Source: Saccharolobus solfataricus
GTDB lineage: Archaea; Thermoproteota; Thermoprotei_A; Sulfolobales; Sulfolobaceae
Length of the DNA stretch: 32,000 bases
Reading direction: 5' to 3'
Assembly (NCBI RefSeq): GCF_900079115.1
Contig: NZ_LT549890.1
Coordinates: forward strand, 2,550,001-2,582,000
Part shown: piece by piece, positions 1 to 32,000 of the stretch
Layout: every line of letters begins with the position of its first letter
How positions within the stretch are numbered: the stretch's first letter is position 1
Program-made: the position numbers and the translations under genes
Notes under the pieces: generated by a model
Databases searched by the model: none
The model's input: only the letters and a program-made list of their open reading frames with translations
What the model was told of the DNA's origin: nothing

Positions 1-633
1 GCTTCTCATGGAGCAAATTGTGGGAATGGGCTTCAAGGTGGGGCTCGTAACCTTGGACGCGGGATTCTACACCGTGGAAGTCCTCAAGTTCATATCGCAG
101 TTCAAGTTCGTGATAGGAGTCCCTGTGGGGGACGTGAAGATCTACGAGGAGTTCGACGGAGAGTACACGACAAACAGTAAGAGGCATAAGAAGGAAGAGC
201 AGGTCAAGTTCAGACTCCTGGTGTATGGTAAGGAAATCGTTAAGAAGAGGAAGAAGACCGTGGTGTACTTCGCGAGGGCGACCAACCTCGACCTACCCAA
301 GAGGGAAGTGCTGAAGTTGTACAACAAGGTTAGGAGTCCCATTGAGACGTCTTACAGGAACATCAAGGCCTTCCTTCCCTTCACGAGCTCCACCAAGTTC
401 ATCTTCCGCGAGTTGATCTTCGTGCTGGCCATGATCTTCTACTCGCTTTACACCGTGTTTAAGAACGTCATGACAAGAGAGGAGTTTAGATTGCTGCTCA
501 TCCTCTGCTTTCTAGACGATTTATCTGATCTAAAGGATTTTATATTTAATCTTGAGGAAACACTTATTAATACTATAGATTTATTTTTATGGAGGTGATT
601 TTGGGTCTACCGGTTAGGGCAGGGTAGTTCACT
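1..633 (+). mobile_element. 3' portion of an IS element, truncated by the left window edge
   Basis: Positions 1-520 are clearly GC-richer than the rest of the window. The region carries a transposase ORF that is open to the window edge. It ends in a GC-rich terminus, TAGGGCAGGGTAGTTCACT (615-633), which recurs exactly at 10603-10621. Confidence 0.6.
2..598 (+). CDS. DDE-type transposase, C-terminal part (N-terminus off-window)
   Basis: The reading frame is open from the first base. The segment GLVTLDAGFY resembles the LDxGF Asp region of IS4/ISH3/IS5-like archaeal transposases. A basic KRKK stretch is present. Composition differs from the host DNA. The exact IS family cannot be assigned without a search. 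Confidence 0.55.
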   Translation, partial: LLMEQIVGMGFKVGLVTLDAGFYTVEVLKFISQFKFVIGVPVGDVKIYEEFDGEYTTNSKRHKKEEQVKFRLLVYGKEIVKKRKKTVVYFARATNLDLPKREVLKLYNKVRSPIETSYRNIKAFLPFTSSTKFIFRELIFVLAMIFYSLYTVFKNVMTREEFRLLLILCFLDDLSDLKDFIFNLEETLINTIDLFLWR

Positions 634-649
634 TGATGTGCAAAAGGAA

Positions 650-1624
650 TTATCCTATAACAAACTGATGTGTTTTTACCTTATTGTCTTCTAAGATTAT
701 ATAGGCCGCATGGAGCATTCCCAAATTGTATTCACTACCAGGGTTAATAATGATAGTCTTATTTATCTTATCGAAAGCTCTTGACTCATGAATATGTCCG
801 TGAATACCTAATAATGGTTGAAACTCCTCTTCTAACTTTCTTATTGACATTGAACCTACGTGAGTCATTACTATTTCGCCGTTTTTCACTACTGGTTTTA
901 ATGTTTTATCCAATAGAGGAGCGTTATCTAAATTTGTACCATATGGGGGAGCGTGTAAGTTGAAAATTGTCTTAGCGGGATTCCCGACTTTCTCTATTAT
1001 CCGCTTTAGGTTAGAGTATATTTGATCTTCTGTCATTTCCCTTGGAGTGTTCCATGGTGTTGGATTAACATAACCGAAAGTGATCATTTCGTATCCGTTT
1101 ATATTGACAATTTCTCCCTCACACTTTACCATTCTTTCACTTTTGGTTATAACATCAAACATGTATAATGGATCATCATTGCCTAAATTAGTGTAAATTT
1201 TTAGGTTTGTTCCTTTCAGCTTCTCTTCAGCTATTCTATCCCATTCTTGTAATCTTTCTAATATTACTCTCTTAAACTCTTCATCTAATGATTTCCGATT
1301 CTCATTTAGTTCTGTAAGACCTTTTTGGTCGACTATCGTATAGTAAACCCCAGAAGATTTATATTTCTTGATAATTTCATCTACACCCTCTTTTCCCACA
1401 ATTTTATCTTCTATCTTAAACTTGCTATTTCCTATATCTATTATTGGGACTAATGATTTACCTGCTAGATCTCCTCCTATAATTAACGTATCGGCTTTCG
1501 TCATTAAAGCAGCATTAAGGAATTTTCTGAAAGCGGTTTCAGAACCGTGAAGGTCACTTGTAAACAATATCTTAAGGCCTCCTATCTTGTTTGAATCTGG
1601 ATTATTCCTTTTAAATAGTCCCAC
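650..1624 (-). CDS. calcineurin-like metallophosphoesterase (paralog 1)
   Basis: 324 aa. Ordered motifs: SDLHGS, GGDLAGK, GNDD, NLHAPPYGT, GHIHES, INPGS. GTG start with a TATA-like ATTTTAAAT about 30 nt upstream. Lies downstream of and co-oriented with permease 1704..3293. Paralog of 6870..7778. Confidence 0.8.
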   Translation of the reverse strand: MGLFKRNNPDSNKIGGLKILFTSDLHGSETAFRKFLNAALMTKADTLIIGGDLAGKSLVPIIDIGNSKFKIEDKIVGKEGVDEIIKKYKSSGVYYTIVDQKGLTELNENRKSLDEEFKRVILERLQEWDRIAEEKLKGTNLKIYTNLGNDDPLYMFDVITKSERMVKCEGEIVNINGYEMITFGYVNPTPWNTPREMTEDQIYSNLKRIIEKVGNPAKTIFNLHAPPYGTNLDNAPLLDKTLKPVVKNGEIVMTHVGSMSIRKLEEEFQPLLGIHGHIHESRAFDKINKTIIINPGSEYNLGMLHAAYIILEDNKVKTHQFVIG

Positions 1625-1703
1625 AAGTGTTAGACTCTGATTAACTTGTATTTAAAATTAAATATCAAAAAAGAAGATGAAAAAGATAAAGAAAAGAGTT
1701 AAC

Positions 1704-3293
1704 TTATTCCGGCGGTATTTCCTCAAAAATTAAGTTCATATGTATCCCTCTTTTCTTATTAATGATGTAAGAGATAGCGTAAATCATAATTCCGCTTGTA
1801 TATATTATTACTAATGAAAGTATTGTGGGGAAGTTTATTGGTAGCAATACAGGGTTTCCCCAAGTTTGATATAACGCAAAAAGAAGGAATCCAAACTCAG
1901 GAAATCCTATCAGAGATACTAGGGGGATTCCACTTATATTTTTGATATGCACGACCTTGTTGAAGAAGTTCTTCTTCACGAAAGGTGATAATGCAGTAGT
2001 TAGGGCGAAGATTCCATAGCTTATTTCGAATATTACTGTTACATCTACAATTGATATTACTGTTACATATGCGTAAAGTAGTACTCCTATTAAACCAACA
2101 ATTACAGTAATTATGGTTGAAATTAGTGGTATATGGAACTTTTCATTTACATCAGCTAACCTCTCTGGCATTATCCTATCAAACGCCCATGCAAACAGAT
2201 ATCTGGTTAAGGAGATAACTAAGGGTGGATTGCTGTAGAAATTAGGTAACCAGAAGGCTATCCACATTACAATGTATAATAATATACTATGGTTTACTAA
2301 TAAGGCGAAAAAAGGGGTGAATGTACCCATACTACTTAGATCATTATAAACTGTGCTATTTAACGAATTTGTGGAAATGTATGACCAAGACGTTAAGAAT
2401 CTCTCACCAAAGGCATGAAGATTAAGGGAGGTAAATAGAATATAATAGACTCCTATGAATAGTACTGCAATGATTATACCTAGTAGTGAATTATACTTTA
2501 CTTTCTTCATCTCTCCGCTCCAAGATGCTGGTAAATTATACCATACGTAATAATACCATACTACTGGAATTGCTAGTAATGCTCCATAAAATGGAGATAC
2601 AAAATTTAAGCCGTTTGAAGTAGCAGTGGATATCACTTCGTTATACGCATTACTTACCCCAGTAAAAGATGATAACGCATCAGAGAATTGTGAAGGAGTT
2701 ATTAACGCTAAAGCCACGAATGTTACTATTGTTGAGAGTATTGATACAATACCAGTTATAAATACAAAACTCCAACCATATTTTCCTATTGAGGCTATAA
2801 TTGCTCCAATAATCAATATTATTATGCCTATTATTACACTTCCTAGAGTTGTGGTAAAAAATGAGCCTAAGTTTATTAATGTTTGGTTATTGTAAAAGAC
2901 CCCTAAACCACTAAATAAATAAGCAAACCATTGTGCTCCTAAATAACTATATAGCCCTAAGGATAGTGCAAAGGCCACCCATAAGGCCCAATAATTGACA
3001 AACGCCACCAATGGATGTGACGATCTAGCTTGAAATACGTAATCCCCACCTGACCTAGGGGTGGAGACAGACGCTAAGTAAAAAAGAAATGCCATTCCTA
3101 AGGTCGGTAATAGTGATATTAAATATGATAAGGTCCAATTTGCACCCGGCGCAAGATATAACCATGAAACTATTAATATAGGTATTCCACCCGTTACTAG
3201 TCCAAATGTAGCGAAAAAGGACGCCCAAGGACTAACTTCCCTTACTAAACCAGAAGATTGTCTTATGAAAACAGATTGGCTCTTATCTGGCAT
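1704..3293 (-). CDS. APC-superfamily amino acid/polyamine permease (paralog 1)
   Basis: 529 aa with long hydrophobic segments throughout. The N-terminal [10 protein letters not shown] box and the C-terminal [10 protein letters not shown] tail are shared with the paralog at 5304..6863. The layout is typical of amino acid/polyamine/organocation transporters. Confidence 0.8.
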
Positions 3294-3657
3294 TTTAAGT
3301 AATGTGGTATATAAAAGTGCTTAAAAATCTTACTACTATCAAATTTTTAGAATATTTAAATTCACGAGCACTTGGTTATCTTTTTTCAATGAGGATACAT
3401 AACTTAGCAAATGGAAAACTTAAATTACTATCTTCAGTTTTTATTTAATATTCTTCACGATTACTATATTTTCACTAATAACGATTGTACTAGTTTAAAC
3501 TGTATCTGTTTTAGAAATTATTACAACTTTATAGATTCTTGTCAAGAAGAGCGCTTAGACTGTAACACATTTGCATAACTTTTAAATACTTTTAATCATT
3601 TCACAATATGATCTTTATTATGATTATGTTTATATATTATTTCCTCTACATTATAAA

Positions 3658-3849
3658 TTGATGAACTCCATACTGATGACGGGCTATGCTCACGAGGTAT
3701 TGGGGGCGACAAATACGGATGGGAGGGTAGTGGTGTTTCCCTCGACTAGCCCCAATGAGTTGAGGGTGAGTGTGTATGAGCCCTCAAGAGGGGTGCCCGT
3801 GGCGGAATTAGAAGTGGTTAAAAGTAAGCAGAAGTTACGCCACGGGTAA
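3658..3849. other. GC-rich structured non-coding island (MITE-like element or ncRNA); the 63-aa ORF here is probably not a gene
   Basis: A sharp GC rise inside a 610-bp AT-rich divergent spacer. Perfect stems: CCCGTGGCG 3796-3804 with CGCCACGGG 3838-3846; TTGAGGG 3760-3766 with CCCTCAA 3781-3787; GAGGG 3723-3727 with CCCTC 3739-3743. Confidence 0.35.
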
Positions 3850-3873
3850 ACACTAAATATCGGTAGCTGATCA

Positions 3874-3881
3874 TTTTTAAA
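3874..3881 (+). promoter_or_regulatory. TATA box for the aminotransferase gene (leaderless or near-leaderless)
   Basis: TTTTTAAA is centred about 26 nt upstream of the ATG at 3903. This is the usual Sulfolobales TATA-to-start spacing. Confidence 0.45.
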
Positions 3882-3902
3882 CAGTGCTAGATAAGTTAGT
3901 AT

Positions 3903-5225
3903 ATGGAAGAAAATTTAGACAGTAGTGTATTGGAAGCTCCAATAATTAACGTAACTCCACCAGGTTCTAAATCACTTAAGTTGTTAAAAGACCAAGAAGA
4001 GTATGAAACTTCAGCTATAAACTACCCTAAGTACTTTAAGATAGCAATAGATAAGGCTCAAGGTTCAACAGTAACTGATGTTGATGGTAATGTGTATATA
4101 GATCTGGTTACCGGTATATCTGTTGTCAATCTAGGTCATAATAATCCCTTTGTGAGGAAGAGAGTTCAAGAACAGTTAGAAAAGGTTTGGCACACATTAG
4201 AGGTACCTACGGAAATTAGGGTTAACTTTAGTAAAAAATTATTATCAACTCTAGGAATGAGAGCTAAATTATTATTTACTACAACTGGGGCAGATGCGGT
4301 GGAAGCTGCAGTAAAGATAGCTAGATTCATAACTGGAAAGAAGACTATAATTGCATTTGAGGGGTCTTATCATGGAATAACTGCCGGTACTTTGGGTCTC
4401 ACCGGTGCTAATAGATTTAAGGAATTTCAGCCATTTTTTGATGATAGAGTAGTAAAGTTTCCATATCCATATCCTTATAGGTGCCCATTCAAAGACTGTC
4501 TGAACGAGACATTAAGCTTACTAGACTATGCAATGTCAAATCCGGGTTATTTAGGAGGAGATGTAGCTGGTATATTAGTGGAGCCAATACAAGGAGAAGG
4601 TGGCTATGTAGTTCCACCTAAGGGTTTCCTTAAAGGCCTAAAAGAACTAGCTGAAAAGTATTCAGTACCACTAATAGTAGATGAAGTACAGACTGGTGTG
4701 GGAAGGACTGGAAAAATGTGGGCTTATCAGTGGGAAAATATTGAACCGGATATAGTGACAATTTCCAAAGCAATAGGTGAGGGAATACCAGTTTCAATGG
4801 TAGCATATAGGGAAGACTTTGATAAACTACCAACTGGGTTTCACCTCGGTACCTACAGAGGAAATCCCTTAGGACTTGCAGCCGGGTTAGCTTCTTTAGA
4901 ATTCATAGAGAGTCATAACATCCTTTCCAGAGTTGAGAGATTGGGTAGGAAAGCCTTAGAATTATTGAAAGAAGTTCAAAATCCACATGTAGGCGATATA
5001 AGGGGTTTGGGCTTTATGATAGGAATAGAGTTAGTTAAGGACAGTAAGGAACCATGGAGCGAAGGAACAAAGGTAGTTATAGAACGAGCGTTAAAGAGAG
5101 GGTTGTTGGTTTATAAGGCAGGTAGATGGGACAACGTAATAAGGTTAATGCCACCATTAACTATCCCAGAGTCATTACTTGATAGGGCAATAGAAATTTT
5201 AAAGATAATACTTAACACACTTTAG
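3903..5225 (+). CDS. class-III PLP-dependent aminotransferase (4-aminobutyrate/putrescine/ornithine-type)
   Basis: 440 aa. Motifs: GSYHG, DEVQTGVGRTGKMWA, and the PLP-lysine context TISKAIGEG. Substrate cannot be fixed from sequence alone. Confidence 0.85.
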   Translation: MEENLDSSVLEAPIINVTPPGSKSLKLLKDQEEYETSAINYPKYFKIAIDKAQGSTVTDVDGNVYIDLVTGISVVNLGHNNPFVRKRVQEQLEKVWHTLEVPTEIRVNFSKKLLSTLGMRAKLLFTTTGADAVEAAVKIARFITGKKTIIAFEGSYHGITAGTLGLTGANRFKEFQPFFDDRVVKFPYPYPYRCPFKDCLNETLSLLDYAMSNPGYLGGDVAGILVEPIQGEGGYVVPPKGFLKGLKELAEKYSVPLIVDEVQTGVGRTGKMWAYQWENIEPDIVTISKAIGEGIPVSMVAYREDFDKLPTGFHLGTYRGNPLGLAAGLASLEFIESHNILSRVERLGRKALELLKEVQNPHVGDIRGLGFMIGIELVKDSKEPWSEGTKVVIERALKRGLLVYKAGRWDNVIRLMPPLTIPESLLDRAIEILKIILNTL

Positions 5226-5303
5226 CATTTTTTTAAAAAATGTATAATTGTTTGTGTGTTAAAGCTTATTATTCTTATTTAACTCTAGATACATGGATGC
5301 TTG

Positions 5304-6863
5304 ATGGAGAAGTCTAAAAAGGGAGCATTCTTAAGGGAATCATCTGGATTAGTAAGAGAATTTGGTATCCTAGACGCCCTATGGTTTAATATAGCTTTAC
5401 TTGGTTTGCTATTTTCAACATATTACGTTGCCTCCACTGGACCTCTAGTTGGTGGAAATCCTTTATTAGGTTTACTACTACCTATAGTTGGATTTTTCCT
5501 AGTGGGAATTATATTTTCATACGTTGGCTCTAAGGTTCCTAGAGTTGCAGCTGATTATGTTTATGTGAGTAGAAATTTGCATCCCGCACTAGGTTTCGTA
5601 GGTAACGCTGGATACTTTTTGGCTACTGTACCCTTATTTATGGGAATAACTGGAATAACACTACAAACATTTGGTCTAATACCCTTACTAACAATCTTAG
5701 GCTACTATACTCATAATCCTTCTCTGATAGTAGTAGGCTCGCAAATAGATAGTAATCCATATTTGATAATGGTGATAGGTGCAGTTGAGATAGTTATCAT
5801 GTCCTTAATTCCGATCTTTGGAAATAAAGTATATAGAGCTTTCCAATGGATAGCAATACCTTTAGCTTTAATAGCTGCTATAGGAATGATAATAGTAGAG
5901 GCATCAGTTCCGCACTCTTTAGCAATAGCTAGATTAAACAACTTTGCGTCGGTTTATGCAAATGTATCAAACCTATATGCAAATGTAACGTCATCTAATG
6001 CTCCAGTTCCCGCTTATTATAATATCTATAACATTATTTCATTAAATCCAGTTTACGTAGTAGGATTCTCCTATATAATTAACACTATCTATGTAGCAGG
6101 TGAAGTAAGGAATCCAAAAAGAAGTATGCCAATAAGTATCTTAGGAACACTGATTATAACTGGGTTCATATTTACGGCTGCGTTAGCCCTTGAATATAAC
6201 CAGTTTGGATACGACTTTACCACTAAAATGATGTATCTAAGTATAGTTCAAGGTACTCTGCCAATACCGACTCCATATCTAGATTTACTGGAGGGCATAG
6301 CAAGTGGGAACATCGTATTGGGTGTACTCTTTGCCTTAGCTAGTATAGTACAACTACTAATGTACTTATCTGCAGCGTCTTTCGTAGGAAGTAGATTACT
6401 ATTCTCTTACGCTATGGATAGAATTATGCCAGATTTTGTAGGCGATGTTAGCGAAAAAAGGCATGTTCCCATTAAGGCAATAATCCTTTCAATGATAGCT
6501 GGACTCATTGGGTTAACAGTGTTTACATTACCTGTCACCTCAGCGGGAGCGTTTTTACTCTCTAGTGTTGCCGTTGCAATACTAATGCTATTTCCGATGG
6601 CAATATTATCAATAGCAGTACTGAAGACGGAGAAGAATGAAAACAAGATAAGAATTATTGCTGCGTTATCTATAATTTATCTAATTTACACATTTTATCA
6701 GTATCTAACCGTCCCCGCTATAGGTGCAGATTCCATAGTAGGCTATGGCATACTCGCTGGTTCAATAGTAATATTGTTTATAATATTCTATGTGGCTAAA
6801 TTTATAAGAGCTCGTCAAGGAATTGATTTCAACCTAATTTTCAAGGAGATTCCTCCTGAGTGA
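5304..6863 (+). CDS. APC-superfamily amino acid/polyamine permease (paralog 2)
   Basis: About 519 aa from the ATG at 5304 (the track start, TTG 5301, is one codon upstream). Carries the RESSGLVREF box and the NLIFKEIPPE tail, as in 1704..3293. TATA-like TTATTTAA lies about 27 nt upstream. Confidence 0.8.
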   Translation: MEKSKKGAFLRESSGLVREFGILDALWFNIALLGLLFSTYYVASTGPLVGGNPLLGLLLPIVGFFLVGIIFSYVGSKVPRVAADYVYVSRNLHPALGFVGNAGYFLATVPLFMGITGITLQTFGLIPLLTILGYYTHNPSLIVVGSQIDSNPYLIMVIGAVEIVIMSLIPIFGNKVYRAFQWIAIPLALIAAIGMIIVEASVPHSLAIARLNNFASVYANVSNLYANVTSSNAPVPAYYNIYNIISLNPVYVVGFSYIINTIYVAGEVRNPKRSMPISILGTLIITGFIFTAALALEYNQFGYDFTTKMMYLSIVQGTLPIPTPYLDLLEGIASGNIVLGVLFALASIVQLLMYLSAASFVGSRLLFSYAMDRIMPDFVGDVSEKRHVPIKAIILSMIAGLIGLTVFTLPVTSAGAFLLSSVAVAILMLFPMAILSIAVLKTEKNENKIRIIAALSIIYLIYTFYQYLTVPAIGADSIVGYGILAGSIVILFIIFYVAKFIRARQGIDFNLIFKEIPPE

Positions 6864-6869
6864 ACTAGT

Positions 6870-7778
6870 ATGGCTAAAGATATTAAATTAATGTTTGTTA
6901 CTGACATTCACGGTTCTGATATTGTTTTTAGAAAAGCCATAAACGCAGCACATATGTTTAAAGTTAATTATCTTGTTTTTGGAGGTGATCTAGTAGGTAA
7001 AGGAGTTGTCTTATTAAATAAAAAGGTAGATGAGTATCTCACCCTTGACAATAAATTAATAACTAAGGAAGAGGTAGAAGAAATAAAGAGAAATGGTTAT
7101 TATATATACATATTGGAAAATAGAAAAGGAATGGAAGATTTTAATGAGGTCACTATAAACAGAATTTACGTTGATTTAGTAAGTCAACAACTAAATAGCT
7201 GGTTTAAGATAGTTAGAGAAAGATTAGAAGAAACCAAGGTCATTTGGAATTTGGGGAACGATGACCCTTTTTTCGTTGATGATATTTTTAAAAATAACGA
7301 TATCGAAATTAAGGAGATAATTGAGATTGATACTTCAAGTTCTCCCTTATTTATGCTTAATTACGCACACACTAATGAAACACCATATAAATCCTACAGA
7401 GTAGCACCAGAATACATCATATATAATAAGGGACACGAAATGTTAAAAAAGATTAACGAAACAAAAAATGTAATATTTAATTTTCATGCTCCGCCATATA
7501 ATACAAGATTGGATAACGCATATGTTAATGGTCAGTGGATTCATGTAGGCTCTAGATCGGTTAGGGAATTAGAAGAGAAATTCCAACCATTATTGGGATT
7601 ACATGGGCACATACACGAGTCCTCAGCCATTGATAAAATTGGTAAAACACTGGTAATAAACCCTGGAAGTATGTATAGTGAAGGAGTGCTCAAATACGCG
7701 ATAATTACGATAAGCAAGGAAGTTAAAGGAATATCCGTAGGATATAGGATAAAAGGTTACGTTTTATCTCAAGGTTGA
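6870..7778 (+). CDS. calcineurin-like metallophosphoesterase (paralog 2)
   Basis: 302 aa. Motifs: TDIHGS, GGDLVGK, GNDD, NFHAPPYNT, GHIHES, INPGS. Starts 6 nt after the permease stop, so it is probably co-transcribed. Confidence 0.8.
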   Translation: MAKDIKLMFVTDIHGSDIVFRKAINAAHMFKVNYLVFGGDLVGKGVVLLNKKVDEYLTLDNKLITKEEVEEIKRNGYYIYILENRKGMEDFNEVTINRIYVDLVSQQLNSWFKIVRERLEETKVIWNLGNDDPFFVDDIFKNNDIEIKEIIEIDTSSSPLFMLNYAHTNETPYKSYRVAPEYIIYNKGHEMLKKINETKNVIFNFHAPPYNTRLDNAYVNGQWIHVGSRSVRELEEKFQPLLGLHGHIHESSAIDKIGKTLVINPGSMYSEGVLKYAIITISKEVKGISVGYRIKGYVLSQG

Positions 7779-8902
7779 CTCACCAAGTATTTTATTAGAA
7801 TTGGATCAACTATTCTATAAATTCCCCTTCCTTCCTTTTCAACTAAGCCATAATTCATTAATTGTTTTAGACCCCTAGTTACAGTCAATAAATCCAGACC
7901 TAAGTCTTTAGGACTTCCAGCTCCTCCTAAGCTGGCCAAATTCTTTAAGACAGCTCTTGCCGTTGGGGATAATCTCTTCAAGTCATTCTCTAACGCTGTT
8001 ACTAAGTTTATGTCTTTGACTAACGAATTTATGACTTCATTAGCACTTCTTTTTTCAGTTACAATTTTTATTCCAACCAAGTTGAGCCATGCAGGAAATC
8101 CATCCACTTGATCTACAATTAGCTCTATTTCCTCGCTCTTTACGTCCAAATTATTCACCTCAAATCCTTTTCTTAAGAATTCTATTGATGTCTTCCTATC
8201 AAATGGGTTTACTTTCATTAAGTAGAAGAATTGATAGAAAGGTTGATTTCTTGAGCTTAATAATTCCATCATCATTCCAATAAGAGAACCAGAAATTACG
8301 TATGTTACATTTTTATGGAACTGCCATTTACTTCGCATTATGTGGAATATCCCAGGTATTGATTGTTTGGCTAAGCGTAAATATTGAAATTCATCAATTG
8401 CAATAACGACTCTTTGCAAACCAAATTTCTCTGAAAGTATTTGAGGTAGATCTAGCGCGTCACGGAATTCTTTTTCTAAATACTTTTTCTTCTCTGCCTT
8501 ATCTAAAGTCAACTCTATTGTAGAATAGAGTTCTGGTATGTTGAAAGTTACCTTTACTTGTCCCAGTAAATCCCTTAACTGCTTCAGATAGCTTTTTCCT
8601 TTTTCCAATATTATCTTATAATTAGCTTTAGAGTAAATCGTACTCGTAACACTAGTGATATAAGCTGAAAGAAATTCCGCAAAGTCAAATCCCTTTTCTC
8701 CTCTAACGAATTCCTCTGCCGAAATCAAGGAATATGGAAATGACGAGTGTTCAAGGGATGCCAAAAGAAGTGAAGTTTTACCTATTCTTCTTGGTCCTAT
8801 TAAACCTACGGGTTGGCCTAATTTATACAATCCTAATAAAGATTCTATTTCCTTTTCTCTACCGAATGGATTATTTGTTGGTCTCCCGTAAATGAACCAC
8901 AA
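7769..8902 (-). CDS. archaeal-type P-loop ATPase with C-terminal winged-helix domain
   Basis: 377 aa with a TTG start. Walker A is GPRRIGKTS and Walker B is VVIAIDEFQ. The C-terminal segment LKQLMNYGLVEKEGRGIYRIVDP looks like a winged helix. The architecture matches the 'ATPase domain predominantly from Archaea' family. Confidence 0.7.
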   Translation of the reverse strand: MWFIYGRPTNNPFGREKEIESLLGLYKLGQPVGLIGPRRIGKTSLLLASLEHSSFPYSLISAEEFVRGEKGFDFAEFLSAYITSVTSTIYSKANYKIILEKGKSYLKQLRDLLGQVKVTFNIPELYSTIELTLDKAEKKKYLEKEFRDALDLPQILSEKFGLQRVVIAIDEFQYLRLAKQSIPGIFHIMRSKWQFHKNVTYVISGSLIGMMMELLSSRNQPFYQFFYLMKVNPFDRKTSIEFLRKGFEVNNLDVKSEEIELIVDQVDGFPAWLNLVGIKIVTEKRSANEVINSLVKDINLVTALENDLKRLSPTARAVLKNLASLGGAGSPKDLGLDLLTVTRGLKQLMNYGLVEKEGRGIYRIVDPILIKYLVSQP

Positions 8903-8944
8903 TTTACTGGTACCAGTAATTTACTGGTACCAGTAATTTAAAGA
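8903..8944 (-). promoter_or_regulatory. TATA box followed by two tandem perfect 16-bp palindromes (operator-like) immediately upstream of the ATPase start
   Basis: TTACTGGTACCAGTAA occurs at 8904-8919 and again at 8921-8936, forming a 17-bp tandem unit. On the minus strand these follow CTTTAAAT (8937-8944) and abut the TTG start at 8902. Confidence 0.5.
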
Positions 8945-9855
8945 TTTAATGAAAGTACGCTCATTCCTTCATAGATGATATTTGCGGCCAACATTGCTGT
9001 AATTTCGCTCATATCATATGGTGGCGCAACCTCTACAACATCAAATCCAACTAGCTTATCAAATCTTAACTTTCTAACTATTTCAATAATTTCAAAACTG
9101 GTGAGGCCTCCAACTTCAGGTGTACCAGTCCCGGGAGCAAATGCCGGATCTACAACATCTATATCAATTGAGACGTGTGTTGGACCAGATAGGGAATTTA
9201 TCTCTCTAATTACAGTGTCTAAATTATACTTTAAATCTCTAATTGTAAAGCTCCTAATTCCCAATCTTTCCTTATCCCTCAGATCTTCCTTTGAGAAAGT
9301 TGAGGCTCTAATCCCTCCTTGTACCGCTTCTTTAATTAGGCCTTCCTCGATTGCTCTCCTCAACCACGTGCCATGTGTATATTTCTTTCCCCAATAGGAA
9401 TCCCAGAAATCGTAATGAGAATCAAAGTGTACGATATTTATTTTCCCAAACTTTTTATATAAGGTCCTTAAAATGGGTAACGTAATCGAATGATCTCCAC
9501 CAGCAATAAAAGGTACTAGATTTTTCGATGATATTATTTCGTAGAGGCTAGTTTGTATTGCGTTCATTGTGTCTTCAATATACCCTGGAATAACATTTAT
9601 ATCTCCCATATCACAAGCGTTAAGCTTATCAAAAGGATAAGTATCTAAGAATTGATTATAGGGTCTTAACAATCTAGATCCTTGCCTTATTCCCATAGGT
9701 CCAAATCTGGCTCCAGGTCTGTAAGTTACAGCGTCATCAAAAGGTATTCCTAAAAATGCAGCCTTTATCTCCTCATTTTTTTCACAAATTGGTAACCTAC
9801 CAAAGGTAGAAATTTGTGTGAAACGTGGAGATTTTAACGCGTCTAATTGTCTCAT
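8938..9855 (-). CDS. arginase-family ureohydrolase (agmatinase-like)
   Basis: 305 aa. The Mn-binding motifs are intact: HFDSHYD, GGDHSIT, SIDIDVVDPAFAPGTGTPE. Substrate (agmatine, aminopropylagmatine or guanidino acids) is not resolvable by eye. Confidence 0.85.
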   Translation of the reverse strand: MRQLDALKSPRFTQISTFGRLPICEKNEEIKAAFLGIPFDDAVTYRPGARFGPMGIRQGSRLLRPYNQFLDTYPFDKLNACDMGDINVIPGYIEDTMNAIQTSLYEIISSKNLVPFIAGGDHSITLPILRTLYKKFGKINIVHFDSHYDFWDSYWGKKYTHGTWLRRAIEEGLIKEAVQGGIRASTFSKEDLRDKERLGIRSFTIRDLKYNLDTVIREINSLSGPTHVSIDIDVVDPAFAPGTGTPEVGGLTSFEIIEIVRKLRFDKLVGFDVVEVAPPYDMSEITAMLAANIIYEGMSVLSLNL

Positions 9856-10414
9856 GATTACTATATTTTATTCTGCTCATACTTGAAGTTAACGTTGAAA
9901 GATGGACTAACTCACGCTTTGTGGTCTTATTGGATTTTCACAAAGACTTAAGAGGTATTGCAAAGCTAATGGGCATGGGTTACAATTCTGTTATTTTAGT
10001 ATAAATCGTATAAAGTATTCGTTTATTTCCAAATTCAACATATGATTTAGATTTTGAAAAAAAGAAGATGCCGCAATTCCTTAGTCTTTTCCCAAAAATT
10101 TGGTTACGCAATTGAAACATTTGACGAAAGTGAATTAGAGGAATTTAAACTGAGTTTCGAATGAATGAAATTATGCTTATATTCAGCTAAATTGAAATAA
10201 AAACTATAATATAATAGTTTAGTGTAAAGTTACTTAATAGACCAATTAAGTAGTTTGTTTATCTAATTTTAAGAAGTGTGCGGAGGGAAAAATTTTATCT
10301 TAACGGGGGTTAAGGGATCTTCCGCCCCCTTCCTCAAGGGGATGGATAGCCCCCTTATATAAAAGTTTTTTAACTAATCTAAATCATATATTTCTTACAT
10401 GATAGTTACCAATG

Positions 10415-10622
10415 GAGTAAGCGTCACCGAGACGCCTTGGTTAAAGCGAGGGTCAATGAGGTACGCCTCTGCTCCAGACAGTAGCCCCAAAGGCGGTAAC
10501 AGTGTCATGGTTAATGAGTTTCGTTCGGGGTCGGAACGACCCTTAGTGTGGAGCTCTGCCCTCTACCGCTGGCAAGGTGGGGGTATGAGGCAGGAAGCCT
10601 TGTAGGGCAGGGTAGTTCACTC
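10415..10622 (+). mobile_element. MITE-like element or solo IS end related to the IS at 1-633
   Basis: A GC-rich block in an AT-rich spacer, ending in an exact 19-nt copy (10603-10621) of the IS terminus at 615-633. A possible degenerate left inverted repeat, GAGTAAGCGTCACC, starts at 10415. The left boundary is uncertain. Confidence 0.45.
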
Positions 10623-10859
10623 GTATGTCTTGCCCTTAATAACGGTAATTTTCACCTCACATGGTATGTCTTTCGTAATTTGTGTATTGTCAGTACCTCT
10701 TGGTAGATAGCTTAATCTCGTTGAAGCTCGTATCTGACTTCCTACGATGTTGGAATTCATATCTGCTATAGAAGTTTTCTACTAAACTGTAGTATTATAT
10801 GTCCAAATATTTTTCCATATAGAAGATTATCCAGATTAATCTATTAGAATTTGATTAAT

Positions 10860-10889
10860 TTTACACTATTATTATTTACACTATTATTA
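10860..10889. repeat. perfect tandem duplication of a 15-bp unit (TTTACACTATTATTA x2)
   Basis: Read directly from the sequence: 10860-10874 and 10875-10889. Lies just 3' of the UDG stop codon. Confidence 0.9.
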
Positions 10890-10897
10890 GGTAATTT

Positions 10898-11557
10898 TTA
10901 CTTCTTGGTGTTAACTAACATCTTAGCAGTATTGAATATTTCAATCAGCATATTTATAGTTAATCTGCCGGTCTTCATGTTCCTCGGACTTGGATGATAA
11001 CTTCCTACTAACCATATTATTGACATATCTGGTTTTACAACCTTCACTAAAGCACCGTGATAAAATCTAACGTTAGGAACATTATAGCCAATTTTCTTAA
11101 AAACGTAAATGAGGGAATCCCACGCAATTTTACCCAATGCTATATAGACCTTTGTGTTTTTTAGTATTCTTACCTCCTCTTCCAAGAATACTGAACAGTT
11201 AATTATCTCGTCCTTATTGGGTTTATTTTGTGGAGGTGCACATTTCACTGCAGAGGTTATATAAACGTTAAACAGTTTCAAGCCATCATCTTTGGATACT
11301 GAAAATGGTTGATTTGAAAGTCCAACTGCATATAATGCGTTGGCTAGATTGTTTGAACTTTCATCCCCGGTAAACATTCTTCCAGTCCTATTTCCTCCGT
11401 TTCCTGCAGGAGCTAAACCTACAATTACTATTTCTGCATCAATTTGACCGTTTGGTGGAACAGGCTTTTTCCAATAGTTGTCGGGAAAGGATTTTCTATA
11501 CTGTGTGAGTCTAGGGCATTTGTCACACGCAATTAGTCTAGATATGAAGTTTTCCAC
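10898..11557 (-). CDS. uracil-DNA glycosylase, family 5 (UDGb-type), Fe-S cluster-containing
   Basis: 219 aa. Motif A, GLAPAGNGGNRTGRMFTGD, is the GLAPA form diagnostic of family 5 rather than GEAPG of family 4. Motif B is SYHPSPRN. Cys residues sit in CDKCPRL, VKCAPP and INCSVF, consistent with a 4Fe-4S cluster. Confidence 0.8.
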   Translation of the reverse strand: MENFISRLIACDKCPRLTQYRKSFPDNYWKKPVPPNGQIDAEIVIVGLAPAGNGGNRTGRMFTGDESSNNLANALYAVGLSNQPFSVSKDDGLKLFNVYITSAVKCAPPQNKPNKDEIINCSVFLEEEVRILKNTKVYIALGKIAWDSLIYVFKKIGYNVPNVRFYHGALVKVVKPDMSIIWLVGSYHPSPRNMKTGRLTINMLIEIFNTAKMLVNTKK

Positions 11558-11594
11558 TAGTGTCTTTTATAATAAAAGGATTTTAAGCTTATAT

Positions 11595-11900
11595 TTATAA
11601 TTTAGACGTAACATACTTGATTATTGTTTTCTTTATAAAATTAACAATTATTAGAGAATTACTATTATCGTCAACTACCTCGCATTCACCATTATCCTTA
11701 TTACATGTTACCCAATAGTTGTCAATCCTTATACCATTTTGTTTGACGTCATTTATAACAGTATTAAATCCGTTATCCTTTCTAATAGTTTCTACTTTGA
11801 ATCCGAAAATCTCAGGTCTCTCTACGATATACTTTATGTCAGATATTGAAACTCCCATTAATAAATAGAAACTACATAGGAAAATATAAGCTCTATTCAA
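11595..11900 (-). CDS. hypothetical small protein with an N-terminal hydrophobic (signal/TM-like) segment
   Basis: 101 aa. The TTG start overlaps the stop of the upstream ORF by 4 nt. N-terminus is IFLCSFYLLMGVSI. No recognisable family. The start codon is uncertain. Confidence 0.45.
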   Translation of the reverse strand: MNRAYIFLCSFYLLMGVSISDIKYIVERPEIFGFKVETIRKDNGFNTVINDVKQNGIRIDNYWVTCNKDNGECEVVDDNSNSLIIVNFIKKTIIKYVTSKL

Positions 11901-12181
11901 TCTGATAAAAGAGATTCATTAACGTTATATGCATAAATACTATCACTAACTTTTATCACTTTTATGTTATTATCGCTTATAGGTATTTCATAGGTTACAC
12001 TATTATTATTTCCTTTTTCACCAAATATTATTGAGTTTTCATTAACCTCTCCGCAGTAGACCTTTGTTTGGGTGTCGCAAATTGCCACAAATACGAATTT
12101 TCCATTGTTACAAATGCTTAGAAAGGATTGGCACTCTCTTTTATCTTTAGTTAAGGTGCCTAGTATTGCAGAATAATCCAT
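11897..12181 (-). CDS. hypothetical small Cys-containing protein
   Basis: 94 aa with an ATG start and an AT-rich upstream region. No recognisable family. Confidence 0.5.
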   Translation of the reverse strand: MDYSAILGTLTKDKRECQSFLSICNNGKFVFVAICDTQTKVYCGEVNENSIIFGEKGNNNSVTYEIPISDNNIKVIKVSDSIYAYNVNESLLSD

Positions 12182-12360
12182 AAATTAGTATTTTTAATAA
12201 GATTTAAAAAGCATTATCACTAATAATACCAGTAACAAACAATAAGTATAGATTGCTCTTATAGGACATAGTTAGTTTAATCTTGTGTATTACCGTTTAA
12301 ATGTTTAATAGATATTTTCTTAATAAACGTTTAAATTTATTAATGTCTATATTTACTGTG

Positions 12361-12975
12361 ATGAGGTTAGTTGTTTCTTGCATGGATAGGAGATTAAATT
12401 CCTATATCAAGAAAAAATACCAGGATGCAATAGTTCTTAGAAATGCTGGGGCTAACGTTAATTCACTCTTAATGTCACTAGAAAAGTTCAACAATAAAGT
12501 TGATGAAGTCATTCTCTTGCCCCATACTGATTGTGGGGCAATGAAAGTCGTTTATTCCTCCTTAAAAGAAGGAAAGAAGATAACGTCGCTTGTCGAGGAG
12601 AAGTTAGTAAGTCAATTTAGCTCAAAGAAATTTAGTTCCCTTTCAGAATTAGAAAGATTAAATATGGAGATTCAAGAGGAAAATCTGAAAAGAATATTTG
12701 GAGATAAAGTAAGAGCTGAGTTAGTAGATGTGAACAAGATAGAAATACCTCCTTCTAATGATCCTTACATGGTTTATGTGACTGTTCCTTCTCAGTTAGT
12801 AAGGCTGAGTTCAAATATTTATCATATTTCAGCTGAGGATAAAGAAATCTGGGATAGTTTAGATATAGCGGTTTATGCTATGAATATAACTAAAATTATA
12901 AGCCAGAACGACAAATTGGCTGAAAAGATAAGAAACATGTATCCTTCAGTTACCGTCTCTACTGCTTCTTTCTAA
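12361..12975 (+). CDS. beta-class (Cab-type) carbonic-anhydrase-like protein
   Basis: The zinc and catalytic signature is complete: SCMDRRL (CxDxR), VLRNAG, HTDCGAM (HxxC). The ATG at 12361 is preferred over the track start at 12301 because TATA-like TTTAAATTTA lies about 25-30 nt upstream of 12361 and the domain begins right after it. Confidence 0.6.
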   Translation: MRLVVSCMDRRLNSYIKKKYQDAIVLRNAGANVNSLLMSLEKFNNKVDEVILLPHTDCGAMKVVYSSLKEGKKITSLVEEKLVSQFSSKKFSSLSELERLNMEIQEENLKRIFGDKVRAELVDVNKIEIPPSNDPYMVYVTVPSQLVRLSSNIYHISAEDKEIWDSLDIAVYAMNITKIISQNDKLAEKIRNMYPSVTVSTASF

Positions 12976-13519
12976 TGTAGTTAAAAGATTCTATTACTAC
13001 TGAAGCAGGATCCTCAAACGCCGATAACGATAAGTGAAAATCATCTACAAGTGAAGCGGAGTAAAGAATTGATTCAATTACTGCCTCTTTGGGTATATTA
13101 AGCTCCTCAGCCACTTGTGAAATTTCCTTTCCCTCATAAAGCTTATTTAGAACATCCACTACTTTCGTGCTAGAATTTTTTATTTTAGGATCATATTTAC
13201 TACTATTATTGTCATCATCCTTATCTATGAAAGTGTAGTTTGTAGGTCCTAATTTTCTCTTTAATCGTCTAGGAACTTTTGGCTTAACTTTCTTATAATA
13301 TTTTAATATTTTCATTACGTCGATGGCGTATTTTATGCACTCCCTAATTTGTTTAAAGTTTATTTGATTGTAAAACGCCTTTGAAACTTCATCAAATGTT
13401 TTATCTTTTGCAAGTTCATATAGTACGTTCTCTGGTCTAATTAACGTTCCCGCTATAAAAGGTCTCCCAAAATGGATATCCTTATATACTATGATATAAT
13501 CATAACCTGGAAGCTCCAC
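12959..13519 (-). CDS. protein with two DUF433-like (antitoxin-type HTH) repeats
   Basis: 186 aa with a GTG start. The N-terminal HFGRPFIAGTLIRPENVLYEL...IRECIKYA and the C-terminal KIKNSSTKVVDVLNKLYEGKEISQVAEELNIPKEAVIESILYSA both follow the DUF433 pattern. A basic linker (KVPRRLKRK) joins them. Confidence 0.55.
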   Translation of the reverse strand: MELPGYDYIIVYKDIHFGRPFIAGTLIRPENVLYELAKDKTFDEVSKAFYNQINFKQIRECIKYAIDVMKILKYYKKVKPKVPRRLKRKLGPTNYTFIDKDDDNNSSKYDPKIKNSSTKVVDVLNKLYEGKEISQVAEELNIPKEAVIESILYSASLVDDFHLSLSAFEDPASVVIESFNYIRKKQ

Positions 13520-13556
13520 ATGAAATCTTTTGCTTTCTCGTTTATTAAGATTTATA

Positions 13557-14870
13557 TTATAGTATTGGGTATAATTTTAGAAATTCCTCGGTATGTTTTA
13601 TAGCTTTATAATAGTCATCTATCTTAATGTTTTCATTGGGTGCATGAGCATTTGAGTAATATCCTCCAGCACCTATTGCGCTAACTGCATCCCTTATCCC
13701 TAGCTTATACACAAACAACCCCATGGGTTGAGTGCCGGCTGAATTAGGAATTACTTGTGGTTCAGTACCATATACTTTTTTAGCGGATTCTATCATTGCT
13801 TTGACTACTGTAGAGTTAACCGAAGTTCTAACAGGATATTCAAAGCCATGTGCTAATATCTCCCCATTGAAACCAGCCTTTTGAAGGTGTTTTTTCAGTA
13901 ACTCGAAAACTTTATATGGATCTTGATTAGGTACTAGCCTAAAATCTAATTTTGCAAATGCTCTATGTGGTACGATAGTTTTGCTACCCTTTCCAGTATA
14001 CCCGCATTCGAACCCATCAACATTACATGTTGGGTAAGTTAGTAATGCCTCAGCAATCTTTTCCTTTTCATTATACTTTAATTCCTTAAACCCTAACGCC
14101 TTCTTTAATTCCTCTACATCGATATCGTATTTCTTTATTAGCTCTCTTTCCTCTTCTGTTAATTCTCTCACGTCATCATAAAACCCTTCAATTAACACTC
14201 TTCCTCCCATGTCTACCAATGTAGATATTATCTTAGCTAGATCTATGCATGGATTTCTGACTAATGGTGCATTAGAAGAGTGTAGATCTTTAGTTCCATA
14301 GTCAAGAACTAGTTCAACGTATAATAATCCTTTTACCCCTAGTACTATTTGTGGCCTTCCTTTGGGGTCTAAGCCAGCTCCCTCCATTATGACTGAGTCT
14401 GCCTTCAGTTTATTTGTATTCTTTTCGATATAGTCCTCCAAATTCACACTACCTATTTCCTCTTCTCCCTCGTAAAGTAACTTCACGTTAACATTTAATT
14501 CGTTCTTATCTAGTAAGTGTTTAATAGCAAATAGTCTTGCCATTAATGTTCCTTTATTGTCAGAGGCTCCCCTAGCGTAAATTCTATCATTTTCAATTGT
14601 TGCTGAAAAGGGCGCTCTTTTCCACTCACTTATTGGATCCACCGGTTGGACATCATAATGGTTGTAAATAAGTAGTGTCTTTTTGGCATTAACGTTAATT
14701 TCAGCGTATACTACGGGATGACCTTTAGTCTTCTCAAGATTCGCCTTTACACCTAATAACTTCTCAACAGTTTCCTTAAGATAGTTTGCTGTTTCATCTA
14801 TTCCCTCTCCAGTTGCAGATATGGAGGGTTTCTTTAGAAATTCAATTAAAGTATAAAGTTCCTCGTCCAC
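13557..14870 (-). CDS. M20-family metallopeptidase (carboxypeptidase/dipeptidase/deacylase type)
   Basis: 437 aa with a GTG start. Motifs: NHYDVQP, RGASDNKG, EGEEEIGS, and a C-terminal HAPNE. These are the typical metal and catalytic residues of the ArgE/DapE/ACY1/CPG2 family. Confidence 0.85.
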   Translation of the reverse strand: MDEELYTLIEFLKKPSISATGEGIDETANYLKETVEKLLGVKANLEKTKGHPVVYAEINVNAKKTLLIYNHYDVQPVDPISEWKRAPFSATIENDRIYARGASDNKGTLMARLFAIKHLLDKNELNVNVKLLYEGEEEIGSVNLEDYIEKNTNKLKADSVIMEGAGLDPKGRPQIVLGVKGLLYVELVLDYGTKDLHSSNAPLVRNPCIDLAKIISTLVDMGGRVLIEGFYDDVRELTEEERELIKKYDIDVEELKKALGFKELKYNEKEKIAEALLTYPTCNVDGFECGYTGKGSKTIVPHRAFAKLDFRLVPNQDPYKVFELLKKHLQKAGFNGEILAHGFEYPVRTSVNSTVVKAMIESAKKVYGTEPQVIPNSAGTQPMGLFVYKLGIRDAVSAIGAGGYYSNAHAPNENIKIDDYYKAIKHTEEFLKLYPIL

Positions 14871-14970
14871 TATAAACTAATATATTCTGCCTTTTTAAGT
14901 GTGTTGGTTAGAATTTTGAAATGGTTAGTCATAAAGTTTTTATAATTATATTTATTGGCATATATATAAC

Positions 14971-14978
14971 TTTATAAA
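14971..14978 (+). promoter_or_regulatory. TATA box for the 4-hydroxybutyryl-CoA dehydratase gene (leaderless)
   Basis: TTTATAAA is centred about 26 nt upstream of the ATG at 15000. Confidence 0.5.
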
Positions 14979-14999
14979 CCAGCTCTGCTACTATATAAT

Positions 15000-16508
15000 A
15001 TGGTTCTAAGAACTGGGGAAGAGTACGTTAATGCAATTAGGCATAGAAATAAGGTTGAAATTTACGTTATGGGGAAGGAAGTAAAGGATGTAACAGAGCA
15101 TCCTTTCTTAAAGCCTTCAGTACTTGCATTTAAAGCAACTTATGATGCAGCCCATGAAGAGGATAGTGAATCTTTAGCTAGAGCATGGAGTTCCTTCATT
15201 AATGAAGAGGTAAATAGATTCACCCATATCCATAGATCTCCAGAGGATTTGGCAGCTAAGGTTAAACTTCTGAGAAAGATCAGTCATAAAACGGGAGCGT
15301 GTTTCCAAAGGTGTGTAGGGTGGGACGCTCTAAATGCAATATACGTTACCTCTAGACTAATGGCGGAAAGGGGTAAAAAGGAGTATTATGAGAGATTTGT
15401 GGAATATTTGAAATATGTACAAAAGAATGATGTAGCGTTAGCTGGAGCCATGACCGATGTTAAAGGTATAAGAACGTTGAGACCTCATGAGCAACCTCAT
15501 GCTTATTTAAGAGTAACCCAGGTTACTAAAGACGGTATTTACGTTTCTGGTGCTAAGGCGAATATAACTGGAATAGGAGCTGCTGAAGAAATTGTGGTTA
15601 TGCCAACTAGAGCGATGAGTGAGAAAGATATGGATTTTGCGGTAGCTTTTTCTATACCATTAGATACTGAGGGTATTAAAGTTATAATAGGAAGGCAAGT
15701 TAATGATGGGAGAAGGTTAGAAGAAGGGGAGATAGATGGATTACCCTACCGTACCAATCATGAGGGCTTGGTAATATTTGATAACGTCTTCGTTCCAATG
15801 GAAAGAGTGTTTATGTTAGGGGATTGGCAGATGAGCGGAATCCTAGTTGAAATTTTCAGCTCTTATCATAGGCAAGGTTATGGAGGTTGTAAGTCGGGAT
15901 TGGGGGATGTGATAATTGGTGCAGCATATAATTTAGCTAAGCAAATTGGAGTCGAAAAAGCTCCACATATTCAGAATAAGCTAAATGAAATGGTTTTATT
16001 GAATGAGAACATGTATGGAAGTGGCATTGCTGCCAGTCTAGATGCAGTTAAGTTATGTGAAGATGGCTGCTGGTGGGTTAATCCCATGTTTGCAAACGTT
16101 ACTAAGCAATTAGTCACGAGATTTCCTTATGAAATTACTAAGTTTTCAACTGATATTGCAGGAGGTATAATAGGTACTGCTCCAAGTGAGTGGGATTTGA
16201 AAAACCCTAAACTTAAACCATATATTGAGAAGTACCTACAAGGTATGATGGACTATAGTACGGAAGATAGGCTAAGAATGGTAAGATTATTAGAAAATGT
16301 AGGCTTTAGTGTGGCGTTTCTAATTGAATCGGTTCATGGAGCAGGTAGCCCAGAAGCTCAGAGAATTGCCATAAATAGGGTCTACGACTATGAATATGCT
16401 GAGAAGATTGCTAAATACTTGTCGCAAATAGAGAAGAGAATTGACTTTAAAGAAAATGCAGAGCCTTGGAGGAAGACAGACACGGAGAAGATAGCTAGTA
16501 GTGGCTGA
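15000..16508 (+). CDS. abfD: 4-hydroxybutyryl-CoA dehydratase / vinylacetyl-CoA isomerase family (HpaB-fold)
   Basis: 502 aa. The [4Fe-4S] ligand pattern of AbfD is conserved: CFQRC (C-x3-C, residues 101/105) and H-x6-C in [11 protein letters not shown] (residues 290/297). Sulfolobales carry this enzyme for the 3-hydroxypropionate/4-hydroxybutyrate cycle, plus paralogs of unknown role. Confidence 0.8.
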
Positions 16509-16512
16509 ATCC

Positions 16513-16563
16513 TTTTTCATGTTAATAGAGATCTTTTTATTTCCATTTTTCTTATTATTTTTT
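16513..16563 (+). terminator. cluster of oligo-T tracts downstream of abfD (archaeal intrinsic termination signals)
   Basis: T5 at 16513-16517, 16534-16538 and 16546-16550. T6 at 16558-16563. The cluster begins 5 nt after the stop codon. Confidence 0.5.
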
Positions 16564-16759
16564 AGTGATTCCAATCCAATAGAGGCGATGCACGAAGGGT
16601 TGGTTGATGTTAAGCAGAGATCTGAGTCCAGTGCAGTTAGGTTTGAAAGAGTCTCATGACTCACCTTTAGGGCTAAGTCCCTATACTCGATTGAACATAA
16701 AATGATTGGAATGAAAGTGAAGGGACAAACTGATCAAAAATAAATAAGTAAAAACGTTT

Positions 16760-17512
16760 TTATGCTATATTTATGTACGCATACATAAGGTCTCTTTCAG
16801 TAACTATTCCTACCAATTTTTGATTTTCCATAACTAGTAGTGTACCTATTCTCTTTTCTATCATTAATTTAGCCGCATTCAGTATACTATAATATCTGTT
16901 TATAGTTATTGGATTTTTAGTTCCAGCATCTAGAACTTTTCCTATATTTTTATTTTTAGCTAGATATTTGACTATATCAGCTGCAGTAATTATACCAACG
17001 AGCCTGTTATCTTTGCTAAACACTGGCAGTCTCCTCACGTTATTCATCACCATTAGTTTGGCAGCATCCATTATTGTGTTCTCCTCACCTATGGATATTA
17101 TGTTACTTGACATTACGGAATCTACTAATCCAGAGAACATTGAGGACGCTATCAGTTTCAAAATCTCTCTTTCGGTAAAAATACCCACGATAACGTTATT
17201 ATCAACTACTGGAATTCCTCCAATATTGTTCATTAACATTATCCTAACTACATGATTGACATCATCATTAGGCGAGACAATAACTAAATCTTTACTCATT
17301 ATATCCTTTACCTTTAAATCATATATATTAGTCCCATATTCGCTGAAAGAAGCAACAACATCCCTAGTAGAAACAATTCCAATAGGCTTTTCCTCCTTTA
17401 AAACAACAATTCTACCAGATGGATTATTGGAAAGTATATCGATAGCCTCCTTTAAGGAGGATTCTGGGAAAATAGTTATTACAATAGGGTTAGCTATATC
17501 AATCACTTTCAT
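16760..17512 (-). CDS. CBS-domain protein (four CBS repeats, two Bateman modules)
   Basis: 250 aa. The CBS pattern (...IMS.d..tv.p...v.....M....i..lPVv....l.GIvT..Di...) repeats four times. Confidence 0.85.
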   Translation of the reverse strand: MKVIDIANPIVITIFPESSLKEAIDILSNNPSGRIVVLKEEKPIGIVSTRDVVASFSEYGTNIYDLKVKDIMSKDLVIVSPNDDVNHVVRIMLMNNIGGIPVVDNNVIVGIFTEREILKLIASSMFSGLVDSVMSSNIISIGEENTIMDAAKLMVMNNVRRLPVFSKDNRLVGIITAADIVKYLAKNKNIGKVLDAGTKNPITINRYYSILNAAKLMIEKRIGTLLVMENQKLVGIVTERDLMYAYINIA

Positions 17513-17545
17513 ATGTAATATATTGTCATGATAGTTAAAAAACTT

Positions 17546-18079
17546 TCAAATAACAACTCTTGTGCTTTTCCCTACCTTCTCCACATTTCTCAATAATTCC
17601 CTATAATCGCTTACAAAGGTAAAATTGTGCAATTTCATGTTTATCTCATAATAACCCTCTCTATCCTTAGCCTTGATCATCAGCCTATCGTTCCTATAAC
17701 TTACACTATAGTAGAGTGAGCTTGAGGACAACGTTACTTCACTATCCCCATATTTTGAAATTGGGTTTTCTACTAAAATAATAGATCTTATTTCAAAAAG
17801 TGTTTTCGATAATATTAGTTCCACAAAGCCTTCGATGTCCTCCTTTTCAGAAACGAATATTGCTATGGAACTAGTAGCTGAGAGAAACGGATCATTTCTC
17901 AACGCGTAATCCAAATTCTCGAATAAGTGAATGCTATTTAAGCCGTCTAATGGGAAGTTCCACAACTCCTCATAACTAGCCATATAAGGTCTTCCATTAA
18001 CTATAGCCCTTATTTTGAAATTATATGATGAGCATACAACATTAGCTGGTATCCTTTTCCTATCGTCAAGACAGTACAT
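17546..18079 (-). CDS. hypothetical protein
   Basis: 177 aa with an ATG start. Lies 33 nt upstream of and co-oriented with the CBS gene. No recognisable motifs. Confidence 0.55.
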   Translation of the reverse strand: MYCLDDRKRIPANVVCSSYNFKIRAIVNGRPYMASYEELWNFPLDGLNSIHLFENLDYALRNDPFLSATSSIAIFVSEKEDIEGFVELILSKTLFEIRSIILVENPISKYGDSEVTLSSSSLYYSVSYRNDRLMIKAKDREGYYEINMKLHNFTFVSDYRELLRNVEKVGKSTRVVI

Positions 18080-18186
18080 CTTTAATCATAATATTTCTTA
18101 TCTACTTATATCTTAAATAATGATTATAGTCTAGTTGCCTTATTTAGATAATGACTTATATAGCTGTTTAACCTTTCTTGTTAGTT

Positions 18187-19923
18187 ATGAAAACACTTGG
18201 ATTCATCTCAAATCAGATAACATCAGCCCTAATTGATTTATCTTCAATTGTTTGGTTTCCAGTTCCTAAGTTCGACTCCCCGTCAGTGTTCACTAGGTTG
18301 TTAGATGAAGATGGAGGAGAGTTTTCTATATTACCAGAAGGACAAGAAATAATAGCTGTTAAACAAGAATATGTTTATCCATTAGTATTAATGACTGCCA
18401 TACGTACTAAACAAGGCGAAATAAGTATTACTGATCTCATACCATTGGGTGAAACAGTAATTATAAGAAAGGTTGAATCGGAAATTCCTTTTAAGGTCGT
18501 GTTTAAACCTAGATTCTATTATTCTCTATACAAGCCCATAATCGATGGTAATAGATTTGTAAATCCAAGAGGAAGGGATTGTATGGCGTTTCTTTACGAC
18601 TTTTCGGGCGAGGTCAAAAGATCTGGAAATTATGTTTGGAATTTTAGTAATGGGAAAGGATATTTAATAGCCAACTATGCCTCTGACGTTAAACATGGGG
18701 TTTTCAGTGAAAGGGGTTCAACGTTAAATGCCATATATGAAAGATCGTTTGAAAATACGATAAACTATTGGAAAAGTATTGATGTGAAAGACGCTAAATC
18801 ATTTAATGACCTTTATAAGGCATCCATATATACAATGCTAGGCTCTATTTATGCGCCTTCTGGAGGAGTAATTGCAGCTCCTACAACTTCTTTACCAGAA
18901 GTTGAAGGTGGAAAGAGAAATTGGGATTATAGATTTGCATGGGTAAGAGATTCTTCGATCATAGCTGAAGCCTTGTTAGAAGCTGGATCCATTGTAGAAG
19001 CTAGAAGAATAATAAACTTCTTACTTTCGCTCATAAATTTCTCGTCAAAGCCATTTTACTATCCCCTATATACGATAGAGGGCACAATTCCTCCCCCTGA
19101 GAGGGAATTACGATGGCTATCTGGATACAAGAACTCTAAACCAGTAAGAATAGGAAACGGAGCTTCTTCTCAGATTCAATTAGATATTGAAGGATTTTTC
19201 ATTTCGGCTCTTTATAAATATGTAAAGATGACTAATGATCAAGTGTTTCTGAAAGACGTTTTTAGTAAAGTGAAGTACATTGGGGATTGGATATCAGAGA
19301 ATTGGAGCTTAAAAGATTCTGGTATTTGGGAGGATAGGGGGAGTCCTCAACACTATACTCACTCTAAAATTATGATGTGGATAGCACTAGATAAAATAGG
19401 GAAACTAGCAAACTTAATCGGATATGCGGACATTTGGGCTAAAGAGAGGGAAAAGCTTAGAAACTGGATATTCACTAACTGTGTAAAGAACAATTATTTT
19501 ATCAGATATTGTGGGAATACTGATGACGTAGATTCATCATTATTATCAGCACCATTGTATGGGTTCATTGAAGTTAGTGATAGTACATTTATTAATACAC
19601 TAACGAAAATCGAAAACGATCTAAAAACCGACGTATTTGTGAAAAGATACAAAACTGATTTCATGGGAGAAGCTAAACACCCATTTTTGTTGACTACAGT
19701 GTGGCTTGCTAGAGTTTATATGAGATTAGGAAAAATAGATAGTGCTATAGAAATCTTGAATAAGATCAATAAGGTTTCAAGAGAACTACATTTAGTAGGT
19801 GAACACGTTGATGTGGAAAAAGGGGAGTTTACGGGTAACTTTCCTCAGATTTTTGTTCATGCGCAATTGGTAATTGCAATAAAAGAGCTTAACGACACGT
19901 TAACTGATAAAAATATTATATAG
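18187..19923 (+). CDS. glycoside hydrolase family 15 (glucoamylase/trehalase-type), paralog 1
   Basis: About 578 aa from the ATG at 18187 (the track TTG at 18178 is 3 codons upstream). Carries the GH15 hallmark PSGGVIAAPTTSLPE...RNWDYRFAWVRD. The catalytic Glu contexts GIWEDRG and LVGEHVD are present. Confidence 0.85.
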   Translation: MKTLGFISNQITSALIDLSSIVWFPVPKFDSPSVFTRLLDEDGGEFSILPEGQEIIAVKQEYVYPLVLMTAIRTKQGEISITDLIPLGETVIIRKVESEIPFKVVFKPRFYYSLYKPIIDGNRFVNPRGRDCMAFLYDFSGEVKRSGNYVWNFSNGKGYLIANYASDVKHGVFSERGSTLNAIYERSFENTINYWKSIDVKDAKSFNDLYKASIYTMLGSIYAPSGGVIAAPTTSLPEVEGGKRNWDYRFAWVRDSSIIAEALLEAGSIVEARRIINFLLSLINFSSKPFYYPLYTIEGTIPPPERELRWLSGYKNSKPVRIGNGASSQIQLDIEGFFISALYKYVKMTNDQVFLKDVFSKVKYIGDWISENWSLKDSGIWEDRGSPQHYTHSKIMMWIALDKIGKLANLIGYADIWAKEREKLRNWIFTNCVKNNYFIRYCGNTDDVDSSLLSAPLYGFIEVSDSTFINTLTKIENDLKTDVFVKRYKTDFMGEAKHPFLLTTVWLARVYMRLGKIDSAIEILNKINKVSRELHLVGEHVDVEKGEFTGNFPQIFVHAQLVIAIKELNDTLTDKNII

Positions 19924-19945
19924 ATAAGAGAGTAAGATTAAATTA

Positions 19946-21139
19946 GTGATAAGGCCAGAGTTATGCATAAGATGTAGAGGGGCAAAGTATCTTTGCGGTC
20001 TTTCATACTGTCCAATCATAGTTAATACTAAAACGGTAAGAGTAAATTTCAAGGAGGTATATGGTTCTTCCCCACCATCCGTCTTTGTAGGTAGATTTAG
20101 TTATCCCAAAATTACAGTTTATCCCTCTGCCCCACCAATTTTAGGGGATACGAGTAAGTTTGAAGATTCCAAATATTGGCTCAATGCTGACTTAAGTGAG
20201 TTCTTATCAATGAGGCTTTCCTTAGTGAGAGGTGGTGTCAAATATCACAAAGATGATGCAAGACTACCAGATAGGTTTTTACTAGATATTCAGAGTATAA
20301 CAATATCATCGAGACCAGTTGAATTGGATTTAAGGCTGAAGAGAATACCTTCTGGAGGTATTTTAGATGAAAGTCTGCCACCTCTAGGTCCTTCAGCACC
20401 ATTGGAAAAGCTTGAGATAGCCACATTGCCTCCTCCCTTAGCAGTAGTAGAGAAGGTTTATGTTGATAACGATATGAGGGCAAAAGATGGTATAATGAAA
20501 TTATATAATGCAGGGATTGACGTAGAAAAAATATCCAGGATATTAAGTATTGGTGGAATTGGAAAGGAAAGAAAATTAGTACCTACTAGATGGAGTATAA
20601 CAGCAGTGGATAAGGCTATTTCCGATACTCTAATTGAGAATATAAAGAATTATGACACGATAGACAAGGTTGAAGTTTATTTCAGAAAATATAATAAGAA
20701 TCTTTTCATCGCAATTCTTCTTCCTAGAGATTGGAGCTTTGAATGGGGAGAAGCCTGGTATCCTGGAAGTACCTGGAATAAGTTTGGCAACTATGTTGAT
20801 ATAGAAGTGGATAACGAAAGGTATCATGGTAGATCTGATTATCCAGAAATAGGCGGTTGTTATTATGCTTCTAGATTAGGTGTGACGGAATTCTTGGCAA
20901 GCAGAAAGAGACAAGCCACTGCAATATTATGGAGGGAGATATATGAAGGATTTAACTTGCCAGTAGGTGTTTGGTTTGTTAGGGAAAACGTTAAGGAAAT
21001 GTTTAAAGGTAAGCCAGTAGTATTTGACGACATAAGTACTGCCTTAAATTTCGTTAAAAGATTATTAAGATCTGATTTAAAGCAGTGGTTAAGTAAGTCA
21101 TTACTCTCCTTTAATACCATTGATAAGTGGTTAAAATGA
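19946..21139 (+). CDS. nreA: archaeal Nre-family DNA repair protein
   Basis: 397 aa with a GTG start. The N-terminal Cys cluster CIRCRGAKYLCGLSYCP is typical of Nre N-domains. The extreme C-terminus FNTIDKWLK fits a PCNA-interacting (PIP-like) xxxIxxWL tail. Confidence 0.65.
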   Translation: MIRPELCIRCRGAKYLCGLSYCPIIVNTKTVRVNFKEVYGSSPPSVFVGRFSYPKITVYPSAPPILGDTSKFEDSKYWLNADLSEFLSMRLSLVRGGVKYHKDDARLPDRFLLDIQSITISSRPVELDLRLKRIPSGGILDESLPPLGPSAPLEKLEIATLPPPLAVVEKVYVDNDMRAKDGIMKLYNAGIDVEKISRILSIGGIGKERKLVPTRWSITAVDKAISDTLIENIKNYDTIDKVEVYFRKYNKNLFIAILLPRDWSFEWGEAWYPGSTWNKFGNYVDIEVDNERYHGRSDYPEIGGCYYASRLGVTEFLASRKRQATAILWREIYEGFNLPVGVWFVRENVKEMFKGKPVVFDDISTALNFVKRLLRSDLKQWLSKSLLSFNTIDKWLK

Positions 21140-21912
21140 TTGTAAAGTCCATTAGGGTGAAATCTGCTTTAAGTAAATCTGGATTGAAAGAGTTAAACTA
21201 TAGTCTAAATCCTTATTTAGGTTGTGTATTTTCTTGCCCCTATTGTTATGCCCCCAATTTCACTCCAGATAGGGAGGCTTCAGAAAATTGGGGGAAAGTT
21301 GTAGCCGTTAAGGAGAACTTGCTTGAGGTTTTAGAGAGAGAAGTGAAAATCTATAAGAGGGGAGTAGTTGGGATATCTACAATAACTGATGCTTATCAAC
21401 CGATAGAGGCTTTAAGAAAGCTTACTAGGGAAAGCCTAAAGATATTATTAAAGAATGGTTTCAGAGTTTCAATTCAGACTAAGTCACCCTTAGTTTTAAG
21501 GGATATTGACGTACTCTTAGAATACAAGGATAGAGTTGATGTTGGATTTACAGTTACTAGTTTAAATAATAAGTTAGAACCTAACGCACCTCCAGCTAAA
21601 GGTAGATTAAGAGCCTTAGAGGAACTCAGTAATGAAGGGCTGGAAACTTGGATTTTCCTAGGACCTATTATTCAAGGTGTAAATGATACTGAGGTAGAGA
21701 ATATAATTCGTGAAATTTCAAATATCAAAGCAAGGGTAATTTTCGATAGTTTTCATTACTATAGGGGGTTAAAATTTAAGGAGGGTTCTATACATTGGTG
21801 GGTTAATTTGAAGAATAAAATATTAGAGAATTGTAAGAGGTACAGTATAGAGTGCCATGAACAAAGTGAGGACTGGATTTATGAAAAAAAGAGATATTAT
21901 AAAACCTTTTAG
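21136..21912 (+). CDS. radical SAM protein, SplB-like ('DNA repair photolyase' COG group)
   Basis: Contains the CxxxCxxC motif CVFSCPYC. The ATG at 21136 overlaps the nreA TGA (ATGA at 21136-21139). The track's GTG at 21127 lies 3 codons upstream and is less likely. Confidence 0.75.
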   Translation: MIVKSIRVKSALSKSGLKELNYSLNPYLGCVFSCPYCYAPNFTPDREASENWGKVVAVKENLLEVLEREVKIYKRGVVGISTITDAYQPIEALRKLTRESLKILLKNGFRVSIQTKSPLVLRDIDVLLEYKDRVDVGFTVTSLNNKLEPNAPPAKGRLRALEELSNEGLETWIFLGPIIQGVNDTEVENIIREISNIKARVIFDSFHYYRGLKFKEGSIHWWVNLKNKILENCKRYSIECHEQSEDWIYEKKRYYKTF

Positions 21913-21914
21913 CC

Positions 21915-22253
21915 TTATATTCCGGCTACTTCTCTTAATGTTTTGAATATTTGATTGAAATCTGCCTCAGCAAGTTTAACAAACACTCCATAATTTCCCA
22001 TTACGCATACTGCATACTCTCCTGCAGCTACAGCCCACCCTAAAAACGGAGTCCATCTCATTCCAGAAATTTTCGTGAAAGACTCTGCTTCCACAGTTCC
22101 CATTAAAGTGTTAGCTGCCACCATCTTTGCTACCATCTCAGCAATCTCTTTAGACATCGGTCCCTTATACTCTACAAGTTTCCCATCCGGTGTATATTGT
22201 CCAGCTGCTATTGCTCCTTTTAATTGCATTAGTTTATCGAGCTTTTCACTCAT
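21915..22253 (-). CDS. DUF2173-like small protein (roadblock/LC7-type fold suspected)
   Basis: 112 aa. The pattern KGAIAAGQYTPDGKLVEYKG...MVAANTLMG...SGMRWTPFLGWAVAAGEYAVCVMGNYGVFV matches my recollection of the DUF2173 family. This was not verified by search. Confidence 0.5.
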   Translation of the reverse strand: MSEKLDKLMQLKGAIAAGQYTPDGKLVEYKGPMSKEIAEMVAKMVAANTLMGTVEAESFTKISGMRWTPFLGWAVAAGEYAVCVMGNYGVFVKLAEADFNQIFKTLREVAGI

Positions 22254-22460
22254 TTTTTATACCTCTACTAAATATTAGATAAATCATTTTAATAAATTTT
22301 ATGATTAAACATTATAAAAAATCATAATATATCAAGTTTTATCTTATTTATTTTCTCTAGGGTTTAACTAAATAGCATATGAAGTCGTCCTAAAAGTCAC
22401 ATCGATAAAATATCATAAAGTTTAAATATTAGTTTATTTTTACTAAAAATTAAGATAAAA

Positions 22461-23714
22461 TCATCCTTCCTCTAGATATCTAAATATCCACGAAGCAAAT
22501 AAGAGTATTATCCCCGCTGTTATAAAATCTATACCGTAGCTGATATAGTGCGTGATATAACCTGACAAAAGCGATCCTAGAAATAACGATATCCCTACTA
22601 CAGTACTGTAAACTCCGAGCCCAGTTCCTTGTCTCCTCTCCCCAACAATTTTGAATATTAAGGTAGTAGATGAGGAGTAGAAAATTGCATAGGCAATTCC
22701 AGCTGCCAACGGATAAAATATTAACCCAGATATAAATATTGGTATACCTAAAAATAATTGAGCAAATATACCAAGTACAACATAAGATACTCCTCTTAGG
22801 ATAAGTGAAATGTGTGCTAATCCTTTTTCATCTTTACTTTCAAGTAGCATTGAGGATATTCTAAATCCTAAAATTTGAAATACCATACCGACGCTTATTA
22901 CAGCCAACACCTCAGATTTATTTAACCCTTTCACGTACAAGCCAGCTGGATAAACTGTATTGAATATTCCACTACTTATGTAAAATAACACTATTCCTAG
23001 ATACAGTAAAGGAACGTAATTAATGGGTTTCCTAAATAATCTAGTCATGGAGAACATTTTGAAGTGATGAATATTAGGTAAATGAAGGAACATCATTGGC
23101 AAGTGTCTCATTCTAGTTAAAAATGACTCTTTATGGTGTATGATAGCAGTCCTTTCAAAAGTAATTATAGGTTTAGGTAGTATCTTTATGCTTGCTATTA
23201 ACGTAGCTAATACTGAAAATCCCAATATTTCCTCTATTTGGTCAATTCTTAAGAGAATTACCAGAAAAGTCGAAATAACTAATCCCAGCAAGACACCTAT
23301 GGAGGAGAATAAGGAGAACCTTGAGAAAAGAGAACCCCAGTGTTTTTTCTCAACGGACTCCATTATTAATAAATTGAACGGTGTAGCTGACGCAGTACTC
23401 ATAAATGTGATTAAAGCGTAGTTTAAGGTGACTAGTGAGATACTGTTCATGAATGGCATAAAGACAAGTGGGATTGAAACCCCAGCTAGGCTTAACAATA
23501 TTTGTTTCTTTCTATCCATCCTGTCAGCCATAAATCCCCATAATATTGAAGCTGGAATTAGAACAGCGTTACTTAGGGATATGGCGTATGCTACGTTAAT
23601 CGCATTTCCTCCAAGCGAGAGAATCTGTAACGTTACTAATGTTGACAATGGTCCCGTTGAAGCGTTATAGGGTATTATTAGATACATCCATCTGGTATCC
23701 TTATACTTAATCAT
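22461..23714 (-). CDS. major facilitator superfamily transporter
   Basis: About 417 aa from the ATG at 23714 (the track TTG at 23732 is 6 codons upstream). Many hydrophobic helices. An MFS loop-like motif, GFMADRMDRKK, follows the second hydrophobic segment. Confidence 0.75.
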   Translation of the reverse strand: MIKYKDTRWMYLIIPYNASTGPLSTLVTLQILSLGGNAINVAYAISLSNAVLIPASILWGFMADRMDRKKQILLSLAGVSIPLVFMPFMNSISLVTLNYALITFMSTASATPFNLLIMESVEKKHWGSLFSRFSLFSSIGVLLGLVISTFLVILLRIDQIEEILGFSVLATLIASIKILPKPIITFERTAIIHHKESFLTRMRHLPMMFLHLPNIHHFKMFSMTRLFRKPINYVPLLYLGIVLFYISSGIFNTVYPAGLYVKGLNKSEVLAVISVGMVFQILGFRISSMLLESKDEKGLAHISLILRGVSYVVLGIFAQLFLGIPIFISGLIFYPLAAGIAYAIFYSSSTTLIFKIVGERRQGTGLGVYSTVVGISLFLGSLLSGYITHYISYGIDFITAGIILLFASWIFRYLEEG

Positions 23715-23869
23715 TACTTGTTTTAGCCACAATGTAATGTTTAAAAATTTTATTGTAAAGTTTAACGAGCAATATATCCTTGGTTAAGTTTAAATTTTTT
23801 AAATATAGGAAACAAGAGAATGCTCAGAGACAGAAAATAAATTTAATCCCAGTCCGAATGTGAAAGTGT

Positions 23870-24658
23870 ATGAAAATAAAAAAGGGAGATACTGAAGCTG
23901 AAATTTTAACAAAAGGTGCCTATCTTTATTCGTTTAAAATTGGAAATAGGGACATGATATTAAGAGGAGATTTGGAGAGACCTACAAGGGGTGGTATGGC
24001 AATCCTAATACCATTTGCAAATAGAGTGAAAAATGCCGAATATGTATTTGAAGGAGTAAAATACACTTTACCTCAAAATAGAGAGGGAAACGCAATACAT
24101 GGATTAGTCATGGACAAGGAGTTCAACGTTATAGGAAAAAGTGAGGATAGTATCAGCTTGCAATATATTCTAGAACATGAAGGATATCCTTCCAAGCTCG
24201 ATTGTGTTATAACCTACAAGGTTTTCAAATACGGACTTAGGATAAAGATAGTTGTAAGAAACGTAGGAAATAAAAGAGCACCATTAACGGTTGGTGCACA
24301 TCCATACTTTATTACGGCAGATGATTGGAGAATAGTAGTGGAAAAGGAGGAAAGTATAAAGAAGTGCATAAGTTTCAATAAAATTCCTACTGGGGAATTG
24401 GTAAAGACTAAACTTGAACACACTGATTACGATGACTGTTTCTTGATAAGTGGAGGTATTCAGCTACATTCATCCTATTCAAAAGTGAGAATTACAAGAA
24501 GAAACATGCCATTTGTACAAATATATACTGGCGTAAGAGGCTCAATTGCGATAGAACCCATGAGCGGTGCCCCAGATGCATATCATAATGGTTTAGGACT
24601 TAAAATATTAGAACCAAATGAGAGCTCATATTTTGCGTTTGCGTTTCGTTTCCATTGA
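23870..24658 (+). CDS. aldose 1-epimerase (galactose mutarotase-like) family protein
   Basis: 262 aa. Motifs: GGMAILIPFANRV, YTLPQNREGNAIHG, VGAHPYF. Confidence 0.75.
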   Translation: MKIKKGDTEAEILTKGAYLYSFKIGNRDMILRGDLERPTRGGMAILIPFANRVKNAEYVFEGVKYTLPQNREGNAIHGLVMDKEFNVIGKSEDSISLQYILEHEGYPSKLDCVITYKVFKYGLRIKIVVRNVGNKRAPLTVGAHPYFITADDWRIVVEKEESIKKCISFNKIPTGELVKTKLEHTDYDDCFLISGGIQLHSSYSKVRITRRNMPFVQIYTGVRGSIAIEPMSGAPDAYHNGLGLKILEPNESSYFAFAFRFH

Positions 24659-24729
24659 ATATATTTATACATCGGTAATCTTCTATATAAATCAATAAGG
24701 TTTATATTTTAAAATTATATAGTAGATTT

Positions 24730-25539
24730 ATGCCCTATGCAGAAGAAATGGAAGTGAAAGCTAGTAGATCTCAATTACTGTCATTCTTTATAGACCCAGT
24801 GAGATTTGCTGGAATATTAGGTCACCTGATGATTGTGAATATATTTGATAAGGCCGAAAGTAAATTCGTAACAATGGGTAGTCTAAAAAAGCCTGAAAAT
24901 AAGTTCAAAGTTCTTTATTTAATCGGAGATCCAGAATCACGATTAATAACGTTTTCAGGTATAATGGAGGGACCTACACTTACGTTTAATACCATTACAT
25001 ATAAGGGAGAAGGAGATAATGGGAAATTAACGTGGAGGATAGATCTTATCTTAACAGAATTAGGTAAACTAACAAGAATGAAAGTTGCTGCAGATGTTAA
25101 GCAAAGCTATGGTTTTCTAGATAGAGTCAGAATAGGAGATTTTGATTTTGCAACGCATTTAGTAAAAGAGCATGTAATACCATTTGTTAAATTTTATTTT
25201 AAGCCCTCTATCTTGGAAGAAACTCCAGTCCTCAATGAGGTATTTAGATTTAGAGGGAGTGTTGAAGAGGTTATATTGAAATTAAGAGAGGTTATAGTAA
25301 ATATTAAACAAGGAGGTATAATTATTCTTGGAGATGATTATAATATAATAACATCCATAGTCAATGGAGAAGTCTCTCATGCTCAGATAAATAATATGGA
25401 TGTACCTGGAAGTGAGGTTTTTGCATATCTACTTAAGGCGAGCGGAAATGTAGAATTAATAGCCTATGATATTTCCTTAGATGACTTGATATTTAAGAAC
25501 TTAAAAAGAAGATTGGAGGAAGTGAAAGCTAAATCATGA
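24730..25539 (+). CDS. hypothetical protein (N-terminal half possibly SRPBCC/START-like)
   Basis: 269 aa with an ATG start and AT-rich TATA-like sequence upstream. The fold suggestion is weak and based on pattern only. Confidence 0.55.
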   Translation: MPYAEEMEVKASRSQLLSFFIDPVRFAGILGHLMIVNIFDKAESKFVTMGSLKKPENKFKVLYLIGDPESRLITFSGIMEGPTLTFNTITYKGEGDNGKLTWRIDLILTELGKLTRMKVAADVKQSYGFLDRVRIGDFDFATHLVKEHVIPFVKFYFKPSILEETPVLNEVFRFRGSVEEVILKLREVIVNIKQGGIIILGDDYNIITSIVNGEVSHAQINNMDVPGSEVFAYLLKASGNVELIAYDISLDDLIFKNLKRRLEEVKAKS

Positions 25540-26574
25540 TGTTTTTTGCGTAATTACGCAAGAAGCAGCGCTACTAATTAATCTAGGTGCAATTTGCTCA
25601 GTGATCAAATATACCTCATAGTCCTTTTCTTTGGACAAGTACTCGACGTTAAGGTCAGAGAACACTAATATGTCAAATCCCTGCTTACTGATGACGTAAA
25701 TTTCATCATTACTAACTATGTCCGTAGGTACTACATTCCCTATTTCCTTTATCATTTCAATTTCGTAGGTGCCACTTCTATCAACCACCCTGAAGGTTTT
25801 AGAGTAGTTTAAGCTAGACATTAGTATGTAAACGTCTTTACCGAATCCTTCTCGAGTTAAATTTTCATACGCTCTTAGAACATCGAGTAGTATATTTCCA
25901 GCGACATTCCAGTCAGAACCTGTAATTTTCAAGCCGATTTTTAGAGGAGATAACGGATGATTTTTTAATAATAAATAATTCTCCATCTTAGCAAAAGATT
26001 TTCCAGCTAATACGGCTGTTCTTCTCGAATCGCTCTTCTGACCCAAATAAAATTTTACTTGAGAATTAATTAACGGAACTTCATAGAGTGATGCACTTTT
26101 GCTTTGAATTATATCTCCGGAATCCTCTTTTATTTCTGATAAAGGTATGGTGGTAAACTCATATTTTATTGTATTTCCTATATTCCTCATTATTCTACTC
26201 GACACAATTCCCTCAGTTATCCAGCTCACTATATGGTCTTTGGAAATCTCCTTACTACTAGTTGGAATTAAAGGAAAATCCTTGGTTTCACCAATCAGTT
26301 TTGAAGCTTCTTCCCATCCCTTTTTAAAATAACTGAAATCCTCTGGAGAAACTTGATATAGTAGTCTTAGGAATTCTCCAAAATGAGTCATTTCCTCTTT
26401 AGTTATGTCTTCATGTACTTTTCTTAATTTCTCGTCATCAATATATTTATTTTGTTGTAGATAAAAATTTATAGCATCTATTTCTGCAGCTATTGCATTT
26501 CTTATAGCTCTGACTGATTCCTCTTTATCAAATTTTTCTTTTCTAGTTAAAGTTGAGGGATCATTAGAGAACAA
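25534..26574 (-). CDS. encapsulin nanocompartment shell protein with fused N-terminal ferritin-like (EncFtn/Flp) domain
   Basis: 346 aa with a TTG start. The N-terminal ~95 aa carry the EncFtn di-iron pattern (AAEIDAINFY ... KEEMTHFGEF, i.e. Glu, Tyr and ExxH). The C-terminal ~235 aa align by eye with HK97-fold encapsulins, for example YILMSS...IYVISKQGFDILVFSDLNVEY...YEVYLITEQIAPRL against the T. maritima and P. furiosus PfV C-terminal blocks. Overall length and N-terminus match the P. furiosus Flp-encapsulin fusion. Confidence 0.85.
   Translation of the reverse strand: MFSNDPSTLTRKEKFDKEESVRAIRNAIAAEIDAINFYLQQNKYIDDEKLRKVHEDITKEEMTHFGEFLRLLYQVSPEDFSYFKKGWEEASKLIGETKDFPLIPTSSKEISKDHIVSWITEGIVSSRIMRNIGNTIKYEFTTIPLSEIKEDSGDIIQSKSASLYEVPLINSQVKFYLGQKSDSRRTAVLAGKSFAKMENYLLLKNHPLSPLKIGLKITGSDWNVAGNILLDVLRAYENLTREGFGKDVYILMSSLNYSKTFRVVDRSGTYEIEMIKEIGNVVPTDIVSNDEIYVISKQGFDILVFSDLNVEYLSKEKDYEVYLITEQIAPRLISSAASCVITQKTS
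25542..25561 (+). terminator. T6 tract plus perfect 16-nt palindrome directly after the stop of 24730..25539
   Basis: TTTTTT at 25542-25547 and TTGCGTAATTACGCAA at 25546-25561. The palindrome lies inside the last codons (CVITQK) of the convergent encapsulin gene. Confidence 0.4.
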
Positions 26575-26808
26575 AACTTAGCACCCATTACTCTATAAGC
26601 GTTTACGTATAAAAGTTATAAAGTCTCTTTGGCTTTATCTACAATTGCACTCATTAGCTAGTTTGTAGATTTTTATCAGATATTTAAGAATCATTACTAA
26701 CTTAAATTGTACACTTTAACATTGACCGAAATGGAGATAATATAGTGATCTAGTGTAAAAATATTCAATAGGTAAATCAAGCAAATACTCACTCTCTTTT
26801 CCCTTATA

Positions 26809-28158
26809 TTAAAGGGCGAGGTTTTCTGTCTCATTCCTTGTAGGTGTTTGATATTGATCGAAAAGGATCTTTAATCTCTCTTCTAATAGGAAGACGTCAC
26901 CATTCAATATTTTCACAACTTCTAGCGTAGGGATATTTAGTGTGTAAATGTTATTAATATTAGTAGCGGTGTTTGTTATTACGAATCTTCCCCTAACCTT
27001 ATATACTTTCTTATCATGTTCCACTTCCTCAATTTTGCTTAACAATTTCAATTCCTCATAGTTATATAAGCTTCCGTCATTTGAAAATACTACATCTCCC
27101 AAGTATACTTGATCATCCACAATGAAGAATAAGCCTACTACAATAGACTTTCCGTCAACTTCAATTCTCTTTCCTCTTGGATGAACATAGCTTATTCCAA
27201 ACTCTTTACTAATATTGGATAGTAACTCTCTAACCTTCTTTTCAAATTCCTTAGCGTCAACTTCTGGATTCCTTAGACTTGTATATTTTCTCAATTCACT
27301 TCTAATACAATCTATGTTATTTTTCTCACAAACTTTTTCTACCTTATCCATCTCATTTCGTATGAACTGTAATATTGAACTGACATTAGTTATCTCTTTA
27401 CTATTCCATAGTGTTATAATTATTGGTAGAATGTCCTCTGTTAGATCTTTACAATAGGCTTCTACAATTTCCTTTATGTCCTCACTTGTTAACGCGTCAT
27501 CTAGAGGAATTCTGCTCTCCTCTATTCTCCTTCTTATTGCTAAATCAGAAACCTTGCTGTAAACCTCAGTAGGCATTGCCATAATTATCGGTATATCAAG
27601 TCCTGCGTTAATTAGCCTGTGTATTAGACTTAAGTGATAATCCCTTATTTCATCAATTAAAAGTACTAGCTTACTCAAATTCTTCATATCTCTTAACGCA
27701 TTAATCATTCCGTCGAAGTTTCTTTCATAGCTCAAACAATAAACCCTTAGAAAGGGATTATTATATTTATTGCAAATTTTTAGCAACCAATCCTCAAATT
27801 TAACTCCCATCAATCTTTTCCAAAAAGAATATCCAAGCTTACCCTTTATCTTCTGCAGTTCAAGTAAAGCCTTTTCCCTCAATTCGAATTGAGTAGTCTT
27901 AGTCCAGAATTCCTCATCTATACTTTGTTTATTAGCTAAGTCTAAGTAAATTGATAAGTTATCAGTTTTTGTTATTTCCTCTATTTTCTTAAGTAACGTA
28001 GTCTTTCCCATACCAGGTTGTCCAACAACTGATGCCACTTCGTTATTTCTTACTATTTCTAGTGTCTTTTCTAAATATTTTCTATATGTTGGACCTACCA
28101 GTATAATGCTTCTAGATGACCATGTAGTTACAGTTACTCTTGGTATCTCACAAACCAT
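26809..28158 (-). CDS. P-loop (AAA+/archaeal-ATPase-like) NTPase with uncharacterised C-terminal ~140-aa domain (possibly nuclease-like)
   Basis: 449 aa. Walker A is GQPGMGKTT (27997-28023) and Walker B is LVLLIDEI. A lid-like segment reads RIPLDDALTSEDIKEIVEAY. The C-terminal region (EFEKKVRELL...RIEVDGKSIVVGLFFIVDD...) has alternating helix and strand character reminiscent of restriction-endonuclease-fold domains, but no clean (D/E)xK motif. Confidence 0.7.
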   Translation of the reverse strand: MVCEIPRVTVTTWSSRSIILVGPTYRKYLEKTLEIVRNNEVASVVGQPGMGKTTLLKKIEEITKTDNLSIYLDLANKQSIDEEFWTKTTQFELREKALLELQKIKGKLGYSFWKRLMGVKFEDWLLKICNKYNNPFLRVYCLSYERNFDGMINALRDMKNLSKLVLLIDEIRDYHLSLIHRLINAGLDIPIIMAMPTEVYSKVSDLAIRRRIEESRIPLDDALTSEDIKEIVEAYCKDLTEDILPIIITLWNSKEITNVSSILQFIRNEMDKVEKVCEKNNIDCIRSELRKYTSLRNPEVDAKEFEKKVRELLSNISKEFGISYVHPRGKRIEVDGKSIVVGLFFIVDDQVYLGDVVFSNDGSLYNYEELKLLSKIEEVEHDKKVYKVRGRFVITNTATNINNIYTLNIPTLEVVKILNGDVFLLEERLKILFDQYQTPTRNETENLAL

Positions 28159-28160
28159 AT

Positions 28161-28661
28161 TTATCTCCTCCTCTTAACTATTCCGTAAGTAACGCCTCTT
28201 CTCGTAAATCCCTCATCACCTCCAGCTATTAAATCGTAATTTTCCTCTACATATTTTCTAAATTTTGAGTAAAACTCTTCCTTAGAAAGTCCTAGTTCTA
28301 TCCTTATTCTCTCCAATGGCGCATATCCTAAAGAATCCCTTATCCTATCATAAGCCTCATCAAAATCCTTAGATGAAAAACTCTTTGATTCAACGAATTT
28401 CTGTAATAGGTCAAGCATTTTATGAATCTCATCCCTTAGTATTTTCAACTCGTCTTCTATGTTTATACTATCTAGCGGTTCAAAAGTGATTTTACTCCCA
28501 TTTTCAACTCTTCTTATTTTTCCCTCCTTCTCTAACTCCTCGAGTACATGTATGAGGTTTCTATCCTTAAACTTCCTCTTAATCTTAGATAATGAGACCG
28601 GTTTCTGTGAATCCTTATATTCACTCAATATAAGAGCAAAGACGTCATCCTTGCCAATCAT
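28161..28661 (-). CDS. winged-helix DNA-binding protein with coiled-coil linker and a conserved-looking C-terminal domain
   Basis: 166 aa. The N-terminus PVSLSKIKRKF..LIHVLEELEKEGKIRRVENG looks like a wHTH. A central heptad-like stretch reads EDELKILRDEIHKMLDLLQKF. Its stop lies 2 nt before the ATPase ATG, and a GAGGAGGAG SD-like run sits in its last codons. Confidence 0.6.
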   Translation of the reverse strand: MIGKDDVFALILSEYKDSQKPVSLSKIKRKFKDRNLIHVLEELEKEGKIRRVENGSKITFEPLDSINIEDELKILRDEIHKMLDLLQKFVESKSFSSKDFDEAYDRIRDSLGYAPLERIRIELGLSKEEFYSKFRKYVEENYDLIAGGDEGFTRRGVTYGIVKRRR

Positions 28662-28898
28662 GTTAAAGGTTTTGGTTCTAAAATGTTCATAAGGCTTACA
28701 GCCCTTAATACTGACTTTAGGAGTTTAAAAGAAGTCACGCAATTAGAACGTATTCATAATTATTTTATTTGATTCATAAGACTTCCTAGTTACTTTTTGT
28801 AACTTATCTAATGATTGGCTATGAAGAATATATGTATATATGAAGAGAGAATCTACATAATATATCTATATTAGTATTAAAAATGAAACAAGATTTTC

Positions 28899-30065
28899 TT
28901 AATAAACTAAAGCCTTAATTGTGGCACCAATTTCTGTTGACGAACTTAATCTAATCCAAGTTGTAGGCTTATCGATAATATTTATTCCACGCTTTAATAC
29001 CACGCTATCGCTAACTTCATCATTAATATCAGCCTTTAATTGTAATTCAGCTTCTCCGTTAACTGATACGATTAGTCTATTGGCATTAGGAACATAATAC
29101 CACTTACTCTCCCTTCCCTTGAATTTCCCTCTTAGCTCACCATAACTCCTAGGATCAAAGATAAAAGTATCAACGTATTCTACCCAAATTTCATGTGTAT
29201 AGCCCTCTTTCCCAGTATCGATCCTAGTGGTATAGGTATCTCTGAAGGATACAAAAAACAATTTTGGTTTTCCGTCTGGTTCGGTAGTGTAATGAGGATG
29301 TCCAACTTGAACGAATGAGTCATCTAAACCTAGAAGTGGCATTAGTGAACCTTGAAGAAAACTAACTTTGTTAACATCTTCTGTCACATAAAGCTCATCT
29401 AAATTAGGTCCAATGAACGATTGTAACATCCATTTTGAAACAGTATTCATTTCAATGAAGATTTGAAACCTAGGGATAAGTGTGAAGTCTAATACATCAT
29501 TACTCCTAGCCCAAGCTCCAATATCCCCTAAATCCTCAACTCTCACCTTTTCCAAATCGTCGACGCTTCTTACCATATATAACTTAACACCAGAAGAATC
29601 AGCATTAGGAGCTACTGCAAATGCGTCATGCATATTTCTATATGCTCCGGTTGGTCTTATAGGAAAGCCAGAGTCCTTCTTTAAGTCCTTAATTAAAAGT
29701 TTATATCCCTTTAGTTTCCACTCTTGATCGAATGCAAAGAAATAGACATCATTTCCATGTGTAGAAGTGATGTAGAACTCGTCTCTAGCCTCATTGTAAA
29801 ATCCCCTTATTCCATTGTTACTATAGTCAACTTGCATTGGGAAATCAGATGGTAAAATCTTCTTAATACCACTAAAGTCAACGTTTAGACTCCTATCTAT
29901 TGGCGCTACGAATCCTTCACGTTTTAACCCTTTTAGATCACTCCAACCAGTGAAGAGGAACCAGTGCTTGTCTCTTTTACTATCATAGATTACGTATGGG
30001 GTTCCTACTCCACCTTTAATATCGCTAAAGGGAGATTTTGGGGGAAGAATTATTGGTCTGATCAT
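28899..30065 (-). CDS. hypothetical protein, possibly beta-propeller glycosidase-like (GH43/GH130/DUF377-type)
   Basis: 388 aa with an ATG start. The ORF is long and clean. The function guess rests only on the N-terminal pattern GTPYVIYDSKRDKHWFLFTGW and its neighbourhood with GH15, so it is weak. Confidence 0.5.
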   Translation of the reverse strand: MIRPIILPPKSPFSDIKGGVGTPYVIYDSKRDKHWFLFTGWSDLKGLKREGFVAPIDRSLNVDFSGIKKILPSDFPMQVDYSNNGIRGFYNEARDEFYITSTHGNDVYFFAFDQEWKLKGYKLLIKDLKKDSGFPIRPTGAYRNMHDAFAVAPNADSSGVKLYMVRSVDDLEKVRVEDLGDIGAWARSNDVLDFTLIPRFQIFIEMNTVSKWMLQSFIGPNLDELYVTEDVNKVSFLQGSLMPLLGLDDSFVQVGHPHYTTEPDGKPKLFFVSFRDTYTTRIDTGKEGYTHEIWVEYVDTFIFDPRSYGELRGKFKGRESKWYYVPNANRLIVSVNGEAELQLKADINDEVSDSVVLKRGINIIDKPTTWIRLSSSTEIGATIKALVY

Positions 30066-30121
30066 ACTGAAAAATAACCTTTAAAGAATAAAATTTTTTT
30101 ATTATATATGTTATAACTCTT

Positions 30122-30664
30122 CTATTTATCATTGCCCAAAAGATGTCTTCTTACAAATATTCTAATATCCTTAACCTTTTTGAGAGATTTCAAATTCGTT
30201 ACAATACTATCAACTTTTGCATTATCCTTTTCTCTAATATTTATACTCTCAGCCTCACTTCTCCCTAACTGATTTAAATAATACAATCTTTCTTTTTTTA
30301 GAATTAGACTCTTTTTTGATAAGGTATGTAAACGAGAATCTATTCTTGGACTATATACAAAATATCTTTTATTCCACTTAATTGAAAAAATCGGGTTTTG
30401 TATATTGTAATATCTGGATAAATAGTCGTAAAGTAAAAATGAGAGTACGAAAAGTCTAGTCTTGTCAATCCCTCCCCCATACTTATATATTGTAAACAAC
30501 GTTAGGGAGTCAACGGTCATGTGATAAGCTACTTCTTGTTCTTTACATAACTTTTCTACGTTACTTTCTGCTAATAACTTAAGAATATAATAGAGAGAAA
30601 CCCAAGACCCATATATTTCGATTTCGTCCAAAGCCTCCTTTAAGAGTTGTTGTAATCTATTCAT
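30122..30664 (-). CDS. hypothetical protein translationally coupled to GH15 paralog 2
   Basis: 180 aa. Its ATG overlaps the GH15 TAA (TAATG at 30662-30666). No firm family. There is a faint resemblance to DUF4065/Panacea-type domains (KTRLFVLSFLLYDY...KWNKRYFVYSPRIDSRL). Confidence 0.5.
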   Translation of the reverse strand: MNRLQQLLKEALDEIEIYGSWVSLYYILKLLAESNVEKLCKEQEVAYHMTVDSLTLFTIYKYGGGIDKTRLFVLSFLLYDYLSRYYNIQNPIFSIKWNKRYFVYSPRIDSRLHTLSKKSLILKKERLYYLNQLGRSEAESINIREKDNAKVDSIVTNLKSLKKVKDIRIFVRRHLLGNDK

Positions 30665-32000
30665 TAAACTAACCTCTCTTCTAGTTCCACTATTGCCACT
30701 ATTAATCCTGCATGGGGAAATGCTTGAGGAAAGTTACCCCTAGGTTCGCAAGTGTTCTGATCTAAGTGTTCAGCGAGTAATAATGATGATGTAGAACAGT
30801 TAATTAGCTTCTCAATTACTTTTTTCGCTCTGTCTACTTCTCCTAATCTAATATAAACCCGGCTTAACCATGTCGAGACTAGGGCAAAAGGATGTTTTAC
30901 ATTTCCCATAAAGTCATCCTTATATCTTAGTAATAAACCATCTGAAATCATTAAATCCCTCTCGATCTTCTCAAATGTCCTCAAAAATCTAGGATCTTTA
31001 GCATCTATAAAGCCGTATAGCGGTAAGGTAAGTAAAGCAGAATCTACTGAATTACTCCCGTAATATCTCGTAAAATAACCTAACTTTTCTGAATATCCGT
31101 TATCAAAAACGTCCTTTTTAATTTCTTCAGCAACATTAATCCATTCCTCAGCTTCATTTTTATATCCCAATTCATTTGCAAGTTTGCTAGCCCTATCGAG
31201 AGCTACCCAATCCATAACCTTAGTGTGCGTGAAATGCTCCTCTACTCCTCTTTGTTCCCATAAATCAGTACTCTTCCATTTCCAACTCTTCTTAGTCCAT
31301 TCCGCTATTGCCTCTATGGCCCACCATATTTCACTAATATATTCTGAATCTTTACTTGCATTATAATATTCGTATAGTGCATTCATATAAGCACCTTCAA
31401 CATCCATTTGTATTTGCATATACGCTGCATTTCCAACTCTTACCGGAAACGATTTTTTATGACCTTTTAGCCAATCTAGGATTTCCTCTGCTGGTGGCGC
31501 TGTTCCATCTATTGTATAAAGTGGATGATCAAAACTTTTAGACGAAGGATCTATCATAGCAGTTAGGAATCCTATTATATCCCTGGCCTTTACCAATAAT
31601 CCTGCTTTTATTAACGCTTCTGCAGAGTACGAAGCATCTCTAACCCATACATATCTATAATCCCAATTTCTCGACCCGCCGATTATCTCTGGAAGAGAAG
31701 TAGTTGGAGCTGCTATAATTCCTCCTGATGGTTCATAAATTAAGCCAAGAAGTACTAACAAAGATCTATAATATGCATCTACATACATGTTAACCTTTTT
31801 AGCGTTCTCTAACCTTCTTCTCCAATATCTTATAGCCTTATTTAAGGCTTCATACGGTTCAGAATAAACAAAGCCCTTATTACTGAACAGACCATATCTC
31901 AAATCCTTCGAGTAAAGCAAGTATATATAACCTTTACCCTTTTTCAAAACGAATTCAGTATCATCAATAGGTATGTATTCCCCACCTATTAGTATTTCCA
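30664..32000 (-). CDS. glycoside hydrolase family 15 (glucoamylase/trehalase-type), paralog 2; N-terminus off-window
   Basis: The frame stays open through position 32000. The track 'start' at 31947 is an internal TTG, and alignment with paralog 1 implies roughly 160 more N-terminal residues. Motifs: PSGGIIAAPTTSLPE, RNWDYRYVWVRD, DLWEQRG, LLAEHLD. Confidence 0.85.
   Translation of the reverse strand, partial: EILIGGEYIPIDDTEFVLKKGKGYIYLLYSKDLRYGLFSNKGFVYSEPYEALNKAIRYWRRRLENAKKVNMYVDAYYRSLLVLLGLIYEPSGGIIAAPTTSLPEIIGGSRNWDYRYVWVRDASYSAEALIKAGLLVKARDIIGFLTAMIDPSSKSFDHPLYTIDGTAPPAEEILDWLKGHKKSFPVRVGNAAYMQIQMDVEGAYMNALYEYYNASKDSEYISEIWWAIEAIAEWTKKSWKWKSTDLWEQRGVEEHFTHTKVMDWVALDRASKLANELGYKNEAEEWINVAEEIKKDVFDNGYSEKLGYFTRYYGSNSVDSALLTLPLYGFIDAKDPRFLRTFEKIERDLMISDGLLLRYKDDFMGNVKHPFALVSTWLSRVYIRLGEVDRAKKVIEKLINCSTSSLLLAEHLDQNTCEPRGNFPQAFPHAGLIVAIVELEERLV

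Follow-up and report, generated by a model that had tools for sequence, protein, structure and literature searches.

A single-gene Flp-fusion encapsulin of Saccharolobus solfataricus as a probable self-loaded iron nanocompartment

Does one open reading frame (ORF) of Saccharolobus solfataricus encode both the shell and the cargo of an iron-storing compartment, or is it better explained as a viral remnant, as a shell devoted to other redox chemistry or as an annotation artefact? The ORF lies in a 32,000-nucleotide stretch of DNA, hereafter the window. An earlier note had read it as an EncFtn–encapsulin fusion resembling PfV of Pyrococcus furiosus, hosted by a crenarchaeon and devoid of a separate cargo gene, and our analysis supports this reading as a whole. 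The crenarchaeal host belongs to the genus Saccharolobus, and we consider it highly likely that the window gene is a Flp-fusion family-1 encapsulin forming an iron-storing, self-loaded nanocompartment.

The complete coding sequence, delineated from the ORF list and the alignment with PfV (2e0z), occupies positions 25534..26574 on the minus strand and specifies 346 residues followed by a stop codon. The ORF is TTG-initiated and is interrupted by neither an internal stop nor a frameshift, and an exact-protein look-up retrieved the 346-residue product in identical form on 101 contigs. This continuity bears on the idea that the fusion is an artefact and that the two parts are really encoded by separate genes, one ferritin-like and one for the shell, as in P. 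furiosus DSM 3638, in which the two parts were annotated separately as PF1191/PF1192. The records of some S. shibatae genomes, in which the orthologue is annotated solely as fragments of 69, 107 and 186 residues, could be taken the same way; as annotated, these fragmentary orthologues also suggest that the encapsulin is dispensable. The P. furiosus protein was nevertheless confirmed as a fusion by peptides spanning the junction (bioRxiv 10.1101/2025.03.19.643997, which also documents the separate annotation), and the single-ORF architecture recurs in dozens of divergent homologues. An N-terminal Flp and a shell within one ORF, with no targeting peptide, are found in all 25 homologues that we aligned, and more than 40 full-length fusion-type representatives are present in a library of 1.84 billion representatives. 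We therefore give the artefact next to no chance.

The proposed TTG start is supported by the orthologues, since those of S. tokodaii, A. brierleyi, Sulfuracidifex and one Saccharolobus MAG carry an ATG at exactly the equivalent codon (M-F-S-x-D-P-S). The S. islandicus orthologue also starts with TTG and shares a GGGTG box, which in the window lies 8–12 nt 5′ of the start codon (26582..26586, minus strand) and may have a Shine-Dalgarno-like function. Two TATA-like boxes, TTTATAA and TTTTATA (26608..26622, minus strand), lie in the 234-bp gap upstream of the gene and form its candidate archaeal promoter; TTTTATA is conserved upstream of the S. islandicus orthologue as well. The gene downstream is convergent and overlaps the encapsulin gene by 6 bp, and the latter is plausibly monocistronic. 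A sigma-70 and terminator scan was disregarded for this archaeal gene as it relies on bacterial models.

The larger part of the protein, residues ~114–346 (25537..26235, minus strand), is a shell domain of the HK97 fold, as proposed. The Pfam Linocin_M18 profile (PF04454) matches residues 98–329 over profile positions 7–253 of 253, scoring 150.9 bits (E 4.8e-44) where the cut-off is 24.3. In the AF2 model of the whole protein (pLDDT 86) the shell domain mostly exceeds a pLDDT of 90 and displays a long E-loop hairpin at residues ~142–165. A Foldseek search with this model retrieved 2e0z_A as the best match (E 6e-19, target-normalised TM 0.84, r.m.s.d. 3.0), and the top 50 matches are all encapsulin shells. 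The shell is joined to the N-terminal domain by a flexible linker, residues ~96–113 (26236..26289, minus strand; AF2 pLDDT 40–59), whose sequence and length vary across homologues (alignment columns ~108–140).

Residues 1–95 (26290..26574, minus strand) form an EncFtn-type ferritin-like domain of three helices. A phmmer search of the PDB aligned residues 3–95 with P. furiosus Pfc_EncFtn (5n5e, E 1.7e-18) and also returned EncC (7s8t, E 1.1e-5), and a profile search yielded 5n5e at 1e-21, EncC 7s8t at 1.7e-8 and EncB 7s5k/7s5c at ~1e-3. The NCBIfam models EncB_fam (E 5.5e-16) and ferrit_encaps (E 2.4e-14), which describe free cargo proteins with a targeting peptide, match residues 8–97, so that both halves of the protein are significantly recognised by profiles. 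The AF2 model of the domain (pLDDT 87) comprises helices at residues 17–42, 48–75 and 77–94, corresponding to a half-ferritin fold of two long antiparallel helices and a short C-terminal one. Its top Foldseek matches are all EncFtn proteins (5n5e, 7s8t, 6suw, 3k6c, 5da5 and 5n5f; TM 0.62–0.75), 5n5e ranking first. The curated cut-offs were missed for PF22277 EncFtn-like (20.9 versus 27 bits), NF058679 EncB_fam (58.6 versus 90 bits) and TIGR04535 ferrit_encaps (53.3 versus 125 bits), as well as for the shell model NF041155 encap_f1 (38.2 versus 100 bits, aligned to residues 225–341 only). We therefore assign the protein to a divergent archaeal branch and not to the mainly bacterial equivalogs that these models represent.

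The di-iron ligand pattern that had been noticed in the N-terminal ~95 residues withstands comparison with homologues. The segment AAEIDAINFY contains Glu31 and Tyr38, and EEMTHFGEF contains the E61-x-x-H64 motif. Using residue equivalences from the ungapped 5n5e alignment (offset of +1) and residue roles from the literature, we find the ferroxidase-centre set of Glu32, Glu62, His65 and Tyr39 (R. rubrum, Rru, numbering) as Glu31, Glu61, His64 and Tyr38. Glu31 (codon GAA, 26482..26484, minus strand) corresponds to the ligand Glu32 of the Rru and Pfc EncFtn proteins, Tyr38 (codon TAT, 26461..26463, minus strand) to the conserved tyrosine beside the centre, and E61-M-T-H64 (26383..26394, minus strand) to the ExxH di-iron motif. 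All 25 fusion homologues, whose identities reach down to 31%, retain E31, Y38, E60, E61 and H64. The stretch D56-ITK-E60-E61-M-T63-H64 is of the archaeal fusion type (DxxxEExTH), in agreement with the DXXXEEXA(T)H signature described for archaeal fusion Flps, which differs from the bacterial HXXXEEXEH (PMC11202242).

In a second reading the shell assembles, but the fused domain serves to detoxify peroxide or oxygen in the manner of rubrerythrin or Mn-catalase, or performs some other redox reaction, instead of ferroxidation and iron mineralisation. In favour of it, the host is an aerobe equipped with other iron and ROS proteins. Sub-threshold, weak similarities link the domain to Pfam Rubrerythrin/Ferritin and to the Mn-catalase KatB (6j42/4r42), and several databases name homologues 'rubrerythrin'. 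Moreover, the window protein lacks the secondary sites by which iron enters and leaves bacterial EncFtn, other residues occupying these positions (A30/D33; D56/T63). The same replacements occur in Pfc_EncFtn, the closest solved relative (41% identity over the domain in Foldseek), an annular decamer which houses a di-iron centre with measured ferroxidase activity (bioRxiv 10.1101/431494). In P. furiosus, the native fusion particles have cores of iron hydroxide (bioRxiv 10.1101/2025.03.19.643997), and the models of the window protein include neither a rubredoxin-like domain nor a single-chain four-helix bundle. We thus regard chemistry other than ferroxidation and iron mineralisation as very unlikely.

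The suggestion that no separate cargo gene accompanies the shell held up within the window. A regular expression for the family-1 targeting peptide matched none of the C-termini of the 57 window ORFs that are 60 residues or longer, and Pfam scans of 27 other window ORFs revealed no ferritin, rubrerythrin, Dps, DyP or haemerythrin. Neither ferritin, rubrerythrin or peroxidase genes nor genes with a targeting peptide were thus found within the window, and no iron-related gene is linked to the locus there, a point that counts against the iron-compartment reading. The neighbours in the window are metabolic or uncharacterised genes, and the orthologues of Sulfurisphaera, Acidianus and Sulfuracidifex reside in other, non-viral neighbourhoods. 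A scan of genome contigs for related loci added one MAG locus, and contexts were compared through exact-protein look-ups. Because the window contains no cargo gene and the neighbours vary among genera, we conclude that the encapsulin gene stands alone. A 345-residue ORF lacking a Pfam match near the Sulfuracidifex orthologue was considered as a paralogue and rejected, as it bears no similarity to the encapsulin. Elsewhere in the window, whose GC content is 35%, a GC-rich island at ~10400–10650 is an orphan resembling a TnpB omega-RNA; it has no Rfam match, and a metagenome scan with a 23-mer of the island returned nothing.

Directly upstream and co-directional lie genes for a 449-residue P-loop NTPase and a 166-residue winged-helix (wHTH) protein, both uncharacterised, a pair that S. 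solfataricus and S. islandicus alike keep next to the encapsulin. For the wHTH protein a viral PHROG match, phrog_38850 (E 1e-21), was obtained, while PADLOC and NCBIfam scans of the uncharacterised neighbours returned generic P-loop and wHTH noise only. These genes could be invoked for a viral reading, in which the encapsulin gene codes for the major capsid protein of an HK97-like provirus that has decayed or turned cryptic, and any particles would be vestigial. The HK97 fold is indeed common to the capsids of tailed viruses, a weak Pfam SU10_MCP match was obtained (E 9e-4), and a review (PMC7355545) credits Heinemann 2011 with detecting phage-like genes close to the S. solfataricus gene. Yet no PHROG family matches the encapsulin protein itself, a tblastn search with it against 50,697 phage and virus records gave no match, and no terminase, portal, protease or integrase gene is located near it. 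The differing, non-viral surroundings in the three other genera likewise speak against a provirus, and conservation as strict as that of the di-iron ligands points to selection for an enzymatic role in the cell. We consider the fossil provirus highly improbable; a viral evolutionary origin of the encapsulin is, on the other hand, compatible with an iron nanocompartment. It also appears very unlikely that the encapsulin is functionally coupled to the NTPase and wHTH genes as a relic viral packaging or regulatory module controlling shell expression or loading. Were the locus such a relic of an HK97-like virus, it would represent a living intermediate between capsid and organelle.

What is shown here for the assignment as a self-loaded iron nanocompartment is the architecture of the domains, their homologies and predicted folds, the conserved ligands, the start codon and the fact that the gene stands alone. 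From these we infer that the window protein forms shells of a particular T number, oxidises Fe(II), mineralises iron and serves a physiological role, as follows. The C-terminal HK97-fold domain would self-assemble into an icosahedral shell, putatively of 180 subunits (T=3), as judged from homology to PfV and from published work on the S. solfataricus particle. Since the N-terminus, bearing the ferritin-like domain, points into the lumen, every subunit would carry its cargo inside with no need for a targeting peptide. Pairing of the ferritin-like domains would then create di-iron ferroxidase centres between subunits, with Glu31, Glu61 and His64 contributed by each chain and Tyr38 nearby. Fe(II) is predicted to enter through the shell pores and to be oxidised at these centres, and the resulting Fe(III) may be laid down as a lumenal mineral, so that iron would be stored and Fenton chemistry limited.

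The Flp-fusion encapsulin of S. solfataricus is already known, having been annotated and published, which the earlier note overlooked. Named homologues all stem from Sulfolobales (Saccharolobus, Sulfolobus, Acidianus, Sulfuracidifex and Sulfurisphaera), and NCBI names in the same 90% cluster include 'encapsulin [Saccharolobus solfataricus]' (XDF45693.1) and 'encapsulin [Saccharolobus islandicus]'. Flp-fusion encapsulins are confined to Archaea, and for the most part to Crenarchaeota (Andreas & Giessen 2021, PMC8346489). That paper describes the fusion particles of P. furiosus and S. solfataricus as T=3 with an internal Flp, citing Heinemann 2011 for the latter species. The window fusion is therefore not new, since its cluster mates are named encapsulin and a particle of S. 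solfataricus is in the literature. With the gene publicly annotated and its class covered in print, the discovery value of the locus is small. It does touch recognised questions, namely how 180 tethered half-ferritin domains are packed in a T=3 shell, whether they stay decameric (D5 decamers) and what role the compartment plays in an aerobic, iron-rich, acidic habitat.

The nearest published counterpart is the encapsulin-like virus-like particle of S. solfataricus (Heinemann et al. 2011, Virology 417:362; cited in PMC8346489 and PMC7355545), reported as a T=3 Flp-fusion encapsulin in PMC8346489. Given the 90% cluster shared with XDF45693.1, the window gene is very probably the gene of this particle or an allele of it. 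The literature that we searched contained no report of iron loading or ferroxidase activity for the Sulfolobus particle.

Among solved structures, P. furiosus PfV/PFC_05175 (2E0Z shell, 5N5E EncFtn) is the best match to both halves, and the best full-length one by phmmer against the PDB (residues 1–338 aligned with 1–341, E 2.3e-28). The anticipated likeness in length and at the N-terminus is apparent, with 346 versus 345 residues and N-termini aligned free of gaps. In PfV, too, a short linker joins an EncFtn domain at the N-terminus to a shell of the HK97 fold; the two proteins are collinear over residues 1–338, and PfV shares the ferroxidase-centre residues and the archaeal DxxxEExA/TH motif with the window protein. 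In Foldseek the shells are ~20% identical, well below the identity of the ferritin-like domains given above. The window host is an aerobic, acidophilic crenarchaeon whereas that of PfV is an anaerobic euryarchaeon, and the window gene, unlike that of PfV, has a TTG start and no rubrerythrin or ferritin neighbour within the window.

The two-component EncFtn/encapsulin systems of R. rubrum, H. ochraceum and M. xanthus (EncA with EncB/C) possess a homologous family-1 shell and a homologous ferritin-like cargo with a Glu/Glu/His di-iron centre at its dimer interface. Their secondary metal sites differ from the corresponding positions of the window protein, which scores below the curated cut-offs of these families. 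Whereas these systems recruit a separate cargo through a C-terminal targeting peptide, the window protein dispenses with such a peptide and carries its ferritin-like domain as a covalent fusion, fixing the ratio of cargo to shell at 1:1.

The open reading frame at 25534–26574 on the minus strand is unbroken over 346 codons, the first of which is TTG, and contains both motifs quoted by the earlier note: AAEIDAINFY, which includes Glu31 and Tyr38, and EEMTHFGEF, which includes Glu61-x-x-His64. Profile searches returned significant matches for both halves of the product, confirming what the earlier note observed and supporting its reading of an EncFtn-type ferritin-like domain fused to an encapsulin shell protein. 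Residues 98–329 cover nearly the entire Pfam Linocin_M18 profile (150.9 bits, E = 4.8e-44), and residues 8–97 match the NCBIfam EncFtn-type models EncB_fam (E = 5.5e-16) and ferrit_encaps (E = 2.4e-14). Among PDB sequences, the whole protein is collinear with 2E0Z, a virus-like particle protein from Pyrococcus furiosus (query residues 1–338 against 1–341, E = 2.3e-28), and residues 3–95 align without gaps to 5N5E, the isolated EncFtn domain from that species (Pfc_EncFtn; E = 1.7e-18), followed by Myxococcus xanthus EncC and several family-1 shells. An N-terminal domain profile built from 15 homologues strengthened the matches to 5N5E (1e-21), EncC (1.7e-8) and EncB (about 1e-3).

The protein scores below the curated thresholds set for the stand-alone models, mostly bacterial equivalogs (Pfam EncFtn-like, 20.9 against 27; EncB_fam, 58.6 against 90; ferrit_encaps, 53.3 against 125; encap_f1, 38.2 against 100), which points to a divergent archaeal branch of both the EncFtn and the encapsulin shell families, outside those equivalogs. 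When 1.84 billion representatives were searched exhaustively with phmmer, 613 matched at E ≤ 1e-3, including several dozen proteins of 320–375 residues aligned over residues about 1–340, that is, with the fusion architecture, and many stand-alone EncFtn proteins of 90–170 residues aligned to the N-terminal domain only. The named relatives are Sulfolobales throughout. The 90%-identity cluster includes a 346-residue protein named 'encapsulin [Saccharolobus solfataricus]' by NCBI, and in an adjacent cluster at 86% identity the proteins of Saccharolobus islandicus bear the name 'encapsulin' or 'Linocin_M18 bacteriocin protein'. These relatives place the window in a crenarchaeon of the S. solfataricus type. 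The fusion encapsulin is already known and annotated as such in public genomes. In S. shibatae genomes, including that of strain B12 (cluster members P0033, P0041, P0042 and P0045), the orthologue is annotated solely as fragments of 69, 107 and 186 residues named 'Ferritin/ribonucleotide reductase-like protein', which suggests a disrupted, and therefore dispensable, gene in those genomes.

Predicted structures also match PfV, the Pyrococcus furiosus fusion encapsulin. The AlphaFold2 model of the whole protein, computed from an alignment of 25 sequences (mean pLDDT 86), comprises three N-terminal helices (residues 17–42, 48–75 and 77–93), a low-confidence linker (approximately residues 96–113) and an alpha/beta domain that is predicted well and includes a long beta-hairpin, approximately residues 142–165. 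Foldseek retrieved 2E0Z chain A first from the PDB (E = 6e-19, target-normalised TM-score 0.84, r.m.s.d. 3.0 Å), followed by encapsulin shells only. The N-terminal domain modeled separately (pLDDT 87) matched 5N5E and then, in order, EncC, Rhodospirillum rubrum EncFtn, NE0167 and H. ochraceum EncFtn.

Across 25 fusion homologues with identities down to 31%, conservation is much stronger in the ferritin-like domain than in the shell, and E31, Y38, E60, E61 and H64 are invariant. Given the gap-free alignment with 5N5E and its offset of +1, E31, Y38, E61 and H64 correspond to the EncFtn ferroxidase-centre residues Glu32, Tyr39, Glu62 and His65. The protein carries the motif D56-xxx-E60-E61-x-T63-H64, and this motif is the reported signature of archaeal fusion ferritin-like proteins, the bacterial counterpart being HxxxEExEH (PMC11202242). 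Distant metagenomic members of the alignment (P0022–P0032; 31–35% identity, 325–335 residues) are missing some 10 residues from the helix that precedes the E-loop and some 11 from the tip of the E-loop hairpin (alignment columns ~146–185, equivalent to residues ~123–132 and ~149–159 of the window protein). Since shorter E-loops are associated with T=1 shells (PMC7355545), this clade may assemble differently.

The TTG start proposed by the earlier note holds up, as the same codon is ATG in the orthologues of Sulfurisphaera tokodaii, Acidianus brierleyi, Sulfuracidifex tepidarius and a Saccharolobus MAG, which share the N-terminus M-F-S-x-D-P-S. The S. islandicus orthologue also begins with TTG, and both TTG-start genes have GGGTG 8–12 nt upstream. 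The next in-frame methionine is residue 62, within the ExxH motif, so a shorter product makes no sense. The gene is preceded by a 234-bp gap with TATA-like boxes and followed by a convergent ORF of 269 residues that overlaps its stop codon by 6 bp; from this arrangement we infer that the transcript is likely monocistronic, as the note had asserted outright, and read-through from the co-directional upstream gene is conceivable. S. islandicus retains a TTTTATA box as well as the GGGTG box, and its upstream gap is just 90 bp. When the gap at 26575–26808 is compared with its S. islandicus equivalent (5911–6000 in loci L006/L007), the ~60 promoter-proximal nucleotides and the 3' part of the upstream gene align, so that approximately 150 bp are additional in the window.

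That upstream gene (26809–28158, minus strand) encodes a P-loop NTPase of 449 residues with weak AAA_22/STAND-like matches, and lies next to a co-directional gene (28161–28661, minus strand) for a 166-residue winged-helix protein with a match to the viral family phrog_38850 over its C-terminal half (E = 1e-21); neither PADLOC nor NCBIfam assigned the pair. These two genes and the downstream 269-residue ORF accompany the encapsulin gene in S. islandicus; in Sulfurisphaera, Acidianus and Sulfuracidifex they do not. Among the 57 window ORFs of at least 60 residues, none terminates in a motif resembling a family-1 targeting peptide, and Pfam scans of 27 other ORFs detected no ferritin, rubrerythrin, Dps or peroxidase, in agreement with the claim that there is no separate cargo gene. 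They identified instead permeases, an aminotransferase, an arginase-family protein, UDG, an M20 peptidase, HpaB, a CBS protein, two GH15 glucoamylase-like genes, Nre_N/C and radical-SAM genes, DUF2173, an MFS transporter and an aldose epimerase. With no cargo gene nearby and neighbors that change between genera, the encapsulin gene is a stand-alone, self-loading system. The GH15 paralogues, which flank the region, and the Nre_N/Nre_C and radical-SAM genes, roughly 4 kb away from the encapsulin gene, jointly account for 18178–19923 (plus), 19946–21912 (plus) and 30664–31947 (minus). In S. tokodaii the same Nre and radical-SAM pair is spaced comparably from the encapsulin gene, and in A. brierleyi a GH15 gene paired with a 177-residue gene lies near it, a loose synteny across genera.

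The 'fossil provirus' idea, ascribed to Heinemann 2011 in PMC7355545, may describe the evolutionary origin of the gene. No PHROG family matched the encapsulin protein, tblastn against 50,697 phage and virus records returned no match, and no phage morphogenesis genes lie near the gene. A domesticated cellular function is favoured by the invariance of the di-iron ligands and by the differing cellular contexts of the gene.

Probable traces of mobile elements occur elsewhere in the window. A gap of ~1 kb without ORFs (9856–10897) contains a GC-rich island at ~10400–10650 on the plus strand (53–58% GC in an AT-rich window of 35%), preceded by a TATA-like box (~10354–10365). Its plus strand folds better than shuffled sequences (z = -3.1), which its minus strand does not (z = -1.3). 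Positions 10525–10620 share 71% identity with the 3' end of an Acidianus two-tailed virus 2 gene for a TnpB-like 'putative transposase', with a compensatory change between the two in one hairpin (GGGTCG-GAA-CGACCC versus GGGTGG-GAG-CCACCC). Rfam gave no match, and the window holds no TnpB ORF alongside. The island probably represents either an orphan TnpB omega-RNA or what is left of an IS200/IS605 right end. Immediately upstream, a short stretch rich in G/C hairpins (10292–10397) is ~72–75% identical to DNA of the S. islandicus plasmids pHVE14 (NC_006425, unannotated) and NC_006424 (under 'hypothetical protein'), and resembles unannotated Acidianus tailed spindle virus DNA in the same range; it may be a small element associated with mobile elements.

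By analogy with its homologues, the shell domain would self-assemble to form an icosahedral compartment whose interior holds the N-termini, and thus the ferritin-like domains; these domains would pair to form di-iron ferroxidase centres at their interface, where Fe(II) would be oxidised and an Fe(III) mineral would build up in the lumen. Relatives lend this direct support: Pfc_EncFtn forms a decamer, has a di-iron site and shows ferroxidase activity (bioRxiv 10.1101/431494), PfV is a 180-mer (PMC7355545, PMC11202242), and native fusion particles from P. furiosus have cores of iron hydroxide (bioRxiv 10.1101/2025.03.19.643997). The arrangement of the tethered domains is a recognised open problem, because 180 of them would equal 18 decamers, which do not fit the shell symmetry (PMC11202242). 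The protein belongs to the published Flp-fusion class, which PMC8346489 places 'mostly in the phylum Crenarchaeota'; its experimentally studied S. solfataricus representative is reported there to form T=3 particles with internal Flp density (citing Heinemann 2011). Whereas fusion encapsulins are often close to other ferritin-like genes (Andreas & Giessen, PMC8346489), this locus stands without one. The inner 'entry' site resembles that of Pfc_EncFtn, with Ala30/Asp33 here and likewise Ala31/Asp34 there (bioRxiv 10.1101/431494).

What the first reader, a model, noticed from the sequence alone, without database searches (positions are those of the whole stretch)
26809..28661. Tightly coupled wHTH protein + P-loop ATPase with unknown C-terminal domain: candidate novel defence or conflict module
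This is a two-gene operon with a 2-nt gap between stop and ATG and a GAGGAGGAG SD-like run in front of the ATPase. It is isolated by ~235-bp AT-rich spacers on both sides. Gene 1 (166 aa) has a winged helix, a coiled coil and a compact C-terminal domain. Gene 2 (449 aa) has Walker A GQPGMGKTT, Walker B LVLLIDEI and an AAA+-like lid, then a ~140-aa beta-rich C-terminal region that looks effector- or nuclease-like but lacks a canonical (D/E)xK. A sensor or DNA-binder paired with an NTPase-effector is the grammar of many recently found antiviral systems. I cannot match this pair to any named system.
Basis: inference. Interest (0 to 1): 0.7.

Follow-up and report, generated by a model that had tools for sequence, protein, structure and literature searches.

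The report
Tandem winged-helix protein plus ATPase/dead-nuclease operon
This is a real, conserved two-gene operon of Sulfolobales (a double winged-helix DNA-binding protein plus an ORC-like ATPase fused to a nuclease-fold domain) that a 2024 paper already proposed as an untested antiviral system copied by two viruses, and the nuclease active site turns out to be degenerate in this conserved version.

Summary
There are two minus-strand genes, 166 aa (28161..28661) and 449 aa (26809..28158), with a 2-nt gap, a GAGGAGGAG run and AT-rich spacers of about 235 bp. The window is Saccharolobus solfataricus. Gene 1 is winged helix, long helix, second winged helix. Gene 2 is an intact ORC/Cdc6/MuB-like AAA+ ATPase fused to a PD-(D/E)xK-fold domain.

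No Pfam, NCBIfam or PADLOC model passes threshold. The family is tiny: 47 hits among 1.84 billion representatives. The operon is not new. It is the orthologue family of SiRe_2374/SiRe_2373 (arCOG03737/03738). Bhoobalan-Chitty et al. 2024 (PMC11065993) proposed that pair as an untested abortive-infection/toxin-antitoxin-like immunity, antagonised by viral copies of the small protein (ARV3 gp05, ATV2).

New here:
- In the vertically inherited clade that includes this gene, the catalytic Asp is Gly/Ser/Asn in 33 of 34 sequences, and (D/E)xK is broken differently per lineage (G342 and DVV here).
- A sporadic paralogue clade keeps D...(D/E)xK and sits by CRISPR-Cas, IS elements, a methyltransferase gene or HerA-NurA genes.
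- The viral copies match the C-terminal winged helix, not the N-terminal one.

Verdict: a known candidate conflict module, probably non-nucleolytic in this clade.

The parts
28161..28661 (-). Gene 1: 166-aa tandem winged-helix protein (arCOG03737 family; AAK42861.1 / Q97V84)
   Evidence: ORF. 100% match to the S. solfataricus protein. Model pLDDT 88.7. Best PDB fold matches are ScpB tandem wH, MarR, MecI and ArsR, all weak.
28476..28661 (-). Gene 1 N-terminal winged helix (aa 1-62)
   Evidence: Secondary structure H4-18, H24-31, H36-45, E49-54, E57-62. Weak SelB-wing and AbiEi wHTH hits. This part is absent from the viral homologues.
28386..28460 (-). Gene 1 long connecting helix (aa 68-92), coiled-coil-like
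   Evidence: H68-92 in the model. Retained in the viral copies.
28164..28373 (-). Gene 1 C-terminal winged helix (aa 97-166), the most conserved part and the part copied by viruses
   Evidence: Invariant residues cluster here. phrog_38850 hit E 1e-21 over aa 76-165. ARV3 gp05 and the ATV2 protein are 39-46% identical over aa 49/77-164. BFVD hit to ARV3 gp05, E 1.1e-8, TM 0.68.
28165..28173 (-). GAGGAGGAG Shine-Dalgarno-like run before gene 2, inside the last codons of gene 1
   Evidence: Read from the sequence. Overlaps the codons for the K-R-R-R tail.
26809..28158 (-). Gene 2: 449-aa AAA+ ATPase fused to a PD-(D/E)xK-fold domain (arCOG03738 family; AAK42860.1)
   Evidence: ORF. 100% match. 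Model pLDDT 86.7. Foldseek top hits are Orc1/Cdc6, MuB, DnaA and TnsC.
28093..28158 (-). Gene 2 N-terminal tail (aa 1-22), low model confidence (blocks of 10 residues average pLDDT 64 and 59; aa 9-15 below 50) but the most conserved segment (70% mean pairwise identity); candidate partner-binding peptide
   Evidence: pLDDT 59-64 for these blocks. Invariant C3 and nearly invariant P6, V10, T11, W13. Per-domain identities. The binding role is inference.
27499..28092 (-). AAA+ core (aa 23-220) with a helical insert of about 85 aa between strand 2 and Walker B (at the position of the initiator-specific motif)
28000..28023 (-). Walker A GQPGMGKT (aa 46-53)
   Evidence: Read from the sequence. Invariant G46, P48, G49, G51, K52, T53.
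27649..27669 (-). Walker B (aa 164-170, ...LLIDE)
   Evidence: Invariant D169 and E170 in both clades.
27526..27546 (-). DLAIRRR (aa 205-211), box VII / arginine-finger-like motif
   Evidence: Invariant D205, A207, R210, R211. One Arg is invariant in the wider family. The assignment as arginine finger is by analogy with Cdc6/Orc1 box VII (inference).
27268..27498 (-). Lid and helical linker (aa 221-297), with invariant C236, C277 and C284
26851..27267 (-). C-terminal PD-(D/E)xK-fold domain (aa 298-436), catalytically degenerate here
27133..27135 (-). Gly342 codon (GGC) at the position of the catalytic Asp of the 'PD' motif
   Evidence: Alignment table: G/S/N in 33 of 34 main-clade sequences, D in the basal and paralogue clades and in all 14 wider relatives.
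27088..27096 (-). Asp355-Val356-Val357 (GAT GTA GTA) at the position of (D/E)xK; the Lys is lost
   Evidence: Saccharolobus-group sequences have D/N-V-V/F/L, most other lineages have L/M/Q/T/I-V-K, and the paralogues have DVK.
28662..28898 (-). Upstream AT-rich spacer (237 bp, GC 26%), presumed promoter region
   Evidence: No archaeal promoter model was available. The sigma-70 scan is not informative for an archaeon.
26575..26808 (-). Downstream AT-rich spacer (234 bp, GC 29%) before the encapsulin gene

Best explanation
This is the S. solfataricus orthologue of the Sulfolobales operon arCOG03737/arCOG03738 (SiRe_2374/SiRe_2373 in S. islandicus). I read it as a two-component virus-host conflict module whose ATPase subunit has lost nuclease chemistry. 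SHOWN: gene 1 encodes a protein with a winged helix, a long helix and a second winged helix. Gene 2 encodes an ORC/Cdc6/MuB-like AAA+ ATPase with complete Walker A, Walker B and Arg motifs. That ATPase is fused to a PD-(D/E)xK-fold domain. The pair is co-inherited throughout the family, including distant members. In the clade holding this gene the catalytic Asp is replaced (G342 here), and the (D/E)xK triad is broken in different ways in different genera. Other C-domain residues stay invariant (E306, R310, Y324, H326, R328, N396; K330, R331 and T395 nearly so). Two Sulfolobales viruses encode only the helix plus C-terminal winged helix of the small protein. INFERRED: the small protein binds DNA through its winged helices. 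It contacts and restrains or targets the ATPase through its C-terminal winged helix, possibly via the ultra-conserved N-terminal tail of the ATPase. After a trigger such as infection, the ATPase assembles on DNA in an ATP-dependent way, as initiator-clade AAA+ proteins do. The dead nuclease-fold domain would then act as a DNA-binding or DNA-recognition module rather than a cutter. The output would be occlusion, remodelling or signalling, not cleavage. The viral copies would act as decoys that keep the ATPase-contacting domain but lack the N-terminal winged helix. Paralogues with an intact D...(D/E)xK probably represent the ancestral, cleaving version.
For: - Pair and coupling.
- Co-inheritance of both genes across genera, in paralogues and in a distant relative (hhalign probability 94.6%, E 6.7e-8 for the distant partner).
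- Active-site decay in 33 of 34 main-clade sequences, with lineage-specific patterns. The C-domain still shows 50% mean pairwise identity and invariant residues.
- Viral truncated homologues ARV3 gp05 and ATV2. They are listed as early-promoter anti-defence candidates (ADG.51) in PMC11065993.
- Intact-motif paralogues lie beside a 66-repeat CRISPR array with cas6, RAMP and Csx1 genes and a PIN-MazE pair, beside IS110, PaREP1 and DUF3368 genes, and in a contig that also holds an AAA_5 ATPase gene about 4.5 kb away and an N6/N4 methyltransferase gene about 9 kb away.
Against: - No experiment exists for any member.
- The clade holding this gene is vertically inherited, with a tree that follows genera. 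It is single-copy and present in most Sulfolobaceae genera. In this window it is flanked by metabolic genes and an encapsulin gene, not defence genes. That pattern is typical of housekeeping genes rather than defence systems.
- No PADLOC model matches.
- Loss of catalytic residues removes the obvious effector.
- The defence-island context of the paralogues rests on only four loci, in genomes where CRISPR, toxin-antitoxin and IS elements are common.
- The contact between the small protein and the ATPase, and the decoy role of the viral copies, are not shown.
Confidence: 0.5

Rival explanations
1. It is a housekeeping DNA-transaction, chromatin or transcription factor. An ORC-like AAA+ protein with a DNA-binding pseudo-nuclease domain is loaded or regulated by a tandem winged-helix partner, by analogy with Orc1/Cdc6 plus winged-helix co-factors or with ScpB-like adaptors. 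Viruses copy the partner's domain to hijack or shut down this host process, not to escape immunity.
For: Near-core, vertically inherited distribution. Catalytic residues are lost while other residues remain under purifying selection. The ATPase is initiator-clade. The small protein is a tandem winged helix with ScpB as its weak best match. There are no defence neighbours in this window or in the S. islandicus synteny.
Against: No S. acidocaldarius protein appears among the named hits, so the pair is probably not universal. Two S. islandicus genomes carry a frameshifted ATPase, although this may be a homopolymer sequencing error. Flanking synteny is not kept between genera. Paralogues with intact nuclease motifs sit in variable and defence regions. 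The viral copies lie among early anti-defence gene candidates.
Confidence: 0.25
2. It is an active abortive-infection / type II toxin-antitoxin-like system, exactly as proposed in the literature. The ATPase-nuclease is a toxin that degrades nucleic acid. The small winged-helix protein is its antitoxin and autorepressor. The viral ADG.51 is a surrogate antitoxin. The logic resembles OLD and PARIS.
For: Published hypothesis for the orthologous operon. Gene order is a small DNA-binding protein followed by a tightly coupled larger protein. The C-domain has a PD-(D/E)xK fold. Viral copies of the small protein exist.
Against: In this protein, and in 33 of 34 sequences of its clade, the metal-binding Asp is absent. 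In Saccharolobus the Lys is absent as well, so nuclease toxicity is unlikely for this copy. The vertical, near-core distribution is atypical for toxin-antitoxin or abortive-infection modules. There is no homology to OLD or PARIS components beyond the P-loop.
Confidence: 0.15
3. It is a domesticated remnant of a replication or maintenance module from a mobile element (an ORC-like initiator plus a winged-helix origin-binding protein), now fixed in Sulfolobaceae chromosomes.
For: The ATPase has an ORC/Cdc6/MuB/TnsC-like fold, and there is a weak PHROG hit to a MuB-like transposition protein. Part of the small protein occurs in viruses.
Against: No family member was found in IMG/VR viral contigs, GenBank phage and virus records or PLSDB plasmids. 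No integrase, transposase or repeats flank the pair in this window. The fused nuclease-fold domain is not a feature of known initiators.
Confidence: 0.05

Closest known systems
SiRe_2374/SiRe_2373 operon of S. islandicus REY15A (arCOG03737 + arCOG03738), Bhoobalan-Chitty et al. 2024, PMC11065993
   Same: Same architecture: a two-wHTH small protein, then a 449-aa AAA ATPase fused to a PD-DExK domain. Same viral homologues (ARV3 gp05 = ADG.51, and ATV2). S. islandicus proteins are 87% (ATPase) and 83% (small protein) identical to the window's.
   Different: None at family level; this is the same orthologous group. The paper treats the C-domain as a nuclease toxin and does not comment on catalytic residues in the passages read here. 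I find them degenerate in this clade. The paper states that the viral proteins keep the N-terminal wHTH. My alignments place them on the C-terminal winged helix plus the preceding helix. The SiRe locus tags themselves could not be looked up with the tools, so orthology is inferred from these shared features.
COG1672 archaeal AAA+ ATPases (Pfam ATPase_2, PF01637) fused to DUF234 (PF03008), a PD-(D/E)XK family (Steczkiewicz et al. 2012, PMC3424549)
   Same: An AAA+ ATPase followed by a PD-(D/E)xK-fold domain in one polypeptide, abundant in archaea. ATPase_2 gives weak hits here and precomputed hits in two relatives.
   Different: ATPase_2 scores 17.3 bits against a cut-off of 33.2. DUF234 gives no hit at all for the full protein or for 23 C-domains. 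The obligate tandem winged-helix partner is specific to this family.
Orc1/Cdc6, DnaA, MuB and TnsC (initiator/helper clade of AAA+)
   Different: There is no C-terminal winged-helix DNA-binding domain; a nuclease-fold domain takes its place. The winged helices are supplied in trans by gene 1. No Pfam Cdc6 or ORC model passes.
McrBC type IV restriction
   Different: McrB and McrC are separate proteins. McrB is a GTPase with its own signature. No sequence similarity was detected. The active site here is degenerate.
OLD-family nucleases and PARIS (AriA/AriB)
   Same: The logic is an ATPase coupled to a nuclease, used for abortive infection. This comparison is drawn in PMC11065993.
   Different: Those systems use ABC/SMC-like ATPases and Toprim nucleases. 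Here only the P-loop matches AriA (E 0.0096 over 33 residues).
ScpB and MarR/MecI-type winged-helix proteins (for gene 1)
   Same: Two winged helices in tandem (ScpB) and the general wHTH fold.
   Different: Matches are weak (E 2.6e-3 at best, TM about 0.27 for the whole chain). There is no ScpA/SMC partner. The C-terminal winged helix carries a family-specific signature (IR.ELG.S.E.FYSKF....Y.LIAGG.EG).

Membership tests
arCOG03737/arCOG03738 operon (SiRe_2374/SiRe_2373-like) | A small protein with two wHTH domains, encoded directly upstream of and co-oriented with the ATPase gene | tested here: met
   2-nt gap; winged helix at aa 1-62 and at aa 97-164.
arCOG03737/arCOG03738 operon (SiRe_2374/SiRe_2373-like) | A large protein of about 449 aa with an N-terminal ORC/Cdc6-like AAA ATPase | tested here: met
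arCOG03737/arCOG03738 operon (SiRe_2374/SiRe_2373-like) | A C-terminal PD-DExK-fold domain | tested here: inconclusive
arCOG03737/arCOG03738 operon (SiRe_2374/SiRe_2373-like) | The small protein is homologous to viral ADG.51 (ARV3 gp05, ATV2) | tested here: met
   tblastn E 1e-16 to 2e-16, 39-46% identity. BFVD E 1.1e-8. QJF12318.1 is listed as ADG.51.
Catalytically competent PD-(D/E)xK nucleases | A metal-binding Asp on strand 2 and a (D/E)xK on strand 3 | tested here: not met
   G342 and D355-V356-V357 in this protein. The Asp is missing in 33 of 34 main-clade sequences. E306 on helix 1 is retained.
COG1672 / PF01637 + PF03008 (archaeal ATPase + DUF234) | ATPase_2 model above its gathering score | tested here: not met
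   17.3 bits against 33.2.
COG1672 / PF01637 + PF03008 (archaeal ATPase + DUF234) | DUF234 model match in the C-terminal domain | tested here: not met
   No hit at E up to 1 for the full protein or for 23 C-domains. A profile-profile test against DUF234 could not be run.
Orc1/Cdc6 replication initiators | AAA+ initiator-clade fold | tested here: met
Orc1/Cdc6 replication initiators | A C-terminal winged-helix origin-binding domain in the same polypeptide | tested here: not met
   The C-terminus is an alpha/beta nuclease-fold domain. There is no Cdc6_C hit.
Known defence systems in PADLOC-DB v2 (including OLD, PARIS, Gabija, AbiE, McrBC) | A significant match of either protein to a system model over more than the P-loop or wHTH | tested here: not met
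   Best hits have E 3e-4 to 0.03 and cover 20-50 residues of the P-loop or wHTH only, apart from a 113-residue match to GajB (aa 207-319, E 0.0015).
Type II toxin-antitoxin / abortive-infection cassette | A small DNA-binding protein encoded immediately upstream of the putative toxin | tested here: met
Type II toxin-antitoxin / abortive-infection cassette | Patchy, horizontally mobile distribution | tested here: not met
   The main clade follows genus phylogeny. This feature is met only by the paralogue clade.
Type II toxin-antitoxin / abortive-infection cassette | The toxin arrests growth and the partner neutralises it | not testable with these tools
   Needs expression experiments.
ScpB (SMC kleisin partner) | A tandem winged-helix fold with a confident structural match, plus a ScpA/SMC context | tested here: inconclusive
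   E 2.6e-3, TM 0.27. No ScpA or SMC gene is adjacent.

The most novel reading that the evidence does not exclude
The near-core Sulfolobaceae version of this operon is an exapted pseudo-nuclease. An ancestral ATPase-nuclease defence module lost its catalytic Asp once, at the base of the clade. It was then kept for hundreds of millions of years as an ATP-driven, non-cleaving DNA sensor or occluder (or as a host factor). Viruses still have to neutralise it with a decoy copy of its partner's C-terminal winged helix. That would be a new, non-nucleolytic mode of archaeal antiviral action, with a built-in natural comparison (the intact paralogues) in the same genomes.
Probability: 0.3. Interest if true: 0.7.

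Novelty: already known. Interest (0 to 1): 0.42.

Why it matters
Few archaeal antiviral systems other than CRISPR-Cas, restriction-modification and toxin-antitoxin modules have been characterised (general knowledge). This operon is present in most Sulfolobales model organisms, which are genetically tractable. According to PMC11065993, two cultured viruses (ARV3, ATV2) carry a candidate antagonist, so the hypothesis can be tested directly. The finding that the widespread version has a degenerate nuclease site, while sporadic paralogues keep it, changes which experiment to do first. Do not expect DNA cleavage from SiRe_2373 or the S. solfataricus protein; compare it with the S. tokodaii, S. javensis or Acidianus HS-5 paralogue. 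It also raises a general question: how can a defence-type ATPase-nuclease become a conserved, non-catalytic component? As a discovery in itself the operon is not new.

Tried and rejected
- Pfam, NCBIfam and PADLOC scans of both proteins gave only sub-threshold P-loop or wHTH hits, and no family could be assigned. PHROGs likewise gave nothing specific for the ATPase, only a weak MuB-like phrog_296 hit at E 3e-6; it did give a strong hit for gene 1 (phrog_38850, E 1e-21).
- PDB sequence-profile searches with the full ATPase, the small protein and the C-domain found nothing meaningful. The RecA 'hits' are one 22-residue helix counted six times in concatenated RecA chains, so they are spurious.
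- Pfam on 23 isolated C-domains gave nothing relevant.
- IMG/VR scans for both proteins found no relatives. Searches with the ATPase found nothing in GenBank phage and virus records or in PLSDB plasmids.
- The genome-contig scan returned only 15 loci and clearly misses many genomes known to carry the gene, so it cannot be used to prove absence.
- Guessed SSO locus tags, and searches by accession, gave no usable literature. One mention of SSO2749 could not be tied to this gene.
- The ARV3 gp11 'ATPase' is unrelated beyond the P-loop.
- The sigma-70 promoter scan is not applicable to an archaeon and shows no enrichment.
- STAND/NLR membership was considered because of nSTAND3 and NB-ARC hits. 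These cover only the P-loop (aa 28-61), and no sensor repeats exist, so it was rejected.
Full report
OBSERVATION. The two ORFs are exactly as described, both on the minus strand. Gene 1 is 28161..28661 (166 aa) and gene 2 is 26809..28158 (449 aa). Gene 1 stops with TAA at 28161-28163, two bases follow, and the ATG of gene 2 starts at 28158. A GAGGAGGAG run lies at 28165-28173, 7-15 nt before that ATG. It overlaps the codons for the conserved K-R-R-R tail of gene 1, so it is partly a coding feature. The flanking spacers are 237 and 234 bp with 26% and 29% GC, against 35% for the window. Walker A GQPGMGKT (aa 46-53) and Walker B (D169-E170) are present. The window is from Saccharolobus solfataricus: both proteins are 100% identical to AAK42860.1 and AAK42861.1 (= Q97V84).

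ARE THESE REAL GENES, AND HOW WIDESPREAD ARE THEY? Both proteins have full-length homologues at 46-87% identity. These occur in Saccharolobus, Sulfolobus, Acidianus, Metallosphaera, Stygiolobus, Sulfurisphaera, Sulfuracidifex and Aramenus. In Metallosphaera sedula, Sulfurisphaera ohwakuensis and Acidianus manzaensis the two genes remain adjacent with a 4-nt gap, while the flanking genes differ completely. Between S. solfataricus and S. islandicus the wider synteny is kept. A neighbour-joining tree of the ATPases groups them by genus, which indicates vertical inheritance. No S. acidocaldarius protein appears among the named hits, so the pair is widespread but probably not universal. An exhaustive HMM search of 1.84 billion representative proteins found only 47 hits at E <= 1e-3 and 27 at E <= 1e-10. 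The family is therefore very small and essentially confined to Sulfolobales-like archaea.

ANATOMY OF GENE 2. No Pfam, NCBIfam, PADLOC or PHROG family passes threshold. Nearly all hits (AAA_22, AAA_19, nSTAND3, ABC_tran and others) are confined to the N-terminal NTPase region, mostly the P-loop. The AlphaFold2 model is good (mean pLDDT 86.7). It shows these parts:
- a low-confidence N-terminal tail (aa 1-22);
- an AAA+ core (aa 23-220) with a helical insert of about 85 residues between strand 2 and Walker B;
- a lid and helical linker (aa 221-297);
- a C-terminal alpha/beta domain (aa 298-436).

Foldseek against the PDB gives Orc1/Cdc6, MuB, DnaA, TnsC and then Clp/p97-type ATPases (E about 1e-6 to 1e-4). 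This is the initiator/helper clade of AAA+. Invariant residues include the Walker motifs and D205-x-A207-x-x-R210-R211, which looks like the box VII arginine finger of Cdc6/Orc1 (the assignment is by analogy). The ATPase therefore looks catalytically competent. The N-terminal 22 residues are the most conserved segment (70% mean pairwise identity, against 60% for the core and 50% for the C-domain). That suggests a binding peptide, but this is inference.

THE C-TERMINAL DOMAIN IS A PD-(D/E)xK FOLD WITH A DEGENERATE ACTIVE SITE. The predicted topology is helix 298-315, then strands 322-325, 330-334, 337-347 and 350-357, then helix 367-373 and further strands. This is the alpha-beta-beta-beta-alpha-beta core of restriction-endonuclease-like enzymes. 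The distant family members found all carry a canonical Asp on strand 2 and a (D/E)xK on strand 3, 13 residues later. Examples are VIVDLYF...GDVKL, VTPDIYF...GEVKI and SVLDLVF...GDVKV. A Glu on helix 1 is invariant in alignment A1 (E306 in the window protein). In the orthologous clade that contains the window gene, the Asp position is Gly (27 sequences), Ser (4) or Asn (2) in 33 of 34 sequences. The triad is broken in lineage-specific ways:
- D/N-V-V/F/L in the Saccharolobus group (Lys lost);
- L/M/Q/T/I-V-K in Acidianus, Metallosphaera, Sulfurisphaera and others (acid lost).

ANATOMY OF GENE 1. The model (pLDDT 88.7) shows a winged helix (aa 1-62), a long helix (aa 68-92) and a second winged helix (aa 97-164). 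PDB fold matches are weak: ScpB tandem winged helix at E 2.6e-3, and MarR, MecI and ArsR types. The C-terminal winged helix holds almost all invariant residues. It matches PHROG 38850 at E 1e-21. tblastn against GenBank phage and virus records finds Acidianus rod-shaped virus 3 gp05 (101 aa, 2.1 kb from the left genome end) and an Acidianus two-tailed virus 2 protein (124 aa). Both consist only of the helix and the C-terminal winged helix, at 39-46% identity. ARV3 gp05 is also the only strong BFVD structural match (E 1.1e-8, TM 0.68). The viral sequences share the EEFYSK(F/Y) signature of the main clade rather than the EQFM signature of the paralogues.

THE PAIR IS THE UNIT. Every relative examined has a homologous small protein directly upstream:
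- the basal lineage (L024);
- the Sulfurisphaera javensis paralogue (L023);
- the S. tokodaii (L025), Acidianus sp. HS-5 (L027) and metagenomic (L028) paralogues;
- a very distant 537-aa member with an intact D...EVK (L031). Its 196-aa upstream protein aligns over its full length with the small-protein profile (hhalign probability 94.6%, E 6.7e-8).

CONTEXT. In the window the neighbours are Nre, a radical SAM protein, DUF2173, an MFS transporter, aldose epimerase, a ferritin-fused encapsulin, and a GH15 glycosidase. None is a defence gene. The intact-motif paralogues are sporadic (S. tokodaii, S. javensis, Acidianus sp. HS-5 and a few metagenomic contigs). They lie in variable regions:
- in Acidianus HS-5, directly after cas6 and a CRISPR array of about 66 repeats (GTTGAAATAAGGAAGAACTGAAAG), with RAMP genes, Csx1 and a PIN-MazE pair nearby;
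- in S. tokodaii, among IS110, DUF772, PaREP1 and DUF3368 genes;
- in one metagenomic contig that also holds an AAA_5 ATPase gene about 4.5 kb away and an N6/N4 methyltransferase gene about 9 kb away;
- in S. javensis, near HerA-NurA-like genes.

Four loci are suggestive rather than conclusive, because such elements are frequent in Sulfolobales genomes. Two S. islandicus genomes carry a 1-nt deletion in an A-run at nt 343 that splits the ATPase into 115 + 337 aa. Either the gene is dispensable there, or this is a homopolymer sequencing error.

LITERATURE. Bhoobalan-Chitty et al. 2024 (Nat Commun 15:3699, PMC11065993) describe exactly this operon family. ADG.51 (arCOG03737) of ARV3 and ATV2 is homologous to the host protein SiRe_2374. 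[quoted passage not shown] No experiment was done on it. [quoted passage not shown] No other paper in the searchable library mentions these identifiers. The AAA+ plus PD-(D/E)XK combination as such is also known from COG1672/DUF234 (Steczkiewicz et al. 2012, PMC3424549). The present family does not match those models.

WHAT I ADD OR DISAGREE WITH.
1. The widespread clade, which includes the S. islandicus sequences that are 87% identical to the window protein, has a degenerate nuclease site. The 'nuclease toxin' reading is therefore unlikely for it. A separate, sporadic clade keeps the site.
2. The paper states that the viral homologues keep the N-terminal wHTH. Four independent comparisons here place them on the C-terminal winged helix plus the preceding helix.
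3. The partnership extends to very distant members.

MECHANISM (best guess, confidence 0.5). This is a two-component conflict module. The tandem winged-helix protein binds DNA and holds or targets the ATPase through its C-terminal winged helix. The ATPase assembles on DNA with ATP, as other initiator-clade AAA+ proteins do. In this clade the nuclease-fold domain only binds DNA. Viral ADG.51 mimics the ATPase-contacting half of the partner. Shown: domain architecture, motif states, co-inheritance, the viral homologues, and the contexts. Inferred: all interactions, DNA binding, the trigger and the output. The main rival (0.25) is a housekeeping DNA-transaction or regulatory role, which would fit the core-like, vertical distribution and the dead active site. 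The published active-toxin model (0.15) fits the paralogues better than this gene. A domesticated replication module from a mobile element (0.05) has little support.

VERDICT. The feature is real and was read correctly. The defence/conflict interpretation is plausible but untested, and it has already been published for the orthologous operon. For this particular clade the evidence points to a non-cleaving derivative. Novelty: already known as a predicted system. Interest is moderate, because the hypothesis is directly testable in tractable hosts with cultured viruses, and because of the contrast between the pseudo-nuclease and the intact paralogues.

Noticed in passing
window 25534..26574 (-): A 346-aa encapsulin shell protein (Linocin_M18, E 5e-44) with an N-terminal ferritin-like segment (weak EncFtn-like hit, below the Pfam cut-off; EEMTHFGEF motif). 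This is a fused cargo-shell nanocompartment gene directly downstream of the operon, and it is also adjacent in S. islandicus.
   Followed up: partly
window 28899..30065 (-): A 388-aa ORF with no Pfam hit lies immediately upstream of the operon. At the syntenic position in S. islandicus (L029, L030) no ORF of this size is present (177-aa gene, 318-bp gap, then the small protein). It is therefore an insertion or deletion difference between the two species.
   Followed up: partly
window 26809..28158 (-), residues C3, C129, C141, C236, C277, C284: Six cysteines are invariant across all 38 aligned ATPases and mostly kept in the paralogue clade, including a C-x6-C loop (aa 277-284) between two helices. 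They could form disulfide staples or a metal site. Distances in the model could not be inspected.
   Followed up: no
window 28093..28158 (-), ATPase aa 1-22: The N-terminal tail (MxCxIPKVTVTTW) is modelled with low confidence (pLDDT about 60) yet is the most conserved part of the protein (70% mean pairwise identity). It is a likely docking peptide.
   Followed up: partly
L029 and L030, 5666-7014: Two S. islandicus genomes (GCA_000245215.2, GCA_000245275.2) have a 1-nt deletion in an A-run at nt 343 of the ATPase gene, which splits it into 115 + 337 aa. This is either a natural null allele or a homopolymer sequencing error.
   Followed up: partly
L021 2173-2478 (ARV3 gp05); L022 3893-4267 (ATV2): PMC11065993 says the viral ADG.51 proteins retain the N-terminal wHTH of the host protein. 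Every alignment made here maps them to the C-terminal winged helix plus the preceding helix (host aa 49/77-164).
   Followed up: yes
L027 4286-8130: A CRISPR array of about 66 repeats (repeat GTTGAAATAAGGAAGAACTGAAAG, period about 58 nt) in Acidianus sp. HS-5. It lies between a PIN-MazE pair and cas6, immediately upstream of the intact-nuclease paralogue pair. One spacer occurs twice (5695 and 6101).
   Followed up: partly
L001 9368-10849: In Metallosphaera sedula a 493-aa Ser/Thr protein kinase gene starts 29 nt after the ATPase stop on the same strand. A kinase gene also lies about 5 kb from the S. javensis paralogue (L023). This could be coincidence or a regulatory link.
   Followed up: no
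window 19946..22253: A cluster of archaeal Nre (Nre_N + Nre_C), an overlapping radical SAM gene and a convergent DUF2173 gene. The same order is conserved in S. islandicus (L029).
   Followed up: no
window 24730..25539 (+): A 269-aa ORF with no Pfam hit. Its 3' end overlaps the 3' end of the convergent encapsulin gene by 6 nt. It is conserved next to the encapsulin gene in S. islandicus.
   Followed up: no
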